Below the pieces are notes generated by a model. It was not told where the DNA came from. It was given only the letters and a program-made list of their open reading frames with translations, and did no database searches. Shown here piece by piece: positions 1 through 64,000 of a stretch of DNA of 64,000 bases. Source of the stretch: an uncultured Candidatus Saccharibacteria bacterium (GTDB lineage: Bacteria; Patescibacteriota; Minisyncoccia; Phycocordibacterales; SBAW01); the NCBI GenBank assembly GCA_964615415.1, contig CAZTNI010000001.1, positions 112,746-176,745 on the forward strand. Direction: 5' to 3'. The first letter of the stretch is position 1, and every line of letters starts with the position of its first letter. The translations under genes were made by a program, and so were the position numbers.

Positions 1-384
1 AGCCAAATCCTCCTCTTGGCTCATGTGTTCCTTGCAGGTACGAGCAGCGGGATTTGCTTGGAGGCGCTCTTCTTCAATCGGCTCTCCAGAAATCTCGCAG
101 GTACCATACGTCCCTTCCTCTATCTTTGCAAGTGCCGCTTTGATTTCTTTGTGGCGTGCTTCAAGAGCGTCTGTCACTATATTGTTTTGTGTAAGCTCTT
201 CAATCTGATCTGCGGCTTCGTTCGGGTCGGCAAGTGGACTGAGGGTGTCGATACCGCCTGGAGTAGCGTCCCAATTTTCTGCTTGTGTCGGGTCTTTCTT
301 GGCAATATTGGAAAGTTCGCGTTCTATCTCTGTTGCTTCTGCCTCGAGCTTGTTTTTAAAGTGTGCAATCTGGTCGCTATTCAT
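1..384 (-). CDS. DksA/TraR-family zinc-finger protein (partial; continues past the window start)
   Basis: Minus-strand ATG at 384 translates to MNSDQIAHFKNKLEAEATEIERELSNI...GTYGTCEISGEPIEEERLQANPAARTCKEH, a DksA/TraR-like coiled-coil plus C-terminal Cys motif. No stop inside the window, so it is absent from the ORF track. Confidence 0.5.
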   Translation of the reverse strand, partial: MNSDQIAHFKNKLEAEATEIERELSNIAKKDPTQAENWDATPGGIDTLSPLADPNEAADQIEELTQNNIVTDALEARHKEIKAALAKIEEGTYGTCEISGEPIEEERLQANPAARTCKEHMSQEEDLA

Positions 385-393
385 ACCCTAATA

Positions 394-1584
394 CTACGGT
401 ACAAGCGGTATATCCGTAAAGCGGGTAATAATCTCAAGCAGGGTATGATTATTGGTCGTAATGACGACGGTCTCTCGGTCGAGGAAGGTCCAAAGGAACA
501 AAATGTCTCCAAATTGGTTTTGTACAACGCGGGCGTCACGATTTTCTACAACCTGGTCAGAAAAAGTAGTTTGCAGTACTTGTACAGGTGGCGTTGTGGT
601 TGCTGCCACTCCCCCCGCTCGCACGCTCGGGGTGCGGTTAAAGAGCGGCAAGAGGTCGTTATACATCGTGCGTTCCCAGGCAAGCATACCTGCGTAGCCA
701 GTCGCAAAGGAATCAACTTTAAAAATCAAAAATGCTTGGTTTTCATCAAATGAGTGGATGCCGAGTGTGTAGTATGTTGGATCGATTGAGCGCACAAGCT
801 CTCCCGGGACAGAGGGCGCAAGAAGCGAAAGGAGTGTGGGCAGAGTTACCAGTTGTGGCGCAGTGTCGGCTGAAGCGGCAGGCGTTGCTATATACAGTCG
901 TCCCATGAGGCCAAGCGACAGTGCAACATTTGTACGTGCGGTAAGCAACAGACTCATCACCGACTCTCGAGTGCGCGCAGTAGGTGGTAGTTCTATAAGC
1001 TGCGTCTTATCCACAAAAATAAACGGCGCTTGTGGATTGTCGGCAATGCGGGTTGTGGGAGTTGTTTGGGTTAAGAGTGCATACGCTACTGCGCCTCCTG
1101 CGCCAAGGAGCAACACTACCCCGAGTCCGATCATGCTCAGTTTTTTAAAAGAGCTTCCCTTTTGTTGCGGTGGTTCTGTTTCGGGTGTTGGTGTTGCCGC
1201 ACGTCGGTCTGCCTCTGCTGCTGCAATATGAGTAAGAGACACATTCTTGTGTTCCACTAACTGCTCTACGTCGCCTTGGTATGTCTTAAGCGGCACTACA
1301 AGTTCCGGCTCTTTTTTAGGAACGGCAGGAGTAGGCACAGGCACCGAAGCCCCCTCCTCTTTTTTAGGAAGTAGGGTCGCGTTCGTTTCTTGTTCAAGGA
1401 GTACGCTGGCGTTTACGCGTTGCGCACTTGCAGGGGAATGAATTTCTTTTTTGGGCAGCAGAATACTATCAATATCCACCTGCGCTTTAGAGGGAGGTGT
1501 TCCAGCAGGCTTATTCTCGGGGAGGTCTTTGGGTTCTTGGGGTTGCGGAGGCATTGCTTGGTTTGAGACCCTTGCGTGCTGCAA
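394..1584 (-). CDS. Hypothetical Pro/Thr-rich membrane-anchored protein
   Basis: 396-aa ORF with one hydrophobic segment (MIGLGVVLLLGAGGAVAYALL) and a low-complexity N-terminus. Overlaps the 3' end of pnp by 73 nt, so the true start may be an internal Met. Confidence 0.4.
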   Translation of the reverse strand: MQHARVSNQAMPPQPQEPKDLPENKPAGTPPSKAQVDIDSILLPKKEIHSPASAQRVNASVLLEQETNATLLPKKEEGASVPVPTPAVPKKEPELVVPLKTYQGDVEQLVEHKNVSLTHIAAAEADRRAATPTPETEPPQQKGSSFKKLSMIGLGVVLLLGAGGAVAYALLTQTTPTTRIADNPQAPFIFVDKTQLIELPPTARTRESVMSLLLTARTNVALSLGLMGRLYIATPAASADTAPQLVTLPTLLSLLAPSVPGELVRSIDPTYYTLGIHSFDENQAFLIFKVDSFATGYAGMLAWERTMYNDLLPLFNRTPSVRAGGVAATTTPPVQVLQTTFSDQVVENRDARVVQNQFGDILFLWTFLDRETVVITTNNHTLLEIITRFTDIPLVP

Positions 1585-3679
1585 AGTCCGGGTCGATCGC
1601 TTTGATAGAAAGGTTTATGCGACCTTTCTCGTCGATCTCTTTAATTATAACCCGCACCTTTTCCCCTACCGTGAGAGCGTCACCTACTTTTTCAATCCTA
1701 AATGGTGCGACTTCAGATACGTGAACCAATCCTTCTGCATCTTTGCCAGGACCAATGCGCACAAATGCACCGAAGTCCATCATGCGAGTTACTTCTCCGT
1801 CGTATGTCTCCCCTGCTTTGTACTCTTTCACAAGAGCTTCGATCATGGCTTTTGCCATCTGTGCTGCGCCGTTTTTACCGGTGATAAAGATAGAACCGTC
1901 GTCGTCGATCGTGATGTCGTCAACTTCAGACACATCCTTAATGCCGTTAATAGTTTTTCCACCGCCGCCAATAACGAGACCAATTTGGTCCGGCTTTACC
2001 TTCATGGTCACAATTTCTGGCGCACGAGGTGAGATAGTTTGGCGTGGTTGTGCGATCTCTTTTTCAATAACGTCCAAAATTTGTAACCGTGCTGTGCGGG
2101 CGCCTGCAAGTGCTTCGGTCAAAATCGCAACTGGAATGCCATCGAGTTTAATATCAAGTTGAATCGCGGTAATACCTTCGCGGGTACCGGCAACTTTAAA
2201 GTCCATGCCGCCAAATTCGTCTTCAGGACCTTGTATGTCGGTAAGCACTTTGTATCCTCCCCCGTGTGTCATGAGGCCCATCGCAATGCCGGCAACGGGA
2301 CGCTTAATCGGCACGCCGCCGTCCATGAGTGCAAGTGTTGATGCACAGACTGAACCCATCGAGGTTGAGCCGTTTGATGCGAAACACTCCGACACCAAGC
2401 GAATGGTGTATGGAAACTTGTCTTTGTCTGGAATAACTGCGACGAGTGCTTTTTCTGCAAGTGCACCGTGGCCAATTGCGCGACGGTTTTGTCCACCAAC
2501 GCGGCCGGTCTCGCCTGCAGAAAATGGTGGGAAGTTGTAGTGGTGCATGAAGCGCTTTTCTTCATCATGTGCTTCCATAGTGTCGACAATCTGTGAGTCG
2601 CCAGGGCCGCCTAACGTAAGAGCGGTAAACACGTGTGTACCGCCGCGGTAAAAGATGCCTGAGCCGTGGAGGATGTCAGAAATCCCTCCTGCTTTTGCAT
2701 AGAGCGGACGTAGCTGGTCAAACGCGCGGTTGTCAGCACGTTTGTTTTCTTCGACTGCGCCACGATGAATTTCTTCATCCACCTTGTCTTCAAGAAAACG
2801 CTTTACTAAGCCCGGATTAATTTCCTTGAGTGTTTCGTCTGCTTCGACGCGAGTTTTCCACTCTTTTTGCACAGCGTGGATAGCATCCTTACCTGGAGTG
2901 CCACAAAAGACCGCGTCTTTTACTTTTTGTGCGAACTCCGCTTCGAAGAGTGCGGTAAGTGCAGCAGGAACCTCTGGTTTTTCTGCAGACAATTTCGGCT
3001 TCCCGATCGTGCGAACAATATCGTTCTGCCAGGCAATAATTTTGTTGTGTTCCTCGACAGCGCGTGCAAGACCGCTCGCAACTTCGTCTTCATTGGCTTC
3101 GTTTGCAGCAACTTCGACCATGTTGATCGTGTTGTCTTTACCGCAGGCAAGAATGTCGAGTGTTGCGGTCTCGCGCTGTTTGTATGTTGGGTTGATGACG
3201 CTCTCTCCGCCTACGTTACCGATACGAACGCCGGCAACTGGTCCATGCCATGGAATGCTCGACGTCGCGAGTGCGAGTGATGCTGCATTCACTGCAACAG
3301 AGTCAGGATCTTCTTCGTCGAGTGCAAGTACAGTAATAATGACCTGCACTTCGTTGCGGATATGTTGTGGGAATAACGGGCGGATCGTACGGTCGACAAC
3401 GCGGCCCGAAAGTGTTGCTTGTTCGCTCGGGCGACCTTCGCGCTTAATAAAGCGGCTGCCTAAAATTTTTCCTGCAGCGTAAAAGCGTTCTTCGTAATCG
3501 ACAGTGAGTGGAAAGTAGTCAATATCGTCACGCGTTTTCTCGCTCATGACTGCGGTCGCAAGCACGGCGGTGTTGCCGTAGCGCAAAATAACCGAGCCGT
3601 TTGCATTCTCTGCAAGGTCGGTAAATTCTGCTATTAATTTTTTGCCGCCAACTTCTGTCTCAAACTTTTGTACGTTCAT
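1511..3679 (-). CDS. pnp: Polyribonucleotide nucleotidyltransferase (PNPase)
   Basis: 722 aa with two RNase PH domains plus KH and S1 domains. Typical motifs and the rpsO-pnp gene order are present. Confidence 0.95.
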   Translation of the reverse strand: MNVQKFETEVGGKKLIAEFTDLAENANGSVILRYGNTAVLATAVMSEKTRDDIDYFPLTVDYEERFYAAGKILGSRFIKREGRPSEQATLSGRVVDRTIRPLFPQHIRNEVQVIITVLALDEEDPDSVAVNAASLALATSSIPWHGPVAGVRIGNVGGESVINPTYKQRETATLDILACGKDNTINMVEVAANEANEDEVASGLARAVEEHNKIIAWQNDIVRTIGKPKLSAEKPEVPAALTALFEAEFAQKVKDAVFCGTPGKDAIHAVQKEWKTRVEADETLKEINPGLVKRFLEDKVDEEIHRGAVEENKRADNRAFDQLRPLYAKAGGISDILHGSGIFYRGGTHVFTALTLGGPGDSQIVDTMEAHDEEKRFMHHYNFPPFSAGETGRVGGQNRRAIGHGALAEKALVAVIPDKDKFPYTIRLVSECFASNGSTSMGSVCASTLALMDGGVPIKRPVAGIAMGLMTHGGGYKVLTDIQGPEDEFGGMDFKVAGTREGITAIQLDIKLDGIPVAILTEALAGARTARLQILDVIEKEIAQPRQTISPRAPEIVTMKVKPDQIGLVIGGGGKTINGIKDVSEVDDITIDDDGSIFITGKNGAAQMAKAMIEALVKEYKAGETYDGEVTRMMDFGAFVRIGPGKDAEGLVHVSEVAPFRIEKVGDALTVGEKVRVIIKEIDEKGRINLSIKAIDPDFAARKGLKPSNASATPRTQRPPRE

Positions 3680-3740
3680 TTCCTAGACTCTACCAAAAAT
3701 GCCCCTTCCCTACTAGCTTTTTCGGGTGCAAAAGAGTAAC

Positions 3741-3770
3741 TTGACATTTGTCTATTAAATATGGTATAAT
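3741..3770 (+). promoter_or_regulatory. sigma70-like promoter (TTGACA-18 nt-TGgTATAAT)
   Basis: TTGACA at 3741-3746 and an extended -10 TGgTATAAT ending at 3770, about 35 nt upstream of the 3807 ORF. Confidence 0.5.
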
Positions 3771-3806
3771 TAATACGGTAATTGAAATCAGCTCTTAGGA
3801 GTTTGC

Positions 3807-4220
3807 ATGACTCTAAAAAAGTATCTTGTTCTTAAGTGGAGCACGCTTGGCGTTGCTGCGCTGGTGATCGGGGTGGTGTGGGTTTTTCTTCCTCACCTAC
3901 TCATTACTGTTTTCGATTTCAACACCGTATGGCTCGGAGCCATCTGGAGTTGGATCGAGCCGGTACTGCCGAGCGAGGCTTCTGTGCCCATTAATGCGGT
4001 GCAGACGATCTACGCGAGTTTGATCGCTACAATCCACGGCATCTCCTCGCTGCTCTCCGACCACATGGCAGCACAAGTTGAGGCGGCTGCCCGGGGCTTC
4101 CTCGGTGAAGGATGGATTGTGGTAGTGCAACTTGCCATCGTGCTCCGCGTCCTCTGGCTTCTCCTCGTTGCCCTCTTCAGGCGTCGCGAGTATCCAGAAG
4201 TCGGACTTGTTCGACATTAA
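3807..4220 (+). CDS. Hypothetical membrane protein
   Basis: 137 aa with several hydrophobic helices, preceded by a consensus promoter. Confidence 0.5.
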   Translation: MTLKKYLVLKWSTLGVAALVIGVVWVFLPHLLITVFDFNTVWLGAIWSWIEPVLPSEASVPINAVQTIYASLIATIHGISSLLSDHMAAQVEAAARGFLGEGWIVVVQLAIVLRVLWLLLVALFRRREYPEVGLVRH

Positions 4221-4224
4221 CAAT

Positions 4225-4262
4225 CGCCGCGACCTATTGTAGGTCGCGGCGATTTCTTTTTG
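4225..4262 (+). terminator. Intrinsic terminator (stem cgccgcgacc / ggtcgcggcg plus T-run)
   Basis: GC-rich perfect hairpin followed by tttctttttg, immediately after the stop codon at 4220. Confidence 0.6.
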
Positions 4263-4317
4263 ACACAAATTGCTCTGGTGTGTATGTTTTGTATAGAGCA
4301 AAGAAAGAGGTTCTCCA

Positions 4318-4833
4318 GTGTGGAACAAGATAGAACGGATTAGTCGCAGGTTGCGCATAAGTAGCGTGTTTTGGAGCCTTGTGCTTCCACTGCTGATGTG
4401 TTTTCGACCAAGTCAAGCAATTAAATGTCGCCTTGCGCAAGATCTTGGAAACGGGCGATACAAGATTTTCGATACAGGAGAAGAATTCTCGGGACAACTT
4501 CCAGATGGTGTTGTCTGGGATGACTCTCGGTTGCGTCAAAAAGGTGTTGGCCCCGACGAAAAGTCGTTTTGTGTGTCGACCCCCGCTGGTTCGTGGTTCA
4601 TTGATGGGCGCGCGTCAAATTGTAGGAAGGCGCATACCGAACCTTATAATAATTGCTGGGTGCGCACAGGCTCAGTTGAAGATGGAACCCTCCATGTTGC
4701 GACAGCTTGTAGCGGCAACTGCTATGTTGGGTCGGGTTCAATCAAAACAAGGACCTTTCATGGTTTTTTACGACACGGCCACCTAATCCGTGTTGGAGGT
4801 AAACAACTTAAAAACCGCCGCGACCTATTGTAG
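4318..4833 (+). CDS. Hypothetical secreted cysteine-rich protein
   Basis: 171 aa with an N-terminal hydrophobic signal-like segment and six Cys. The stop codon lies in the loop of the downstream hairpin. Confidence 0.35.
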   Translation: MWNKIERISRRLRISSVFWSLVLPLLMCFRPSQAIKCRLAQDLGNGRYKIFDTGEEFSGQLPDGVVWDDSRLRQKGVGPDEKSFCVSTPAGSWFIDGRASNCRKAHTEPYNNCWVRTGSVEDGTLHVATACSGNCYVGSGSIKTRTFHGFLRHGHLIRVGGKQLKNRRDLL

Positions 4834-4852
4834 GTCGCGGCGGTTTCTTATT
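4811..4852. terminator. Bidirectional intrinsic terminator, same hairpin sequence as 4225-4262
   Basis: aaaaccgccgcgacc-tattgt-aggtcgcggcggtttctt. A-run upstream and T-run downstream; it sits between convergent genes. Confidence 0.6.
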
Positions 4853-4855
4853 CTT

Positions 4856-5491
4856 TTACTCTTCGCCCGACATTTTTATTGCCGGATCTTCACTGTCGTT
4901 ACTCTCCCCTTTCTCTGGCGGTTCAGGCATCTCGGGTTCTGGCGCGGCACTAAATCCAGGGATAGAAAATCCTTTTCCTCCGCCGCGGCCAATAAGATAG
5001 GTTCGTGGGTTGTCAGACATATCAATAAAATCATCTGCAGCTTCTTTTAGTACGCCTGCAGCGGACTTTCCAAAGGCAATAACTTCCACTTGGCAGCCCT
5101 GCGAGTAGCGCAAGTATTCAACAAGCGGTTCAAAGTCGCCGTCTCCGGTTGCAAGGACGATGGTGTCGAGCTTTTCAGACATGGCGATAGCGTCGATGGC
5201 CATACCGATGTCCCAGTCTGCTTTTTTAGCGCCGCCAGCAAAGACGCGAATGTCCTTCACCTTTGTTTCGATGCCGAGTTTGTTAAGCGCTTCAAAGAAG
5301 CCTTTTTCCTCCTCGGACTCGGTGCGGATAACGTATGCAACGGCGCGAATAAGTTGGCGCCCCGCGAGCGCTTCTTTAACGACGTTGCCAAAGTTTACCT
5401 TTGCGCGATAGAGATTTTTTGCGCTGTGGTAGAGGTTTTGCGTGTCAATAAAAATGCCGACACGCTGGCTTTTATGCTTAATGATAGCCAT
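4856..5491 (-). CDS. NYN-domain (LabA-like) protein
   Basis: 211 aa, MAIIKHKSQRVGIFIDTQNLYHSAKN...LATGDGDF, typical of the NYN/LabA nuclease fold. Confidence 0.75.
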   Translation of the reverse strand: MAIIKHKSQRVGIFIDTQNLYHSAKNLYRAKVNFGNVVKEALAGRQLIRAVAYVIRTESEEEKGFFEALNKLGIETKVKDIRVFAGGAKKADWDIGMAIDAIAMSEKLDTIVLATGDGDFEPLVEYLRYSQGCQVEVIAFGKSAAGVLKEAADDFIDMSDNPRTYLIGRGGGKGFSIPGFSAAPEPEMPEPPEKGESNDSEDPAIKMSGEE

Positions 5492-5623
5492 GAAAACTAA
5501 GAACTAAAAACTTTATAAAAATACTTCTGCTGACAAAAAACAAAAATAGGCTGTACCCTACTTTAGTATATACCACGTACAACTGGTGAAAGTATTACCA
5601 GGTGTCTAAAAAGAAAACGACCC

Positions 5624-5890
5624 TTATTTTTTAAGGCTCAATTTCTTAACAATTGCGTTGTAACGCTTCTTGTCTTTGCCCTCGAGATACTTCAGGTGGG
5701 TGCGGCGGTCTGCAACCATCTGAAGAAGACCACGGCGAGAGTGTTTGTCCTTGTCGTGCTTCTTAAGGTGAGTAGTAAGCTCGTCGATGCGCTTCGTTAA
5801 AATAGCGATTTGCACCTCAGGAGAGCCGCTATCCGTATCATGGATCGCGACTTCTTTAATAACCTTCTCCTTTTTGCGCTTTGTCAGCAT
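5624..5890 (-). CDS. rpsO: 30S ribosomal protein S15
   Basis: 88 aa, conserved S15 sequence, located upstream of pnp. Confidence 0.95.
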
Positions 5891-6019
5891 GGCACCATCG
5901 TAGCACAGCTATTAAGCTTTTGCAAGTCCTCCCTTTAGGGGCCTTGTTTTAAGCGGAAACCGGGGTATAGTGCCAGCGGTTTAAGGTACATAGATCGTTC
6001 CTCATACAATAGGTGTCCT

Positions 6020-7057
6020 ATGAAAGCTTCCGAAGTGCTTACGCACTACTTCCCTTCTGTTGAGATGGCGATTGTTGAGCCATTTGGCGACGGGCTCGTA
6101 AACGAAACGTATCGTGTGCGCGTTCCGAGTCCAATTGGTGAGCAGTCCTACATCTTACAAAGAATGAATCCTGCTTTCTCTCCCCTTCTTATGGAAGATA
6201 TTGATGCAGTGTCCTCGCATTTGCTTAGTAAAGGAGTGGGAGTTCCTCAAGTAGTTCGCTCCTTGAATGGGTCGTTGTACGTGCAAGATGGAAAAAACTG
6301 GTGGCGCATGCTTACGTTTGTTCCTGGGACTACACATGTTGTTGCCGCCGAGCAAAGCCATATATATGAAGCTGGAAGGTTAGCAGGCCAAGCGCATGCA
6401 GCACTGAGTGATTTCTCGCGTGTGTTTCTCCACGTCTTGCCTGGTTTCCACGATACAGACGGGGTTATGTCGAAGCTGGATATAATGCTCAAGCGGGAAG
6501 CGGCTTCGTCAAAGTATAAGGTGCTGGGGCCGCTTGGGTTAGCTATCCTTTCTGCCTTGGAGAGTCTGCCCCGCGTTGCAGGTGTCCCTATCCGTGTTAT
6601 CCATGGCGATCTGAAGCTCGCTAATATTCGCTTCGATGAAAGTGGCTCGCGAGCGATTGCATTGCTAGACCTCGACACATTCATGCGAGCGCCCGTTGCT
6701 ATTGAACTTGGCGATGCGCTGCGCAGCTGGTGTGCGAATAAAAACGAAGATGATGCGTCCATCAGTTTCAACCTCGACTTGTATAAAGCAGCTCTCGAAG
6801 GATACGCCTCCTTTGCATCCTTCATGGAATGGGAAGAGTGGCGCTCTATTCCTGTCGGCATAGCGCAGATCACGCTTGAGCTCGCAGCGCGGTACATCAT
6901 TGATGCGTTTGAAGAGTCGTATTTCAGATATGATTCTTCAAAATATGCCTCGCTGTTTGAACACAATCTTGCAAGAGCTCGTGCGCAACACTTGCTCTAT
7001 CTCGATCTGTGGGCAAAACGTGACAAGCTTTTTTCTTTGCTCCCTATCCCCGGCTAA
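6020..7057 (+). CDS. Phosphotransferase-family protein (APH / kinase-like fold)
   Basis: Catalytic loop HGDLKLANI and LLDLDT motifs of the aminoglycoside phosphotransferase / protein-kinase-like superfamily. Confidence 0.7.
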   Translation: MKASEVLTHYFPSVEMAIVEPFGDGLVNETYRVRVPSPIGEQSYILQRMNPAFSPLLMEDIDAVSSHLLSKGVGVPQVVRSLNGSLYVQDGKNWWRMLTFVPGTTHVVAAEQSHIYEAGRLAGQAHAALSDFSRVFLHVLPGFHDTDGVMSKLDIMLKREAASSKYKVLGPLGLAILSALESLPRVAGVPIRVIHGDLKLANIRFDESGSRAIALLDLDTFMRAPVAIELGDALRSWCANKNEDDASISFNLDLYKAALEGYASFASFMEWEEWRSIPVGIAQITLELAARYIIDAFEESYFRYDSSKYASLFEHNLARARAQHLLYLDLWAKRDKLFSLLPIPG

Positions 7058-7114
7058 CACCGGGGCTTCTTTTTATATAGGTCGCACAATATCGCGTTAC
7101 AATAGTGTGTACGT

Positions 7115-8026
7115 ATGGCTCAAAACCAGCTCCTTAACCTAAAGACCGAGTTTTTGGAGTATCTCGAGATCGAAAAAGGCCGCAGTATTAAGACGGTTGA
7201 GAATTATGACCGCTATATTACGCGGTTTATAGCTTTTGCGAAGATTTCTGCTCCAAAACATATAGAAGAGCGCACGGTACGCGAGTTCCGCCTCCACTTA
7301 AACCGTCAACCAGGCACCTCGAGCACGATGAAGCACAAGACGCAGAACTATTACATGATCTCGATCCGCGCGTTTTTAAAGTTTTTGCGCAAACGCGGCA
7401 TAGAATCCCTTAATCCTGAACGTATTGAGCTTGCAAAGGTGGGCGCACGCGACTTGGACCTTATTTCTTCGCAAGAACTCGATCGCCTGATGCAAGGACC
7501 AAAAGGCACTACGCTACGCGCCTTGCGCGACAAGGCAATAATGGAGCTGCTTTTCTCAACAGGTCTGCGCGTGTCTGAGCTTTGTTCGCTTAACCGCGAC
7601 TTAGACCTCTCGCGCGATGAATTTTCTATACGTGGTAAGGGTGAAAAGGTGCGGGTAGTGTTTTTGTCGACAGAGGCAAAGGCTGCAATTAAAGCCTACT
7701 TAGACAAACGCGGTGATGTTGATGAAGCGCTTTTTATACAAATGGGCAAAGCGTCTAAAAATGCGCATGAACTACGTCTTACTCCCCGCTCGGTGGAGCG
7801 TCTTATTAAACAGTATGCAATTAAAGCGGGCATTACGCGCAAAGTAACGCCGCACGTTATCCGCCACTCGTTTGCAACGGATCTTTTGGAAAACGGTGCC
7901 GACTTACGCTCCGTGCAAGCCTTGCTTGGCCACGCAAACATAGCGACAACACAGGTCTACACCCACATTACCGACAAACACCTGCGCGAAATCCATAAAA
8001 AATTCCACGGCCAGAGAAGGAAGTAA
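7115..8026 (+). CDS. xerC: Tyrosine recombinase XerC/XerD family
   Basis: 303 aa with the C-terminal catalytic motifs R...HxxR...Y (RHSFATDLLENGADLRSVQALLGHANIATTQVYTH). Confidence 0.9.
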   Translation: MAQNQLLNLKTEFLEYLEIEKGRSIKTVENYDRYITRFIAFAKISAPKHIEERTVREFRLHLNRQPGTSSTMKHKTQNYYMISIRAFLKFLRKRGIESLNPERIELAKVGARDLDLISSQELDRLMQGPKGTTLRALRDKAIMELLFSTGLRVSELCSLNRDLDLSRDEFSIRGKGEKVRVVFLSTEAKAAIKAYLDKRGDVDEALFIQMGKASKNAHELRLTPRSVERLIKQYAIKAGITRKVTPHVIRHSFATDLLENGADLRSVQALLGHANIATTQVYTHITDKHLREIHKKFHGQRRK

Positions 8027-8037
8027 AAGAAAAAGCC

Positions 8038-8367
8038 TCAGGATTGCTGAGGCCTCGAGTTCTTCTTCTTTGTTGCGGCAACAAGGTCTGCGACAGCTTG
8101 CGGATCTGTTTTAATCATGGAAACTAACAACCGCATCTTAGTTGAAGGCTTGATGCCTCGGGCTAGCTCAGCGGTGTGAATCTCAGCCGTGGATATGTCG
8201 TATTGTGCTGAGAATTCCTCCACTGACATACCTAATTGTTGCCGAAGTTCACGCAGTTCGTCCGCAAATTCCTGTGTTGGAAGCTTTTCTGTTTGTTTGA
8301 ACTCCAGAGCAGCTTCCTCCACCATGCGGAGTATTCGCTCCTCGATAGGTTCTCTAGGGTCTTCCAT
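8038..8367 (-). CDS. Hypothetical protein with HTH-like segment
   Basis: 109 aa, acidic N-terminus, helix-turn-helix-like LGMSVEEFSAQYDISTAEIHTAE. Confidence 0.45.
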   Translation of the reverse strand: MEDPREPIEERILRMVEEAALEFKQTEKLPTQEFADELRELRQQLGMSVEEFSAQYDISTAEIHTAELARGIKPSTKMRLLVSMIKTDPQAVADLVAATKKKNSRPQQS

Positions 8368-8410
8368 TCTTCACCTCCTGGCGTCTACCCTACCATGGTA
8401 TTCTGATCGC

Positions 8411-9202
8411 ATGAAACTAATCTCCTGGAATGTTAATGGGATCCGGGCGGTACATAAGAAGGGGCTTTTTGTGCCTTTTGTTAAGAAATACAACCCAGAT
8501 ATCATTTGTTTACAGGAAACAAAGGCCGAACAGGGCCAAAGTGAGGTGGATTTGCCAGAGTACGAAGAGTTTTGGAACTCTGCGGAAAAGAAGGGCTACA
8601 GCGGCACTGCTATCTTTACCAAGGTCAAACCAAAGAGCGTTTTCTTAGGTCTACCAGCCGACATAACTAGTAAACACAAGCTTTCTGACGATGGGTACGG
8701 TGACCCGGCAAAGGAGGGCCGGGTTGTTGCGGCAGAGTTTGACAACTACTTTGTGGTCACGGTTTATACCCCCAATGCTAAGGACGACCTTTCCCGGGTG
8801 AAGCTCCGCCACAAACAGTGGGACCCGGCCTTTTTGGAGTACGTGCAGCGGTTAGAGGAAAAGAAGCCGGTCATCTTTTGTGGCGACCTTAATGTTGCTC
8901 ATACGCCGGACGACCTCGCGCGACCTAAGGAGAACGTTGGTAAGAAGGGTTTTACCGACGAAGAGCGCGAAGGCATAGAAAACATTGTAAATGCTGGTTT
9001 TATTGATACTTTTCGCCTGTTTACCCAAGGAAATGGCCACTATACGTGGTGGAGCCACTTTGCGAACGCTCGTGCACGGAACGTCGGTTGGCGTATAGAC
9101 TACTTTTTTGTATCAAAAGCGTTGAAAAATAAGGTTAAAAAGGCAGAAATCCTTCCAGAAGTCGTTGGTTCCGATCACTGCCCTGTATTGCTAGAGCTAT
9201 AA
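8411..9202 (+). CDS. xth: Exodeoxyribonuclease III (AP endonuclease)
   Basis: MKLISWNVNGIRA...GSDHCP. The ORF-track start at 8189 is an extension overlapping the opposite-strand gene, so the ATG at 8411 was used. Confidence 0.9.
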   Translation: MKLISWNVNGIRAVHKKGLFVPFVKKYNPDIICLQETKAEQGQSEVDLPEYEEFWNSAEKKGYSGTAIFTKVKPKSVFLGLPADITSKHKLSDDGYGDPAKEGRVVAAEFDNYFVVTVYTPNAKDDLSRVKLRHKQWDPAFLEYVQRLEEKKPVIFCGDLNVAHTPDDLARPKENVGKKGFTDEEREGIENIVNAGFIDTFRLFTQGNGHYTWWSHFANARARNVGWRIDYFFVSKALKNKVKKAEILPEVVGSDHCPVLLEL

Positions 9203-9206
9203 GCAT

Positions 9207-9280
9207 AGAGACTGCAAGAATCTCCTTTGCTCCGGAGAGATATACCTCACTCCTGCACAAAGGAGATTCTTGCAGTCTCT
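9207..9280. repeat. Perfect 23-bp inverted repeat with 28-nt loop, followed by a T-run
   Basis: agagactgcaagaatctcctttg ... caaaggagattcttgcagtctct. The loop contains the palindrome ctccggag. 3' of xth. Confidence 0.8.
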
Positions 9281-9719
9281 CGGACCACACTATTTTTAAG
9301 AGGAGTGTTTACTCTGCTCCATTGATTTCATTTTTTGGGTACAAAAAACCCCTCGCGTTCTAGGAGTATGTTGCGAGGGGTTCGGACCCATTACCTATTC
9401 AGAGACTCTTTCGAAAGAACTAATGACCTAACGAACTCGAACTGTTGGGTGGAAGCGTAATACCTCTTTCCCAAAAATATTTAGACTAGTGTAGATATAC
9501 GTACACGTCCAACGTTATGAAGGGGTCTGTGAATATGGTCCAGCCGTAGCTATCGGCTTTGTGAACGGAAAGAACTATGTTGTATTGATCTTTGATACAG
9601 GGTACAAAATCAAACTCAATACGTTATCCGATATTGATAGTACGTGTCCTTTAAAAAAGAGTAAAGGACATTAAAGACAATTTATGTGGATAAGTTGCAA
9701 GTACACTGAAAAAACCTTG

Positions 9720-11192
9720 TTATACAAAGTATTTCTTACGAATGTCCTTTACGTTTTCTTCTTCAGCTTCTTCCTTTTTTTCCTTCCCTTCTTCTCCTAA
9801 TTTGCGCAATTGTGCATCGTTAAGTTGCGAAAGTTCTTGAGATTTTTTTTCTAAATACTCTGCGGAATTTTTTTTCGGGTCATCTAAAACTTCTTCCAGT
9901 AGTGCGTGGAGCATCCACCCTAGTCGAGGCCCCGGCTTCTCCCCTGTCACCTCCATGAGACGCTTCCCGTCTATCCCGAGCATACCAACAGAGATGGGGT
10001 CGCGGAGTGCCTGTTCGATCATGGACTGATAGACCCGGAGACGGAAGGGTTGCTCCTTCGGGCGGCCGGTACCTATCCGGTCGCAGATGCGGAGTTTCAC
10101 CAAGTCGTCGATACTCTCCCTCCCCACGTTGCGGATAATGCGGCGAACGGCAGAGAGTGTGATCTTGTCCGGGTCGGAGAAGAACATGTGCCAGCGGACC
10201 AGCTTTTCTATCTTGTCGACAGTTTCACGTGGAAACTTAAGGTCTTCCAGGGCCTTTTTAGCCATTTTAGCCCCTATTACCTCATGTCCATGGAAGGTCC
10301 AGTCGTGCTTGTCGTCCGACCAGCGGCGGCTTTTTGGCTTTCCTATGTCGTGAAATAAGGCTGCAATGCGTATATCTAGGCTCCATTCCTTGTCTGCGGC
10401 GTGCTGCAAGGCACGCATAGAGTGCTCAAACACATCAAATGAATGTGCCTGGTTCTGCTCCACCCCTACCCCACGCTCGATTTCAGGTGAAACGTAGCCC
10501 AAAATACCCAAACTATGCATTAAAATAAGGGCTTTCATGGGTTTGGAGGACTTCAGTGTCCGTATAAACTCATCGCGCACGCGCTCCTTAGAGATTTTGC
10601 CTAACTGCTTGGCACACTCCCCCATTGCATCCTTAGTTTGAGCCTCAATTTGGAAGTCGAGCTCTGCGGAAAGCCGTACCGCACGCATTATGCGCAAGGC
10701 ATCTTCTCCAAAGCGTTCAACCGGATTTCCCACAGCGCGAATGATCCCGTCCTTTATGTCCTTAATGCCCTCGTAAAGGTCAACCAGCTCATCAGAGCTC
10801 GGGCTATACGCCAAAGCGTTAACAGTAAAGTCGCGTCTTTTAAGGTCTTCGTCTAATTTTTGGCTAAAAGTAACGCTATCTGGCCGACGAGCGTCGCTAT
10901 ACTTCCCTTCCGTGCGATATGGCGTTACTTCCACAATTTTAAGAGTTTCATCCTCTTCCCCGTCATTAACCACCCCTACAGTGCCAAATTCGTTCGTATA
11001 GTACGTATTTTCAAATAAGCCTTGTATTTGCTCGGGTGTGGCGTTAGTTGTTACGTCCCAGTCGTTTGGTTTTTTACCTAGAAAGAGGTCGCGCACGCAG
11101 CCGCCGACAATCCAAGCTTCAAAACCAGCCTTTTCCAAGGTATTTGTTATACGTGAAACCGGGGATGGAACATCCCCTGCCCTAATCTTCAT
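9720..11192 (-). CDS. cca: CCA-adding tRNA nucleotidyltransferase with HD domain
   Basis: N-terminal GGCVRD polymerase-beta motif, HD domain (HDIGK), Lys/Glu-rich C-terminal tail. Confidence 0.9.
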   Translation of the reverse strand: MKIRAGDVPSPVSRITNTLEKAGFEAWIVGGCVRDLFLGKKPNDWDVTTNATPEQIQGLFENTYYTNEFGTVGVVNDGEEDETLKIVEVTPYRTEGKYSDARRPDSVTFSQKLDEDLKRRDFTVNALAYSPSSDELVDLYEGIKDIKDGIIRAVGNPVERFGEDALRIMRAVRLSAELDFQIEAQTKDAMGECAKQLGKISKERVRDEFIRTLKSSKPMKALILMHSLGILGYVSPEIERGVGVEQNQAHSFDVFEHSMRALQHAADKEWSLDIRIAALFHDIGKPKSRRWSDDKHDWTFHGHEVIGAKMAKKALEDLKFPRETVDKIEKLVRWHMFFSDPDKITLSAVRRIIRNVGRESIDDLVKLRICDRIGTGRPKEQPFRLRVYQSMIEQALRDPISVGMLGIDGKRLMEVTGEKPGPRLGWMLHALLEEVLDDPKKNSAEYLEKKSQELSQLNDAQLRKLGEEGKEKKEEAEEENVKDIRKKYFV

Positions 11193-11284
11193 AATGCTAA
11201 TAGTAACAGACCCTACTGCGAGTCGGTAGGATTTTGAAAAAAATGTGATTAACTGCTACACTCTGGTTGTGCTATCCGGGATTC

Positions 11285-11356
11285 GCTCCCGTGGTGAAAT
11301 GGATATCACGACTGGCTTCGAACCAGTTGTTGGGGGTTCGAGTCCCTCCGGGAGCA
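11285..11356 (+). tRNA. tRNA-Arg (anticodon TCG)
   Basis: Hand-folded cloverleaf. Acceptor GCTCCCG/CGGGAGC, D-stem GTGA/TCAC, anticodon stem ACTGG/CCAGT with loop CTTCGAA, T-arm GGGGG-TTCGAGT-CCCTC. Confidence 0.85.
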
Positions 11357-11372
11357 CAAGTTCGTACATTTT

Positions 11373-11446
11373 GCGGCCATGGTTAAGTGGTATAATGCGT
11401 CCTTGCCAAGGACGAGTTGGGAGTTCGATTCTCCCTGGCCGCACCA
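11373..11446 (+). tRNA. tRNA-Gly (anticodon GCC), CCA encoded
   Basis: Acceptor GCGGCCA/TGGCCGC, anticodon stem CGTCC/GGACG with loop TTGCCAA, T-arm GGGAG-TTCGATT-CTCCC, 3' CCA. Confidence 0.85.
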
Positions 11447-11636
11447 AAGTGTGTTTTAAGGGGCTCTAAGGTCAAAGACTTATTCCCCATCCTGTGAGTT
11501 TTAGGTTTGTTGAAAAATAAGGCTTTTTAAAGAACATCTGTGGATAAGTCTGTGGAGATGTGTATTAAAGACAAGTCTCAGATGTCTCTACATATGAGCA
11601 AAACGTTTCAATAGAAACGTTCTAACAAGGTTACAC

Positions 11637-12035
11637 GTGAACCCAGTGAAGACTGCTAAGCGGAACATAGGTGATATGGGAGAAGAAGTTGCTTGCGCCT
11701 ATCTTGAAAAGAAAGGGGATATTGTCATTGAGCGAAACTACCTCAAGCCGTGGGGAGAGATAGACATTGTGACAAAGCGGGGGAATAAGCTCGTATTTGT
11801 TGAGGTTAAGTCTGTTTCATGTGAATCAGTAGAAGATATTTCACGTGCAACAGTCCGGCCAGAGGAAAATATGCATTCCTCTAAGCTTAAACGCCTCCAT
11901 AGAGCCATACAAACGTACTTGTTGGACCATAAGGTGGGGGAGGAGGTGGAGTGGCAAATTGACCTCGCTTGTGTTTATCTAGACAGAGTACGAAAAGAGG
12001 CAAAAGTCGAATTGATAGAGAATATTGTCCTTTAG
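11637..12035 (+). CDS. yraN: YraN-family (UPF0102) endonuclease
   Basis: NIGDMGEEVACAYLEKKGDIVIERNY...GEIDIV...FVEVK, a PD-(D/E)xK fold typical of YraN. Confidence 0.8.
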   Translation: MNPVKTAKRNIGDMGEEVACAYLEKKGDIVIERNYLKPWGEIDIVTKRGNKLVFVEVKSVSCESVEDISRATVRPEENMHSSKLKRLHRAIQTYLLDHKVGEEVEWQIDLACVYLDRVRKEAKVELIENIVL

Positions 12036-12074
12036 TATGTTATTCTCGAGTCATACCGGAGGAAATCCTCCAGA

Positions 12075-12148
12075 ACGGGCTGTCGTATACCGGTAGTACG
12101 CTTGCTTTGGGAGCAAGATGACTGGGTTCGATTCCCAGCAGCCCGACC
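12075..12148 (+). tRNA. tRNA-Pro (anticodon TGG), CCA encoded
   Basis: Acceptor CGGGCTG/CAGCCCG, anticodon stem CTTGC/GCAAG with loop TTTGGGA, T-arm CTGGG-TTCGATT-CCCAG, 3' ACCA. Confidence 0.85.
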
Positions 12149-12150
12149 AG

Positions 12151-13023
12151 ATGAAACGTGTAACCTTGCAAGTGGCCTCAGGAGGAGAGTATGAACTCCT
12201 CGACTGTGGCGGTGAAGAAAAGCTTGAGAAATATAGTAATGTCGTGCTTGTACGCCCCGACCCACAGGCGCTCTGGGAAAAATCTTTACCGGAGTCAGAG
12301 TGGCACAAGGCGGACGGACGCTACGAACGCGAGGGTAGGGAGGGGAAGTGGATTACTAAAACGACGCTTCCTAAGGAATGGCCGATCCAGTTTGGCGGTT
12401 TTACCTTTATTATTCGCCCTACTTCCTTTAAGCACACCGGAGTTTTTCCGGAACAGGAAGCTAATTGGGCCTGGATCAGCGAATCTGTTACAAAAGCGGG
12501 CAGGGGAGTGAAAGTGCTTAACCTCTTTGCCTACACTGGCGGGGCTACGCTCGCTGCGGCTGCTGCGGGCGCTGAAGTGACACATGTAGATGCTTCTAAA
12601 ACAGCTGTAACGTGGGCAAGAGAAAATGCCGCAGCCTCAAACTTGAGCGAAGCTCCTATACGCTGGATTGTTGAAGATGTACGCCTATTTGTAGAGCGTG
12701 AACTGAAGCGAGGTAACAAATATGACCTTATTTTAATGGATCCGCCGGCCTTTGGTCATGGTCCTAAGGATGAATTATGGAAAATCGAGGAGCATTTGGT
12801 GGAGTTTATTAAACTTTGCAGCCAATTACTGACTGAAAAGCCGCTCGGTATCCTTATAAACGGCTACGCCGAAGGGTATTCTCCACTTGCGTTTGCGTAT
12901 AACCTAGAGCCTTTACAGGAAAAGTATGGTGGTTCGATCGAATATGGCGAGCTTACTATAGAAGACAAGGCAAAAAAGCGACTTCTCCCTGCAGGTATCT
13001 TTGCTCGGTGGCGAACAATTTAG
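12151..13023 (+). CDS. Class I SAM-dependent methyltransferase (RlmI/RlmK-like)
   Basis: LNLFAYTGGATLAAAAAGA...DPPAF motifs. The ORF-track start at 12118 overlaps tRNA-Pro, so the Met at 12151 was used. Confidence 0.8.
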   Translation: MKRVTLQVASGGEYELLDCGGEEKLEKYSNVVLVRPDPQALWEKSLPESEWHKADGRYEREGREGKWITKTTLPKEWPIQFGGFTFIIRPTSFKHTGVFPEQEANWAWISESVTKAGRGVKVLNLFAYTGGATLAAAAAGAEVTHVDASKTAVTWARENAAASNLSEAPIRWIVEDVRLFVERELKRGNKYDLILMDPPAFGHGPKDELWKIEEHLVEFIKLCSQLLTEKPLGILINGYAEGYSPLAFAYNLEPLQEKYGGSIEYGELTIEDKAKKRLLPAGIFARWRTI

Positions 13024-14177
13024 TTGTTAAGCGCAGTAATCAGCTTCTCGCGCTCTCCTGGGGCAACGTTTGTGGCAAAATCAGCCGCTGCCTCTGCTAT
13101 GTCTGTACTCAAAAGTGCTTTAATACCTCCTTTGCCTTCTGCGGCAAGGCTTCGGTTAATATGGCTCAGCATAACGGCACGTAAGTCTCGGTCGCCGGTC
13201 GTTGCACCTGCGGTTGCAGTCGAAATAAGGCTCATAACTCGACTGTCGCTACCGCGTACGACTGCGCCGCCAGAAGCTCCACCTTGCGAAAGTACGGTGC
13301 CGCCAATCGAAATAACATCAATAAAGCCTTTTTCGTCAAAGGTGAACAGTTTTTGCACGACGGTAAATGCTGAAGTGACATATAAATCGCGTTCAATTGA
13401 TGTTCCGTTAAGAAAACCGGCAGGATACCCAGCAAGAAGCACTTCTTCACCGATCTCTGGGTCGTCTGTTGTAAGGCCGACGTTAGGAAAAGAGGCAGGA
13501 AGGGGAGTGTTGAGGTCTGCAGAGGCAGTGATACGGAGGAAGGCGTAGTCGTGTTCTCCGGTACCAAGTGGCCTCTCTGCCTTTAATTGGCTCGCATTCG
13601 CATCGATCCATGCAGGTGGTAGGTAGAGTAGCTCTGCCTTGTACCGTGGCTCTGCGGGCGATCCTGTGCGAATAGTGCATTCTACACTGTTAGGCGTTGG
13701 ATAATCTTTAAGAAGAAAAAATTGGCCTATGTGAGCGTTGGTAAGAATGACTCCACGCGAGTCGACAATGATCCCTGAGCCTGAAATAGAGCCAATACCG
13801 CTTCCGCTCCGGGCAATACACAGAATATTTACAAGTGATGCTCGGGTATTTGCATTTACCGCCTCGTAGTTGATCGCTACCGGCTTAGGAGAAGTGCCAG
13901 AAGCGCTTTGTGTGGCTGTAGAAGGGGAAGAAAGGGGAGTAGAAACCGGTTTTTGAGCCGTAGAGGGTGTTTTTTTAACAGTGCTGGTGGGTATAGATAT
14001 GGCGACGGTGGTGTGTGTAATGGGTAGCTCTACTTCAAGCACCTCTCCTTCTTGAGGTACGTAGGAGGTAAGGGGAGGGAAGTCGATGTGGAGTGCTACA
14101 AGAGCGCTCCCAAGCGCTATAGTAATTGTTATAAATAGTGAGTCGATTGCCCGTAGAAGGGTAGAGAGGACTTCCAT
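13020..14177 (-). CDS. Trypsin-like serine protease (S1 family) with N-terminal TM anchor and S/T/P-rich linker
   Basis: His (TNAHI), Asp (DYAFLRI) and Ser (GGASGGAV) triad spacing typical of the S1/HtrA-like fold. No PDZ domain evident. Confidence 0.7.
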   Translation of the reverse strand: MEVLSTLLRAIDSLFITITIALGSALVALHIDFPPLTSYVPQEGEVLEVELPITHTTVAISIPTSTVKKTPSTAQKPVSTPLSSPSTATQSASGTSPKPVAINYEAVNANTRASLVNILCIARSGSGIGSISGSGIIVDSRGVILTNAHIGQFFLLKDYPTPNSVECTIRTGSPAEPRYKAELLYLPPAWIDANASQLKAERPLGTGEHDYAFLRITASADLNTPLPASFPNVGLTTDDPEIGEEVLLAGYPAGFLNGTSIERDLYVTSAFTVVQKLFTFDEKGFIDVISIGGTVLSQGGASGGAVVRGSDSRVMSLISTATAGATTGDRDLRAVMLSHINRSLAAEGKGGIKALLSTDIAEAAADFATNVAPGEREKLITALNN

Positions 14178-14210
14178 ATTGGTTTAGTATACGGTACGAT
14201 TCGAGCAAAA

Positions 14211-14281
14211 GCGGGATTAGTTTAGTGGTAAAACGACAGTTTTCCAAACTGTAGTTGGGAGTTCGATTCTCCCATCCCGCA
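14211..14281 (+). tRNA. tRNA-Gly (anticodon TCC)
   Basis: Acceptor GCGGGAT/ATCCCGC, D-stem GTTT/AAAC, anticodon stem ACAGT/ACTGT with loop TTTCCAA, T-arm GGGAG-TTCGATT-CTCCC. Confidence 0.85.
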
Positions 14282-14324
14282 CACGTTCATACCGGATTCA
14301 TTACAAGCTGATTAAGTAACGAAC

Positions 14325-15092
14325 ATGACCAGACGAGGTATTGTAGCTGTTGTATTGATTCTTATTGTGCTCATTATTGGCGGGTGGTACTTCTTTATTA
14401 ACCGAGGTCCTGCTATTTCGTATACAGTGATTGAAAGCGGGGATCGCCAACACAAAGAAGAAACGGATTTTTACACCATCCAGATGACCTATCCTGACGA
14501 GACACCTCTTGTAGAACGCGGAGGGTGGGGTGCGGAAAATAGCGCTCAAGATGCTATAGAAGAGCTCTTGCAAGATGAGATGCAGGATTTTAAAAGCATC
14601 GTCGCAGAGAATTTAACAGAGACGGAAAAAGCACGTCTGCAGGAAAACCTTATTAAATATTCTTTGAATGTCGCATACAGGCCGTATTCTTCAGGAGAGT
14701 ATGTGTCGTATGAGTTCGATGTGTTTACCGACACAGGTGGCGCACACCCGAACAACTACTATCGCACGCTCGTTTTCGACCTTGAAGGGCGTACCGTTGC
14801 GCTCGGCGACCTTTTCCAGAGTGGTAGTTCGTACCTTGAACGCATTTCCGAAGAGGCAACGCGCCAAGTAACCGAGCAGATAACACAGCGCGCAGGGGCA
14901 GATGCTGTTGCAACGCTTATGCAAGAAGGTTTGGCACCCCGTGCAGAAAACTTTGAGAACTTTGTGGTAGACAGCGACCGTTTGCGCATCTTTATCCCGC
15001 CGTATCAGGCTGCGGCGTACGCAGTAGGGTCGTTTGAAGTCCAGATTCCGCTCTACGACATCCGCGACATCCTTAAACCAGAGGTTCGTTAA
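14325..15092 (+). CDS. DUF3298/DUF4163-like (RsiV-like) membrane-anchored protein
   Basis: N-terminal TM helix and a C-terminal domain with TDTGGAHP..YY motifs, recalled as characteristic of DUF3298. Confidence 0.55.
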   Translation: MTRRGIVAVVLILIVLIIGGWYFFINRGPAISYTVIESGDRQHKEETDFYTIQMTYPDETPLVERGGWGAENSAQDAIEELLQDEMQDFKSIVAENLTETEKARLQENLIKYSLNVAYRPYSSGEYVSYEFDVFTDTGGAHPNNYYRTLVFDLEGRTVALGDLFQSGSSYLERISEEATRQVTEQITQRAGADAVATLMQEGLAPRAENFENFVVDSDRLRIFIPPYQAAAYAVGSFEVQIPLYDIRDILKPEVR

Positions 15093-15104
15093 TAAGGCCT
15101 TTCT

Positions 15105-15189
15105 CAAAACAGCTTTTTCAAAGGTCCTCGGTTCTCCCGTATCGGGCTCGAAGCCCTCTCGGGCCAGACCTTGTGAAAAAGCTGTTTTG
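15105..15189. repeat. Structured repeat element, copy 1 (long stem enclosing a conserved core)
   Basis: Arms caaaacagctttttcaaaggtc / gaccttgtgaaaaagctgttttg flank the core ctcggttctcccgtatcgggctcgaagccctctcgggcc. A homologous core occurs at 20251-20287. Confidence 0.7.
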
Positions 15190-15204
15190 CTTAGGCCACT
15201 CACA

Positions 15205-15236
15205 CGAAAAAATCCGGCAATTGCCGGATTTTTTCG
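15205..15236. terminator. Bidirectional intrinsic terminator
   Basis: aaaaaatccggcaattgccggatttttt between convergent genes (DUF3298-like gene and hup). Confidence 0.6.
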
Positions 15237-15261
15237 TGTGCACACAATTGAGGTTCTGTTA

Positions 15262-15534
15262 CTATTTAACTGCCTCTTTCAAGGCCTTTGCAGCCTGGAA
15301 CTTAGGCACTCGCATAGATGGAACCTGAACTGATTCACCCGTGCGCGGGTTGCGTGCCGTGCGAGAGGCGCGCATTTTGGTCTTAAAGATGCCCAAACCT
15401 GCAATAGAGACCTCCTCATTCTTTTTGAGGGCTGAAACAATGGTTTCAATCACTGTCTCGACTGCGCGTTCTGCGTCTGCTTTGGTTGTACCAAGGACGC
15501 CATGCACCTTTTCTGCGATATCTTGCTTATTCAT
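15262..15534 (-). CDS. hup: DNA-binding protein HU
   Basis: 90 aa. MNKQDIAEKV...GLGIFKTKMRASRTARNPRTGESVQVP is typical of HU/IHF. Confidence 0.9.
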   Translation of the reverse strand: MNKQDIAEKVHGVLGTTKADAERAVETVIETIVSALKKNEEVSIAGLGIFKTKMRASRTARNPRTGESVQVPSMRVPKFQAAKALKEAVK

Positions 15535-15645
15535 AAGGGTTTATTAACGGGTAAATGAACCGTGTACCCTGTGCTGGTAGTATACGACTGCCAAAAAACC
15601 TTGCAATAGAGCCATGGGGATACATTTTTTTGACAAAAAACAAAA

Positions 15646-17175
15646 TTATCGTGCAAATTCAATGGCACGAGTCTCGCGAATTACCGTAACTTTGATCTCT
15701 CCGGGGTATTTAAGTTCACTTTCAATGCGTACTGCGATGTTTCGTGCGAGTTCTCGAGCTGCAACGTCGGTCATTTCGTCTGGTTTTACGAATACCCGCA
15801 CTTCGCGACCTGCAGAAATGGCATACGATTTCTCAACGCCGGTGAATGAATTAGCGATTCCTTCAATATCTGCAAGGCGTTTTATGTAATTTTCAACACT
15901 GTCACGGCGTGCGCCCGGTCGGCCGCCAGAAATAGCGTCGGCAACCTGCACGATAATAGATTCCGGTGTTTCGTACGGGTATTCCTCGTGGTGCGCCTGC
16001 ATTGCTTTGATGACTTCTTCAGAGACGCCAAATTTAGCGAGCACACGACGGCCAATTTCCACATGCGTTCCTTGTACTTCGTGGTCCAAGGCTTTACCAA
16101 TGTCGTGCAAAAGTGCGCCTGCGCGTGCGACTGCTGGGTTTGCACCAAGTTCTTCCGCGATCATGCCGGCAATGTGCGCCATCTCTACCGAGTGCTGGAG
16201 CACCGACTGACCGTACGATGTGCGGAAGTAGAGGCGACCCAATATCATCAAGAGGCGAGGGTCGAGGTTAAGTACGCCCGCTTCAAATGCTGCGGCTTCA
16301 GCTTTTTCTTTAATGATTTTATTTATTTCACCTTTTGCTTTTTCTACCGTTTCTTCAATCTTTGCGGGTTGAATACGGCCGTCGATGATAAGGTTTTCGA
16401 GTGCAACACGGGCAACTGCGCGGCGAATCGGGTCGTATGAAGAAAGCACGATAGAGCCAGGGGTGTCGTCGATAATAATTTCTACACCCGTTGCACGCTC
16501 AAGAGTTTTAATATTGCGGCCTTCTTTACCGATAATCTTTCCTTTAATATCGTCATTCGGAATCGTTACTGCGGTTGCCATGGTGTCGCTCGCAACTGAA
16601 TTACCAAGGCGATGAATCGCAGTGGTAAGAATTTCCCGTGCACGGCGCTCAAGACGTTCCATACCGTCGCGCTCAAGTTTCTGAATACGCACCATCATAT
16701 CTTCTGCATGTTCGCGCTCTAACTCTGCGTGGAGTTGCTGCAGCGCAGCGTCTTTTGACATGCCTGCCACACGTGCAAGTTCTTCAGCGCGCTGGGAAAG
16801 CATAGCTTCTGCGCGTTCGCGGATCGTTTTTACTTCTTCAATTTTATTTTTAACACGCTCAATTTCTTCATCGAGTTCTGCTTGTTTTTTGTCGAGAGAT
16901 TCCTCACGTTTAAAAATACGGTCCTCTGCCCGGGTAATTTTTTCTTCTTTATCTTTGAGCTCTGCTTCGACAGCAACTGCTTTTTGACGAGCCTCTTCTT
17001 CCGCACCGGAAGTTATGCGGTTTGCTTCTTCTTTAGCAGTGAGGAGAATTTGCTTAACTTCAAGCTCGATAGAGCCTTTGCGTGCAAGAACAAGGAGCCA
17101 CCTAAAGGTGTAACCAATGACCGCTCCAAGAACGCCCGCAAGCGCGAGGAGCAAAAACACTATTTTTAATGACAT
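15646..17175 (-). CDS. rny: Ribonuclease Y
   Basis: N-terminal TM helix, coiled coil, KH domain, HD domain (LLHDIGKA). Confidence 0.9.
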   Translation of the reverse strand: MSLKIVFLLLALAGVLGAVIGYTFRWLLVLARKGSIELEVKQILLTAKEEANRITSGAEEEARQKAVAVEAELKDKEEKITRAEDRIFKREESLDKKQAELDEEIERVKNKIEEVKTIRERAEAMLSQRAEELARVAGMSKDAALQQLHAELEREHAEDMMVRIQKLERDGMERLERRAREILTTAIHRLGNSVASDTMATAVTIPNDDIKGKIIGKEGRNIKTLERATGVEIIIDDTPGSIVLSSYDPIRRAVARVALENLIIDGRIQPAKIEETVEKAKGEINKIIKEKAEAAAFEAGVLNLDPRLLMILGRLYFRTSYGQSVLQHSVEMAHIAGMIAEELGANPAVARAGALLHDIGKALDHEVQGTHVEIGRRVLAKFGVSEEVIKAMQAHHEEYPYETPESIIVQVADAISGGRPGARRDSVENYIKRLADIEGIANSFTGVEKSYAISAGREVRVFVKPDEMTDVAARELARNIAVRIESELKYPGEIKVTVIRETRAIEFAR

Positions 17176-17403
17176 AAAGAGGGGAGAACATAAAAGGTAA
17201 AAGTTGGGTGGAAACAGGAAAATCTGAACACCTCAACAATAGCAGAAAGGATGTCACTACACAACGCGAACTCAGAGTTAGCAAAAGGGCCTCGCCACGA
17301 AGTCTCGCAGGGTACGCATAATTTCTTGCTAGAAATTTGCTCAGCCTCGGCGCCGTCGCGCCTGCGGAGCCCCTGCTCAACTTGTGGTGAGGCCCTTTTT
17401 AAC

Positions 17404-18030
17404 TTATTTTGTCACCTTTGCCTTGTTAACAAAGATTTCGTCTACAACGCCGTACTTCTTAGCCTCTTCAGCCATCATAAAGTAGTCGCGGTCCACGTCT
17501 TTTTCGATCTTTTCAAGTGGTTGACCCGTTGCCTTAGAGAGAATCTTGTTAAGGCGCTCTCTGGTAGCGATGATGTGTTTAGCTGTAATTTCAATGTCGG
17601 TAGCCTGGCCTTGTGCACCGCCCCACGGCTGGTGGATCATCACCTCCGCGTTCGGCAGCGCATAGCGCTTACCCTTAGTGCCAGCTGCCAAGATAACTGC
17701 AGCAGCAGATGCGGCAATACCCACACAGACAGTTGCAACGTCTGGTTTAACAAAGTTCATGGTGTCTAAAATGGCCAAACCAGCAGAAACCGAGCCTCCA
17801 GGGGAGTTTATATAGAGCTGAATGTCCTTCTTTGGGTCCTCAGAAGCCAAGAAAAGGAGCTGAGCAATGACTAAATTGGCTGTATGGTCCTCGATCGGGC
17901 CGCTCAAAAAGACGATTCGTTCTTTAAGGAGACGTGAGTAAATGTCAAAAGCGCGCTCACCATAAGGGGATTTCTCCACCACCATAGGTACGAGCTGGTT
18001 ATATATAGGGTTTTTGTCGTTTGATTGCAT
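17404..18030 (-). CDS. clpP: ATP-dependent Clp protease proteolytic subunit
   Basis: Ser-His-Asp motifs ([16 protein letters not shown]). 208 aa. Confidence 0.95.
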
Positions 18031-18155
18031 GGGGACAGTATAGTCTTGACGGTACTAACAATCAACTGTGATACTAGAGCTACAGGGTACAGTTCTCTCA
18101 TCCGCTCTGCGGCCCGTGTTTGCGAGGGTCATCGCAACTTGCCTAGGAGGCAATC

Positions 18156-18359
18156 ATGTTTGGTCTGTTCAACAAAATGCGCCGTTCTCTCGCCGCCCGG
18201 CGGGAGGCAGCGTACGCCCGACAGATTGCGGAGCTCAGCTCCGAATTGCACGACCTCCTTGAGAGGTCGAAGGCAACGACTCGTCAGGCGGAGAAGGTCG
18301 CGGCAGAAGCAGGAGAGCTTCGCCGTAAGGTGATGACTCTTCTTCTCTCTGCTGCCTGA
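18156..18359 (+). CDS. Small coiled-coil hypothetical protein
   Basis: 67 aa, RBS aggagg 5 nt upstream, followed by the tandem hairpins. Confidence 0.45.
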   Translation: MFGLFNKMRRSLAARREAAYARQIAELSSELHDLLERSKATTRQAEKVAAEAGELRRKVMTLLLSAA

Positions 18360-18369
18360 TTTGTTCTTT

Positions 18370-18438
18370 GAACGGGACCGAGGCCCCGTTCACAGACGTT
18401 CTGTTAGTTAGTTAAAGTGCGGGACCGAGGCCCCGCAC
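18370..18438 (+). repeat. Two adjacent hairpins with identical 8-nt loop ACCGAGGC and covarying stems
   Basis: gaacggg-accgaggc-cccgttc (18370-18391) and gtgcggg-accgaggc-cccgcac (18417-18438). Confidence 0.7.
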
Positions 18439-18554
18439 TCAAAGGATCCAGCTCTGTCGCAAGACATCTGGGTCCTTTTTCATTACTTGCGTGTTTTTAT
18501 ATTTTGTTTTATAGTGGTGTCCAGAATTGGTCATCCTACGAACAGGGGCACACA

Positions 18555-18878
18555 ATGACGCTCACGAGACGAGACTTTTTGTACTTGGTGGCAGCGACAT
18601 TCGTTGCGCTGACATGGACTCTATTCTTTGAAGCAGGTGTTGCAACCTCTATGTACCTGCTCTGTACTGCACAAGCAGCTGCGGACGAGTGTACAGGGGT
18701 GTGGCACGCCACAACCCGATTGTATTTCAGTGGCGGAATTTGTCTCGCGGTCGTACTCCTATTTCTCAATCTCGTTGTTAAAGATGCGAGGCAAGTACTA
18801 AAGCCGGCAAGCAGTTCTGCTCTGGCGGTAGTAGCAGGAGTTGCTACGCACTTGTTCGTCTATATGATTTCGAATTAA
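18555..18878 (+). CDS. Hypothetical membrane protein (N-terminus MTLTRRDFLYLVAATFVAL)
   Basis: Internal Met at 18555 chosen because the upstream part of ORF 18417.. reads through the hairpin. Hydrophobic helices and an RRDFL twin-arginine-like motif. Confidence 0.4.
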   Translation: MTLTRRDFLYLVAATFVALTWTLFFEAGVATSMYLLCTAQAAADECTGVWHATTRLYFSGGICLAVVLLFLNLVVKDARQVLKPASSSALAVVAGVATHLFVYMISN

Positions 18879-18913
18879 CAAAAAGGCAGGGATATCCCTG
18901 CCTTTTCTTTTTA
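18879..18913. terminator. Bidirectional intrinsic terminator
   Basis: aaaaaggcagggatatccctgccttttcttttt between convergent genes. Confidence 0.6.
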
Positions 18914-18914
18914 C

Positions 18915-19982
18915 TTATTCTTTTTTAGATTCAATCTCTTTTCCCTCGAGGAGTTGCAAGGTTTTTTCGTTGCGCATCACGGTTTCAATGTGGATGCGGA
19001 CTAACTCTGGCCGAGCGTCGGGGAAGTGCTCCAGCGCGTGTGTCATTTCTGTCGCAACTTCTGCCTGGTCTGCCTCTACTTTTTCTTCGGCAGCGATTTT
19101 GTTAAGTGCCAACTGGAGCTTTGCGCGCTTTTTAGCTTGCTCGCGGAAGTCGTTACGAACATCTTCTTCAGTTTTATTCGTTTGCTGCAAGTATCCCTCG
19201 AGGGTAAGGCCGAAGCGTGATACGTCTTCGCGCATCTGATTTAAAATTTTCTCGAGTTCAGACTCTATGAATACTTTCGGAATTTCTACCTCAGTTTTTT
19301 CAAGAAGTGCGTCGACGATTTTGCCGCGGCGTGCGTCCTTTGCTTGGCGCTGCTTTTCCTCGGTAATGCCTTTTTTAATCTGCTCTTTCAAAGCGTCTGC
19401 AGATTCAAATGCGCCGATAGACTTTGCAAATTCATCAGTGAGTTCTGGAACTACTTCAGTGCCGTCTTCTGCTTTTGTTTTGCGGCTTTGGCGGAGTTGC
19501 TCAATTGTTTTCTCAACCTCTTCGTCTGTTGCAGGAAGTGCGGTTTCAAGCACTATAGGCTCGCCAATTTTTTTATAATTCTTCGGGAGTTTTACTTCAG
19601 GGTACAGTGCAGTGCGGATAACCAAAGAGACTGGGTTTCCTGGAGCAAGTTTCGTGATGTGGATGTCTGGACGCGACACAACATCGAGCTTATTTGCCTC
19701 GACAATTTCTGGGTAGAGGTCGCCCATAAGGTGCTCAACCGCTTCTTCAAGTACGGCAATTTCGCCCACTTTTTTAAGCGCCATCTCTGGCGGAACCTTT
19801 CCTTTGCGGAAGCCAGGGAGCTCGAGCGACTCTGCAATTTCAATAAGAGAGTGTTCGCGGTAGGGAGTAAGGACGTCAAAAGGCACGTCGCCAGTAATTT
19901 CTACCTCTGAGTCAGGGAGATGTTTTACTGCAAAAGCTTTGGCGAGCTCTGCGAGGTTTGTAGGCACATTTGTTACTTTCAT
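18915..19982 (-). CDS. tig: Trigger factor (short form)
   Basis: N-terminal ribosome-binding signature GFRKGKVP and C-terminal chaperone arm. 355 aa only, so the PPIase domain appears reduced or absent. Confidence 0.65.
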   Translation of the reverse strand: MKVTNVPTNLAELAKAFAVKHLPDSEVEITGDVPFDVLTPYREHSLIEIAESLELPGFRKGKVPPEMALKKVGEIAVLEEAVEHLMGDLYPEIVEANKLDVVSRPDIHITKLAPGNPVSLVIRTALYPEVKLPKNYKKIGEPIVLETALPATDEEVEKTIEQLRQSRKTKAEDGTEVVPELTDEFAKSIGAFESADALKEQIKKGITEEKQRQAKDARRGKIVDALLEKTEVEIPKVFIESELEKILNQMREDVSRFGLTLEGYLQQTNKTEEDVRNDFREQAKKRAKLQLALNKIAAEEKVEADQAEVATEMTHALEHFPDARPELVRIHIETVMRNEKTLQLLEGKEIESKKE

Positions 19983-20022
19983 GACTATGGGATACTACCA
20001 AGTTGACAGAGTTCTGGCAATG

Positions 20023-20190
20023 TTATGCCTGATTATAGTACTCAAGCGGTTCTGCACGCTCGAGCTCGTTTTGTGCACTCAAAAAGAAATAAATTGCGCC
20101 TCCTAAAAGAAGCATAACCACCAAAACAATTCCAAAAAATGGACCGATCGGCGCATCTTTTTGTTTTTGTGGCACAGGAGTCTGTTCCAT
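20023..20190 (-). CDS. Small hypothetical membrane protein
   Basis: MEQTPVPQKQKDAPIGPFFGIVLVVMLLLGGAIYFFL..., with a TATAAT 7 nt upstream of the ATG (possible leaderless start). The longer ORF-track version begins at 20244. Confidence 0.35.
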   Translation of the reverse strand: MEQTPVPQKQKDAPIGPFFGIVLVVMLLLGGAIYFFLSAQNELERAEPLEYYNQA

Positions 20191-20225
20191 GTGGGTGATT
20201 ATAGCACTTGGCGTATACCACCTAC

Positions 20226-20314
20226 GCAAAACACTCCCTTGCAAATGGTCCTCGGTTCCCCCGTATCGGCTAGAAGCCTCTCGGGCCAGACCATTTGCAA
20301 GGGAGTGTGTTTGC
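20226..20314. repeat. Structured repeat element, copy 2
   Basis: Arms gcaaaacactcccttgcaaatggtc / gaccatttgcaagggagtgtgtttgc flank the core ctcggttcccccgtatcggctagaagcctctcgggcc. Confidence 0.7.
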
Positions 20315-20321
20315 TCCGCTC

Positions 20322-20858
20322 TTACTTAGAAAACTCTTTCTTATATAACTCTACTGACTTCTGTACTGCGGCAAGAGCTTCTGCTTTGCCCATAATGCCC
20401 TTAATTTCTACTGGGGCTGGTTTACCCTTAAGTGCTTTGTAGGTTTCAAAGAAGTGTTGAAACTCCTTGAGTGAGTGTTTGTTAACATCCATGAGGTCTT
20501 GTACGTCTTCCCAGCGCTTGTCTTCAACCGGTACAGCAATAATTTTGTAGTCTGACTCACCGCCGTCTACCATGTCTATAACAGCAACAGGGCGAACCGC
20601 TACAAGTACACCAGGGTGGAGTGGGAAGGTGGTAAGCACAAGCACATCAAGAGGGTCGGCGTCGTCCCAGAGCGTTTGTGGCGCAAAGCCATAGTCAAAC
20701 GGGTAGGGAGCTGACGAGTAGTTTGCGCGGTCGAGTTTAATAAGACCAGTCTTTTTATCTACTTCGTATTTATTTGCAGAGCCCTTTGGGATCTCAATGA
20801 TGACATTAATCTCTTCTGGAGCATTGTCACCGAGCGGAACATCGTGCCACAAGTTCAT
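20322..20858 (-). CDS. ppa: Inorganic pyrophosphatase
   Basis: Family I PPase motifs (DxDPxD...). 178 aa. Confidence 0.95.
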   Translation of the reverse strand: MNLWHDVPLGDNAPEEINVIIEIPKGSANKYEVDKKTGLIKLDRANYSSAPYPFDYGFAPQTLWDDADPLDVLVLTTFPLHPGVLVAVRPVAVIDMVDGGESDYKIIAVPVEDKRWEDVQDLMDVNKHSLKEFQHFFETYKALKGKPAPVEIKGIMGKAEALAAVQKSVELYKKEFSK

Positions 20859-20884
20859 ACGCTTTAGTATACGTTAGTAACTAA

Positions 20885-22072
20885 TTAATTTGTTTCTTCG
20901 GGTGTTGATTCAGTTGCAGGAGTTGCAGTTTCTTCGCCGTTTTCAGTTGCGGCGGCAATGCTTTCGCCTTTCGTTGACTGGATATCGATTCTCCAGCCGG
21001 TTAGTTTTGCTGCGAGGCGTACGTTTTGTCCGCCGCGGCCGATAGCGAGGGACTGCTGGTCCTCGGCAACTTTAATAGTCGCCTTGTGTTCTGTCTCGTC
21101 GAGGTCAACAGAGAGTACACGTGCAGGGGAAAGTGCTTCCTCAATAAATGCTTTCGGGTCCTCGTTCCACTCAATAATGTCGATCTTCTCGCCACCAAGT
21201 TCTGAGGTAACGGTCGAGACGCGAACGCCGCGCTGACCAACAAGAGAACCTACTGGGTCAACATGTGGGTCGGTCGATGCAACGGCAACCTTTGAGCGTG
21301 AGCCTGCTTCGCGAGCAATTGCTTTAAAGACAACTGTGCCGTGCGCAGCTTCTGGCGCCTCCATTTCAAACAGCTTCGCGAGGAATTGAGGATGTGCGCG
21401 AGAAAGGCGGAGATAAATACCGCGAGGAGATTCCTCTACTTGGTAGAGGAGTGCGCGCAGGCGTTCGCCCTGACGGTAGCGCTCGCCCGGAATCTGCGCT
21501 TCGTAGGGGAGGATGCCTGTTGCGCGACCAAGGTCGATGTAAATATTGCCGCGTTCCATGCGCTGTACGGTGCCTGACACAATTTCGCCTTGGCGTGCGC
21601 CGTATTCTGCAACAACAGACACTTTCTCTGCTTCGCGGATTTTCTGGATGATCACCTGCTTTGCGGTCTGTGCAGCGATGCGGCCGTAGTCATCTTTCAT
21701 TTCAAGAGGGAAGACAATTTCGTCGCCGACTTTTGCATCGCGCTTAATAAACTTCGCGTCATCAAGGAGAATGTGCTGCTCTGGGTTGTAGAGCGGCTTC
21801 TCTTCTTCGCCTTCTGCTGGTTCTGGTTCGTTGTCGAGGTCTTCCTCGAAGACAACAGTCGACTTGTCTACCACGGTCTTAACCTGCGAGAACTCAGTCG
21901 TGCCGGTATTCATATCCAAATGGGCGCGGATAATCTGGCCTTTCTTTGCGTATTCCTTTTTATATGCAGTCGCGAGCGCAGCCTCAATAGCCTCGAGTAC
22001 TTTTGCACGCGGAATACCGCGCTCTTCCTCGAGTTCGCCCAAGACTGAATTCATTACTTTAAGGTCAAACAT
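20885..22072 (-). CDS. nusA: Transcription termination/antitermination factor NusA
   Basis: N-terminal domain, S1 domain and two KH domains. 395 aa. Confidence 0.95.
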   Translation of the reverse strand: MFDLKVMNSVLGELEEERGIPRAKVLEAIEAALATAYKKEYAKKGQIIRAHLDMNTGTTEFSQVKTVVDKSTVVFEEDLDNEPEPAEGEEEKPLYNPEQHILLDDAKFIKRDAKVGDEIVFPLEMKDDYGRIAAQTAKQVIIQKIREAEKVSVVAEYGARQGEIVSGTVQRMERGNIYIDLGRATGILPYEAQIPGERYRQGERLRALLYQVEESPRGIYLRLSRAHPQFLAKLFEMEAPEAAHGTVVFKAIAREAGSRSKVAVASTDPHVDPVGSLVGQRGVRVSTVTSELGGEKIDIIEWNEDPKAFIEEALSPARVLSVDLDETEHKATIKVAEDQQSLAIGRGGQNVRLAAKLTGWRIDIQSTKGESIAAATENGEETATPATESTPEETN

Positions 22073-22091
22073 ATATGATGTTGGTTGGTTT

Positions 22092-22124
22092 CTTAAAAAT
22101 CGAACCGCCCTTTCGGGGCGGTTT
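22092..22124 (-). terminator. Intrinsic terminator (minus strand)
   Basis: Reverse complement reads aaccgccccgaaagggcggttcgatttttaag, a hairpin plus U-run downstream of the 22222-22413 gene. Confidence 0.6.
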
Positions 22125-22221
22125 CAGATACTGAAGATAGTACCGAAACCGGCCCCATCTGTCAAATACCCTTCTATTATATATGAAAAGGCGCCTCGCA
22201 TACACGCGAGGCGCCTATTTT

Positions 22222-22413
22222 CTAAAGGTGGTATGCCAGGTGGAGGCTGATCGGCACCACAGAACATACGAGCGCTGCAAAGCCAAACACGCGAACAACG
22301 ATACTGACCCTCTTCTTGTTTCGCTTGTAGCGCGAGAAAAAATTCTCCCACGGCAGCACCATTGCAATGACGCCGACAATCAGGAGGGTAATACCCAGAA
22401 CCAGAAGCGGCAT
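22222..22413 (-). CDS. Small hypothetical membrane protein
   Basis: 63 aa with two hydrophobic helices, terminator downstream. Confidence 0.4.
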   Translation of the reverse strand: MPLLVLGITLLIVGVIAMVLPWENFFSRYKRNKKRVSIVVRVFGFAALVCSVVPISLHLAYHL

Positions 22414-22428
22414 GTTCGCAACCTTGTT

Positions 22429-22758
22429 CTAGTGGCCAAGCAGCAATGGTATCACAAACTCCCGCAGTACTCCGCCCGAAGGGTTGGCAACCTCAAAGTA
22501 AACTGAGACCAAGAATATAATCCCTGACGCAAGGAACAGATACATTGCGAGGAGCGGTGGGCCGACATGCGACACATCATTTCCAGCAAGTCGTGCCTTC
22601 TGGAGTTGCATGCTCTTCCGCATGATGAGGAAGCAAAAGCCAACGAAACAGAGTATTTCCGCAAGGAACAATACCAGGCTTACCCAAAAGACTGTGTTAG
22701 GAGACATCGCTATTCCTCCGGTTTGTGTGAATTCGTCCGCCGTGACTATACCACTCAA
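22429..22758 (-). CDS. Hypothetical membrane protein
   Basis: 109 aa (start may be the internal Met at 22707). Three hydrophobic helices. Confidence 0.4.
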   Translation of the reverse strand: MSGIVTADEFTQTGGIAMSPNTVFWVSLVLFLAEILCFVGFCFLIMRKSMQLQKARLAGNDVSHVGPPLLAMYLFLASGIIFLVSVYFEVANPSGGVLREFVIPLLLGH

Positions 22759-22773
22759 TGTATACTATGGCTA

Positions 22774-24444
22774 ATGCACGTTGATGAACGCGTCCTCGCG
22801 GATTTTCTTATTGATAGCGGACTTATCTCCCGCGGCACGCTTGCTGACGCGCGTTCGCGAGCAAGCGAACAAGGAGAAACGTTTTATGATGCGCTGTTAA
22901 GTGGTGGATTTGTTAGCGGCGACCACTTGCGTCGTGCGGCGGCGCACACACTTGGTGTGCCGTTTGTGATGCTTGAAGAAAGCGACATCGCACCGGAGGC
23001 ACTCGTGCTTATTCCGGAACCGCTTTCGCGTACGCACAACATAGTTGCATTTCGGGTGCACGACACAACTTTGGAAGTGGCGCTCCTGAACCTTGATGAT
23101 CTGAAATTACTCGAGTCGCTCCCTGTTGCAACAAGCTACAAACTCGCGCCGCGACTTACCACCCAACACTCTATAAAAAAGGCTCTGCTTGGCTATCAAA
23201 AGCACCTCAAGGAGAAGTTTGGCTCCTTTGCACAGCACGGCTTCCATGTTGTGGAAGGCCTTATAAAACACGCTATTTATAGTCGTGCAGGCGGCGTGCA
23301 TATAGAACCATCTACGACGGGCTTTCTTATCCGCTACCGCATCGGCGAGATGCTGCACGAAGCTATGCAGCTTCCTGAACACGTTGGCAAACTCCTGGTC
23401 GACCAACTAAAGGCGGCAGCAAAACTATTTCCCGTTGCAAGTGCGCAAGAAGGACACTTTACTATCGAACACGATAATGAAACACACACGGTGCACCTCT
23501 CCACTATGCCGATCCATAAAGGAGAGAAGTTAGTACTTCGTCTCGCAAAACAAGATGTGCATGCAAAAATAGGAAGCTTAGAGTCCCGAGGGTTTCATGG
23601 CGAAGCGCTTGAGGCGTTACACAAAGCCCTCGCGCTGCGTTCTGGACTCATTCTGGTTGCAAGCGAAGACGCAAAACACTTGCAGTCGCTGCTCTATACA
23701 CTCCTTGCTACTGCAGCACATCCGTATCGTGCCCTTGCGAGCGTGGAAGAGGGTGTGACGTTGCATTTGCCACATGTTGCACAGGGGAGCACTACCGTCT
23801 CGAAGCTTTCCTACGCAACACTCTTGCGCACGACGCTGAAACACGACCCGGATGTGGTTATGGTCAGTCGTGTGGATGAAACAGAGGTAGCGCTCCTGGT
23901 AAGCGAGGCTGCATCAAACGGCAAACTGATCATTGCGGGTATAGAAGCTCCGTCCGCGGGCAGGGCTATAGAAAAAATGCGCAACTTCGGTGTTTCACCC
24001 CTCCTTCTAGCGTCAGTAGTAAAAGTCGCAGTTGCTTCAACGATACTACGCAAGCTGTGTCCGCACTGTCGCAGTACGCACCGGCTCTCGCGCGCGGAAG
24101 GCGCCATTTTGGAAGAGCGGGCAGACTTCGGGCGCGTCTTTACTGCATTAAAAGAAGAGGGGGTGATAGACCGCGCCGCAAGCTGGAAAGAACTCGACTT
24201 TTACTGGCCGGAGGGCTGTAGCAAATGCGAGGGGGGATATATGGGCGGGGTAGGGGTAGGAGAGGCCTTGCCTATATCTCAGGTCCAAAAAGAGCTTATT
24301 TTACGAGAGATGTCGGGGGAAGACATGGCAAACCAGGCCCGGGTAGAGGGGGGTCTAAACCTCCCGGAAGACGCCCTTTTTAAGGCTGCGAGGGGGGATA
24401 CCTCTCTAGAAGAGGTGGTAGCCCTTGTGAAACGCCCGAACTAA
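22774..24444 (+). CDS. GspE/PilB-family (type II secretion / type IV pilus ATPase-like) protein with degenerate ATPase motifs
   Basis: N-terminal T2SSE_N/MshEN-like domain (LADFLIDSGLISRGTLADARSRASEQ...) and a C-terminal tetracysteine motif (CPHC...CSKC). The Walker A position reads GLILVASEDAKHLQS instead of GPTGSGKT, Walker B reads DPDVVMVSRVDE, and the His-box reads GKLIIAGIEAPSA. Confidence 0.75.
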   Translation: MHVDERVLADFLIDSGLISRGTLADARSRASEQGETFYDALLSGGFVSGDHLRRAAAHTLGVPFVMLEESDIAPEALVLIPEPLSRTHNIVAFRVHDTTLEVALLNLDDLKLLESLPVATSYKLAPRLTTQHSIKKALLGYQKHLKEKFGSFAQHGFHVVEGLIKHAIYSRAGGVHIEPSTTGFLIRYRIGEMLHEAMQLPEHVGKLLVDQLKAAAKLFPVASAQEGHFTIEHDNETHTVHLSTMPIHKGEKLVLRLAKQDVHAKIGSLESRGFHGEALEALHKALALRSGLILVASEDAKHLQSLLYTLLATAAHPYRALASVEEGVTLHLPHVAQGSTTVSKLSYATLLRTTLKHDPDVVMVSRVDETEVALLVSEAASNGKLIIAGIEAPSAGRAIEKMRNFGVSPLLLASVVKVAVASTILRKLCPHCRSTHRLSRAEGAILEERADFGRVFTALKEEGVIDRAASWKELDFYWPEGCSKCEGGYMGGVGVGEALPISQVQKELILREMSGEDMANQARVEGGLNLPEDALFKAARGDTSLEEVVALVKRPN

Positions 24445-24498
24445 CTAGGTTTTAAGCCAAATATCGGCTCTATAGAGCCATTTTTTATATGGAAATGC

Positions 24499-24527
24499 TT
24501 GACAAAAGCCTCCTTTGGGTGTATACT
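24499..24527 (+). promoter_or_regulatory. Consensus sigma70 promoter (TTGACA-17-TATACT)
   Basis: TTGACA 24499-24504, 17-nt spacer, TATACT 24522-24527. Confidence 0.55.
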
Positions 24528-24573
24528 TAATGGGTAATAGTGTTCCTTCTATATATGTAGCTTCCGGTAGTGC

Positions 24574-24602
24574 TTGACAAAATGCGCCACCTATGATACA
24601 AT
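24574..24602 (+). promoter_or_regulatory. Consensus sigma70 promoter with extended -10 (TTGACA-17-TGaTACAAT)
   Basis: TTGACA 24574-24579, 17-nt spacer, TGaTACAAT ending at 24602. Confidence 0.55.
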
Positions 24603-24731
24603 AGAAAGGTAACAGTGCAGTACGGGTTCGCTTGTACAGCAACAACTCAATAGCAAGACAATCTGAGGAGAGAGTCTTAAGGGAAGTCCAGTCTAGTAAT
24701 AGATAGGGCTCCTTAATCAATCAATTGCTTT

Positions 24732-24776
24732 AAACAAAGGCGATTGGCTCCTCAAACAAGGGCCAGTCGCCTTTGT
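24732..24776 (+). repeat. 16-bp stem hairpin
   Basis: aacaaaggcgattggc ... gccagtcgcctttgtt (one G-U pair), 13-nt loop. Confidence 0.7.
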
Positions 24777-24784
24777 TCGTTAGT

Positions 24785-24848
24785 AGGGACACTTCTGGAG
24801 GTAGGTCAAAAATTTTAAACCAAACCAGCCTGATCTCCAGAAGTGTCC
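24785..24848 (+). repeat. Perfect 14-bp stem hairpin with 34-nt A/T-rich loop
   Basis: ggacacttctggag ... ctccagaagtgtcc. Loop gtaggtcaaaaattttaaaccaaaccagcctgat. Confidence 0.7.
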
Positions 24849-25016
24849 TCGCTACGACAGTATGTGCAGTCGGTGAGTGGAGGATGGGTCTCTGACAACA
24901 AAATAGCGAATTAAGTTCAACAGGAGAAAAACTGTTGCGTAAGCAACGACTCCATATTGTTGTTCTTCTTCGCCGAGCTGACCTCACATAGGTCGGAGCG
25001 GCAAGAAGGATCGCAA

Positions 25017-25262
25017 ATGATCCTGAAGTTCTTTTTCAACCCGCCGCTCAATGCGGCAGAGGAGATTCAGATGAACAAGGCAGAGCGTGCAGTGAAGGTC
25101 CAGCTTGCGCTGGAGCTTCTCAAGAAGACTTCCATTCCGAAGGTCCGGAGAAATCCGGACCTAAACGCCTGGGTCAACACGGCTTCGCAGCTGCTCGGTC
25201 TCCGTGGCGACTCTGCCGCGGACTTCGAGAATGAGCTCGAAGTTGCGTACATTCGCAGCTAG
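25017..25262 (+). CDS. Hypothetical protein
   Basis: 81 aa from the ATG at 25017 (RBS aagga). The ORF track starts at TTG 24957. Confidence 0.3.
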   Translation: MILKFFFNPPLNAAEEIQMNKAERAVKVQLALELLKKTSIPKVRRNPDLNAWVNTASQLLGLRGDSAADFENELEVAYIRS

Positions 25263-25267
25263 GGCTC

Positions 25268-25316
25268 CCGGGCGACGCGAAAACTATCCCGCGTCGTCCA
25301 CCCATTCAAATTTTTG
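25268..25316 (+). terminator. Putative terminator hairpin
   Basis: gggcgacgcg-aaaactatcc-cgcgtcgtcc, then ...atttttgg. The T-run is displaced 8-9 nt, hence weak. Confidence 0.35.
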
Positions 25317-25382
25317 GACAATCGAAAATTTGAACGGGTCGCAATCAGGCGATTCCGAAACCCTCAAGGGGAGGTACGTGTC

Positions 25383-25793
25383 ATGGGCTATAACGAAACC
25401 GGACGCCTCTTCGAGAGGCGAGTAATCGGTGAGTGCACGGTGTCCTACCAAGGTCACCTGTGCTGGAAGGAAGCTGCCGCGCAGGTTCGCAAGAATCAGC
25501 CGAAGCAGCTTCCGAAGAATGCCACGGACCTTCTCGCGGAGGTTCGCCGGCAGACCAAGGCCGATGTGCAGTTCTACACTGCGATCGGCAGCGCCCTGGA
25601 TTACTTTCACGGCGTTGACGGATTCTTTGAGTTTGCGGGCTTTGTGGTGACGATCGACGTTACCAAGAACCCGCACAAGGATTGTGGGAAGGCCAACATG
25701 GTCGTCTGCGAAGACGATCTTGAAGATCTTCCTGCGCTTGCGGGCCGCGTGGTCCGCGAGTTTGTAACGCAAGCGAGGAGAGCAGGAATATAA
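25383..25793 (+). CDS. Hypothetical protein
   Basis: 136 aa from the ATG preceded by RBS aggggagg. GC3-rich codon usage. No family recognised. Confidence 0.45.
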   Translation: MGYNETGRLFERRVIGECTVSYQGHLCWKEAAAQVRKNQPKQLPKNATDLLAEVRRQTKADVQFYTAIGSALDYFHGVDGFFEFAGFVVTIDVTKNPHKDCGKANMVVCEDDLEDLPALAGRVVREFVTQARRAGI

Positions 25794-25795
25794 AA

Positions 25796-26047
25796 ATGAA
25801 AAACCGCAAACCTCGCGCGGCGTTTCTGTTTGAATGCCGACGATGCGGGGGGCAGTACCCCGTCTCCAAAAAGACGGCGGAGCAGTTCCTCTCCAAGGAA
25901 TTGCGAAAAAAGCTCAAACACGCTCTTGGTCATGAAGGAGCTGTGGGAGCCGTTCTAACGTTTAAGAACGGATGTCCCCAGTGCGTCCCGGAAAATCTTG
26001 AGGCAGTAGTTGAGCTTTCGGTCCTAGAGCCGAAACAAACGCACTAA
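25796..26047 (+). CDS. Small zinc-ribbon-like protein (CxxC...CxxC)
   Basis: 83 aa: FECRRCGG...NGCPQC. Confidence 0.4.
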   Translation: MKNRKPRAAFLFECRRCGGQYPVSKKTAEQFLSKELRKKLKHALGHEGAVGAVLTFKNGCPQCVPENLEAVVELSVLEPKQTH

Positions 26048-26395
26048 CGAGGCGAGCAGCAATGCTCGCCTCCTCTATAACCCAGCTGACACCCTGTTGG
26101 CTGGATTTCGAGGAGACTGCCAGACATGATCATGACCGAGGTTCTCATTCTGAACCCCCGCCGCTGCAAGTGCCGCTGGCACCGTTTCAAGACGGTGTAC
26201 TGCCACGAGGCGCCGGCGTTGGCCCAGCTCCTGCGGGAGATGGGCTACCAGGCCAGGCTTCGCCTCGCTTAGTACACAAATGGTTTGGATGGGACGAGCG
26301 CGTAATTGCTCGCCCCACCAATTAAGTTTTTTACACAGGTAGAAAATTTAATTGGTCATCATTCGATGGCTGATTGTTCAAACGGAGGAAGTGTA

Positions 26396-26797
26396 ATGAT
26401 CAAGTTTCTTGGAATTTTGATTCTCGCGCTCAGTGCCAACATGTTCTTCGTCCTCGTGTTCGACCCGCAGGGCATGTCGGCCGAGGGCTACATCCTCGGC
26501 TGGGGCATGACCCTGGCGGCGATTTTCGCTGGCCCGGCGACCTGGCGCATGGCTGGGGGACACGCTCCTGTAGAGGGGTGGGGAGTCGCGTTCCTCGCTA
26601 TCTCCCTCTGCGTCACCGCAATCAGTGTCTACCTGTTCGTGGATGTCGCGATGCTTGCGAGGACTGCCGAGACTGAGGCTTCCATCGTCCTCGGCGTGTT
26701 CGCCGCCATGCTGGCGGGCCTCGGACTGCTCATGGCCCATCTGGCTCAGAAGCTCATGGCGGACAGCATCAACGAGCCCGCCACTTCCAACACGTAA
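26396..26797 (+). CDS. Hypothetical multi-pass membrane protein
   Basis: 133 aa from the ATG at 26396 (RBS ggagg), four hydrophobic helices, strong GC3 bias. Confidence 0.5.
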   Translation: MIKFLGILILALSANMFFVLVFDPQGMSAEGYILGWGMTLAAIFAGPATWRMAGGHAPVEGWGVAFLAISLCVTAISVYLFVDVAMLARTAETEASIVLGVFAAMLAGLGLLMAHLAQKLMADSINEPATSNT

Positions 26798-26884
26798 CGG
26801 CAACAAGCCGTTCAAGAGGCAAGCGTTCGCGCTTGCCTCACTATCTAAGTTCTTATCTCGTCATCAAGACGGATGAGAGTTTAG

Positions 26885-26910
26885 ATAGGACCGCAAATCA
26901 GTTGTGGTCC
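26885..26910 (+). promoter_or_regulatory. Operator-like palindrome ATAGGACCGCAAATCAgTTGTGGTCC
   Basis: GGACC-N13-GGTCC dyad immediately upstream of the RBS/ATG of the 26935 gene. A near-identical copy lies at 27171-27196. Confidence 0.5.
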
Positions 26911-26934
26911 TGAAGTTCAACAAGGAGAGAAGCG

Positions 26935-27102
26935 ATGTGGATTCTTCTTACGCTCGCAGCTTGCGTGTTTGCCTACGCGGGCAAGCATCCGGATACCTTC
27001 GGACTGGCGCATGACGACTCTTTTCTGATGTATGTGATCGCAGTCGTTTTCGTCCTCTGGGCGATCATGGCTGCCATCACCGCTTCCGTACGGAAGTGGT
27101 GA
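26935..27102 (+). CDS. Small hydrophobic protein (55 aa, two predicted helices)
   Basis: MWILLTLAACVFAYAGKHPDTFGLAHDDSFLMYVIAVVFVLWAIMAAITASVRKW. RBS aaggagag 6 nt upstream. Below the ORF-track length cutoff. The opposite-strand ORF 26917-27123 is considered spurious. Confidence 0.4.
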   Translation: MWILLTLAACVFAYAGKHPDTFGLAHDDSFLMYVIAVVFVLWAIMAAITASVRKW

Positions 27103-27170
27103 CCAACCAAGGAGCAAGCGCAAATGCTTGCTCCACTATTTAAGTTTTTCAGTGAATGGAAAATTTAAAT

Positions 27171-27196
27171 AGGACCGCAAATCATTTGTGGTCCGA
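27171..27196 (+). promoter_or_regulatory. Operator-like palindrome ATAGGACCGCAAATCAtTTGTGGTCC (copy 2)
   Basis: Same dyad as 26885-26910, upstream of the 27219 gene. Confidence 0.5.
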
Positions 27197-27218
27197 TGGT
27201 TCAACCAAGGAGAGTGCA

Positions 27219-27560
27219 ATGACTGTTCTGAAGATTGTTGTTCTGTTCATCCTGCAGGCCGTCGCTTTTGTTGCGTATGTGGCGGCGGGGTTTGCTGCTG
27301 TGTTTCTCGTTCTGGCGGCTATCGGGTCTGTCGTTCATCTGATCGGCAACCAGGACCAGATCGACGAGCTGCAGGCATGGCTCGTGTTCTTCGCCTACAT
27401 CGGCGCGTTCGCGGTGATCGCGACCGTCGGGAACTTCCTCGACGCGCTGTTTTCCGCTTGCGATGCCGAGCGCAAGGCGATCATCGTTCGGTGGAAGTAC
27501 GACCGTCAGACGCGGCGGCTCTACCCGAACGCTGGCAAGCCGAGCCTCGACTTCCGCTAA
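27219..27560 (+). CDS. Hypothetical membrane protein
   Basis: 113 aa from the ATG at 27219 (RBS aaggagag), three hydrophobic helices. Confidence 0.5.
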   Translation: MTVLKIVVLFILQAVAFVAYVAAGFAAVFLVLAAIGSVVHLIGNQDQIDELQAWLVFFAYIGAFAVIATVGNFLDALFSACDAERKAIIVRWKYDRQTRRLYPNAGKPSLDFR

Positions 27561-27657
27561 CTACAAGCGGGAGTACAATTGGAGCAAGCTCAAGCAGCTT
27601 GCTCCCTCTACAAAGCTAATAAGCAATCCCGCTTACTAGCTTTCGGAGGGAACGAAG

Positions 27658-27825
27658 ATGATTCTCCAGTACCTTCAGAAGGGTCTTCGTCTGGCCAACG
27701 ACGCCTTCACGGCGTACACGGCCAAAGACCCGAATTACATCGCACTTAAAACTGCGGTGTTCACAGGCGTTCCCATTCTTTGGATGAAGATCCAGGAGTG
27801 GCGACGCAAACTCGCGGCGAAGTAA
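27658..27825 (+). CDS. Small hypothetical protein (55 aa)
   Basis: MILQYLQKGLRLANDAFTAYTAKDPNYIALKTAVFTGVPILWMKIQEWRRKLAAK. RBS ggaggg. Below the ORF-track cutoff. Confidence 0.35.
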   Translation: MILQYLQKGLRLANDAFTAYTAKDPNYIALKTAVFTGVPILWMKIQEWRRKLAAK

Positions 27826-27858
27826 TCTTACGATTCCTTCGCCGCTCCTTCTAAATAT

Positions 27859-28191
27859 TCAATCGATTCCTCTACAAGCGAAAGTTTGTACGGTTGAATG
27901 TTTAGAAGGGGCGATAATATCAACCCTATACAAGGCCGAGGGCGCACAGATTTTTGTTGCGTACAGCTGTTCTCCCGGTAGCACCAGGAGTTCTCGCATG
28001 TCTCGCGAGGTGAAATAACGAGCCCGGTGTTTTCCCCACCGGCCTACCTGCTCCCGCTTTGTGCGGTAAAGGGGTTCAAGAAAAAGGGAGGTGAAGACGA
28101 TGGTTGCGACCGCCTTTAGCGACAGCGACTCGTCTTGCACTAACACAATGTGTTTTGTAGAGCGCGCATTTTGAGCGCAGCTCCAAAGCAC
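27859..28191 (-). CDS. Hypothetical protein
   Basis: 110-aa ORF on the opposite strand inside the island, no recognisable family. Confidence 0.25.
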   Translation of the reverse strand: MLWSCAQNARSTKHIVLVQDESLSLKAVATIVFTSLFLEPLYRTKREQVGRWGKHRARYFTSRDMRELLVLPGEQLYATKICAPSALYRVDIIAPSKHSTVQTFACRGID

Positions 28192-28304
28192 TTTCCGACC
28201 GTTCGTATTGCATGAGTGGTCGGCTTTGTACTGTCTATACTCGAGTGGGCAATTTTTGTTCCCACTCGTTTTTCATGGGTCGCAGAAATGTTTAAACTGC
28301 GGCC

Positions 28305-28365
28305 CCGTTTCAAGATTTTTTCACAAGAAGAAATTTTGAAACGGGGATCGAAAATGTTCCCCTGC
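28305..28365 (+). promoter_or_regulatory. Conserved 5' leader, copy 1 (ccYtttcaagat..ttttgaaaSgggga-tcgaaaATGtt-cccc)
   Basis: About 85% identical to 29075-29135. A hairpin (gggga/tcccc) encloses the ATG of the uORF at 28354-28425 (MFPCVQVQVQPAPIDMGQHRRVE), whose stop overlaps the ATG at 28422. Confidence 0.5.
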
Positions 28366-28421
28366 GTGCAAGTTCAAGTTCAACCCGCTCCCATTGATAT
28401 GGGGCAACACAGGAGAGTGGA

Positions 28422-29033
28422 ATGATTCTCATCAAGGTGACCCCGAAGCAGGACGACATCTTCATCGTCGGCCCGCTCGGCCTCGCCGTGCACATGACCG
28501 CCATCACCCTCGAGGTGGAGGTGGTCATGGTGCCGACGCCGGCGACAGCGCTCGAGATGTACGAGCTGGCTATGCAGGTCAACGCGCTCGGCTTCGGCTG
28601 GGCCGGCGACCTGCTCCTTCGGGAGGCTATTCGCCTCGCGGAGAAGGAGCTCAACGAGTGGTTCACTGCTGCCGCTCTCGACATGGGCGACCTCGACGAG
28701 GCATTCCAGCTCCCGCCGGACCTCGAGGAGATTTACGGCCGCCCGCAGCCGCAGGTGTCGCGTCGTGCGACCAACCCCGGCTACGGCGGCTTCGCCGACA
28801 TGTTCGACGAGATCTTCGGTTCGGCCGATGCCTTCCGCTATCGCGGCGGCCTCGACGCCGGCCAGGATCCGTTCGTCGACGATCGGCCGTTCAACCATCG
28901 CGACTTCGGTCGGGGTCTCGGGCTCGATCACGAGGGTTCTCGGCACTTCGGCGCCGACCTCGCTGCGCGTCTCGCCAACCATGTCGGCTCGTTCGGCAAC
29001 GGCCACTATCGCGGCCACCAGCCGCATCGTTAG
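28422..29033 (+). CDS. Hypothetical protein: structured N-terminal ~100 aa plus G/R/D/F-rich low-complexity C-terminus
   Basis: 203 aa with extreme GC3 bias identifying the frame. The overlapping ORFs 28394-29197 (+) and 28380-29027 (-) are alternative-frame artefacts of the high-GC DNA. Confidence 0.5.
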   Translation: MILIKVTPKQDDIFIVGPLGLAVHMTAITLEVEVVMVPTPATALEMYELAMQVNALGFGWAGDLLLREAIRLAEKELNEWFTAAALDMGDLDEAFQLPPDLEEIYGRPQPQVSRRATNPGYGGFADMFDEIFGSADAFRYRGGLDAGQDPFVDDRPFNHRDFGRGLGLDHEGSRHFGADLAARLANHVGSFGNGHYRGHQPHR

Positions 29034-29074
29034 TACTGTCTACAACATTGGCGAACGCGCTTACGCGTTCGCCA

Positions 29075-29135
29075 CCCTTTCAAGATCTTTTTTCGAAAGA
29101 GATTTTGAAAGGGGATTCGAAAATGTTTCCCTGGA
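29075..29135 (+). promoter_or_regulatory. Conserved 5' leader, copy 2
   Basis: The uORF 29123-29197 (MFPWNVCNRPVGNGANKEEVHEQP) overlaps the downstream ATG at 29184, and the hairpin around its start codon is conserved. Confidence 0.5.
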
Positions 29136-29183
29136 ATGTGTGTAACCGCCCCGTCGGAAATGGGGCAAACAAGGAGGAAGTGC

Positions 29184-29342
29184 ATGAGCAACCGTGACAT
29201 CGAGCGCGTCGCCGCCGCCCGCGGCATCTCGAACAACGCGGCGAAGAAGATGATGCGGCGCCGCAAGGGCGGCACCAAGTCGCCCGCCGTCCCGGTCCGC
29301 GGGATGCCCGTTGCCGGCACCGGCAAGCCCAAGGGCGAATAG
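29184..29342 (+). CDS. Small basic protein (52 aa)
   Basis: MSNRDIERVAAARGISNNAAKKMMRRRKGGTKSPAVPVRGMPVAGTGKPKGE. RBS aaggagga 7 nt upstream. Confidence 0.35.
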   Translation: MSNRDIERVAAARGISNNAAKKMMRRRKGGTKSPAVPVRGMPVAGTGKPKGE

Positions 29343-29463
29343 TCTGATCTTTTCCTGGGCGGACGCAAATGTCCGCCCTCTACTTAAGTTCGCCACGGTG
29401 TATAGTGGTGGTGGACTTAACGGGAGTTCTAACCGCGGAGGAAATCCGCAGAAAGGAGGGAAG

Positions 29464-29658
29464 GTGAGTATTGAAAGGTACTTGTGGACCATCTGGGCGG
29501 TGATCGCTGTTGTGGCGGTTGCTGCTGCGGAGGGCCATTGGGTCATGGTGGCTGTCGTACTTCTGGTCACTGCGCTCATGGCTAAGGCCTTTGGGCCGTG
29601 GCCGCGTCCTTGGAAGCGGCATTCAGTTTCGGAGGTCCGGCATGGACCTGCGGAATGA
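29464..29658 (+). CDS. Small hydrophobic protein (GTG start)
   Basis: RBS aaaggaggg, then GTG. VSIERYLWTIWAVIAVVAVAAAEGHWVMVAVVLLVTALMAKAF... Confidence 0.3.
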   Translation: MSIERYLWTIWAVIAVVAVAAAEGHWVMVAVVLLVTALMAKAFGPWPRPWKRHSVSEVRHGPAE

Positions 29659-29782
29659 GCGGCCTATTCCCGAAGACGAGGAGAATCCGAACCGAGGCAT
29701 GTGGGTATTCGTACTCAGCATGATACTCGGGGTGGCGCTCGTACTTGGGCTCGCTACGTGGCGAGGTGTCCTTGTACTCTGA
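29642..29782 (+). CDS. Small hydrophobic protein (46 aa)
   Basis: MDLRNERPIPEDEENPNRGMWVFVLSMILGVALVLGLATWRGVLVL. RBS ggagg. Overlaps the previous gene by 17 nt. Confidence 0.3.
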   Translation: MDLRNERPIPEDEENPNRGMWVFVLSMILGVALVLGLATWRGVLVL

Positions 29783-29805
29783 TCGTCTGCTTCGGGAGCG
29801 AAAAC

Positions 29806-29838
29806 GGACGAACGCGAAATTATGTCTCGCGTTCGTCC
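29806..29838 (+). terminator. GC hairpin (perfect 12-bp stem) followed by 'ctctattcagtt'
   Basis: ggacgaacgcga-aattatgtc-tcgcgttcgtcc. Confidence 0.45.
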
Positions 29839-30026
29839 ACTCTATTCAGTTCGCCTTATATAAGGTGAACTGATCGAGTCTTTGTAAAACTGTTTCGTAC
29901 TCGGCGTGCCCAGTGTCATGGCAGCAAAAACTCTCTCCTCGAGAAATTTTTCTTCGCTTCTATGATGCTTGGCACGCCGAGTATGTATTTCGGTTTTACT
30001 GTGTAACTGAAACAAAGGAGACTTGA

Positions 30027-30524
30027 ATGTCTGCACCTTCAACACCTGCTCCTGCGAATGCTGGCATGTCGTGGAAGCTGAAGGTTTTGATCGCCGTCGC
30101 CGTCGCCGGGCTCATCGCTTGGTGGGGCATCGACAGCAACCTTCGCTTCGGATTGTGGGGATGGGCGGCTGGTGCCGCCTTCCTCATCACACTGTTCTTC
30201 CTGAGTGGTGTGATCGGTTGGACGATGAAGCACCCGGTCGCTACTCTCATCGGTCTCGTAGCCTTCCTCTACGGAGGCGTCTACCTTTGGCAGACGCTCT
30301 CGGAAGGTCGGCCGCCGTTCGGTAGCTGGATGACGCCCGAAACCCAGGCGAAGTTCGGCGAAACGGGCGAGCTGATGGATCCGTTCAACCTCGCTCTGAT
30401 CCTCGTCGCTGGCGCTGGCGGACTGTTCTTCTTGTGGAAGGCCTGGGAAAATGGCCGCAAGAATCGCGAAGAAGCCAAGAAGAAGAAGGCAGAAGCTGCC
30501 AAACACAAGGGCAGTGGCCACTAG
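30027..30524 (+). CDS. Hypothetical membrane protein with Lys-rich C-terminus
   Basis: 165 aa, four hydrophobic helices. RBS aaaggag. Confidence 0.5.
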   Translation: MSAPSTPAPANAGMSWKLKVLIAVAVAGLIAWWGIDSNLRFGLWGWAAGAAFLITLFFLSGVIGWTMKHPVATLIGLVAFLYGGVYLWQTLSEGRPPFGSWMTPETQAKFGETGELMDPFNLALILVAGAGGLFFLWKAWENGRKNREEAKKKKAEAAKHKGSGH

Positions 30525-30555
30525 TACCTTGCGGCAAGTGCCGCACAACAATATC

Positions 30556-30594
30556 GGGCCCCCGACGCTTCGCGCGTCGGGGGCCTTTTCTGTT
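30556..30594 (+). terminator. Intrinsic terminator (right edge of the high-GC block)
   Basis: gggcccccgacg-cttcgcg-cgtcgggggcc-ttttctgtt. Confidence 0.6.
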
Positions 30595-30599
30595 ATTAT

Positions 30600-31367
30600 G
30601 TGCACATGGCAAAAAAGCGTCTCGTGGTTGGTAACTGGAAAATGTATATTACTTCGCCTGAGGACGCATCAAAGTTTACAGTCGCGCTTCGCCGCAAGGT
30701 GCGCGGAGTCTCCGGTGTCGATGTATTTCTTGCTCCTCCGTTTACTATCCTTCCTAAAGTAGCGGACACACTCAGTAGTTCTCCTATACAGGTCGGCGCG
30801 CAAACTATCTCTGCTTTTATGGACGAAAAGCACACAGGAGATATTTCAGGAGTGATGCTTAAAAAAGCTGGTGCCTCGTTTGTTATTATTGGCCACTCCG
30901 AGCGCCGTTCACTCGGCGAAACGAACGAGCTCGTGCACGACCAAGTACTTCGCGCAGTTGAGTCGGGCCTTACGCCTATTCTTTGTATTGGCGAAAAAGA
31001 ACATGAAGAAGGCGGCGCACATTTTAATTTTATTGAACAGCAACTTTCGTCGGCTCTCAAAGACCTTCCACCAAAAGCTGTAAAGAAATTAATTATTGCC
31101 TACGAACCCGTGTGGGCGATAGGGAAAGCGGCAGCCGATGCTATGAAGCCGCAGGACCTTGAGCAGATGGTTATCTTCATTAAAAAAGTGCTCGCCGACT
31201 CGCTCGACCGCAAGGTGGCGCTCAGCGTGCCGATCCTGTACGGAGGTTCAGTAGAAGCAGAGAATGCGCCGAGTTTGTTGGAAACAGGGATCTCGGGCTT
31301 CCTTGTGGGGCGCGCAAGTACCGACGTTGATTCATTTACGCAGATAATCACTCTATGCAAAAAATAA
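30600..31367 (+). CDS. tpiA: Triosephosphate isomerase
   Basis: VVGNWKM, IIGHSERR, AYEPVWAIG motifs. Confidence 0.95.
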   Translation: MHMAKKRLVVGNWKMYITSPEDASKFTVALRRKVRGVSGVDVFLAPPFTILPKVADTLSSSPIQVGAQTISAFMDEKHTGDISGVMLKKAGASFVIIGHSERRSLGETNELVHDQVLRAVESGLTPILCIGEKEHEEGGAHFNFIEQQLSSALKDLPPKAVKKLIIAYEPVWAIGKAAADAMKPQDLEQMVIFIKKVLADSLDRKVALSVPILYGGSVEAENAPSLLETGISGFLVGRASTDVDSFTQIITLCKK

Positions 31368-32512
31368 AATCGGTTCGCGACGCGGATGTTGCAGGGAAGC
31401 GCGTGCTCTTACGTGTCGACTTTAATGTGCCACTTAAAAACGGAGAGGTAACGGACGATACGCGCATTACATCTGCGCTGCCGACTATCCAGTTGTTACA
31501 AGAAAAAGGTGCGGCACACATTACACTCCTTACCCATGTTGGTCGTCCGGAAGGGAAGGTGGTGGAAGAGTTACGCGTTGCGCCAATTGAAAAACATCTG
31601 CGAACGTTGTTGGCGGAGGCAAAACTTGGCCAGCAAAATGGTCTGGCCGAGCAAAGCGAGGAGAACCGGGGACCTTTTGCTGGGCATGTTTTGCCGGAGA
31701 TTACGCTGGAAGAAAACGTGCGGTTTAATCCAGGCGAAGATTCCAATGACGCAGCTTTTGCGGCAGAACTTGCAAAGCTTGGTGATGTGTTTGTAAACGA
31801 TGCGTTTGCAGACTCGCACCGCGCGCATGCATCTATCGTGGGCGTTGCAAAACTCTTGCCGTCCTATGCAGGGCTTTTGATGGAAAAAGAGGTGGAGCAT
31901 TTAGAGGCCGCACTCACACCACCGCCACACGCAATTGCAATTATTGGCGGTGCAAAGTTTGAAACAAAGCAGCCACTTATTGAAAAACTGCTTACGGTGT
32001 ATGAAAAAGTGCTGCTTGGTGGTGCACTTGGTAACGATGTTGTAAAGAGTCGCGGACTTCCGGTGGGTGCCTCGCTTATTTCAAATGTGCCGGTGCCCAC
32101 CTCGCTTGCAGGTAATGAAAACCTCGTGGTCGCAAAAGACTTTATTGTTAGCAATAGCGCTACTCAGGAAGTGCGCTCGATTGTGGAAAGCGATACTCGT
32201 AAGGAAGAAAAGATCGTTGATATTGGTCCCGTAAGTGCAAAGACGTGGGCAGGCATTGTTGCGGCTGCGCCGTTTGTGCTTTGGAACGGTCCGCTCGGTA
32301 TGTATGAAGATGGCTTTGCAGGCGGCACTGATACTGTTGCGGCTGCACTTGCATCCTCGGGAGTGCAGGCTGTCGTAGGTGGTGGCGACACTATTGCTGC
32401 CGTAGCGAAAGCGAACTTTAATCCAGACAAAGTATTTCTCTCAACTGGTGGAGGTGCAATGCTCGAGTTTTTAGCGAACGGCACACTCCCAGGAATTGAA
32501 GTGCTTAAATAG
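31355..32512 (+). CDS. pgk: Phosphoglycerate kinase
   Basis: 385 aa with conserved PGK N- and C-domain motifs. Overlaps tpiA by 13 nt. Confidence 0.95.
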   Translation: MQKIKSVRDADVAGKRVLLRVDFNVPLKNGEVTDDTRITSALPTIQLLQEKGAAHITLLTHVGRPEGKVVEELRVAPIEKHLRTLLAEAKLGQQNGLAEQSEENRGPFAGHVLPEITLEENVRFNPGEDSNDAAFAAELAKLGDVFVNDAFADSHRAHASIVGVAKLLPSYAGLLMEKEVEHLEAALTPPPHAIAIIGGAKFETKQPLIEKLLTVYEKVLLGGALGNDVVKSRGLPVGASLISNVPVPTSLAGNENLVVAKDFIVSNSATQEVRSIVESDTRKEEKIVDIGPVSAKTWAGIVAAAPFVLWNGPLGMYEDGFAGGTDTVAAALASSGVQAVVGGGDTIAAVAKANFNPDKVFLSTGGGAMLEFLANGTLPGIEVLK

Positions 32513-32831
32513 AAACCTTGTCTTTGAGATAGAAGGGGATGAGGTGAATATGTACGTGCGGTACGTCTGTCCCTACAATAGAAAGTTTTACGACATCAGT
32601 CCCTGTCTCTTGTTTTAATTGTTGAGCAAGTTTTTTTGCGACACGGAAGAGGTGGTCTGAAAGGTCATCAGGTAATTCAAAAAACCATTGATGATGTTCG
32701 CGAGGGATAACCAGTGTATGCTTCGGGCCTTTTGGATGGATATCTAAAAAAGCTACCGCTTTGTCGTCTTCATATATTTTTTCTGCAGGGATTTCTCCCT
32801 GAGCAATCTTGCAAAAAATGCAGTTTTCCAT
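32505..32831 (-). CDS. HIT-family (histidine triad) protein
   Basis: HVHIHLIP histidine-triad motif. 108 aa. Confidence 0.85.
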   Translation of the reverse strand: MENCIFCKIAQGEIPAEKIYEDDKAVAFLDIHPKGPKHTLVIPREHHQWFFELPDDLSDHLFRVAKKLAQQLKQETGTDVVKLSIVGTDVPHVHIHLIPFYLKDKVSI

Positions 32832-32845
32832 GCGTCGATTATACT

Positions 32846-34510
32846 ATGTGGATGCAAAAATCCTATCGCGTACGCGAACGTGCACACGATGAACTGCTGT
32901 ACGACCTTCTTGCTGCGCGCGGTGTTGTTGGCGACGAAGCGGTGCAAACATTTCTTGAGCCGGAGTTCGAGCGCGACTCGCACGATCCGTTTTTATTGCC
33001 GGACATGGACAAGGCGGTCGATAGAATTTTATTTGCAAAAGAAAAGGGAGAGAAAATTTGTGTGTGGAGCGACTACGACTGCGACGGCATCCCAGGGGGT
33101 GTCATGCTCACGCAATTTTTGCGAAGTATCGGACTCGATGTGACACACTACATTCCACATCGTCACAAAGAAGGATACGGTTTAAATAAAGAAGGTATCG
33201 ACACGCTCAAAAGTGCAGGCATACAACTGATCATCACGATCGACCTTGGTACAGTCGAAGTGGAGAATATTGCCTACGCACAAAGTATCGGGGTCGACAT
33301 TATCGTCACTGATCATCACCTGGTCCAACACGAACTGCCCAACGCTCTTGCAATTCTTAATCCAAAGCGCCCAGACAGTCCGTATCCGTTTGATGGTTTG
33401 TGTGGGGCTGGCGTTGCATGGAAGTTGGTGCAGGGAATTCTTGCGCGCGATCGAGGTGGTATGAAAGAAGGACAAGAAAAGTGGCTGCTCGACCTTGTAG
33501 GGCTCGCAACACTTTCCGACATGGTACCGCTGGTGGGGGAAAACAGGATGCTCGCACGCTATGGGCTGGTGGTGATGCGTCGCGGCAGGCGCCCTGGCCT
33601 TGCGGCACTGCTGTCGGTACTCAAAATAAAACCCTCAACGCTTACCGAAGACGATATTGGGTTTATGGTTGCGCCGCGTATCAATGCTGCGTCACGCATG
33701 GATTCCCCGGAAGCTGCATCAAAGTTGCTTGCAAGTACCGACGAGGCAGAAGCGAAAGTGTTAGCGCAAGAACTGAATCGTATTAACGACGTGCGCAAAG
33801 GAGTTGTAGCCTCGATCGCAAAAGAAGCAAACAAACGCCTTGTGGAAATCGGTACTGATGCCCCGGTCATTGTGATGGGCAACCCGAACTGGCGTCCTGG
33901 TGTGCTTGGTCTTGTGGCGAACACGCTTGTTGAGGCGCATGGTAAGCCGGTCTTTTTGTGGGGTCGGGAGGGTGGCGAAACGATTAAAGGCTCGTGCCGC
34001 TCCGACGGCGTGATTAACGTGGTGGAGTTAATGCAGGAAGCGAAGGATGTGTTTCTTGGTTTCGGTGGACACCATGCGTCAGGCGGCTTTTCATTATCGG
34101 AAGACAAAGTGCACGAACTACTTAATCATCTTTCACGAGCGTATGAAACGGTGCGTGCACATGGAACAGCGGAAAAAGAAATTAGTATTGACCGCGAGTT
34201 AACGCTACCGGAAATTTCATTTGCGATGCAGGATCTTTCGAAGCTCGCTCCTTTTGGCGAAGGGAATAAGAAGCCGTTATTTATATTTCCACATGTTTCT
34301 GTCGGTACCGTACGCACGTTTGGTAAAGCGAACGACCATGTTGATGCACAACTTATTGCGCATGAAACTCAAGTGGGTGGCATTGCATTTTTTTCTACAC
34401 CAGAATCGTTTCAGAAGCCGCTTGTGCGTGGAACGCGTGTCGACATAGTTGGTCATGTAGAAAAAGACTGGAAGGGGAGCCCGCGCATCCGCATTGTCGA
34501 TGTCCTCTAA
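32846..34510 (+). CDS. recJ: Single-stranded-DNA-specific exonuclease RecJ
   Basis: DHH (DYDCDG, DHH) and DHHA1 domains. The ATG at 32846 is used instead of the ORF-track start at 32714, which overlaps the HIT gene. Confidence 0.9.
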   Translation: MWMQKSYRVRERAHDELLYDLLAARGVVGDEAVQTFLEPEFERDSHDPFLLPDMDKAVDRILFAKEKGEKICVWSDYDCDGIPGGVMLTQFLRSIGLDVTHYIPHRHKEGYGLNKEGIDTLKSAGIQLIITIDLGTVEVENIAYAQSIGVDIIVTDHHLVQHELPNALAILNPKRPDSPYPFDGLCGAGVAWKLVQGILARDRGGMKEGQEKWLLDLVGLATLSDMVPLVGENRMLARYGLVVMRRGRRPGLAALLSVLKIKPSTLTEDDIGFMVAPRINAASRMDSPEAASKLLASTDEAEAKVLAQELNRINDVRKGVVASIAKEANKRLVEIGTDAPVIVMGNPNWRPGVLGLVANTLVEAHGKPVFLWGREGGETIKGSCRSDGVINVVELMQEAKDVFLGFGGHHASGGFSLSEDKVHELLNHLSRAYETVRAHGTAEKEISIDRELTLPEISFAMQDLSKLAPFGEGNKKPLFIFPHVSVGTVRTFGKANDHVDAQLIAHETQVGGIAFFSTPESFQKPLVRGTRVDIVGHVEKDWKGSPRIRIVDVL

Positions 34511-35246
34511 AGTAGTTTCACGCTATACTGCTCTTGTGGAAAAAATTCTTATCTTTACTGATGGGTCGTCGCGCGGGAACCCGGGTCCGGGAGGATGGGG
34601 TGCAATTGTCGTAACTGAAACAACTGCGGAAGAGTTAGGCGGCTACGAAGCAAACACGACGAACAATCGCATGGAGCTCACTGCGGTATTTGAAGCGTTG
34701 CGGCATGTTTCATCACTACCGCCAGCCGCAATTTCTTTGTACACCGATTCTGCCTACGTTATGAATGGTGCGCTGAAGTGGGGGAAGGGATGGAGAGCGC
34801 GTAGTTGGATGACGATAGAAAATAAAGAAGTATTAAATAGAGATTTATGGGAACCATTTCTTACTTTACTCGACTCACTGCCCCACACTCTTGAGTGGCA
34901 CAACGTCGGTGGACACATAGGCATTGCAGGTAACGAACGTGTTGATGCGATTGCCACTTCGTATGCGTTACAGGAAAATGTGGAACTGTATAAAGGTTCG
35001 CGCGGTTCGTACAGTGTCGATGTAACAAACCTAAGCATCGACCATGAGCTGCATGCAAAAAAGAAAGAAGCTCGTTCGCGCTCAAAACTCCCTGCATATT
35101 CATACGTGAGTTTAGTAGATGGCGAAATAAAAACTCATAAAACCTGGGCCGAGTGCGAAGCTCGTACAAAAGGTAAAAAAGCTCGCTACAAAAAAGCTAC
35201 GTCTCCATCCGAAGAGGCAGAGATCATTCAAGAGTTTTCACGCTAG
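34494..35246 (+). CDS. rnhA: Ribonuclease HI with C-terminal extension
   Basis: TDGSSRGNPGPGGWGAIV...HNVGGHIGIAGNERVD motifs. Confidence 0.85.
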   Translation: MSMSSKVVSRYTALVEKILIFTDGSSRGNPGPGGWGAIVVTETTAEELGGYEANTTNNRMELTAVFEALRHVSSLPPAAISLYTDSAYVMNGALKWGKGWRARSWMTIENKEVLNRDLWEPFLTLLDSLPHTLEWHNVGGHIGIAGNERVDAIATSYALQENVELYKGSRGSYSVDVTNLSIDHELHAKKKEARSRSKLPAYSYVSLVDGEIKTHKTWAECEARTKGKKARYKKATSPSEEAEIIQEFSR

Positions 35247-35264
35247 ATTGCATAAGAGGTAAAT

Positions 35265-36647
35265 GTGCGGTACACCAAGGGCGCTGTGAGACCCTGGTCA
35301 CTCAAGACTTTTTATATTCGTGCAGCCATACTACTCGCTTTTTTGAGTGTATTTCTTTTCCGGTTACACGCGACCTTGGAGGCAGAACAAGTACAGGAAC
35401 TAACGCAATTTGCTGGTGAAACAGTGCAAGTTGCGGGGGTGGTTACGGAGGAGCCTGAACGCCGAGAAACATCCTTGCATGTATATCTTGCGGCGAGGGA
35501 AGTGGGTGGCGAGTCTCAAACAGGTAAGGCGCTCGTCGTCCTTCCACGCGATACGAGCGTTTCATATGGAGATAGTGTGGTCGTGCGTGGAAAGATTTCT
35601 TTGCCGGAAAATTTTGAAACGAGTACAGGTCGCGAATTCGATTATAAAAATTATTTGCGTGTGCGCGGAGTGTCTGTGTTGATGCGATATGCAGACGTTG
35701 TTGCGATAGAAGAAGGAGGGTGGTCAGTTACAAAAAGTTTATACGAACTGAAACATGCGTTTGAAACATCGATCGAACGGGTGTTTATCGAGCCGCATGC
35801 ATCGCTCGTCGAAGGGATGCTGCTTGGTGCACGGCGTGGGATTCCCGATGATCTGACGCAAGCATTCGTGCTCGCCGGGCTCATCCATGTACTGGTACTC
35901 TCGGGCTACAACATTTCGATTGTTGCAGAAGCCATGCTGCGCGCGTTGTCATTTTTACCGCGGAAGTATGGGTTTGTGGTTGGAGGCGTCATGATGATTT
36001 TGTTTGCACTCATGACCGGCGCAGGTGCGGCAACGGTGCGCGCAACTATTATGGGACTGATCGCAATTCTTGCACGCTATCTTAACCGGCCCGCCGCCGC
36101 ACTTCGTGCGCTTGGTGTAGCTGCGGCGGCGATGGTGTTGTGGAACCCGCTTGCGCCTGTGTACGACATTTCTTTTATTTTGAGTGTGATTGCAACATTC
36201 GGGCTCATTACGCTATCGCCATGGGTCGAGAAAAAGTTACCGAAGTTTTTTGATCGGCTGCCGAATATAAAATCTATAGCAGCATCAACAATCGCAGTCC
36301 AGATTTTTATTCTGCCTGCACTTTTATATTTCACCGGGGTCCTCTCGTTCCTTTCGGTGTTTGCAAACATTCTCGCCCTGCCGGTTGTGCCACTTATTAT
36401 GTTGTTAGGATTTGTTGCAGGCTTACTTGGGTTGCTGCACCCACTTCTTGCGCTTTTGCCAGCGTTTGGAGCGCAGGTGTTGGTCGAGTGGATACTTGTA
36501 GTTACAACAACTACTGCAGCACTTCCGTTCTCTGCAACCACCGTCGCAGCATTTCCAGTTTGGATCGCAGTAGCGGCGTACATACCCCTAACTTGGTTTG
36601 CAATTACTGCATACCGACGAAACGCTCCTCAATCTTTTTCCAATTAA
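35265..36647 (+). CDS. comEC: ComEC/Rec2 competence protein, N-terminal DUF4131 plus integral-membrane competence domain (no lactamase domain)
   Basis: 460 aa, many TM helices, ComEC-like conserved membrane core. Confidence 0.7.
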   Translation: MRYTKGAVRPWSLKTFYIRAAILLAFLSVFLFRLHATLEAEQVQELTQFAGETVQVAGVVTEEPERRETSLHVYLAAREVGGESQTGKALVVLPRDTSVSYGDSVVVRGKISLPENFETSTGREFDYKNYLRVRGVSVLMRYADVVAIEEGGWSVTKSLYELKHAFETSIERVFIEPHASLVEGMLLGARRGIPDDLTQAFVLAGLIHVLVLSGYNISIVAEAMLRALSFLPRKYGFVVGGVMMILFALMTGAGAATVRATIMGLIAILARYLNRPAAALRALGVAAAAMVLWNPLAPVYDISFILSVIATFGLITLSPWVEKKLPKFFDRLPNIKSIAASTIAVQIFILPALLYFTGVLSFLSVFANILALPVVPLIMLLGFVAGLLGLLHPLLALLPAFGAQVLVEWILVVTTTTAALPFSATTVAAFPVWIAVAAYIPLTWFAITAYRRNAPQSFSN

Positions 36648-37194
36648 GATTTTTGAAAAACGCGTCAACGTATTTTGCTTTGCCTTGTGCACCGTAGTCT
36701 AGAAGGTATGCGTGTTCCCACACATCGAGCGCAACGACAATAGGGAGGGTGGCGAGGTGACCGTTGTGCTGTTCGCCAACAAAGCTCATATGGAACGCTT
36801 TATTTTCCGGATTGTAGTAGAGGTTAGACCAGCCCGGTCCGCGCATCATCGCTGTTTGGCGAAGGCGTGCGACTGCAGCATCGGGACTGCCCCAATGTTT
36901 TGTAATAGCTTGTGCAAGTGCAGAGTTTTGGTCGAGCGCTTGTGCGCCACCTTCAAACTGGGGGAAATAGAGCTCGTGTAACTTCATGCCGTCGAACTCA
37001 AACGAGTGACGACGACGCAGTTCGCCAATAGCGAGCGCATTTTTCTCCGGGTCTGCGAGTAAACTTTCTATAGCAGCGCTAATAGTATTGAAATTTTTGA
37101 CGTACCCTGCGTATAGACCAAGGTGCTCCTCAACCGATTTCTCTGAAATGCCTTCAAGGGCAGGGATGCTAAATTTTTTCTCTTCGTAGTGCAT
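36604..37194 (-). CDS. sodA: Fe/Mn superoxide dismutase
   Basis: DVWEHAY signature and conserved His/Asp metal ligands. Confidence 0.9.
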   Translation of the reverse strand: MHYEEKKFSIPALEGISEKSVEEHLGLYAGYVKNFNTISAAIESLLADPEKNALAIGELRRRHSFEFDGMKLHELYFPQFEGGAQALDQNSALAQAITKHWGSPDAAVARLRQTAMMRGPGWSNLYYNPENKAFHMSFVGEQHNGHLATLPIVVALDVWEHAYLLDYGAQGKAKYVDAFFKNLNWKKIEERFVGMQ

Positions 37195-37211
37195 AAGATT
37201 ATTATATACCT

Positions 37212-37589
37212 TTGCTTATTTCCGCTCGAATAGTTCACCTTGTCAAAGAAGACACTTGTGGCATAATTAATGCAGATGCAACCTGGGCCTGGAGGTTCCC
37301 AATGGTAGATGCAAGTAATGTGGTGTTATTTCCGACACCTGCGCGCAAGTTGCGCAAATCCCGCCAAGATATGCTGCATAAGCTTGGAAGGGAAGCAATG
37401 CTGGGTCTAGAGAGGGTGGTTCGACAAACTATCCCAGAGACATACGACGCTTTGTCCCGAGATGAGCAAGTGCTGTTGGTGGCGACTTACGCGACACAGC
37501 TGCTGCGAGACACGGCGGACAGGTTGGAAACCAAAGTCATACTCCCGCGTTTGGAAGCGGAAAAGGAACGTCTTGAACAAGTGGTGTAG
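37212..37589 (+). CDS. Hypothetical protein
   Basis: 125-aa ORF with no recognisable motifs. Confidence 0.3.
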   Translation: MLISARIVHLVKEDTCGIINADATWAWRFPMVDASNVVLFPTPARKLRKSRQDMLHKLGREAMLGLERVVRQTIPETYDALSRDEQVLLVATYATQLLRDTADRLETKVILPRLEAEKERLEQVV

Positions 37590-37660
37590 TGAGAATAAAG
37601 GGCGGACAACTGAAACAGTGTCCGCCCTTTTGCTTTTCTCTGTAGTTCTACTAGTCTTAC

Positions 37661-38536
37661 GTGTGTATGCAAAACTTGTGGCGCTATCGATCGTACGTGG
37701 TTGTGGGCGCTCTGGCGTTTGTGGTTGGAGTCATTTGGTGGGCGGCATATACAGAAGCGCAGCCGGGCAAGCTTACGGTGGCGGTCTTAGATGTCGGACA
37801 AGGCGACTCAATATATATTGAGTCGCCCACGGGCACAGAGCTTATTATCGACGGCGGGCCCGATAGTTCCATTTTGCGCGACTTGCCGAAAGTTATGAAT
37901 CCATTCGATAAAACCATTGACGCGCTTATCGAAACGCATCCGGACGCAGACCATATTGGTGGGTTTGTCGACGTGCTGCGTCGCTACAATGTTGGTGCAT
38001 TTATCGAGCCAGGTATTCCGAAAAATACTGCGACTGCGCAAACATTACTCGAAGAGGTGGGTGAAGAGCGGGCGACGCATGTTATTGCGCGGCGTGGCAT
38101 GTACATGGAGCTTGGTGGGGGAGCAGAGCTTCATATTTTATTTCCAGACTTCGATGTGTCGACACTTTCAGAAAGCAAATCGAACGAAGGGGGGATTGTT
38201 GCACGGCTTGTATATGGAGATACTTCAATGCTTTTTATGGCAGACGTTTCAAAAAAGGTTGAAGAGCGACTGATTGTGTTGGAGGGAGAAAAACTACAAA
38301 GTGATATTTTAAAAGTGGGGCACCATGGTTCAAAAAACTCTACGAGCGAAGAATTTCTAAAAACAGTGCTTCCTGCAGCGGCACTTATTTCCGTGGGAGA
38401 GAAAAATCGCTACGGCCACCCAACTGAAGAAGTGCTTACGGAGCTTTCTCTTCAAAATATAAAAACCCTTCGTACCGACGAAGAGGGGACAATCATCTTT
38501 GAATCAGACGGAAAAGAGTTTGTGCAGAAGCGTTAG
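37661..38536 (+). CDS. ComEC-type metallo-beta-lactamase-fold protein (separate C-terminal ComEC domain)
   Basis: N-terminal TM helix, VLDVGQGDS, HPDADHIGG, GHHGS motifs of the ComEC lactamase_B domain. Confidence 0.7.
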   Translation: MCMQNLWRYRSYVVVGALAFVVGVIWWAAYTEAQPGKLTVAVLDVGQGDSIYIESPTGTELIIDGGPDSSILRDLPKVMNPFDKTIDALIETHPDADHIGGFVDVLRRYNVGAFIEPGIPKNTATAQTLLEEVGEERATHVIARRGMYMELGGGAELHILFPDFDVSTLSESKSNEGGIVARLVYGDTSMLFMADVSKKVEERLIVLEGEKLQSDILKVGHHGSKNSTSEEFLKTVLPAAALISVGEKNRYGHPTEEVLTELSLQNIKTLRTDEEGTIIFESDGKEFVQKR

Positions 38537-38538
38537 GT

Positions 38539-39009
38539 TTGATATCTTCTGTGTTGGTAGTTTCTCAATGTAAGGAGGAAGACGTGTCCAATCGTGCTGA
38601 CTCACTCACTGGAGCGCTTGTGATAGTGCTGCTGTCGTTCCTGTTTGGATATCCAGTGCTCGTGTATCTATCTCCAATTACGGGAGAGTGGTTTGCGAGC
38701 CTTCTGCTTGTCCATGTGGGTACGTTGGTGGGAGTGTGCGTCGCCTATGCGGTTGCAAAAACTGCCAAAGCTGCACTCCGATTCTTTTTGTTCAGACCCG
38801 GCATCTTGCCGATAGTCTATGCCTTTTTTCTTACCAATGTCGCGACTGTCCAAGCATATTTGGAAGAGGCAGGAATGCTAAGAGAGACTGCAGGTATTCC
38901 GTATCTCCTCATCTCTGTCGCGTTTGTGCTTGGCTGGTACGGTCTGGTGCGAAAGAACTTCGGCCTCCTTTCGGACTGGGTGCTTCGCAAGAAGGTGCCG
39001 CAGCTCTAA
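38539..39009 (+). CDS. Hypothetical membrane protein
   Basis: 156 aa, four hydrophobic helices. Confidence 0.4.
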   Translation: MISSVLVVSQCKEEDVSNRADSLTGALVIVLLSFLFGYPVLVYLSPITGEWFASLLLVHVGTLVGVCVAYAVAKTAKAALRFFLFRPGILPIVYAFFLTNVATVQAYLEEAGMLRETAGIPYLLISVAFVLGWYGLVRKNFGLLSDWVLRKKVPQL

Positions 39010-39012
39010 ACT

Positions 39013-39052
39013 AAAAACCGCCTCGGGGTAACCGAGGCGGTTTTCTTTTTCT
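39013..39052. terminator. Bidirectional intrinsic terminator
   Basis: aaaaaccgcctcggggtaaccgaggcggttttcttttt between convergent genes. Confidence 0.65.
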
Positions 39053-39054
39053 GG

Positions 39055-39297
39055 TTAGATGAGACCGGCTTCCTTAAGAGTTTTGTAGGCACCGTTCTTG
39101 GCGATAGTGCGGAGGCCTTGGGTAGAGACGTTAATCGTAACGGTACGATTAAGTTCCGGCACAAAAATGCGCTTCTTTTGAATATTCGGCTGCTTGCGGA
39201 CAGCACCCGTCGGGTTGAACTTCGTTGCGCGGACACGGTTAGAGTAGCCGCCTGCAACCTTTGAACCCTTGCCAGTTATTGCACAAATTTTTGCCAT
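39055..39297 (-). CDS. rpmB: 50S ribosomal protein L28
   Basis: MAKICAITGK... conserved L28 sequence. Confidence 0.9.
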   Translation of the reverse strand: MAKICAITGKGSKVAGGYSNRVRATKFNPTGAVRKQPNIQKKRIFVPELNRTVTINVSTQGLRTIAKNGAYKTLKEAGLI

Positions 39298-39336
39298 ATT
39301 TTTTAAGCTCCGTTATGGTATCATGACTTCATAAAT

Positions 39337-39972
39337 ATGCAAATAGACCTTATTTTCGGCCTCGCAGTTCTTGCCTTTTCGGCCATTTTACACGAAGTTG
39401 CGCACGGCTATATGGCCAACTACCTGGGCGACCCGACTGCGCGCCTTATGGGCCGTCTTACCCTAAATCCTGTTAAGCATATCGACCCGATCGGTTCGAT
39501 TTTGCTCCCGGGTATCCTTATTTTGACTCACGCACCGCTCTTTATTGGCTATGCAAAGCCGGTCCCATACAACCCGTACAACCTGCGGGGCAAGTATGGC
39601 GAGACGCTCGTTGCTGCTGCGGGCCCTGCAACTAACGTGTTAATTGCGGTTATTTTTGGCCTCCTGATGCGCTTTGGGGGAGTATCTATGACGCAGTCGA
39701 TGCTCGAGGCATTTGCAGTTATTGTGTTTATCAATATTTTGCTTGCGCTATTTAACCTTATTCCGGTGCCGCCACTTGATGGTTCAAAGGTACTATCGGG
39801 CATTTTGCCACGAGGACTCGCACGGGGGTACGACGTCTTTCGTATTAACTTCGAGCGCCTCGGCATTCTCTCGGGCACCCTGCTGCTCCTTATTTTGCTC
39901 TATATATTCTCGCCCGTATTCTTTGGTTTTATCTCTACTGTCTTCAATCTTTTGACGGGGTACACGCTCTAG
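39337..39972 (+). CDS. Site-2 protease family (peptidase M50) membrane metalloprotease
   Basis: HEVAH zinc-binding motif in a TM helix and an LDG motif later. Confidence 0.7.
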   Translation: MQIDLIFGLAVLAFSAILHEVAHGYMANYLGDPTARLMGRLTLNPVKHIDPIGSILLPGILILTHAPLFIGYAKPVPYNPYNLRGKYGETLVAAAGPATNVLIAVIFGLLMRFGGVSMTQSMLEAFAVIVFINILLALFNLIPVPPLDGSKVLSGILPRGLARGYDVFRINFERLGILSGTLLLLILLYIFSPVFFGFISTVFNLLTGYTL

Positions 39973-40036
39973 GTTGCGATAAATATAAGCCTATAGTATA
40001 TTGTCCTCAACGCGCAGGGCGCGTTTTTCATTACAG

Positions 40037-40444
40037 ATGGCACGTATTTCACAACTCGTCCGCAAGGGACGCAAAAAGCAAACCAGCAAATCTAAAGCGC
40101 CGGCACTCCAGCGCGGCTTTAACGTGATCCAAAACCGCCCTATCTTCTACTCGTCACCATTTAAGCGTGGCGTATGCACCAAGGTAACGACTACCACTCC
40201 TCGTAAGCCTAACTCAGCTATCCGTAAGATCGCTCGCGTTCGCTTGACCAACGGTCAGGAAATTACTGCCTACATCCCAGGCGAGGGTCACAACCTCCAG
40301 GAGCACTCAGTGGTGCTTGTACGCGCAGGCCGCGTGAAGGACATTAACGTTCGCTACCAAGTGGTGCGCGGCAAGCTCGATGCTGCTCCGGTAGAGAAGC
40401 GTAACGTGTCTCGCTCACGCTACGGTGTGAAGGGTAAGAAATAA
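40037..40444 (+). CDS. rpsL: 30S ribosomal protein S12
   Basis: Conserved S12 (PNSAIRK...). Internal ATG at 40037 used. Confidence 0.95.
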
Positions 40445-40449
40445 TTTAT

Positions 40450-40920
40450 ATGCGTCGACCAGTAAAGAATCGTAACCAAGTTACTCCAGATCTGAAGTTC
40501 AACTCACTCCGCGTTGAGAAGTTTATTAACTCTGTAATGTGGGATGGAAAGAAGTCTACTGCTCGCAAGGTGGTATACGATGCTTTCGACATTATTAAAG
40601 AGAAGACAAAGACCGACGCTCCACTTGAAGTCTTTGAGACAGCACTCCGCAACGTTGGTCCTGCAATGGAAATTCGCTCACGTCGCGTTGGTGGTGCTAA
40701 CTACCAGGTGCCGCGCGAGGTTCGTCCAGAGCGCAAACAGGCACTCGCATTCCGCTGGATCCTTCTTGCAGCTCGCGGTGGTAAGGGTAAGCCTATGGCA
40801 GAGAAGCTCGCTACTGAAATTATTGCAGCAGCAAACAACGAAGGTTCTGCAGTGAAGAAGCGCGAAGACACCCACAAGATGGCAGAAGCAAACAAGGCAT
40901 TCGCACACTTCGCTTGGTAA
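40450..40920 (+). CDS. rpsG: 30S ribosomal protein S7
   Basis: Conserved S7 sequence. 156 aa. Confidence 0.95.
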
Positions 40921-40939
40921 TTCAAAAAACTCCAAAGAA

Positions 40940-40968
40940 AAAGGCCCGCGTAATCGCGGGCCTTTTGT
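40940..40968 (+). terminator. Intrinsic terminator after rpsG
   Basis: aaggcccgcg-taat-cgcgggcc-ttttg. Confidence 0.55.
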
Positions 40969-40976
40969 AATCTGCG

Positions 40977-41396
40977 CTAGCCGGTGATTGTTATGGTGCT
41001 GTTGGGTCCCCAATCGTATTCAATCACTCGGCACTCTTCATCCACCAACACAGGCTCTCTTCCTTCAAGAAATAGGTATCGGCCACCTGCGCCCTGCTGC
41101 CACCCACCTTCCACTAAGTAGGGGATAGGTGCGCACCCAGGGGTGTAGAAGTACGCCGCTCCGGTCACAGTCTCGCCGGAGATGGTGCCGGTAAACATGA
41201 TGGACGCGGGTTGTACTCCCGCTGCAGCCAAGTCTGCTCGGGGTGTGCGGTAGATGATGTACATCCGCATCTGCCCGTCGTATTCTTCCTCGAAAATTTC
41301 CATACGGGAGCCGTTGTAGTTCATAAAGAACGACTGGGCTGCTCCAGGACTAACAAGGAAGGCAAGTGCACATATGCAAAGAACAAGGCGTCTCAT
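40977..41396 (-). CDS. Hypothetical secreted protein
   Basis: Signal peptide MRRLVLCICALAFLVSPGAAQ. 139 aa. Confidence 0.45.
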   Translation of the reverse strand: MRRLVLCICALAFLVSPGAAQSFFMNYNGSRMEIFEEEYDGQMRMYIIYRTPRADLAAAGVQPASIMFTGTISGETVTGAAYFYTPGCAPIPYLVEGGWQQGAGGRYLFLEGREPVLVDEECRVIEYDWGPNSTITITG

Positions 41397-41548
41397 CTTT
41401 TCTCTCCGTTGTGAGGCAAAGCGCCGCTGCTACGGTATCGCGACTGTAAAATAGTTGTCAAACGACCGTCTTCATTGACAGGATTACTCAGGGCACATAC
41501 GCTCTTCGGTAGTCGTACGTTCTTCATACATGAAAGGATGCAAAGTAG

Positions 41549-42679
41549 ATGGACCACGCACTTAAACGTGTCGGTCCGCTTGGGGCCGATCCTATTATGC
41601 AGCGCATCCAAGCGTTGCATGATGCACAGCTTCCGCTGACTCCCGAAGCGCCAAAGGATCTACAGAAAATCGTCTGTGTGGGCGGTGGTACAGGGTCGCC
41701 CATGGTGGTCGAGGGGTTGCTACACTTTCCGGTGTATCCGATCTCTATAACCACCATGTTCGACAGTGGGGGAAACAGTGGTGAGTTGCGCGACGTGCAC
41801 GGCATTCTCCCTCCGGGAGACTTCCGTCGCGCGGTGCTTGCACATAGTGGCGACGACGAGTCGTCGCTCGAGCTGCGTAAACTCTTCAGGTACCGTTATT
41901 CAAAAGACGAAGCATCGCCACTCTCGGGACACGTGGGGGGTAACCTCATATTCCTTATGTGTGAGATCGCTTTTGGTCGCGAAGAAGCGGTGCGTATTTT
42001 CCCGAAGCTTTTCAAAATTCGCGGGGAAGTGCTACCGGTTTCTCTTACTGATGCAACGCTGTGTCTGCAGTACTCTGATGGCACAGTGGTGCGAGGAGAA
42101 GGAAACATTGCCCACCAGAAGCTCGGAAGGAATGTGTATGTGGTTAAGGCTTGGCTAGAACCAAGACTTCCAACCGCTACCGTTGTTCCGTACTCTCGTG
42201 CGCTGCAAAGTTTGGGGGAAGCGGGAGCGATCGTTCTTGGGCCGGGGAGCTTGTTCTCCTCTGTCATACCGAACATGATCGTTCCGAATTTCGTCGATGC
42301 TATCAATGTGGCAGAGCAAGCTAAGCTTGTGTTCGTTGTTAACTTGATGAACGAGCCTGCCGAGACGCGCGGCTATACGGTGGCAGATTTTGTCGATGTG
42401 TTGTATCGACATGGTTTGAAGCGACCCATCGACGCGTTGCTCGTGAACGAAGGCGGCATCTCTCCGCAGTTGGCGCGCAAGTATCAGCGTAAAGGGAGTG
42501 CAAAAGTCCGTCTCACGCTGTCTGCCGAGAAAAGACTCAAAGGACGGGTGAGAGACATAGTCTTGGAAGACTTGGTGAGCGAAGAAGGTTTTTCGGAAAA
42601 CCTCATTCGCCACGATCCTCTCAAGGTTGCCGCACAGATCGTCTCGCTGTTACCTCCCGAGGAGCGGATGCGTGCATAA
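41549..42679 (+). CDS. YvcK/CofD-like (UPF0052) family protein
   Basis: VCVGGGTGS P-loop-like motif and conserved fold signature of the gluconeogenesis-factor / LPPG:FO transferase family. Confidence 0.7.
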   Translation: MDHALKRVGPLGADPIMQRIQALHDAQLPLTPEAPKDLQKIVCVGGGTGSPMVVEGLLHFPVYPISITTMFDSGGNSGELRDVHGILPPGDFRRAVLAHSGDDESSLELRKLFRYRYSKDEASPLSGHVGGNLIFLMCEIAFGREEAVRIFPKLFKIRGEVLPVSLTDATLCLQYSDGTVVRGEGNIAHQKLGRNVYVVKAWLEPRLPTATVVPYSRALQSLGEAGAIVLGPGSLFSSVIPNMIVPNFVDAINVAEQAKLVFVVNLMNEPAETRGYTVADFVDVLYRHGLKRPIDALLVNEGGISPQLARKYQRKGSAKVRLTLSAEKRLKGRVRDIVLEDLVSEEGFSENLIRHDPLKVAAQIVSLLPPEERMRA

Positions 42680-42809
42680 TCCCGTCGCGTCCATGGACGC
42701 GACGGGATTCTTTTTATCAGGCTGATGTCTGACATCTTCATGTGCAATACAGAAAGGAAGGTATACAGTGGGAAAGGAAGTTCTGGCGGAAGAAACAGGG
42801 GATACATAG

Positions 42810-43307
42810 GTGGAGAAACAAGGAAATGTTCGATTCATAACCGATTGCGACGACACGCTGATTCAGACGTATGTGCCAAATCAGCCCCCGGTCCCTGGAG
42901 CTGAAGAATTTTTACGGCGATGGGGGCCAGAAACAGTGCTTCTTTCTGTGGGAGAGAAGGATACGCAGATCGAAAAGCTTACACGGGCGAACCTGACCCA
43001 CTTCCACACCTGGCTTATTGTGAGTTCTCCTAAGGATAAGGCGGACAGAATTCACGACGTGGCGCGTGTGTGGAGGAGGGAAGGGAACCCCGTTATCATG
43101 ATCGGCGATCGTCTGGACTACGACATTGCTCCGGCGAAAAAAGCTGGACTAGTCGCGGTTCGCATGCGGCACCCCTACGGAAAAGAAGAGTACCGCCTCC
43201 GAGAACCTCGTACAGAGAGGCCGGAGGAGTGGCCCGACCTAACGGTAACGAACTTTAACGAGTTCTTGGAAAAATTGCCCTTACTTATATACCCGTCGTC
43301 TCTCTAG
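42810..43307 (+). CDS. HAD-superfamily hydrolase
   Basis: Motif I DCDDT and motif IV GDRLDYD. Confidence 0.55.
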   Translation: MEKQGNVRFITDCDDTLIQTYVPNQPPVPGAEEFLRRWGPETVLLSVGEKDTQIEKLTRANLTHFHTWLIVSSPKDKADRIHDVARVWRREGNPVIMIGDRLDYDIAPAKKAGLVAVRMRHPYGKEEYRLREPRTERPEEWPDLTVTNFNEFLEKLPLLIYPSSL

Positions 43308-43400
43308 GCGCCGGGTATTTTTTTGTCTTGCCTTTTTGCAAATTTTCGTTATTCTTATGCGTAATGCCGCCATTGGCGGATTTTATTTTAAAAAACCCTT

Positions 43401-45551
43401 ATGTCTACTAGAGATTATCCACTCGAGCGAGTTCGTAACTTCGGTATCATCGCCCACATCGACGCAGGAAAAACAACTACGTCTGAACGCGTGCTCTACT
43501 ACACCGGTGCTCAGCACAAGATCGGCGAAGTGCATGATGGTGCGACCACGACCGACTGGATGGAGCAGGAGCGTGAGCGCGGCATCACTATTACTGCCGC
43601 TGCTATTACCTGTTTCTGGTCCCGCACAAGTGAGCCAGATAAAAAGGACGCATCTAAGAAATTCCGCTTCAATATTATCGACACTCCAGGCCACATCGAC
43701 TTTACCGTTGAAGTAAAGCGCTCACTCCGCGTGCTCGACGGTGCAGTGGTGGTGTTCGACGGTGTTGCTGGTGTAGAACCACAATCAGAAACGAACTGGC
43801 GTTACGCAGACGAGGCTATGGTGCCGCGCATCTGTTTCATCAACAAGCTCGATCGTACCGGCGCATCGTTTGAAAAGTCTTACCACTCTATTCTTGATCG
43901 TTTGAGCAAGAATGCAGTTCGTATGCAGCTTCCAATTGGATCAGAAGGCGACTTTGAAGGTGTTGTCGATCTTCTTGCTATGAAGAGCTACCGCCAAGAG
44001 GGCAACATGGGCGACATTGTTATCGAAGGCGAGATTCCTGAAAACATGGTTGCTGATGCAAAGAAGTACCGTGCAGAACTTGTTGAGAAAATTGTTGAGA
44101 CTGACGAGGCTTTGATGACTGCGTATCTCGATGGTAAAGAGCCTTCTCTTGAGGATCTTAAAATTGCACTTCGTAAGGCGGTTATTGCAAACAAGATTTT
44201 CCCTGTATATACCGGTTCTGCGTTGAAAAATAAGGGTGTACAGTTGGTGCTCGACGCCGTTGTTGACTACCTTCCGTCTCCACTCGACATGCCGGCTGTT
44301 AAGGGTATTGATCCTAAGACAGGCGAGACTATTGAACGTCACGCTTCTGACAGTGAGCCATTCTGTGCGCTTGCATTCAAACTCCAGGCAGACCCATTCG
44401 TTGGTCAGCTTACCTTCTTCCGTGTGTACTCAGGTACTATCGAGGCAGGTTCATATATCTACAACTCGACCACTGGTACAAAGGAGCGCTTGGGTCGCAT
44501 TGTGCGTCTTCAGGCAAATGAACGGGAAGAAGTGAAGAAGGTGTATGCAGGAGAAATTGCTGCAGCCGTAGGTTTGAAAGACACCAAGACCTCTCATACG
44601 CTCTGCGACGACACAAATCCAATTATTCTCGAGCAGATCAAATTCCCAGAGCCAGTTATTTCTCTCCGTATTGAGCCGAAGACAAAGGCCGACCAAGAGA
44701 AAATGGGTATGGCAATGAAGAAACTTGCCGACGAAGACCCAACCTTCAAGGTTACGACCGACACGGAGACCATGGAGACCCTTATCTCGGGCATGGGTGA
44801 ACTCCACCTCGAAATTATCGTTGACCGTATGAAGCGCGAGTTCGGCGTTGAAGCAAACGTTGGTAAGCCACAAGTTGCATATCGCGAGACTATTCAGAAA
44901 GAAGCAGAAGCGGAAGGTAAGTACATCAAGCAAACCGGAGGTAAAGGTCAGTACGGTCACGTGCGCCTTCGCCTGAAGCCACTTGAGAAGCTTGAAGAGG
45001 GTGCAAAAATTTCTAAGAACACCACTCGTGAGGATCACTTCGAGTTCATTAACAGTATTAAGGGAGGCGTTGTGCCGATTGAATTCATCCCGCCAGTTGA
45101 AAAAGGTGTTCGCGAAGCTATGGAGCGCGGTATTGTTGCTGGCTTCAAGATGGTAGATATCTCTGCCGAGCTTTACGACGGTTCCTACCACGACGTGGAC
45201 TCATCAGAAATCGCCTTTAAAATCGCGGCTTCTATGGCCTTCCAGGATGCCGCTAAGGCTGCTAAGCCAGTGCTCCTTGAGCCTATTATGAAAGTTGAGG
45301 TAGTGGTGCCAGAGAAGTTCATGGGTGACATCACCGGTTCTCTTAACTCAAAGCGCGGCCAGATTGAAGGCATGGAGGAGCGCGGTATGGCACGTGCAAT
45401 TAAGGCTAAGGTGCCGCTTTCCGAGATGTTCGGCTACACCACAGCGCTTCGTTCTATGACGGAAGGCCGTGCAAGCTTCACCATGGAATTCGACCATTAC
45501 GAAGTTGTGCCGCCAAACGTAGCAGCAACTATCGTCGCCGCTCGTAAATAG
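43401..45551 (+). CDS. fusA: Elongation factor G
   Basis: [10 protein letters not shown]-domain and full five-domain length (716 aa). Confidence 0.95.
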
Positions 45552-45686
45552 TTATCCCCACATATCCCCACAACCTACTTGCGGGGAATCGAAAAAGAGA
45601 GAGAATGATGACTACAGGGTATCCAGCGAAAGCTGGGTGCCCCTTTTTCGTTTTACATTATTTATTTTTAGTTTCTCTTTATCACC

Positions 45687-46685
45687 ATGAAAGTTCTCGC
45701 GCACGTGCTTCCTCGTCAGATTGGTCTTGGCTCATTGATGGCTACGCTTGTCGTTGCGTGCTGTCTGTTTTCATTTGCAATGCCTCGAGCTCATGCGGCT
45801 GCTCTTACAGAGTCGCAAAAGGAGGCCATTGTTAACCTGCTTGCATCTTTTAATGCAGACGCGGAAGTGGTTTCAAATGTGCGCGGGGCGCTTGATGGCG
45901 TAAAGACTCGGGTGTCTGGCAGTGATACGTACATGCCAGAAAAGCGAGATGATAAGCCGATGCTGGGTGAAAAGCGTGCCTTGCCAGCAGTGTGTGCTGT
46001 GCTGACACGCGCCTTGAAAAAAGGCTCGTCAGGGGATGACGTGACCGCGCTCCAAGCCTTTTTGCAACAAACAGGCGATTTGCGCGCTACGTCAACCACC
46101 AACTACTTCGGTGCAGTAACCGAGCGTGCACTCCAAATGTGGCAAACACGCATGGGTATTGTTGGTCAAGGTGATGCAGATTCAACAGGTTTTGGTGCTT
46201 TTGGTCCAAAGACACGCGACATGCTCGTTGGACAGTGCAGAACGATATTCGGAGGCGCTACAACGACTCCGGGGTATCCACTGCCACCAACTGCTCGTGC
46301 AAGCGAGCCGATAGATCCTACTGTTTCTCCTACTTGTACGCTTGTTTCCAACAAGCAGACAATAAAAGCTGGGGAAGTAGTGGTCCTTACGTGGAATAGT
46401 AAAAATGCTACGTACGCAGGCAGTCCAAGTGGCCAAAAAGACTCTGTCTATGGCTCACGCAAAGTGATGCCAGGCGAGACAACGACCTACGTGAAAAAGG
46501 TCTATGGTCCCGCAGGCGAGGGACAGTGTACGGTCACGGTTACCGTCGAGGGTACTGTGCCTGCTGCAGAACAAAAAGTGGTAGTAGCACCTTCTCCTGT
46601 AGGTGTCGGCCGAGTTCTCTCGCTTATGGGCTCGGGTGTCGCAGCGGTGTTTGAGGGCTACGTCAGCCTCTTCGACTTCCAATAA
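45687..46685 (+). CDS. Secreted protein with peptidoglycan-binding (PG_binding_1-like) domain
   Basis: Signal peptide, then GDDVTALQAFLQQ...FGAVTERALQMWQ repeat typical of the PG-binding domain. Confidence 0.55.
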   Translation: MKVLAHVLPRQIGLGSLMATLVVACCLFSFAMPRAHAAALTESQKEAIVNLLASFNADAEVVSNVRGALDGVKTRVSGSDTYMPEKRDDKPMLGEKRALPAVCAVLTRALKKGSSGDDVTALQAFLQQTGDLRATSTTNYFGAVTERALQMWQTRMGIVGQGDADSTGFGAFGPKTRDMLVGQCRTIFGGATTTPGYPLPPTARASEPIDPTVSPTCTLVSNKQTIKAGEVVVLTWNSKNATYAGSPSGQKDSVYGSRKVMPGETTTYVKKVYGPAGEGQCTVTVTVEGTVPAAEQKVVVAPSPVGVGRVLSLMGSGVAAVFEGYVSLFDFQ

Positions 46686-46756
46686 AAGTTGCACCGTGTC
46701 TACGGTAGTGCTTCAATAGCAGCTGGGAGTTCCTCTTGTAAAAAGGAGCACTACAG

Positions 46757-47194
46757 ATGTCTCTTGATCAGCTTGCAGAAATGCTTGCTGAGCGGCAGCA
46801 AGTGTTTGTTAAAGAGCCTGACGGATCTTTAACGCTCTCAGTCAAAGCCGGCAACTTTTGCTACGAGGTGACTGTCTCCCAGACAGACTTGCTCTGGGCA
46901 CGAGCGTTAATAATGATTCCTATGCAAGTCGTAGAGATCGCCGATTTTCAAGGTCTTGATGACTTGGTGGGGCATTGGTCACGGGGACGGCTGCAGCTTG
47001 CAGTCGCGAGAGAGGGCAAGGAACAGCAGTTGTGGCTCTATGGGTCACTTTTGGTAACTGCGCTTGAGCCAGAGCTCGACTACGTGATCGAAACGTCGCG
47101 CACCCTCGCCCCTTTTTTGTTAAAGGTGGGCGAAGATGGTGAATGGAAGAGAGTCGCCAACCTGGCTTTTACTCCCTCGAAGGGGTTAGCCTGA
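46757..47194 (+). CDS. Hypothetical protein
   Basis: 145 aa, no motifs recognised. Confidence 0.35.
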   Translation: MSLDQLAEMLAERQQVFVKEPDGSLTLSVKAGNFCYEVTVSQTDLLWARALIMIPMQVVEIADFQGLDDLVGHWSRGRLQLAVAREGKEQQLWLYGSLLVTALEPELDYVIETSRTLAPFLLKVGEDGEWKRVANLAFTPSKGLA

Positions 47195-47204
47195 CACCAC
47201 ATAA

Positions 47205-47248
47205 CAACCGCCGGCACTTTATGAAGTGCCGGCGGTTGACTCTTTTAA
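47205..47248 (+). terminator. Terminator hairpin
   Basis: aaccgccggcactt-tatg-aagtgccggcggtt, then a weak T-run. Confidence 0.45.
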
Positions 47249-47332
47249 AGGGTTTGTTAGTATGGCCATAACGCATACGTGCGTGGCTTTTTATTATCGT
47301 TTGTTCATTAATCGTTAGATTAGGTATTAAGT

Positions 47333-48529
47333 ATGGCAGACAATTTTGACCGACAGAAGCCGCACCTCAACATTGGCACCATTGGCCACGTTGACCACGG
47401 CAAGACGACATTGACCGCGTCTATTCTCCATGTCCTCGACATGGCGAAGGGCGAGGGGTATGGTGCTCGTGTAGAAGGTGTTGATGGTATCGACAACGCT
47501 CCAGAAGAGAAGGCTCGCGGTATTACTATCGCGCTCCACCACTCTGAGTACTGGACGCCAACTCGTCACTACGCTCACATCGACGCTCCGGGCCACGCAG
47601 ACTACATTAAGAACATGATCACCGGTGCCGCACAGATGGACGGCGCAATCCTCGTGGTTGCTGCTACCGACGGTGCCATGCCACAGACTCGTGAACACAT
47701 CCTCCTTGCTCGCCAAGTTGGTGTGCCGAAGATCGTTGTCTTCCTTAACAAGGCAGACATGGTTGATGACCAGGACATGCTCGACCTCGTTGAGGCCGAA
47801 GTAAAGGACCTCCTTGCAAAACAGGGCTACGGTGACTCTCCAGTAGTAAAGGGTTCAGGCCTTAAGGCTCTTGAGTCTAAGGATCTTAATGACCCATGGG
47901 CACAGAAAGTACTTGAGCTTATTAAGACGGTAGATAGCTACATCCCGCTTCCGCAGCGCGAAACTGACAAGCCGTTCCTCATGCCGATCGAAGACATCTT
48001 CTCAATTGAAGGTCGCGGTACGGTAGTTACGGGCCGCATTGACCGCGGTATCGTGAAGGTAGGTGAGGACGTTGAGATCGTTGGTCTTACTCCAACCCAA
48101 AAGACGACTATTACTGGTATCGAAATGTTCAACAAGCAGCTCGACCAGGGTCAGGCAGGCGACAACGCAGGTATTCTCCTCCGCGGTACTAAGAAGGAAG
48201 ACATTCATCGCGGTCAGGTGCTTGCTAAGGCAGGTTCTATCACTCCTCACACAGACTTCGAGGCAGAAGTATACGTCCTTAACAAGGAAGAAGGAGGCCG
48301 CCACACGCCATTCTTCTCTGGCTACAAGCCACAGTTCTACATCGGTACAACCGACGTAACTGGCGAGGTTACCCTCCCAGCAGGAACTGAAATGGTTATG
48401 CCAGGTGACACCATTACCTTTAAGGTAAAGTTGGTAGCACCAGTCGCACTTGAAGAGAAGCGCCGCTTCGCAGTTCGCGAAGGAGGCAAGACCGTAGGTG
48501 CAGGTGTTGTAACTAAGATCAACGCGTAA
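47333..48529 (+). CDS. tuf: Elongation factor Tu
   Basis: [21 protein letters not shown] motifs. 398 aa. Confidence 0.97.
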
Positions 48530-48628
48530 TAAGTATTTAAGAGTTAGCTAATTTGGGTGTAGGTTACTTTACCAGAATCCTTCGATGGGACTCAGGATAA
48601 AGAGAACTAGACCCCTCAACAAAAGAGT

Positions 48629-48994
48629 ATGGCAACCGAAGAAAAGAAAGTAGCAAAGCCTCGCGCTAAAAAGGCGACCGCAGAGCCAGAGCAGCGCTTG
48701 CGCATCAAGGTGCGTGCATACGAGCACAAGGTGCTTGATGCATCAGTAAAGCAAATTATGGAGACTGCTATTCGCTACGATGCGAAGATCGCAGGTCCTA
48801 TCCCGCTTCCAACTGAGATCAAGAAATACACCGTTAACCGCTCGACCTTCGTGTATAAAAATGCACGCGAGCAGTTTGAGATGCGAGTCCACAAGCGCAT
48901 CATCGACATCCTTAACCCAACGGCAAAGGTGATCGAGGCTCTCACGAACCTCTCGCTTCCTTCCGGAGTAACAATCGATGTAAAGATGGCCTAA
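48629..48994 (+). CDS. rpsJ: 30S ribosomal protein S10 (with basic N-terminal extension)
   Basis: Conserved S10 core (RLRIKVRAYEHKVLD...). Confidence 0.9.
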   Translation: MATEEKKVAKPRAKKATAEPEQRLRIKVRAYEHKVLDASVKQIMETAIRYDAKIAGPIPLPTEIKKYTVNRSTFVYKNAREQFEMRVHKRIIDILNPTAKVIEALTNLSLPSGVTIDVKMA

Positions 48995-49004
48995 GGGCCT
49001 CGGA

Positions 49005-49037
49005 AAAAGCCCCTCCTTGCGAGGGGCTTTTTCTTTG
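49005..49037 (+). terminator. Intrinsic terminator after rpsJ
   Basis: aaagcccctc-cttgc-gaggggctttttctttgg. Confidence 0.6.
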
Positions 49038-49071
49038 GTAATGTAGGCGGCGGAAACAACAGGAGAGACTG

Positions 49072-49275
49072 ATGGCTAAGGACTCGAAGGTGATTGAGGA
49101 GCTGCAAGAAGCGCGGAGGCGTATGCTGAAGCGAGCAGCAGGAATTGGTGAGCCTGCAATTGCAATACCTGCCCACATGCTCGGCATTATTGGGCTCGAG
49201 GAAGGGCGCCCTCAGGTGCTCATTCAGGTAGACAAACTAATCTCTTTGGTTAAAGAGGTGATAGCAACAAAATAA
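49072..49275 (+). CDS. Small hypothetical protein
   Basis: 67 aa, RBS aggagag, own terminator. Confidence 0.4.
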   Translation: MAKDSKVIEELQEARRRMLKRAAGIGEPAIAIPAHMLGIIGLEEGRPQVLIQVDKLISLVKEVIATK

Positions 49276-49281
49276 TGTCAG

Positions 49282-49310
49282 GCCTCTCGCAAGAGGGGCT
49301 TTTTCTTTGG
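49282..49310 (+). terminator. Intrinsic terminator (3' half identical to 49021-49037)
   Basis: cctct-cgca-agaggggctttttctttgg. Confidence 0.55.
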
Positions 49311-49591
49311 ATAACTTTGTTTGACTAATTCTGTGCATTTCATATACTTAAAAAAAGGTGCTCATTGTTTTGTTCCTGTTCACGAATAGGTACATGATTT
49401 CGGTCCGATGACTTAAGAATCGGATTTTTTATTTGGCACACAGTCAGGGTATTGATGCAGGCCGAGTAAAGAAATTGACGAAAAAATCCCCAGCGCTGGG
49501 GATTTTTTCGTATCGCAGGAGTTATTGACAAATATGTGTATGTACGGTTATGTAGTGACGGACAATTCAGTCCATAGGAGGACTAGCATAC

Positions 49592-50227
49592 ATGCATAAT
49601 GCACAAGCAGCTGCGGAAATGCCGGAAAGCGATCGGCAGAGCTCTGAGGCTCATCCTCGGCAGAAGACGCTGCACGTCGTGCCCCTGATCGAACAGATCA
49701 TGGCCGGTGTCGCTGCGATCCAGGTTGGCGACTATGAACTGCCAGCCGCGGAACTGCAAGAGAGTGACGAGATTGTCGGTCAGGCCGACGAGTATCTTAT
49801 GCGACTCTTCACGTATCGTTCGCGGAAGCTCGGCGAACGTCAGAAGCTTGCTACGGAGGGGCAAACGATCGTTGATGAGCTTGATGGAGCCATCTTTGGT
49901 AGCCGAGAGGAGACCAGAGCGTCTTCAGTTTCGGCCCTTCTCAAGGGGTTGTTCGGCAAGAATTCTTCGGAAATGGAAGCCAAGGCAATCCGGCTTGAAG
50001 AGATCGAATCGGCTCTTACGACCCTTAGGTCCGAAACCGATATTCTCGAGGGTCTATTTTGGGCAGAAGTCCGCCAGCGGCATCCGTCGATCAAGGATCA
50101 TTCTGCGATCGGGATCCGTAGCGGTTGGGAGATCGTCAAGATAACAAAGGTTGATTCGACCGATCTTCTCGAAAGTATCTTCGAGAAGGTCTTCGGTAGG
50201 GCTCGGCGGGCGCATTCGTCGCCGTAG
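49592..50227 (+). CDS. Hypothetical acidic protein
   Basis: 211 aa, about 58% GC. Located between rpsJ and rplC with its own promoter-like sequence and terminators. Confidence 0.45.
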   Translation: MHNAQAAAEMPESDRQSSEAHPRQKTLHVVPLIEQIMAGVAAIQVGDYELPAAELQESDEIVGQADEYLMRLFTYRSRKLGERQKLATEGQTIVDELDGAIFGSREETRASSVSALLKGLFGKNSSEMEAKAIRLEEIESALTTLRSETDILEGLFWAEVRQRHPSIKDHSAIGIRSGWEIVKITKVDSTDLLESIFEKVFGRARRAHSSP

Positions 50228-50262
50228 TTCGTTCGAGTTTGGTTCACAAACCTAGTGTTTTT

Positions 50263-50290
50263 AGGCCCGACGTACAGTCGGGCCTTTTAT
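50263..50290 (+). terminator. Intrinsic terminator
   Basis: aggcccgacgtacagtcgggcctttta. Confidence 0.55.
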
Positions 50291-50319
50291 TTGCATATTT
50301 AAAAGACCTGATGTATATT
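50291..50319 (+). promoter_or_regulatory. Putative promoter of the rplC operon (TTGCAT-17-TATATT)
   Basis: TTGCAT 50291-50296 and TATATT 50314-50319. A hairpin (gtccccca...tggggac) lies in the 5' leader. Confidence 0.4.
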
Positions 50320-50396
50320 GCTGTGTACGTTAGAAATAACGGCGTTCCACGTCCCCCAAGAGCCCTAACCAAGGGTGGGGACCAATAGACACCACT

Positions 50397-51020
50397 ATGA
50401 AATTTATCCTCGGCACAAAGGGCCGGATGACAACTATATTTACTGAAGACGGCCGCTCATACGCAGCGACTGTTGTTACTGCTACTCCAGGCGCTATTAC
50501 CCAGATCAAGACTGCTGAAAAGGAGGGTTACAACGCTGTGCAGATTGGCGGTATTGCTACTACTGAAAAGCGCTCTAATAAGGCACAGCTCGGCCACACG
50601 AAGGGCAAGGCGTTTAAAGCTTTCCGCGAGTTCCGCGCCTTTGACGGCAAGCTCCCTGAAGGAGTTGAAGTAGGGAAGACTATCGACCTTACGCAATTTA
50701 CCGTAGGCGATATGGTAACTGTCTCGGCCGTCTCAAAGGGTAAGGGTTTTGCAGGTGTTGTGAAGCGTCATGGCTTCCATGGCGGTCCTCGCACACACGG
50801 TCAGAAGCACTCTGAGCGTGCGCCAGGTTCATTGGGTGGTGGCGGTGGTCGCGCCGGTGGTCGTGTTGCTCGTGGTAAACGCATGGCGGGCCGTCTTGGT
50901 TCTGACCAGGTTACCGTTCGCAATTTGGCAGTATTGCAGGTCCTTCCGGAAACGGGCGAACTTGTTATTGCAGGTGCGATCCCGGGCAAGCCAGGTACGC
51001 TTGTCGAAATCCGCGGCTAA
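50397..51020 (+). CDS. rplC: 50S ribosomal protein L3
   Basis: Conserved L3. 207 aa. Confidence 0.95.
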   Translation: MKFILGTKGRMTTIFTEDGRSYAATVVTATPGAITQIKTAEKEGYNAVQIGGIATTEKRSNKAQLGHTKGKAFKAFREFRAFDGKLPEGVEVGKTIDLTQFTVGDMVTVSAVSKGKGFAGVVKRHGFHGGPRTHGQKHSERAPGSLGGGGGRAGGRVARGKRMAGRLGSDQVTVRNLAVLQVLPETGELVIAGAIPGKPGTLVEIRG

Positions 51021-51034
51021 TTTTGAATATTTTT

Positions 51035-51703
51035 ATGGACGCAACACTTTATAACATCAAGGGAGAGAAAGCAGGCAAGGTAGCAGTACCTGAAGCGCTC
51101 TTCGGCTTGCAGTGGAATGCAGACTTGGTGCACCAGGTGGTTACCTCTATGCAGGCAAATGCCCGTGGTCCTATTGCACACACGAAAGATCGTGGCGAAG
51201 TACGCGGCGGCGGTCGCAAGCCATGGCAGCAGAAGGGTACTGGTCGCGCACGCCACGGTTCGTCTCGCTCTCCAATTTGGGTAGGCGGCGGTGTTGCACA
51301 TGGTCCTCGCAATGAAAAGTCTTTTGCAAAGAAGATCAATCGCCAGATGAAGCAGAAGGCGCTCTTTGTTGCACTTTCTCGCAAGATGAAAGACGGCGAA
51401 GTTATCTTTGTTGACACTATCGAGATGGCAGCTCCAAAAACAAAGGAGGCGAAAGCAGTATTGGGTGCACTCTCACGCGAGTTCCCAGCACTCGGTACTA
51501 AGAAAACTCGCACTGCGCTTATTGCGCTTCCACAGGCGCACAAGCCAACGATGAAGAGCTTCGCAAACTTCGGCAATATTACGATCGAGGATGTTCGCAA
51601 CCTTAACCCGATGTCTGTTCTTGCAAGCAAATACCTCGTTATTGCTAATCCGACTGCCGCATTTGAGACACTCTCAAAAAAGAAGGTCGCACAAACTAAC
51701 TAA
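51035..51703 (+). CDS. rplD: 50S ribosomal protein L4
   Basis: Conserved L4. ATG at 51035 (the ORF-track TTG start is at 51023). Confidence 0.93.
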   Translation: MDATLYNIKGEKAGKVAVPEALFGLQWNADLVHQVVTSMQANARGPIAHTKDRGEVRGGGRKPWQQKGTGRARHGSSRSPIWVGGGVAHGPRNEKSFAKKINRQMKQKALFVALSRKMKDGEVIFVDTIEMAAPKTKEAKAVLGALSREFPALGTKKTRTALIALPQAHKPTMKSFANFGNITIEDVRNLNPMSVLASKYLVIANPTAAFETLSKKKVAQTN

Positions 51704-51705
51704 GT

Positions 51706-51990
51706 ATGAAGACGAACTCACACATACTCCTTAGTCCGCGCGTTACTGAAAAGGGCGCATACCTTGCACAAGACAATGTGTATGTCTTTATGGTTGCCGG
51801 TGATGCAAACAAGAAGGAAATTGCAGAAGCAGTTCGTGCGACGTTTAAGGTAACGCCACGCAAGGTGACTATCGTCCCAGTGCCTCGCAAGAAGGTACAG
51901 ACTCGCGGCACTAACCGCTGGGGCAAGACTGCGACTGGCAAGAAGGCCTATGTCTACCTTAAAAAGGGTGAGACTATCGAGCTCGTATAA
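51706..51990 (+). CDS. rplW: 50S ribosomal protein L23
   Basis: Conserved L23. Confidence 0.93.
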   Translation: MKTNSHILLSPRVTEKGAYLAQDNVYVFMVAGDANKKEIAEAVRATFKVTPRKVTIVPVPRKKVQTRGTNRWGKTATGKKAYVYLKKGETIELV

Positions 51991-52005
51991 AGATAGAGAA
52001 ATTTT

Positions 52006-52857
52006 ATGAAACATTATCGCCCATACACAAAATCACGTCGCCACATGACCACACTGCCATTCCGGCAGTTGCTCACAACGAATGAGCCGCACAAAGCGCT
52101 CATTGGTGGTGGTAAGCGCCATGTTGGCCGCAACTCTGCGGGCCGCATTACCGTGCGCCACAAGGGCGGCGGACACAAGCGCCTTATGCGCGACGTAGAC
52201 TTCTCGTACACAAAGCAGGTTCCTGCTGTGGTAGAGACTATCGAATACGATCCAAACCGCTCGGGCTTCATCGGTGTGCTTCTTTACAAAGATGGTGAAC
52301 GCCGCTACGCACTTCTTCCGCAGTCTGTAAAAGTTGGCAGCACTATTGATGCTGGTGAGAAGGTAGAAGCACGTCCAGGTAACCGCATGGCACTTAAAAA
52401 CATGCCGATCGGCGCCTTTGTATACAACGTAGAAGTAAAGCCAGGTCAGGGTGGTAAACTCGGCCGTGCAGCAGGTACGCATATTGAAGTTGTTGCCCGC
52501 GACCAGGGGTATGTAGACCTTAAGATGCCGTCATCGGAAGTCCGCAAGGTGCTTGAAACTTGCTGGGCAACGATGGGCGAAGTGTCTAACCCAGAAAGCA
52601 AACTCGTAAACTTTGGTAAGGCAGGTCGCTCACGCTGGAAGGGTATCCGCCCAACAGTCCGCGGTACTGCTATGAACCCAGTAGACCACCCACACGGCGG
52701 CGGTGAAGGTCGCCAGGGTCGCGGTTTGCGCCGTGCAAAGAGTATGTGGGGTAAGCCAACCGGCAAGGGTCAGAAATCTCGCACTCCAAAGAAATACTCG
52801 AACTATCTCATTGTGTCTCGCCGCAAGGTAGGCAAGCGCAACTCTACTCAGGGCTAA
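52006..52857 (+). CDS. rplB: 50S ribosomal protein L2
   Basis: Conserved L2 (GGGHKR...). 283 aa. Confidence 0.95.
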   Translation: MKHYRPYTKSRRHMTTLPFRQLLTTNEPHKALIGGGKRHVGRNSAGRITVRHKGGGHKRLMRDVDFSYTKQVPAVVETIEYDPNRSGFIGVLLYKDGERRYALLPQSVKVGSTIDAGEKVEARPGNRMALKNMPIGAFVYNVEVKPGQGGKLGRAAGTHIEVVARDQGYVDLKMPSSEVRKVLETCWATMGEVSNPESKLVNFGKAGRSRWKGIRPTVRGTAMNPVDHPHGGGEGRQGRGLRRAKSMWGKPTGKGQKSRTPKKYSNYLIVSRRKVGKRNSTQG

Positions 52858-52902
52858 TAAAATTAGACAAAAGAAATCCCCGCCGTATGGCGGGGATTTT
52901 AG

Positions 52903-53379
52903 TTATGCAACGTAGCGCTGGGAAGAGCTTCCCATACGCGGATGCCATTCCAGTTCGCTCAACACCTGTGCCCATGCATGGTCGAGCAGTTGCCCATCGA
53001 TCTGCTTGTCGACGTATACATGACTAGTCGGGTCTGTGTAATACGTTTCGAGGAACCCGTGCTCTTGTGCGTGGTGGTCGCGCTTGAACTCGGTCACTTG
53101 CGTAAGGATAGAAGCCCAGGTAACTCGACCACTGATACGGGAAAGTGGACCAGTGTCGCGGTAGGCAAGCGCAAGTGGGTTTTCATCATCTCGGCAGATG
53201 CGCACATGAGAGGTAACCTTGCCGTCGTGTATGGAAATCATATTGAGTCGCCAGTGAGGTGGCGCATGCTTGTCTAGCCACACTGCGCCTCTGCGGGCCC
53301 GCTCGAGCGCTCGGTCTACGAGTTTTAGTGCGGTAATCGCTTCCTGTACATGCGGAGGATAGTCTTCAAGTTTGAACAC
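52903..53379 (-). CDS. Hypothetical protein (opposite strand inside the ribosomal cluster)
   Basis: 158-aa ORF, no family recognised. Confidence 0.4.
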   Translation of the reverse strand: MFKLEDYPPHVQEAITALKLVDRALERARRGAVWLDKHAPPHWRLNMISIHDGKVTSHVRICRDDENPLALAYRDTGPLSRISGRVTWASILTQVTEFKRDHHAQEHGFLETYYTDPTSHVYVDKQIDGQLLDHAWAQVLSELEWHPRMGSSSQRYVA

Positions 53380-53682
53380 GATCTGTTCTCCTGTGGCCGG
53401 TTCTTCCGGTAGGGACTATATACCGTATAGGTAAAAAAGAAAACGCCTCGGAGAATTCCGGGGCGTTTTTGTAAATCTGTTACCTAGTAATCAGACTCAG
53501 ATGAAGCATTTCTCTCGCGACCTCTTCCGGGTCGTCGTCAATTGCATACGGGTAAGCCCGGTACGGTCGTTCCCTGGACTCCTGGCTAGGTTCAGGAGGA
53601 GGTTTGGCAGAAGGTTCATCTGTGGCCATAAAGGTTCTCCGTGTCTGCTTTTTAATCCAAACTTTGTTGAGTTGGAATGCAC

Positions 53683-53988
53683 TTAATGCATCTGCTCGGG
53701 GCTGATCTGCGGCGGGGTATTTTCTCCTTGCTGAAGCTGCCCAGCATCCTTCATGGCGCTGCTCCAGTGCGGTCGGGGTAGGTGGGAAACGACAGACGCG
53801 GCCATCTGCTTGATGCTGCCCGCAGCGCGTAGAATCGGGGAAGGCTTCTTTGCCTTCTTGCCGTAATAAGCTACCTCGCACACTTCTGCACAGAAGAACA
53901 GTCCTGTGCTGCTGCGGCGAGACGTAAGGTGGCTGCAGCCCGGCGCCTTGCACGGCCCGAGCATTTTTTCGTTTTTATAGGCAGGCAC
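53683..53988 (-). CDS. Small Cys-rich zinc-finger-like protein (C-x4-C ... F-C-x3-C)
   Basis: GTG start with AAGGAG 6 nt upstream. Contains CKAPGCSHLTSRRSSTGLFFCAEVC, which is FCS/TRASH-like. The overlapping ORF 53480-53953 is in a different frame and is less supported. Confidence 0.4.
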   Translation of the reverse strand: MPAYKNEKMLGPCKAPGCSHLTSRRSSTGLFFCAEVCEVAYYGKKAKKPSPILRAAGSIKQMAASVVSHLPRPHWSSAMKDAGQLQQGENTPPQISPEQMH

Positions 53989-54167
53989 GAAATACTCCTT
54001 TGGTGGGATGTTTAGTTGAAACGCAAGAACAGACTAAAGCCCATCCTATGCCTCATATGTCAAATTGGCAAGAAATGGAAGGGGAAAAGAAAAGCCCCCG
54101 GATTTCGGGGGCTCTTATAACTTAGGACTTAGGCGGAATGTTGATTGCACGCCCTTCTTGTATTGAT

Positions 54168-54425
54168 TTAGCTGCTCGTCTGATCATGTCTCGACCCTCC
54201 CTGGATAGTTACGTGGTCGAGGTAGTCCATAATGTTCGAAGGGTCGGCGACCTTACGCTCCTCCGTCATCGAAATCGAGCGGGGAACAAGCTCGTAGCCC
54301 GGATTATCCCGCAGAAACTTCGCGATCTCCTTGAACGCATGCTGATCGTTTTCCATGCGGTTCAATTGCTTGAGGCGAGGTCTGCCGTTCTTCCGCTCCG
54401 TGTACCTAAATAGATACGTACGCAT
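54168..54425 (-). CDS. Hypothetical protein
   Basis: 85-aa ORF, opposite strand within the ribosomal cluster. Confidence 0.35.
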   Translation of the reverse strand: MRTYLFRYTERKNGRPRLKQLNRMENDQHAFKEIAKFLRDNPGYELVPRSISMTEERKVADPSNIMDYLDHVTIQGGSRHDQTSS

Positions 54426-54572
54426 CGCCGGCTCCTTTCTAGGGTTACTTCCGAGGCTTAAAGTAGCATATATTTGACTCTTTTACCCTTATCCTGTAGT
54501 ATCTCACTACTTCCGTGCCACAAGGCCTAGACGCTCTCTGTCTACGGCGGGCATGGGTTTTTATTTAAAAAT

Positions 54573-54935
54573 ATGAGTAGATCGCTCAAAAAAGGCCCAT
54601 ACGTAGACGAGAAGCTCCTCAAGAAGATTGAGGGGAAGAAGCCCCAGACAACTGAGGTAATTAAGACGTGGGCACGCCGCTCACAGATCGCTCCAGAAAT
54701 GGTCGGCTTTAAGTTTGGTGTACACAATGGCAAGCAGCATGTAGAGGTCTTGGTAAGCGAGGACATGGTCGGGCACCGCCTGGGCGAGTTCTCTCCTACG
54801 AAGAAGTTTACCCGCCACGGCGGTAAAATGCAGAAGGAAATGGAGGCTAAGGCTAAGGAGGCCGAGATGGCTGCAGCAGCAGCTGCTAAGGCTGCGGCAG
54901 ATGCTTCTGCTAATAAGAACCCAGCTAAGAAATAA
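54573..54935 (+). CDS. rpsS: 30S ribosomal protein S19 with Ala/Lys-rich C-terminal extension
   Basis: Conserved S19 core. Confidence 0.93.
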
Positions 54936-54940
54936 TCTTT

Positions 54941-55273
54941 ATGGCAGACGCAACCGCAACACTTTCAAACTATCGTCAGGCCCCTCGAAAGGTGCGTCTT
55001 GTTGCTGACCTTATCCGTGGTAAGTCTGTGACGCGTGCGCTCATGCTCCTCCAAACGCTTCCAAAGCGTGCAGCAGAGCCGGTTGAGAAGTTGCTTCGCT
55101 CAGCAGTTGCAAACGCATCTGCAAAAGGAATCAATGCAGATGACCTCGTAGTTGCCTCGATCGAAGTGAACGGCGGTATGGTCTTTAAGCGCCACATGCC
55201 TCGCGCACGCGGTCGCGCATCCGCTATCCGCAAGAAGTCGAGCCATATTACGCTTGCTCTCAAGAAGAAATAA
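54941..55273 (+). CDS. rplV: 50S ribosomal protein L22
   Basis: Conserved L22. Confidence 0.93.
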   Translation: MADATATLSNYRQAPRKVRLVADLIRGKSVTRALMLLQTLPKRAAEPVEKLLRSAVANASAKGINADDLVVASIEVNGGMVFKRHMPRARGRASAIRKKSSHITLALKKK

Positions 55274-55277
55274 TTTT

Positions 55278-55946
55278 ATGTCTAAAGTAGTTAACCCATT
55301 TGCACATCGTCTTGGTATCTTGCGTGACTGGCGTCATCGCTGGTTTGCTCAGGGCCCAAAGTATCAGCAATACTTGAAGAGCGACATTCTCCTTCGCGAA
55401 TTTTTGCAGCGCGAACTTCGCGGTATGTACATCGGCGCTATTGAATTTGAGCGCAATGAAAAAGCACTCCGTGTCATCATCAAGACATCTCGCCCGGGAG
55501 TTATCATCGGCCGCTCTGGCGAAGGTTCAGTAAAGCTCCGCAACAGCATCGCCTCTTTCCTTGCAAAGAAGGGTCTTCCAACTCCTGAAATCAAGCTCGA
55601 TATCGAAGAGATCCGCTCTCCAGAATCAAATGCAGCTATCGTTGCATACATGGTTGCTGAGGGTCTCGAGAAGCGCCTTCCATTCCGCCGCGTATTGAAG
55701 CAGACGATCGAAAAAGTTATGGCAAACCGCGACGTAAAGGGTGTACGCATTGCTATCGCAGGCATGTTGGGCGGCGGCTCTATGTCTCGCACTGAGGAAT
55801 TGAAGAAGGGTCAGGTGCCGCTCCAGACCTTCCGTTCAGACATCGACTTTGCTCGCGAACGCGCAAACCTCCCGCTTGGCGTTATCGGTATCAAGGTATG
55901 GATCTACCGCGGCGAAGTCTTCGAGAAAGATATTGAGAAGAAGTAA
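55278..55946 (+). CDS. rpsC: 30S ribosomal protein S3
   Basis: KH and S3-C domains. ATG at 55278. Confidence 0.93.
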   Translation: MSKVVNPFAHRLGILRDWRHRWFAQGPKYQQYLKSDILLREFLQRELRGMYIGAIEFERNEKALRVIIKTSRPGVIIGRSGEGSVKLRNSIASFLAKKGLPTPEIKLDIEEIRSPESNAAIVAYMVAEGLEKRLPFRRVLKQTIEKVMANRDVKGVRIAIAGMLGGGSMSRTEELKKGQVPLQTFRSDIDFARERANLPLGVIGIKVWIYRGEVFEKDIEKK

Positions 55947-55955
55947 AACACGTAT

Positions 55956-56375
55956 ATGTTATTCCCTAAGAAAGTTAAATATCGCAAGTGGCATACCATG
56001 CGCCGTAACCCAAAGCGTGCACTCGTTGCATCGCGCGGTATTACTGTTGCCTTTGGTAGTCATGGTCTTAAGGCGGTAGAGCATGCACGCATCCGCTCTA
56101 ACCAGCTCGAGTCTGCTCGTAAGGTTATCGCTCGTTCGCTCGGCAAGACCGGCAAGATGTGGCTCCGCGTCTTCCCAGACAAACCATTTACCCAGAAGCC
56201 ACCGGAAGTGAAGCTTGGTAAGGGTAAGGGCGACCCGGTAGGGTACGAGGTTGAAGTGTGGCCAGGCCGCATGCTCTTCGAAGTGGATGGTGTCACCGAG
56301 GCGCTTGCTATCGAGACCCTCATTAAGGCGGGCAAGAAGCTTCCAGTTAAAACTAAGGCTGTTGCACGCCACTAA
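55956..56375 (+). CDS. rplP: 50S ribosomal protein L16
   Basis: Conserved L16. Confidence 0.95.
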   Translation: MLFPKKVKYRKWHTMRRNPKRALVASRGITVAFGSHGLKAVEHARIRSNQLESARKVIARSLGKTGKMWLRVFPDKPFTQKPPEVKLGKGKGDPVGYEVEVWPGRMLFEVDGVTEALAIETLIKAGKKLPVKTKAVARH

Positions 56376-56383
56376 TTATTTGT

Positions 56384-56575
56384 ATGGCAAAGAAACACTC
56401 ACTCAAGGATCATTCAGTGGCAGACCTTACGAAGCTTGTACAAGACAAGCGTGAGGAGTTGCGCAGCTTGCGTTTTTCTGTCGCAGGTAGTAAAAATCGT
56501 AACGTAAAGCTTGGCAAGACTCTTAAGAAGGAGGTGGCACGAGCGCTTACGGAGCTTAACGCCCGCAAGGCATAA
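56384..56575 (+). CDS. rpmC: 50S ribosomal protein L29
   Basis: Conserved L29. Confidence 0.9.
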   Translation: MAKKHSLKDHSVADLTKLVQDKREELRSLRFSVAGSKNRNVKLGKTLKKEVARALTELNARKA

Positions 56576-56582
56576 ATAGCGT

Positions 56583-56825
56583 ATGGAACAAACTGTAAAC
56601 AAAAAGACACTTCGCGGGGTAGTTACCTCGGACAAAATGCAGGACACTGCGGTTGTTACGGTGTCTCGCTATGTGAAGCACCCAAAGTACAAGAAGTACA
56701 TGAAGATCACCAAGAAGTACCATGCGCACAACCCAGGCAACCGTGCCAAGGCAGGGGAGACGGTGACGATCCGCTCATGCAACCCTATTTCAAAAACCAA
56801 GTCATTCGAAATTGTTTTCGCATAA
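56583..56825 (+). CDS. rpsQ: 30S ribosomal protein S17
   Basis: Conserved S17. Confidence 0.93.
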   Translation: MEQTVNKKTLRGVVTSDKMQDTAVVTVSRYVKHPKYKKYMKITKKYHAHNPGNRAKAGETVTIRSCNPISKTKSFEIVFA

Positions 56826-56831
56826 ACCTTT

Positions 56832-57212
56832 ATGATTCAACCACGCTCAATCGTACAAATTGCAGATAACTCTGGCGCAAAAGTCGGACGCATCTTCAAA
56901 GTGCTTGGCTCGGCACACAAGCGCTACGCATCTATTGGTGAGGTGGTGGTGCTTTCTGTACAAACAGCAGAGCCTCGCAAGGCTATAAAGAAAAAGGATG
57001 TGCTTAAGGCTGTTGTGGTTCGCCAAAAGGCCGCACTCCGCCGCAAGGATGGCTCATACATCCGTTTTGATGAAAATGCAGTGGTGATTATTGAAGGTAC
57101 AGGTAAGAACGCAAAGGAACCAAAGGCGGGCCGCATCTTCGGTCCTATCCCACGCGAGCTTGCAGAGCTTGGCTACCAAACGATTATTTCTCGCGCGCCT
57201 GAAGTAGTGTAA
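56832..57212 (+). CDS. rplN: 50S ribosomal protein L14
   Basis: Conserved L14. Confidence 0.95.
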   Translation: MIQPRSIVQIADNSGAKVGRIFKVLGSAHKRYASIGEVVVLSVQTAEPRKAIKKKDVLKAVVVRQKAALRRKDGSYIRFDENAVVIIEGTGKNAKEPKAGRIFGPIPRELAELGYQTIISRAPEVV

Positions 57213-57218
57213 ACCTCT

Positions 57219-57491
57219 ATGAATAAACTCCACGTTAAAAAAGGCGACACGGTAGTAGTTCTCGCCGGTAATGACAAAGGAAAGTCAGGCAAGGTTACGA
57301 AGACCTTCCCGAAACTCGGTCTCGTCCTTGTTGAGGGTGTTGGGATGCGTAAGAAGCATCAGAAGCCTCGCCGCGAAGGTCAGAAGGGTCAGATCATCGA
57401 TAAGCAGTTTCCAATACACGTAAGTAACGTGAAGAGTACTGCTGCAGAAAAGAAAGAGGCTAAGAAACCTCGCGCAACTAAGAAGAAGTAG
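57219..57491 (+). CDS. rplX: 50S ribosomal protein L24
   Basis: KOW motif, conserved L24. Confidence 0.93.
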
Positions 57492-57519
57492 TTCGACAAG
57501 CTCACTATAAATACACACC

Positions 57520-58080
57520 ATGCCAAGTCTCATCCAAGAAAAACAAAAAACAGCATTTGAAAGCCTGAAGAATACTTTTGGCTGGAAGAATGTGATGCAA
57601 ACTCCTCGTGTCGAGAAGGTTGTTGTCGCTGTTGGTGTTGGCAAGATGGCAAAAGACAAGGGCAAGGTTGAGCTCGTTGCAGACCGCCTTGCAAAAATTA
57701 CTGGTCAGAAGCCAGCACATCGCGGCGCAAAGAAAGCTATCGCAACCTTTAAGACTCGCGTTGGCGACAAAGTAGGCTACCAGGTAACCCTCCGCGGTAA
57801 GCGCGCAGAAGACTTTCTTAACCGCCTCGTACACGTTGCGCTTCCTCGTACCAAGGACTTTAAGGGCATCCCAGGTAACTCAGTAGACGAGATGGGTAAC
57901 TACAGCCTTGGTATCAAAGAGCACACCGTGTTCCCAGAAACTGTAGACGAAGAATTGAAAGACGTCTTCGGTATGGCAGTAACGGTAGTGACCTCAGCAA
58001 AAGATAAAAAAATAGCGAAGGCTTACCTCGAACACCTCGGTTTCCCATTTAAAAAGACCGACGACTCAAAGAAGAAGTAA
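57520..58080 (+). CDS. rplE: 50S ribosomal protein L5
   Basis: Conserved L5. Confidence 0.95.
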   Translation: MPSLIQEKQKTAFESLKNTFGWKNVMQTPRVEKVVVAVGVGKMAKDKGKVELVADRLAKITGQKPAHRGAKKAIATFKTRVGDKVGYQVTLRGKRAEDFLNRLVHVALPRTKDFKGIPGNSVDEMGNYSLGIKEHTVFPETVDEELKDVFGMAVTVVTSAKDKKIAKAYLEHLGFPFKKTDDSKKK

Positions 58081-58084
58081 AAAG

Positions 58085-58116
58085 AAAGCCGCCTGAGTAG
58101 AGGCGGTTTTTCTTTT
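58085..58116 (+). terminator. Intrinsic terminator after rplE
   Basis: aagccgcct-gagtag-aggcggtttttcttttg. Confidence 0.55.
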
Positions 58117-58190
58117 GTTCAACACAACCTGCCAGGAACTGATGTATATTTATTTCAGTATCTGATCTTAAGATCCACCAGGAGGTACAA

Positions 58191-58391
58191 ATGGGCAATC
58201 GGATCATTCTTGGTTTTGGAGGGAATTTTAAGGAAGCTCGGATTCCTTCAAATATCCCGCTTTCTTCTGTGTCTCCTCATGTGCATCGGCTTCTAGGCAA
58301 TAAGTCGAAGCTGGGGCGTAAAGAACGCCGTCGGCAGAGAGAAGAAGAGGAAAGGCGGCGCGCTCGAGAATTCGATTCTTCCACTATGTAA
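58191..58391 (+). CDS. Small hypothetical protein with Arg/Glu-rich C-terminus
   Basis: 66 aa, RBS aggagg. Flanked by terminators, between rplE and the S14 gene. Confidence 0.35.
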   Translation: MGNRIILGFGGNFKEARIPSNIPLSSVSPHVHRLLGNKSKLGRKERRRQREEEERRRAREFDSSTM

Positions 58392-58420
58392 TGCCTCCGA
58401 AATAAGTAATAAAAGGCCGC

Positions 58421-58452
58421 CTCATTGAGGCGGCCTTTAAATTTGCGCTTTC
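58421..58452 (+). terminator. Intrinsic terminator
   Basis: aaaggccgcctc-attg-aggcggcctttaaattt. Confidence 0.55.
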
Positions 58453-58602
58453 AGATGGCCTATGTTAGTATCTTTGCACGCCCGTTTGGGCTCCTTTTTT
58501 CTGATAGGTGCCGCTTAGTGGAAACGCGAGGCAAACCGCAGAATCGTAACTCTCTAGGTAAGGGGAGTAAACCGGCCTAGTCCGGCGTATCGATTACAAA
58601 AT

Positions 58603-58788
58603 ATGGCTAAAAAGTCCACAGTTGCACGCTCAAACCGCACCCCGAAGTTTAAATCTCGGGTGGTTCGTCGTTGCTTCCGTTGCGGCCGTAAGCGTGCGTT
58701 TATGCGTGACTTTGGTCTCTGTCGCGCATGCTTCCGCGAAGCAGCAAATGAAGGCCTTATTCCAGGCGTTCGCAAATCATCATGGTAA
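58603..58788 (+). CDS. rpsN: 30S ribosomal protein S14 (zinc-binding type Z)
   Basis: 61 aa with CxxC...CxxC. Confidence 0.93.
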
Positions 58789-59171
58789 CAGACCCTATTG
58801 CAGACTATTTGATCCGTCTTCAAAACGCGCTTCGTGCACGCAAGGAGACTGTGTCTATCCCAAGCTCGAAGATGACCCGCGCTCTTTCAGAAGTGCTCGC
58901 GCGCGAGGGCTACATCGGTGAAGTAGATGATCAGTCAAAGAAGACCCGCTCTCTTTCAATTGCTCTTACCTACAAAAATGGCCGCCCAGCAATTAACGGT
59001 GCAAAGCGCATTTCAAAGCCGTCACGCCGCCTGTACATGGGTGTGCGCGATATTAAGCCAGTCAAGCGCGGTCATGGTCTCCTCGTGCTCTCGACTCCTG
59101 CTGGTATCGTTACCGGCAAAGAGGCACGTCAGAAGCGTGTTGGTGGTGAAGTCTTGTTCGAAATCTGGTAA
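58782..59171 (+). CDS. rpsH: 30S ribosomal protein S8
   Basis: Conserved S8. Confidence 0.93.
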
Positions 59172-59179
59172 AAATTTTT

Positions 59180-59713
59180 ATGTCACGTCTTGCTAAACGA
59201 CCAATTACAATTCCTGCTAAAACTGAAGTCAGCGTTTCAGGCGGTGATCTCGTGGTTAAAGGTCCTAAAGGAACACTCACACGCAAAGGCAATCGCTTTG
59301 TTACTATCGAAGTAGGTAGCGAGGGCGTGCAGGTTGCTCCAAAAGGCGAGACGCTCGAGGCTCGTGCAGCAGTTGGAACCTACGCATCACATGTCCGCAA
59401 CATGATCGAGGGCGTGAACGCTGGTTTTGTTAAAAAGCTTCTCATTGAAGGCGTTGGTTACAAGTGGGATGTGCAAGGCAAGACGGTTGTGTTGGCACTT
59501 GGCTTCTCGCATCCTGTTAAAGTTGCTATTCCAGAAGGCATTACTGTCTCTATCGACAAGGGCGTCTTTTCTGTCTCAGGTGCCGACAAAGAAGCAGTTG
59601 GCCAGTTTGCTGCAAACATCCGCGCCCTCAAGAAGCCAGAACCATACAAAGGGAAAGGCATTCGCTATGACAGCGAGGTGATCCGCCGCAAGCAGGGTAA
59701 GAAGGCTGCATAA
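59180..59713 (+). CDS. rplF: 50S ribosomal protein L6
   Basis: Conserved L6. Confidence 0.93.
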   Translation: MSRLAKRPITIPAKTEVSVSGGDLVVKGPKGTLTRKGNRFVTIEVGSEGVQVAPKGETLEARAAVGTYASHVRNMIEGVNAGFVKKLLIEGVGYKWDVQGKTVVLALGFSHPVKVAIPEGITVSIDKGVFSVSGADKEAVGQFAANIRALKKPEPYKGKGIRYDSEVIRRKQGKKAA

Positions 59714-59722
59714 CATACGACT

Positions 59723-60079
59723 ATGGCTACTACTTCAACTACAAAACGCATAGGCCGCATCCGCCGACACAACCGCATCCGCGCACGTGTTATTGGCTCT
59801 GCTGCACGTCCTCGCCTTTCGGTCTACAAATCGAACCGCTATCTCCATGCGCAGATTATTGACGATGCTTCAGGCAAGACGCTTGTTGCAGGCAGCACAA
59901 AGACATTTGCAGCAAAGGCAAAGAAAATGGATGCAGCAGAGATGCTCGGTACCGACATTGCAAAGCGCGCAAAGGATGCAGGTATCACTAAGGTCGTATT
60001 TGACCGCGGTGGTTTCCGCTACATTGGCCGCATCGCAACGCTTGCAGAAGCTGTTCGCAAGGGAGGTTTGGAACTATAA
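59723..60079 (+). CDS. rplR: 50S ribosomal protein L18
   Basis: Conserved L18. Confidence 0.93.
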   Translation: MATTSTTKRIGRIRRHNRIRARVIGSAARPRLSVYKSNRYLHAQIIDDASGKTLVAGSTKTFAAKAKKMDAAEMLGTDIAKRAKDAGITKVVFDRGGFRYIGRIATLAEAVRKGGLEL

Positions 60080-60085
60080 TTTTTT

Positions 60086-60703
60086 ATGACTGACAAGACT
60101 ACTATCGAAGAGAAGAATGTACCTACAGAAGGCGCGCCAGTTGCGGAAGCTACTGCTGCACCTGCTGACACGAAAGGTCCTCGCGGCCGTGGTGGCCGTG
60201 GCCGTGGCGAACGCGGTCCAGGAGGCCGTGGCCAAGGTCCTCGCGGTGGTAACCGCCCTGAGCGCCAAAAGAGTGAGTTTGATCAGAAGATGATCAACAT
60301 TCGCCGCGTTACTCGCGTGGTTTCTGGTGGCCGTCGCTTCTCATTCTCAGTTGCGATCATCCTTGGTAACAAAAAGGGCAAGGTTGGTGTTGGTATTGGT
60401 AAGGCCGGTGACACAACGCTCGCTATCGACAAAGCAGTTCGTGATGCAAAGAAGAATATGATCACCGTAGCGCTCACAAAGGACAACTCTATTCCGCATG
60501 ATGTGTCTGCTAAGTACACCGCGTCTCGTGTAACACTCATTCCAGCAGCAGGTCGCGGTCTTGTGGCAGGTTCGTCTGTACGCCCACTCCTTGAGCTTGC
60601 AGGCATCACCAACGTGATCGCAAAGATGCACTCAGGCAGCAAGAACGGCCTTAACAACGCTCGCGCGGCTATCGAGGCTTTGAAGACGATCAAGAATGCG
60701 TAG
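60086..60703 (+). CDS. rpsE: 30S ribosomal protein S5 with RG-rich N-terminal extension
   Basis: Conserved S5 domains. Confidence 0.93.
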   Translation: MTDKTTIEEKNVPTEGAPVAEATAAPADTKGPRGRGGRGRGERGPGGRGQGPRGGNRPERQKSEFDQKMINIRRVTRVVSGGRRFSFSVAIILGNKKGKVGVGIGKAGDTTLAIDKAVRDAKKNMITVALTKDNSIPHDVSAKYTASRVTLIPAAGRGLVAGSSVRPLLELAGITNVIAKMHSGSKNGLNNARAAIEALKTIKNA

Positions 60704-60723
60704 CCCGATTTAATTAAACCAGT

Positions 60724-61164
60724 ATGCAACTCAACGAACTTAAACGCACAACTGAAAATAAGACTAAAAAGCGCGTTGGCCGTGGCGGTAAGCGCGGTAA
60801 GACCTCTGGTCGTGGTACCAAGGGCCAGAAAGCGCGCGCAGGTCACCGCATCATGCCGGCTATCCGCGAGCAGCTCAAAAAACTTCCGAAGATGCGCGGT
60901 CGCGGTATCCATGGTTTGCGCAGTATCCAAGACAAGCCATTTGCAATTAACGTTTCTCAGCTCGAGACTTTCTTCTCAGCAGGTGATGTCGTAAATCCAA
61001 AAACTCTCGTAGAGCGTGGAGTTATGAATGCAACGAACAGCTCTGTGCGCCGCATTAAGATTCTTGGCGATGGCGAGCTTTCAAAAAAGCTTACTGTTTC
61101 TGGTTGTGCGGTGTCAGCAAGTGCAAAGGAAAAGATCGAGAAAGCAGGCGGCTCTGTAGCGTAA
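60724..61164 (+). CDS. rplO: 50S ribosomal protein L15
   Basis: Conserved L15. Follows rpsE directly, with no L30 gene between them. Confidence 0.93.
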   Translation: MQLNELKRTTENKTKKRVGRGGKRGKTSGRGTKGQKARAGHRIMPAIREQLKKLPKMRGRGIHGLRSIQDKPFAINVSQLETFFSAGDVVNPKTLVERGVMNATNSSVRRIKILGDGELSKKLTVSGCAVSASAKEKIEKAGGSVA

Positions 61165-61175
61165 GCGTGGATTGA

Positions 61176-62480
61176 GTGGCGGTGCTGGGTTATACTTCAT
61201 TTCATACTATGTCGTCATTCCTACAAAAACTCACACTTCTTTTTTCGGACAAAACACTTCGTAATCGTGTCTTTTTCGTTATTGGCGCCCTTGCAGTCTT
61301 TCGTGTGCTTGCAACTATCCCGATCCCAGGTGTCAATGCGGCTGCGCTTGCTACCTTTTTTGCAAACAATCAATTTTTCGGTCTCCTGAACCTCTTCTCT
61401 GGCGGCGGACTTTCAAGTCTTTCTATCATGATGCTTGGTGTTGGTCCGTACATCACAGCGTCTATCATCATGCAGCTGCTTACGCTCATGGTCCCTCGCA
61501 TGAAGGCTATGTACCAAGAGGAAGGGGAGATTGGTCGAAAGAAATTTAGCCAGTACTCGCGCATGTTGACCCTACCGCTCGCTATTGTGCAGGGTATTAG
61601 TTTCTTGCTTATCCTCCAGCAGGCAGGAATTATTTCATTCCTTTCACCATTCCAGTTTGCAGTGAATCTCATCGTGATTACTGCTGGTTCGATGCTCCTT
61701 ATGTGGATCGGCGAACTTATTTCTGAGTACGGTATTGGCAACGGTGTTTCGCTCATCATCTTCGGCGGCATTGTTGCAAGCTTGCCTCAGACGGTAAGCC
61801 AGCTTGTCTTTACCTACGACCCATCGCTCTTGCCAGTCTATCTTGCGGCGATCGCGGTCGGTCTCTTTGTGATAGCAGCAATTGTGTTTATTACTGAAGC
61901 AGAGCGTCCAGTGCCGGTAACGTACGCAAAGCGTGTCCGCGGTATGAAATTCTTTGGCGGCGCATCGACCTACCTTCCGCTCCGCCTTAATCAGGCAGGT
62001 GTTATCCCGATCATCTTTGCGCTCTCGTTCCTCTTGTTGCCGCAAATGTTTGCAAGCTTCTTTGTAACGTCCTCAAACGCAATGCTTGCAGGTATTTCAG
62101 CATCTATCCTCGGCGCATTCCAGAACCTGACACTCTACGGCGTGCTCTACTTTATCTTCGTGTTCTTCTTCACCTACTTCTATACTGCGGTGACGTTCGA
62201 TCCAAAGATGATCGCAGACAACTTGCAGAAAAATGGTGCATTTATTCCAGGTGTACGTCCGGGTGAGTTCACTGCAGAGTACTTGGGTAAAATTATTACC
62301 CGCATTACGCTTGTGGGCGCACTCTTCCTTGGCTTGGTTGCCGTCTTGCCAATAGTCATGCAGTCATTAACGGGCATTTCAACACTTGCTATCGGTGGTA
62401 CCGCACTCCTTATCGTTGTGTCGGTGATTCTCGACCTTACTCGCCGCGTGGACGCGCAACTCTCGATCCGCGAATATTAA
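61176..62480 (+). CDS. secY: Preprotein translocase subunit SecY
   Basis: Ten TM helices and conserved SecY motifs. The start could be the ATG at 61209. Confidence 0.93.
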   Translation: MAVLGYTSFHTMSSFLQKLTLLFSDKTLRNRVFFVIGALAVFRVLATIPIPGVNAAALATFFANNQFFGLLNLFSGGGLSSLSIMMLGVGPYITASIIMQLLTLMVPRMKAMYQEEGEIGRKKFSQYSRMLTLPLAIVQGISFLLILQQAGIISFLSPFQFAVNLIVITAGSMLLMWIGELISEYGIGNGVSLIIFGGIVASLPQTVSQLVFTYDPSLLPVYLAAIAVGLFVIAAIVFITEAERPVPVTYAKRVRGMKFFGGASTYLPLRLNQAGVIPIIFALSFLLLPQMFASFFVTSSNAMLAGISASILGAFQNLTLYGVLYFIFVFFFTYFYTAVTFDPKMIADNLQKNGAFIPGVRPGEFTAEYLGKIITRITLVGALFLGLVAVLPIVMQSLTGISTLAIGGTALLIVVSVILDLTRRVDAQLSIREY

Positions 62481-62483
62481 TCT

Positions 62484-63059
62484 ATGGAGGATATCCGCAC
62501 GTTTATTACTATGGGTCGCCTCGGATCAGGGAAGGGCACTCAGGCTAAACTGCTTGCGGAAAAAATTGGCGCTCGTGTATATTCGTCGGGTAAAGAGTTT
62601 CGTGACTTGGCAGCAAGCGAGCAATTTGTTGGACGCCGTCTTAAAAAAGCACTCGACTCTGGCGAACTGATGCCTACCTGGCTCGCTTCCTACTTGCACG
62701 AAAAAACGCTTTTTACGCTGGAACCAGAAGACAAAATAATTTTTGAAGGTGCGTGCCGTATTGAACCAGAGGCGCACTTGTTTAATGAAGTAACGGAGTG
62801 GCTTGGCCGACCGTATAAAGTTATATATCTGGAGATCGACGAAGAAGAGATGGTGAAGCGGTTACGCAAGCGCTACGAAATTGAAGGTCGTGCAGACGAT
62901 GCGGATGAAGCCATCACGATTCGTATCCAGGAATTTAATACAAAAACCATTCCTGCTGCAAATTTTTTCCGCTCTCAAGGAAAACTCATTACAGTAAATG
63001 GGCAGCAGACGGTAGAAAAGGTCCACGAAGACATACTAAAAGCTCTAAGCCTTTCGTGA
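62484..63059 (+). CDS. adk: Adenylate kinase (paralog 1)
   Basis: P-loop GRLGSGKGTQ and LID-region GRADD. Confidence 0.8.
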   Translation: MEDIRTFITMGRLGSGKGTQAKLLAEKIGARVYSSGKEFRDLAASEQFVGRRLKKALDSGELMPTWLASYLHEKTLFTLEPEDKIIFEGACRIEPEAHLFNEVTEWLGRPYKVIYLEIDEEEMVKRLRKRYEIEGRADDADEAITIRIQEFNTKTIPAANFFRSQGKLITVNGQQTVEKVHEDILKALSLS

Positions 63060-63071
63060 TACCATAGCACT

Positions 63072-63662
63072 GTGGATCAAATAACCGCTATATTTTTAGG
63101 GCCGCAAGGGTGTGGAAAAGGGACGCAAGCGTCCCTTTTTGAAGCGCATCTACAGACGCTCGATGCTCGACCGATCGTACATTTTGAGATGGGTAAGAAT
63201 TTGCGTGAGATGGCCGCGCAGGAAAACTACACTTCAAAACTCATGCGCGACGTAATTGCTCGTGGTGACTTGGTGCCGTTTACGATAAGCTCGTCTGTGT
63301 TTTCTCAATACTTGATCAACCACCTTGCAGGCAACGAGCATTTATTTATAGACGGCTTTCCTCGGAGCGAGTCCCAAGTGGATATTCTGGACTCTGCTAT
63401 GGAGTTTTATCAGCGAAAAAATCCGACCTTTGTGCACATCACTATCTCTGACGATGAAAGTATTTCACGCCTCCTTCAGCGAGGTCGCGCAGATGATACA
63501 GAAGAGACTATCCGTAACCGCCTTCGCTGGACCCGAGAAGAGTGGGGGAACATACGTGCTCGACTTGAAAAGAACCCCGCGTACCGGATTATCGAAATTA
63601 ATGGTGAGCGTCCGATAGAAGAAGTGCAGGCAGATATTCGATCGCAGCTTCTTTCCTCTTAA
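63072..63662 (+). CDS. adk: Adenylate kinase (paralog 2)
   Basis: P-loop GPQGCGKGTQ, GFPRSESQ, RGRADD. Confidence 0.8.
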   Translation: MDQITAIFLGPQGCGKGTQASLFEAHLQTLDARPIVHFEMGKNLREMAAQENYTSKLMRDVIARGDLVPFTISSSVFSQYLINHLAGNEHLFIDGFPRSESQVDILDSAMEFYQRKNPTFVHITISDDESISRLLQRGRADDTEETIRNRLRWTREEWGNIRARLEKNPAYRIIEINGERPIEEVQADIRSQLLSS

Positions 63663-63665
63663 CAC

Positions 63666-64000
63666 ATGATCGCGACTAACCAAAACGACATACAAGGACT
63701 GCGTGAAGCAGGAAAAATTCTGAGTGCAGTACGCACGGAAGTCGCCGGCTTGGTGCGCCCAGGCATTTCCACTGCAGACCTTGATATTGCAGCGGAGAAA
63801 GCAATTGAACGGCACGGAGCGCGAGCAGCCTTTTTGGGATATAAACAACAAGACAGTACATACCCGTTTCCTGCGGTGGGATGTATTTCAGTGAATGATG
63901 AAGTGGTGCACGGAATTCCTCGGGAAGACCGTATTCTTAAAGAGGGAGACGTCGTGTCTGTCGACTTAGGGCTTGAGTATAAAGGCTTCTTTATGGATTC
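63666..64000 (+). CDS. map: Methionine aminopeptidase (partial; continues past the window end)
   Basis: MIATNQNDIQGLREAGKIL...GDVVSVDLG, the N-terminal part of type I MetAP. Confidence 0.8.
   Translation, partial: MIATNQNDIQGLREAGKILSAVRTEVAGLVRPGISTADLDIAAEKAIERHGARAAFLGYKQQDSTYPFPAVGCISVNDEVVHGIPREDRILKEGDVVSVDLGLEYKGFFMD

What the first reader, a model, noticed from the sequence alone, without database searches (positions are those of the whole stretch)
52858..54572. Three small opposite-strand genes inserted between rplB and rpsS
L2 and S19 are adjacent in nearly all bacteria. Here a 1.7-kb segment carries three ORFs on the minus strand. One of them (53683-53988) has a strong RBS and a C-x4-C...F-C-x3-C zinc-finger-like motif. 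Transcription would be antisense to the ribosomal operon. This is a very unusual place for an insertion, and it implies an internal promoter for rpsS onward.
Basis: seen in the sequence. Interest (0 to 1): 0.55.

Follow-up and report, generated by a model that had tools for sequence, protein, structure and literature searches.

The report
Conserved backward gene splitting ribosomal operon
In this uncultivated Kaiserbacteria-like bacterium, the normally unbroken run of ribosomal-protein genes is cut between L2 and S19 by a terminator, a conserved promoter and a backward-facing gene of unknown function with a predicted new fold; related genomes have the same layout, so it is an inherited feature and not an accident.

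Summary
rplB (52006-52857) and rpsS (54573-54935) lie 1,715 nt apart. The gap carries four minus-strand ORFs with Shine-Dalgarno sites, not three: A (158 aa), B2 (49 aa), B (101 aa, Cys motif) and C (85 aa).

An independent assembly spans both junctions at 100% identity, so this is not a misassembly. It is not a one-off insertion either.

- **ORF A** belongs to an unnamed family (56 cluster representatives, no Pfam match). AlphaFold confidence is high (pLDDT 92.7), and Foldseek finds no analogue in PDB or BFVD. At 12 of the 13 related loci with usable context, the A homologue lies in this same L2|S19 gap, or next to L2 or S19 on a cut contig, pointing against the operon.
- **rpsS promoter and leader.** Kaiserbacteria/Zambryskiibacteria relatives keep a TTGACx-N17-TAGTAT promoter and a hairpin-plus-U leader in front of rpsS, whatever fills the gap. 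Their gaps run from 168 to 4,834 nt, against 5-198 nt in other bacteria.
- **Insulation.** Strong hairpin terminators close off each unit, so antisense read-through into rplB is unlikely.
- **ORFs B, B2 and C.** These are orphans with weak codon signal. B's zinc-finger resemblance to eL24/TRASH is not significant (E≈1).

Verdict: a real, clade-conserved split of the S10 operon around a resident gene of unknown function.

The parts
52006..52857 (+). rplB (ribosomal protein L2), last gene of the upstream unit rplC-rplD-rplW-rplB
   Evidence: Pfam Ribosomal_L2_N and Ribosomal_L2_C, E 1e-26 and 1e-48. 68-86% identical to L2 of Kaiserbacteria-like relatives.
52873..52900 (.). Bidirectional intrinsic terminator shared by rplB (+) and ORF A (-). 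A 12-bp GC-rich hairpin with a U-run on both strands.
   Evidence: Folds at -22.0 kcal/mol (z -6.2) on + and -20.4 kcal/mol (z -5.4) on -. Top terminator hit. The same architecture lies between L2 and A in L089.
52903..53379 (-). ORF A, 158 aa. Member of an unnamed conserved protein family. It is the resident gene of the L2|S19 gap in Kaiserbacteria-like genomes.
   Evidence: Profile search: 56 representatives at E<1e-3, 23 at E<1e-10. Motifs R-x3-G-x2-WLD-x2-AP-x-DWR, PLALAF, DGRV, GF, LDxAW. AlphaFold pLDDT 92.7, pTM 0.84. No Foldseek hit in PDB or BFVD. No Pfam, NCBIfam, PHROG or PADLOC hit. Same position and orientation in L002, L085, L089, L090-92/L099, L093-L098 and a JGI contig.
53440..53469 (-). 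Intrinsic terminator of the B-B2 unit (hairpin, then U-run to about 53432)
   Evidence: -16.9 kcal/mol, z -4.3. The sub-threshold Rfam hits here are all terminator-containing models.
53480..53629 (-). ORF B2, 49 aa, acidic (pI 4.6). An orphan, probably co-transcribed with B.
   Evidence: ATG with GGAGAA 5 nt upstream. Called as a gene on Logan contig L001. Best of six frames but weak codon score, -0.10. No homologue in related gaps.
53683..53988 (-). ORF B, 101 aa, basic (pI 9.5). N-terminal C-x4-C...FC-x3-C motif. An orphan.
   Evidence: GTG with AAGGAG 7 nt upstream. Only a self-match among 5.8 billion clusters. No Pfam hit even at E 10. The only PDB sequence matches are archaeal eL24 at E≈1, residues 14-46. 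Codon score -0.09, best of six frames.
54043..54071 (-). Promoter-like site for ORF B (TTGCCA-17-TAGGAT)
   Evidence: Consensus scan. This is a pattern match only and is not conserved elsewhere.
54090..54116 (-). Intrinsic terminator of ORF C (hairpin, then U-run to about 54080)
   Evidence: -19.7 kcal/mol, z -3.9.
54168..54425 (-). ORF C, 85 aa, basic. Transcribed divergently from rpsS.
   Evidence: ATG with AAGGAG 7 nt upstream. One weak homologue at the same relative position in L002 (32% identity, pairwise E 4e-7). Otherwise an orphan. Codon score -0.006.
54474..54502 (+). Conserved sigma-70-type promoter of the rpsS-led operon (TTGACT-N17-TAGTAT)
   Evidence: Position-conserved hexamers with a 17-nt spacer in the 8-genome alignment. 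A pattern search finds it in 13 distinct clade genomes and no outgroup. Variant hexamers are seen by eye in L097, L095, L013, L014, L008 and L098.
54503..54572 (+). rpsS leader: a two-helix stem (54513-54556), then a U-rich tract, with no Shine-Dalgarno site before the ATG
   Evidence: -21.9 kcal/mol, z -3.7. The same fold occurs in L098, L089, L002 and L097: 18 pairs, 5 with compensatory changes, 94% of cells paired, covariation 0.317 against 0.166 shuffled (0/500), slid controls 0.19 or less. No Rfam match.
54573..54935 (+). rpsS (S19), first gene of the downstream unit rpsS-rplV-rpsC-rplP-rpmC-rpsQ-rplN-rplX-rplE
   Evidence: Pfam Ribosomal_S19, E 2e-33. The downstream genes are tightly packed.

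Best explanation
This is a genuine, vertically inherited break of the S10 ribosomal-protein operon at the L2|S19 junction. It is characteristic of a Kaiserbacteria/Zambryskiibacteria-related clade of Patescibacteria.

How it works:
- Transcription of rplC-rplD-rplW-rplB stops at a bidirectional intrinsic terminator 16 nt after rplB.
- rpsS and the eight genes behind it are re-started from their own conserved TTGACT-N17-TAGTAT promoter. The transcript begins with a short structured, SD-less, U-rich leader.
- This operon boundary tolerates insertions. Its long-term resident in the Kaiserbacteria subclade is gene A, a fast-evolving soluble protein of about 160 aa with a confidently predicted but unmatched alpha/beta fold. 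A always points against the ribosomal genes.
- This genome has added two further monocistronic or bicistronic cassettes between A and rpsS: B with B2, and C. Each has its own SD sites and hairpin terminator.

Shown here: the anatomy, the conservation of promoter and leader, the synteny, and the family and fold of A.

Inferred: that the promoters and terminators actually function; that B, B2 and C are translated; and the role of A. A has no invariant polar or catalytic residues across the 41-sequence alignment; only W43, G108 and W136 are invariant, and R27 is the only nearly invariant charged residue. I therefore take A to be a non-enzymatic binding or structural protein. Its position is retained mainly because it sits between two blocks that selection keeps together. 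Some functional tie to translation is possible but not demonstrated.
For: - **Identity of the flanks:**
- **Gap anatomy, SD sites and terminators:**
- **Independent assemblies across both junctions:**
- **Clade-wide expansion of this one junction:** the gap is 168-4,834 nt in all 12 close relatives where it could be measured, against 5-198 nt in about 60 other bacteria, including other CPR groups.
- **Varied gap contents in relatives:** IS200-like transposase, purC, PhoH/PIN, DAG kinase, DUF5674 and orphans. This shows a permissive boundary.
- **rpsS promoter conserved whatever fills the gap**, including L005, whose gap is only 168 nt with no ORF.
- **Leader structure with covariation:**
- **Family A is real:**. 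It has a high-confidence fold and no known relatives.
- **A sits in or beside the L2|S19 gap, antisense, at 12 of 13 related loci with usable context:**
- **Vertical descent:** A identity tracks ribosomal-protein identity, and the two closest A sequences (L002 and L097) also share near-identical leaders.
- **No sign of a mobile element:** gap GC is 0.52 against about 0.50 for the surroundings. There are no convincing flanking repeats, no integrase, and no PHROG or PADLOC hits.
Against: - No expression data exist. Promoters and terminators are pattern, energy and conservation inferences only.
- B, B2 and C have no homologues apart from C's single weak match. Their codon-usage scores (-0.10 to -0.006) lie well below native genes (0.25 ± 0.11), so they may be young, foreign or untranslated.
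- A's own promoter is not clearly identifiable in the window.
- One close A homologue (P0006, L087) lies elsewhere in its genome, so the position is not obligatory.
- Passive retention and functional coupling cannot be told apart with these data.
Confidence: 0.72

Rival explanations
1. Gene A is functionally coupled to ribosomal-protein expression or to the ribosome. For example, it could act in trans on the rpsS promoter or structured leader, or be a lineage-specific ribosome-associated factor. On this reading the conserved position reflects co-regulation and not passive inheritance.
For: - A keeps its place beside L2 or S19 at 12 of 13 loci while its sequence falls to 33-47% identity to the window's A.
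- In L089, L090/L091, L095, L097 and L098, A and rpsS are divergent neighbours about 125-210 nt apart, so their promoter regions are back to back. In L089, L097 and L098 the rpsS -35 lies in a perfect palindrome, CTTGCGCAAG.
- From general knowledge, not tested here: conserved divergent gene pairs often signal a regulator and its target (Korbel et al. 2004).
- One distant A-like protein is fused to an FtsK-gamma winged-helix DNA-binding domain and also diverges from rpsS.
- The rpsS leader is a conserved structure that could be a regulatory target.
Against: - A does not co-vary with leader type or promoter variant. L090 (with A) and L007 (without A) share the same short leader. L005 lacks A in the gap yet keeps the promoter.
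- In the window and in L002, other genes separate A from rpsS.
- No DNA- or RNA-binding fold was detected. Close orthologues have near-neutral pI.
- The fusion protein comes from a 1.1-kb contig and could be chimeric.
Confidence: 0.17
2. Some or all of B, B2 and C are not protein-coding. On this reading they are chance ORFs inside short non-coding transcripts or spacer DNA that has built up at the operon boundary.
For: - No homologues for B or B2 among 5.8 billion clusters or in any related gap.
- C has one marginal match.
- Codon scores are near or below zero.
- B and C appear in the protein collection only from Logan gene calls, not from the NCBI record of the long contig.
Against: - Every ORF has a well-spaced Shine-Dalgarno motif.
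- Each annotated frame scores best of the six.
- Each unit ends in a dedicated strong terminator just after the stop codon.
- C and its L002 counterpart share an identical-style N-terminus (MRTYLFRY and MRSYTFRY) at the same relative position.
Confidence: 0.3
3. The segment is a recently acquired mobile or horizontally transferred island, such as a prophage remnant, a toxin-antitoxin pair or a defence cassette, that landed in the operon.
For: - B, B2 and C are orphans with atypical codon usage.
- The basic B and acidic B2 pair loosely resembles a two-component addiction module.
- A related gap (L018) holds an IS200-like transposase.
- L002 has four copies of a repeated terminator/promoter module flanking its small genes, which suggests cassette shuffling.
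Against: - No integrase, transposase or recombinase is present.
- No convincing flanking direct or inverted repeats. The best is 15/19 complementary, within chance.
- GC content matches the surrounding genome.
- No significant or consistent PHROG, PADLOC or Pfam hits.
- No matches in phage, plasmid or IMG/VR collections.
- The core gene A is inherited vertically at this site.
Confidence: 0.08
4. ORF B is an eL24/TRASH/FCS-type zinc-ribbon protein that binds rRNA or the ribosome.
For: - It has four Cys in two pairs, the second in an F-C-x3-C-x3-Y context followed by a Lys-rich stretch.
- The only PDB sequence matches are three archaeal eL24 entries, aligned co-linearly at residues 14-46.
Against: - E≈1, and the three hits are close relatives of each other, so they count as one observation.
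- The first pair is C-x4-C, not C-x2-C.
- No Pfam match at E 10.
- No homologue in any other genome, including sister genomes with the same gap.
Confidence: 0.07
5. The arrangement is an assembly or binning artefact: a chimeric join inside the ribosomal cluster.
For: None beyond the prior that MAG contigs can be chimeric.
Against: - A 3,416-nt contig assembled independently from SRR14271366, and seen in 4 samples, is 100% identical across both junctions. A second run covers the left junction.
- The same architecture occurs in at least 12 other genomes and metagenomes.
Confidence: 0.01

Closest known systems
Canonical bacterial S10 operon (rpsJ-rplC-rplD-rplW-rplB-rpsS-rplV-rpsC-rplP-rpmC-rpsQ) with its L4-controlled leader attenuator in E. 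coli
   Same: Same genes in the same order. A promoter is followed by a leader with a terminator-like hairpin just before the first gene of a ribosomal-protein unit, which resembles the E. coli S10 leader in layout.
   Different: - Here the operon is cut internally at L2|S19, and also at S10|L3 and L5|S14, by terminators, promoters and foreign genes.
- The structured leader precedes rpsS, not rpsJ.
- It has no Rfam counterpart.
- No regulator is known.
Separation of the translation/transcription super-cluster operons by multigene insertions in Gammaproteobacteria and Bacilli (PMC6735719, PMC8046335; abstracts seen)
   Same: [quoted passage not shown]
   Different: According to those abstracts, the insertions separate whole operons from one another. 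Here the break lies inside the S10 operon, at a gene pair that was adjacent in all 60 or so outgroup genomes sampled. It also has a conserved antisense resident gene.
Conserved divergently transcribed gene pairs (regulator and target), from general knowledge (Korbel et al. 2004, Nat Biotechnol)
   Same: In several relatives, A and rpsS are divergent neighbours with a shared intergenic region of about 125-210 nt, conserved across substantial sequence divergence.
   Different: No DNA-binding domain is detectable in A. In the window itself A is not adjacent to rpsS. A's presence does not correlate with the promoter or leader variant.
eL24 / TRASH / FCS-type zinc ribbons (for ORF B only)
   Same: Two Cys pairs, with an FC-x3-C second knuckle followed by aromatic and Lys-rich residues. 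Co-linear weak alignment to archaeal eL24.
   Different: Not significant (E≈1). The first knuckle is C-x4-C. No Pfam match. No homologues.
OGG47225.1 / UniRef100_A0A1F6CD99, 'hypothetical protein A2671_02480' of a Candidatus Kaiserbacteria bacterium (P0008)
   Same: Same protein family as ORF A (44% identity). Same position between L2 and S19 and same antisense orientation.
   Different: That genome also carries DUF5674 and an 89-aa gene, co-directional with the operon, between L2 and A. It lacks B, B2 and C.

Membership tests
Canonical single-unit S10 operon | Gene content and order rplC-rplD-rplW-rplB-rpsS-rplV-rpsC-rplP-rpmC-rpsQ | tested here: met
   ORF list. Pfam for L2 and S19. Window proteins match the corresponding genes, with Pfam labels, in related loci.
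Canonical single-unit S10 operon | rplB and rpsS directly adjacent (spacer of tens of nt) | tested here: not met
   The spacer is 1,715 nt, against 5-198 nt in about 60 non-clade genomes.
Canonical single-unit S10 operon | No internal terminator or promoter between rplB and rpsS (co-transcription) | tested here: not met
   In silico only. Strong bidirectional terminator at 52873-52900. Conserved promoter at 54474-54502. Transcript mapping is not possible with these tools.
Protein family A (OGG47225.1-like Kaiserbacteria hypothetical proteins; unnamed, no Pfam) | Significant full-length profile match to family members | tested here: met
   hmmsearch finds 56 representatives, the best at E 2e-52. 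Pairwise E values of 1e-33 to 1e-45.
Protein family A (OGG47225.1-like Kaiserbacteria hypothetical proteins; unnamed, no Pfam) | Signature motifs: G-x2-WLD-x2-AP, W43, PLALA[FY], GF, LDxAW | tested here: met
   All are present in the window protein. W43, G108 and W136 are invariant in 41 sequences.
Protein family A (OGG47225.1-like Kaiserbacteria hypothetical proteins; unnamed, no Pfam) | Location in the L2|S19 gap, opposite in strand to the ribosomal genes | tested here: met
   This holds for the window and for 12 of 13 other loci with usable context. The exception is L087.
TRASH / FCS / eL24-type zinc ribbon (ORF B) | Significant sequence or profile match to the family | tested here: not met
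   No Pfam hit up to E 10. eL24 chains match only at E≈1.
TRASH / FCS / eL24-type zinc ribbon (ORF B) | Two Cys knuckles with family spacing (C-x2-C ... C-x3-C) | tested here: inconclusive
   The second knuckle, FC-x3-C, fits. The first is C-x4-C, and the linker is 14 residues.
TRASH / FCS / eL24-type zinc ribbon (ORF B) | Zinc binding and a zinc-ribbon fold | not testable with these tools
Mobile element / genomic island | Integrase, transposase or recombinase gene | tested here: not met
   No such Pfam, PHROG or NCBIfam hit for any gap ORF.
Mobile element / genomic island | Flanking direct or inverted repeats (att sites or terminal repeats) | tested here: not met
   Only chance-level repeats. 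The best pair at the two ends is 15/19 complementary.
Mobile element / genomic island | Compositional deviation from the host genome | tested here: inconclusive
   GC is 0.52 against about 0.50 for the surroundings, so there is no deviation. However, B, B2 and C have low codon-usage scores.
Toxin-antitoxin or anti-phage defence system | Match to known defence or TA protein models | tested here: not met
   PADLOC gives only two marginal hits for A (E 0.015 and 0.026) and none for B, B2 or C. Pfam gives nothing.
Described ribosomal-protein leader RNAs (Rfam) | Covariance-model match to a curated leader family | tested here: not met
   No Rfam match over 54503-54572, even at E 10.

The most novel reading that the evidence does not exclude
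Family A is a previously unrecognised, Kaiserbacteria-specific protein with a new fold that is functionally tied to ribosomal-protein synthesis or to the ribosome. It might, for example, act in trans on the conserved rpsS promoter and structured leader. On this reading the L2|S19 break would be a lineage-specific regulatory node that replaces part of the classical S10-operon control, not a neutral landing pad.
Probability: 0.15. Interest if true: 0.7.

Novelty: new variant of a known kind. Interest (0 to 1): 0.45.

Why it matters
The L2-S19 adjacency belongs to one of the most conserved gene arrangements in prokaryotes, and ribosomal-protein contigs are routinely used to anchor CPR phylogenies. 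A whole Patescibacteria clade has broken this operon at one fixed point. It has installed a conserved internal promoter and a structured leader, and it keeps a fast-evolving gene of predicted new fold there. This gives three things:
- a concrete handle on how ribosomal-protein expression is organised in these reduced, uncultivated bacteria;
- a candidate new cis-regulatory RNA;
- a well-defined uncharacterised protein family, with a high-confidence model, for functional study.

It also shows a site where orphan genes accumulate next to essential genes. There is a practical caution too: unusually long L2-S19 spacers in CPR bins are not evidence of misassembly.

Tried and rejected
- **Family and domain scans of A, B, B2, C and the 157-aa alternative ORF.** Pfam, PHROGs, NCBIfam and PADLOC gave nothing significant. 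C's BRK hit (E 0.0015, below the cutoff) was dismissed as spurious.
- **Word-index homology searches.** A has one distant homologue. B and C match only themselves.
- **First AlphaFold run** with a 2-sequence alignment failed (pLDDT 35.6). It succeeded only after the profile search supplied 41 sequences.
- **PDB profile search with the A family:** nothing.
- **Scans of IMG/VR, phage and plasmid collections** with A, with distant A-like proteins and with their alignments found nothing. The only matches were to the FtsK-gamma part of the fusion protein.
- **First metagenome scan** with the 2-sequence alignment found nothing. The 41-sequence alignment was too divergent to seed a scan.
- **Rfam at a permissive threshold** returned only terminator look-alikes.
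- **15-nt exact repeat** GGTAGGCAAGCGCAA in rplB and within A. I considered it as an insertion footprint and rejected it: it encodes the conserved LALAY motif of A and does not extend.
- **19-nt imperfect inverted repeat** at the two ends of the gap was rejected as chance.
- **Literature searches** (DUF5674; Patescibacteria with S10 operon; rplB/rpsS insertion in CPR) found no description of this arrangement.
Full report
**1. The observation.** Pfam assigns 52006-52857(+) to ribosomal protein L2 and 54573-54935(+) to S19. Between them lie 1,715 nt. All credible ORFs in the gap are on the minus strand:
- A, 52903-53379 (158 aa)
- B, 53683-53988 (101 aa)
- C, 54168-54425 (85 aa)

Each has a Shine-Dalgarno motif 5-7 nt before its start codon (AGGAGA, AAGGAG, AAGGAG and GGAGAA respectively). 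B carries the described motif C13-x4-C18...F32-C33-x3-C37. A gene caller working on an independently assembled contig called exactly these four genes. The overlapping 157-aa ORF 53480-53953 is a frame shadow.

**2. Not an artefact.** A 3,416-nt Logan contig from SRR14271366, seen in four samples, is 100% identical to window 51220-54635. It therefore covers both the rplB|A junction and the C|rpsS junction. A contig from SRR14271367 covers 52422-53619.

**3. Anatomy of the gap.** Three strong hairpins followed by U-runs end the units:

| Position | Terminates | dG (kcal/mol) | z |
|---|---|---|---|
| 52873-52900 | rplB (+) and A (-), bidirectional | -22.0 and -20.4 | -6.2 and -5.4 |
| 53440-53469 | the B-B2 unit | -16.9 | -4.3 |
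| 54090-54116 | C | -19.7 | -3.9 |

The permissive Rfam scan returned only sub-threshold matches to terminator-containing models at these three places, and nothing else. A TTGACT-N17-TAGTAT promoter-like site lies at 54474-54502, 70 nt before rpsS. rpsS itself has no SD. It is preceded by a two-helix stem (54513-54556) and a U-rich tract. The minus-strand units are therefore insulated from rplB and diverge from rpsS. They do not overlap the ribosomal transcripts.

**4. Whose genome.** The L2 protein is most similar (54-86%) to L2 of Patescibacteria MAGs labelled Minisyncoccia, Kaiserbacteria, Zambryskiibacteria and Paceibacteria.

**5. The junction is broken across the clade.** I located L2 and S19 in 80 genomes recovered with the window's L2. 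The spacer is 168-4,834 nt in all 12 close relatives where both genes were on the contig, and 537 nt or more in eleven of them. In about 60 other bacteria it is 5-198 nt. That outgroup includes other CPR lineages: Uhrbacteria, Yanofskybacteria, Falkowbacteria, Buchananbacteria and Absconditabacterales.

The gap contents differ between relatives:
- an IS200-like transposase plus a 1,007-aa protein (L018)
- purC (L019)
- a PhoH/PIN ATPase (L020)
- a diacylglycerol kinase (L015)
- DUF5674 plus an 89-aa gene (L007)
- several orphans

The junction is thus a permissive boundary in this clade.

**6. A conserved rpsS promoter.** Aligning the sequence upstream of rpsS in eight genomes shows position-conserved hexamers with a fixed 17-nt spacer:

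| Locus | -35 | Spacer | -10 |
|---|---|---|---|
| window, L005, L090, L091, L007 | TTGACT | 17 | TAGTAT |
| L006 | TTGACA | 17 | TAGTAT |
| L002 | TTGCGC | 17 | TAGAGT |
| L089 | TTGCGC | 17 | TACAGT |

A pattern search finds this promoter in 13 distinct clade genomes and in none of the outgroups. The clade members that escaped the pattern carry obvious variants: TTGCGC-17-TATAGT, TTGACA-17-TACTAT, TTGACG-17-TATATT, TTGACA-16-TATGAT and TTGCGC-17-TACATT. L005 has the promoter although its gap is only 168 nt with no ORF. The operon break therefore does not depend on the inserted genes.

**7. A conserved leader.** In the window, L098, L089, L002 and L097, the 5' UTR folds into the same two-helix structure:
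- 18 pairs, five with compensatory double changes
- 94% of cells paired
- covariation score 0.317 against 0.166 in shuffles (0 of 500 as high)
- controls with the pairing partner slid by 1-3 columns score 0.19 or less

Other clade members have a simpler GC hairpin plus U-run between the -10 element and the ATG. With five sequences this is supportive, not conclusive. Functionally it could be an attenuator, analogous in layout to the E. coli S10 leader. It could also be a 5' stabiliser combined with a U-rich ribosome landing site. That step is inference.

**8. ORF A is a real, conserved family with an unmatched predicted fold.**
- The word-index search found one homologue, at 52% identity.
- A profile of the two sequences then found 56 cluster representatives, 23 of them at E<1e-10.
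- The family is 150-180 aa long. Conserved blocks are R-x3-G-x2-WLD-x2-AP-x-DWR, PLALAF, DGRV, GF and LDxAW. Across 41 sequences the only invariant residues are W43, G108 and W136. This pattern is typical of a structural or binding protein and not of an enzyme; that reading is inference.
- There are no significant or consistent Pfam, NCBIfam, PHROG or PADLOC hits and no PDB-sequence hits.
- With the 41-sequence alignment AlphaFold gives pLDDT 92.7 and pTM 0.84. With two sequences it gave 35.6.
- The one named member, OGG47225.1, is a 'hypothetical protein' of a Candidatus Kaiserbacteria bacterium.

**9. A's position is conserved.** Every family member whose contig gives context was checked.

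| Locus | Arrangement |
|---|---|
| L002 | A with a C homologue and other small genes between S19 and L2 |
| L089 | A alone between L2 and S19 |
| L095 | A alone between L2 and S19 |
| L090/L091/L092/L099 | A plus DUF5674 and an 89-aa gene |
| JGI contig | S19, a 74-aa gene, then A |
| L096, L097 | A between L2 and S19 |
| L085, L093, L098 | A convergent with L2 (in L098 also beside the rpsS leader) |
| L094 | a distant A-like domain fused to FtsK-gamma, divergent from rpsS |
| L087/L088 | A sits after purL (the only exception) |

That makes 12 of 13 loci, always opposite in strand to the ribosomal genes. A identity falls to 33-52% where L2 stays at 68-88%, so the arrangement is old and A evolves fast. 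L089 has the same bidirectional terminator between L2 and A. In L091/L099 a 26-aa pseudo-copy of the L2 C-terminus lies between A and the DUF5674/89-aa pair. This is a footprint showing that the pair was inserted later into an ancestral L2→←A junction.

**10. ORFs B, B2 and C.**
- B and C have no relatives among 5.8 billion clusters.
- C has one weak, co-located counterpart in L002: 32% identity, pairwise E 4e-7, N-termini MRTYLFRY and MRSYTFRY.
- B and B2 have no counterpart in any related gap.
- Codon-usage log-odds are -0.09 (B), -0.10 (B2) and -0.006 (C). Native genes score 0.25 ± 0.11 and A scores 0.077. In each case the annotated frame is the best of the six.
- Their SD sites and dedicated terminators argue that they are expressed units. 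Whether they are translated is open.
- B's only PDB sequence matches are archaeal eL24 at E≈1, co-linear over residues 14-46. This is a lead toward a TRASH/FCS-type zinc ribbon and not a finding. Pfam finds nothing even at E 10.

**11. Not a mobile element.** The segment has no integrase or transposase. Gap GC is 0.52 against about 0.50 nearby. Flanking repeats are at chance level only. There are no phage, plasmid or IMG/VR matches and no defence-system hits. L002's gap does contain four copies of a repeated terminator/promoter module around its small genes. This suggests that small cassettes are shuffled or duplicated locally at this boundary.

**12. Mechanism and confidence.**
- Best supported (about 0.72): a clade-specific operon boundary made of a terminator after rplB and a conserved promoter plus structured leader before rpsS. 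Its intervening space holds a vertically inherited resident gene (A) and, in this genome, additional young cassettes (B/B2 and C).
- Functional coupling of A to rpsS-operon expression or to the ribosome is possible (about 0.17). For it: the conserved divergent pairing, the palindromic -35 element in three genomes, and a winged-helix fusion. Against it: A's presence does not correlate with the promoter or leader variant, and no nucleic-acid-binding fold was detected.

**13. Comparison with what is known.** Insertions that separate the operons of the translation super-cluster are documented in Gammaproteobacteria and Bacilli (PMC6735719, PMC8046335; abstracts seen). I found no description of a break inside the S10 operon at L2|S19 with a conserved antisense resident gene, nor of this leader or protein family. 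I therefore rate it a new variant of a known kind. It is of moderate interest to specialists and would rise if A or the leader proves regulatory.

Noticed in passing
window 54503-54572 (also L098 10-72, L089 about 3064-3135, L002 about 7225-7290, L097 upstream of 4790): The rpsS 5' leader forms a conserved two-helix structure followed by a U-rich tract, with no Shine-Dalgarno site. Five of its pairs show compensatory changes across five genomes, and it has no Rfam match. Other clade members have a simpler GC hairpin plus U-run in the same place. It is a candidate attenuator or 5' stabiliser for the rpsS-led operon.
   Followed up: partly
window 48995-50396: A second break in the ribosomal cluster lies between rpsJ (48629-48994) and rplC (50397). 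It spans 1.4 kb and holds two plus-strand orphan ORFs (49072-49275, 67 aa; 49592-50227, 211 aa). Each is bounded by terminator-like hairpins at 49013, 49280, 49478-49511 and 50263, with promoter-like sites at 49321 and 50290. Several relatives also have an enlarged S10-L3 spacer, up to 3.5 kb.
   Followed up: partly
window 58081-58602: A third break lies between rplE and rpsN (S14, 58603-58788). It spans 522 nt and holds a 66-aa ORF (58191-58391). Its terminator-like sequence GAGGCGGTTTTTCTTTTG (58100-58117) resembles the ones after rpsJ and after the 67-aa ORF. Its -10-like stretch GAACTGATGTATATT (58136-58150) nearly repeats the one before rplC (50305-50319). In relatives the L5-S8 interval reaches 1.8-3.3 kb. 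In L002 it holds three antisense small ORFs.
   Followed up: partly
L099 2800-2877 (equivalent region in L091): A 26-aa pseudo-copy of the L2 C-terminus (65% identity) lies between gene A and the DUF5674/89-aa pair, while the intact rplB is 700 nt further on. It looks like a footprint of an insertion that duplicated the 3' end of rplB.
   Followed up: partly
L094 309-998 (protein P0045); related P0044: A distant A-like domain is fused to an FtsK-gamma winged-helix domain (Pfam PF09397), and the gene diverges from rpsS. P0044 shares the N-terminal 150 or so residues but has a different C-terminus. The contig is only 1.1 kb, so a chimera or frameshift cannot be excluded.
   Followed up: partly
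L002 8108-10401: Four copies of a repeated terminator hairpin (AAAAAGCCCCGGGCCATTCGGCCCGGGGC...TTTTT) occur here; two of them sit in 71-nt modules that are 99% identical. Three copies of a '-10 + UTR + SD' module (TATGGTATAGTCGC...AGGAG) flank the small genes in that genome's L2-S19 gap. This points to local duplication or shuffling of monocistronic cassettes.
   Followed up: partly
window 54573-54935 and 48629-48994: S19 carries an Ala/Lys-rich C-terminal extension of about 25 residues ([25 protein letters not shown]). S10 has a Lys-rich N-terminal extension of about 20 residues. Alignments to relatives stop before these tails, so the tails are variable.
   Followed up: no
window 52827-52841 and 53160-53174: There is an exact 15-nt repeat, GGTAGGCAAGCGCAA. 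One copy encodes KVGKR at the end of L2. The other, on the opposite strand, encodes the conserved LALAY motif of A. It does not extend and was judged coincidental.
   Followed up: yes
L089 about 3160-3170, L097 and L098 upstream of rpsS: The -35 element of the rpsS promoter sits in a perfect 10-bp palindrome, CTTGCGCAAG, in the three genomes where A and rpsS are direct divergent neighbours. It could serve both divergent promoters or be a protein-binding site.
   Followed up: no
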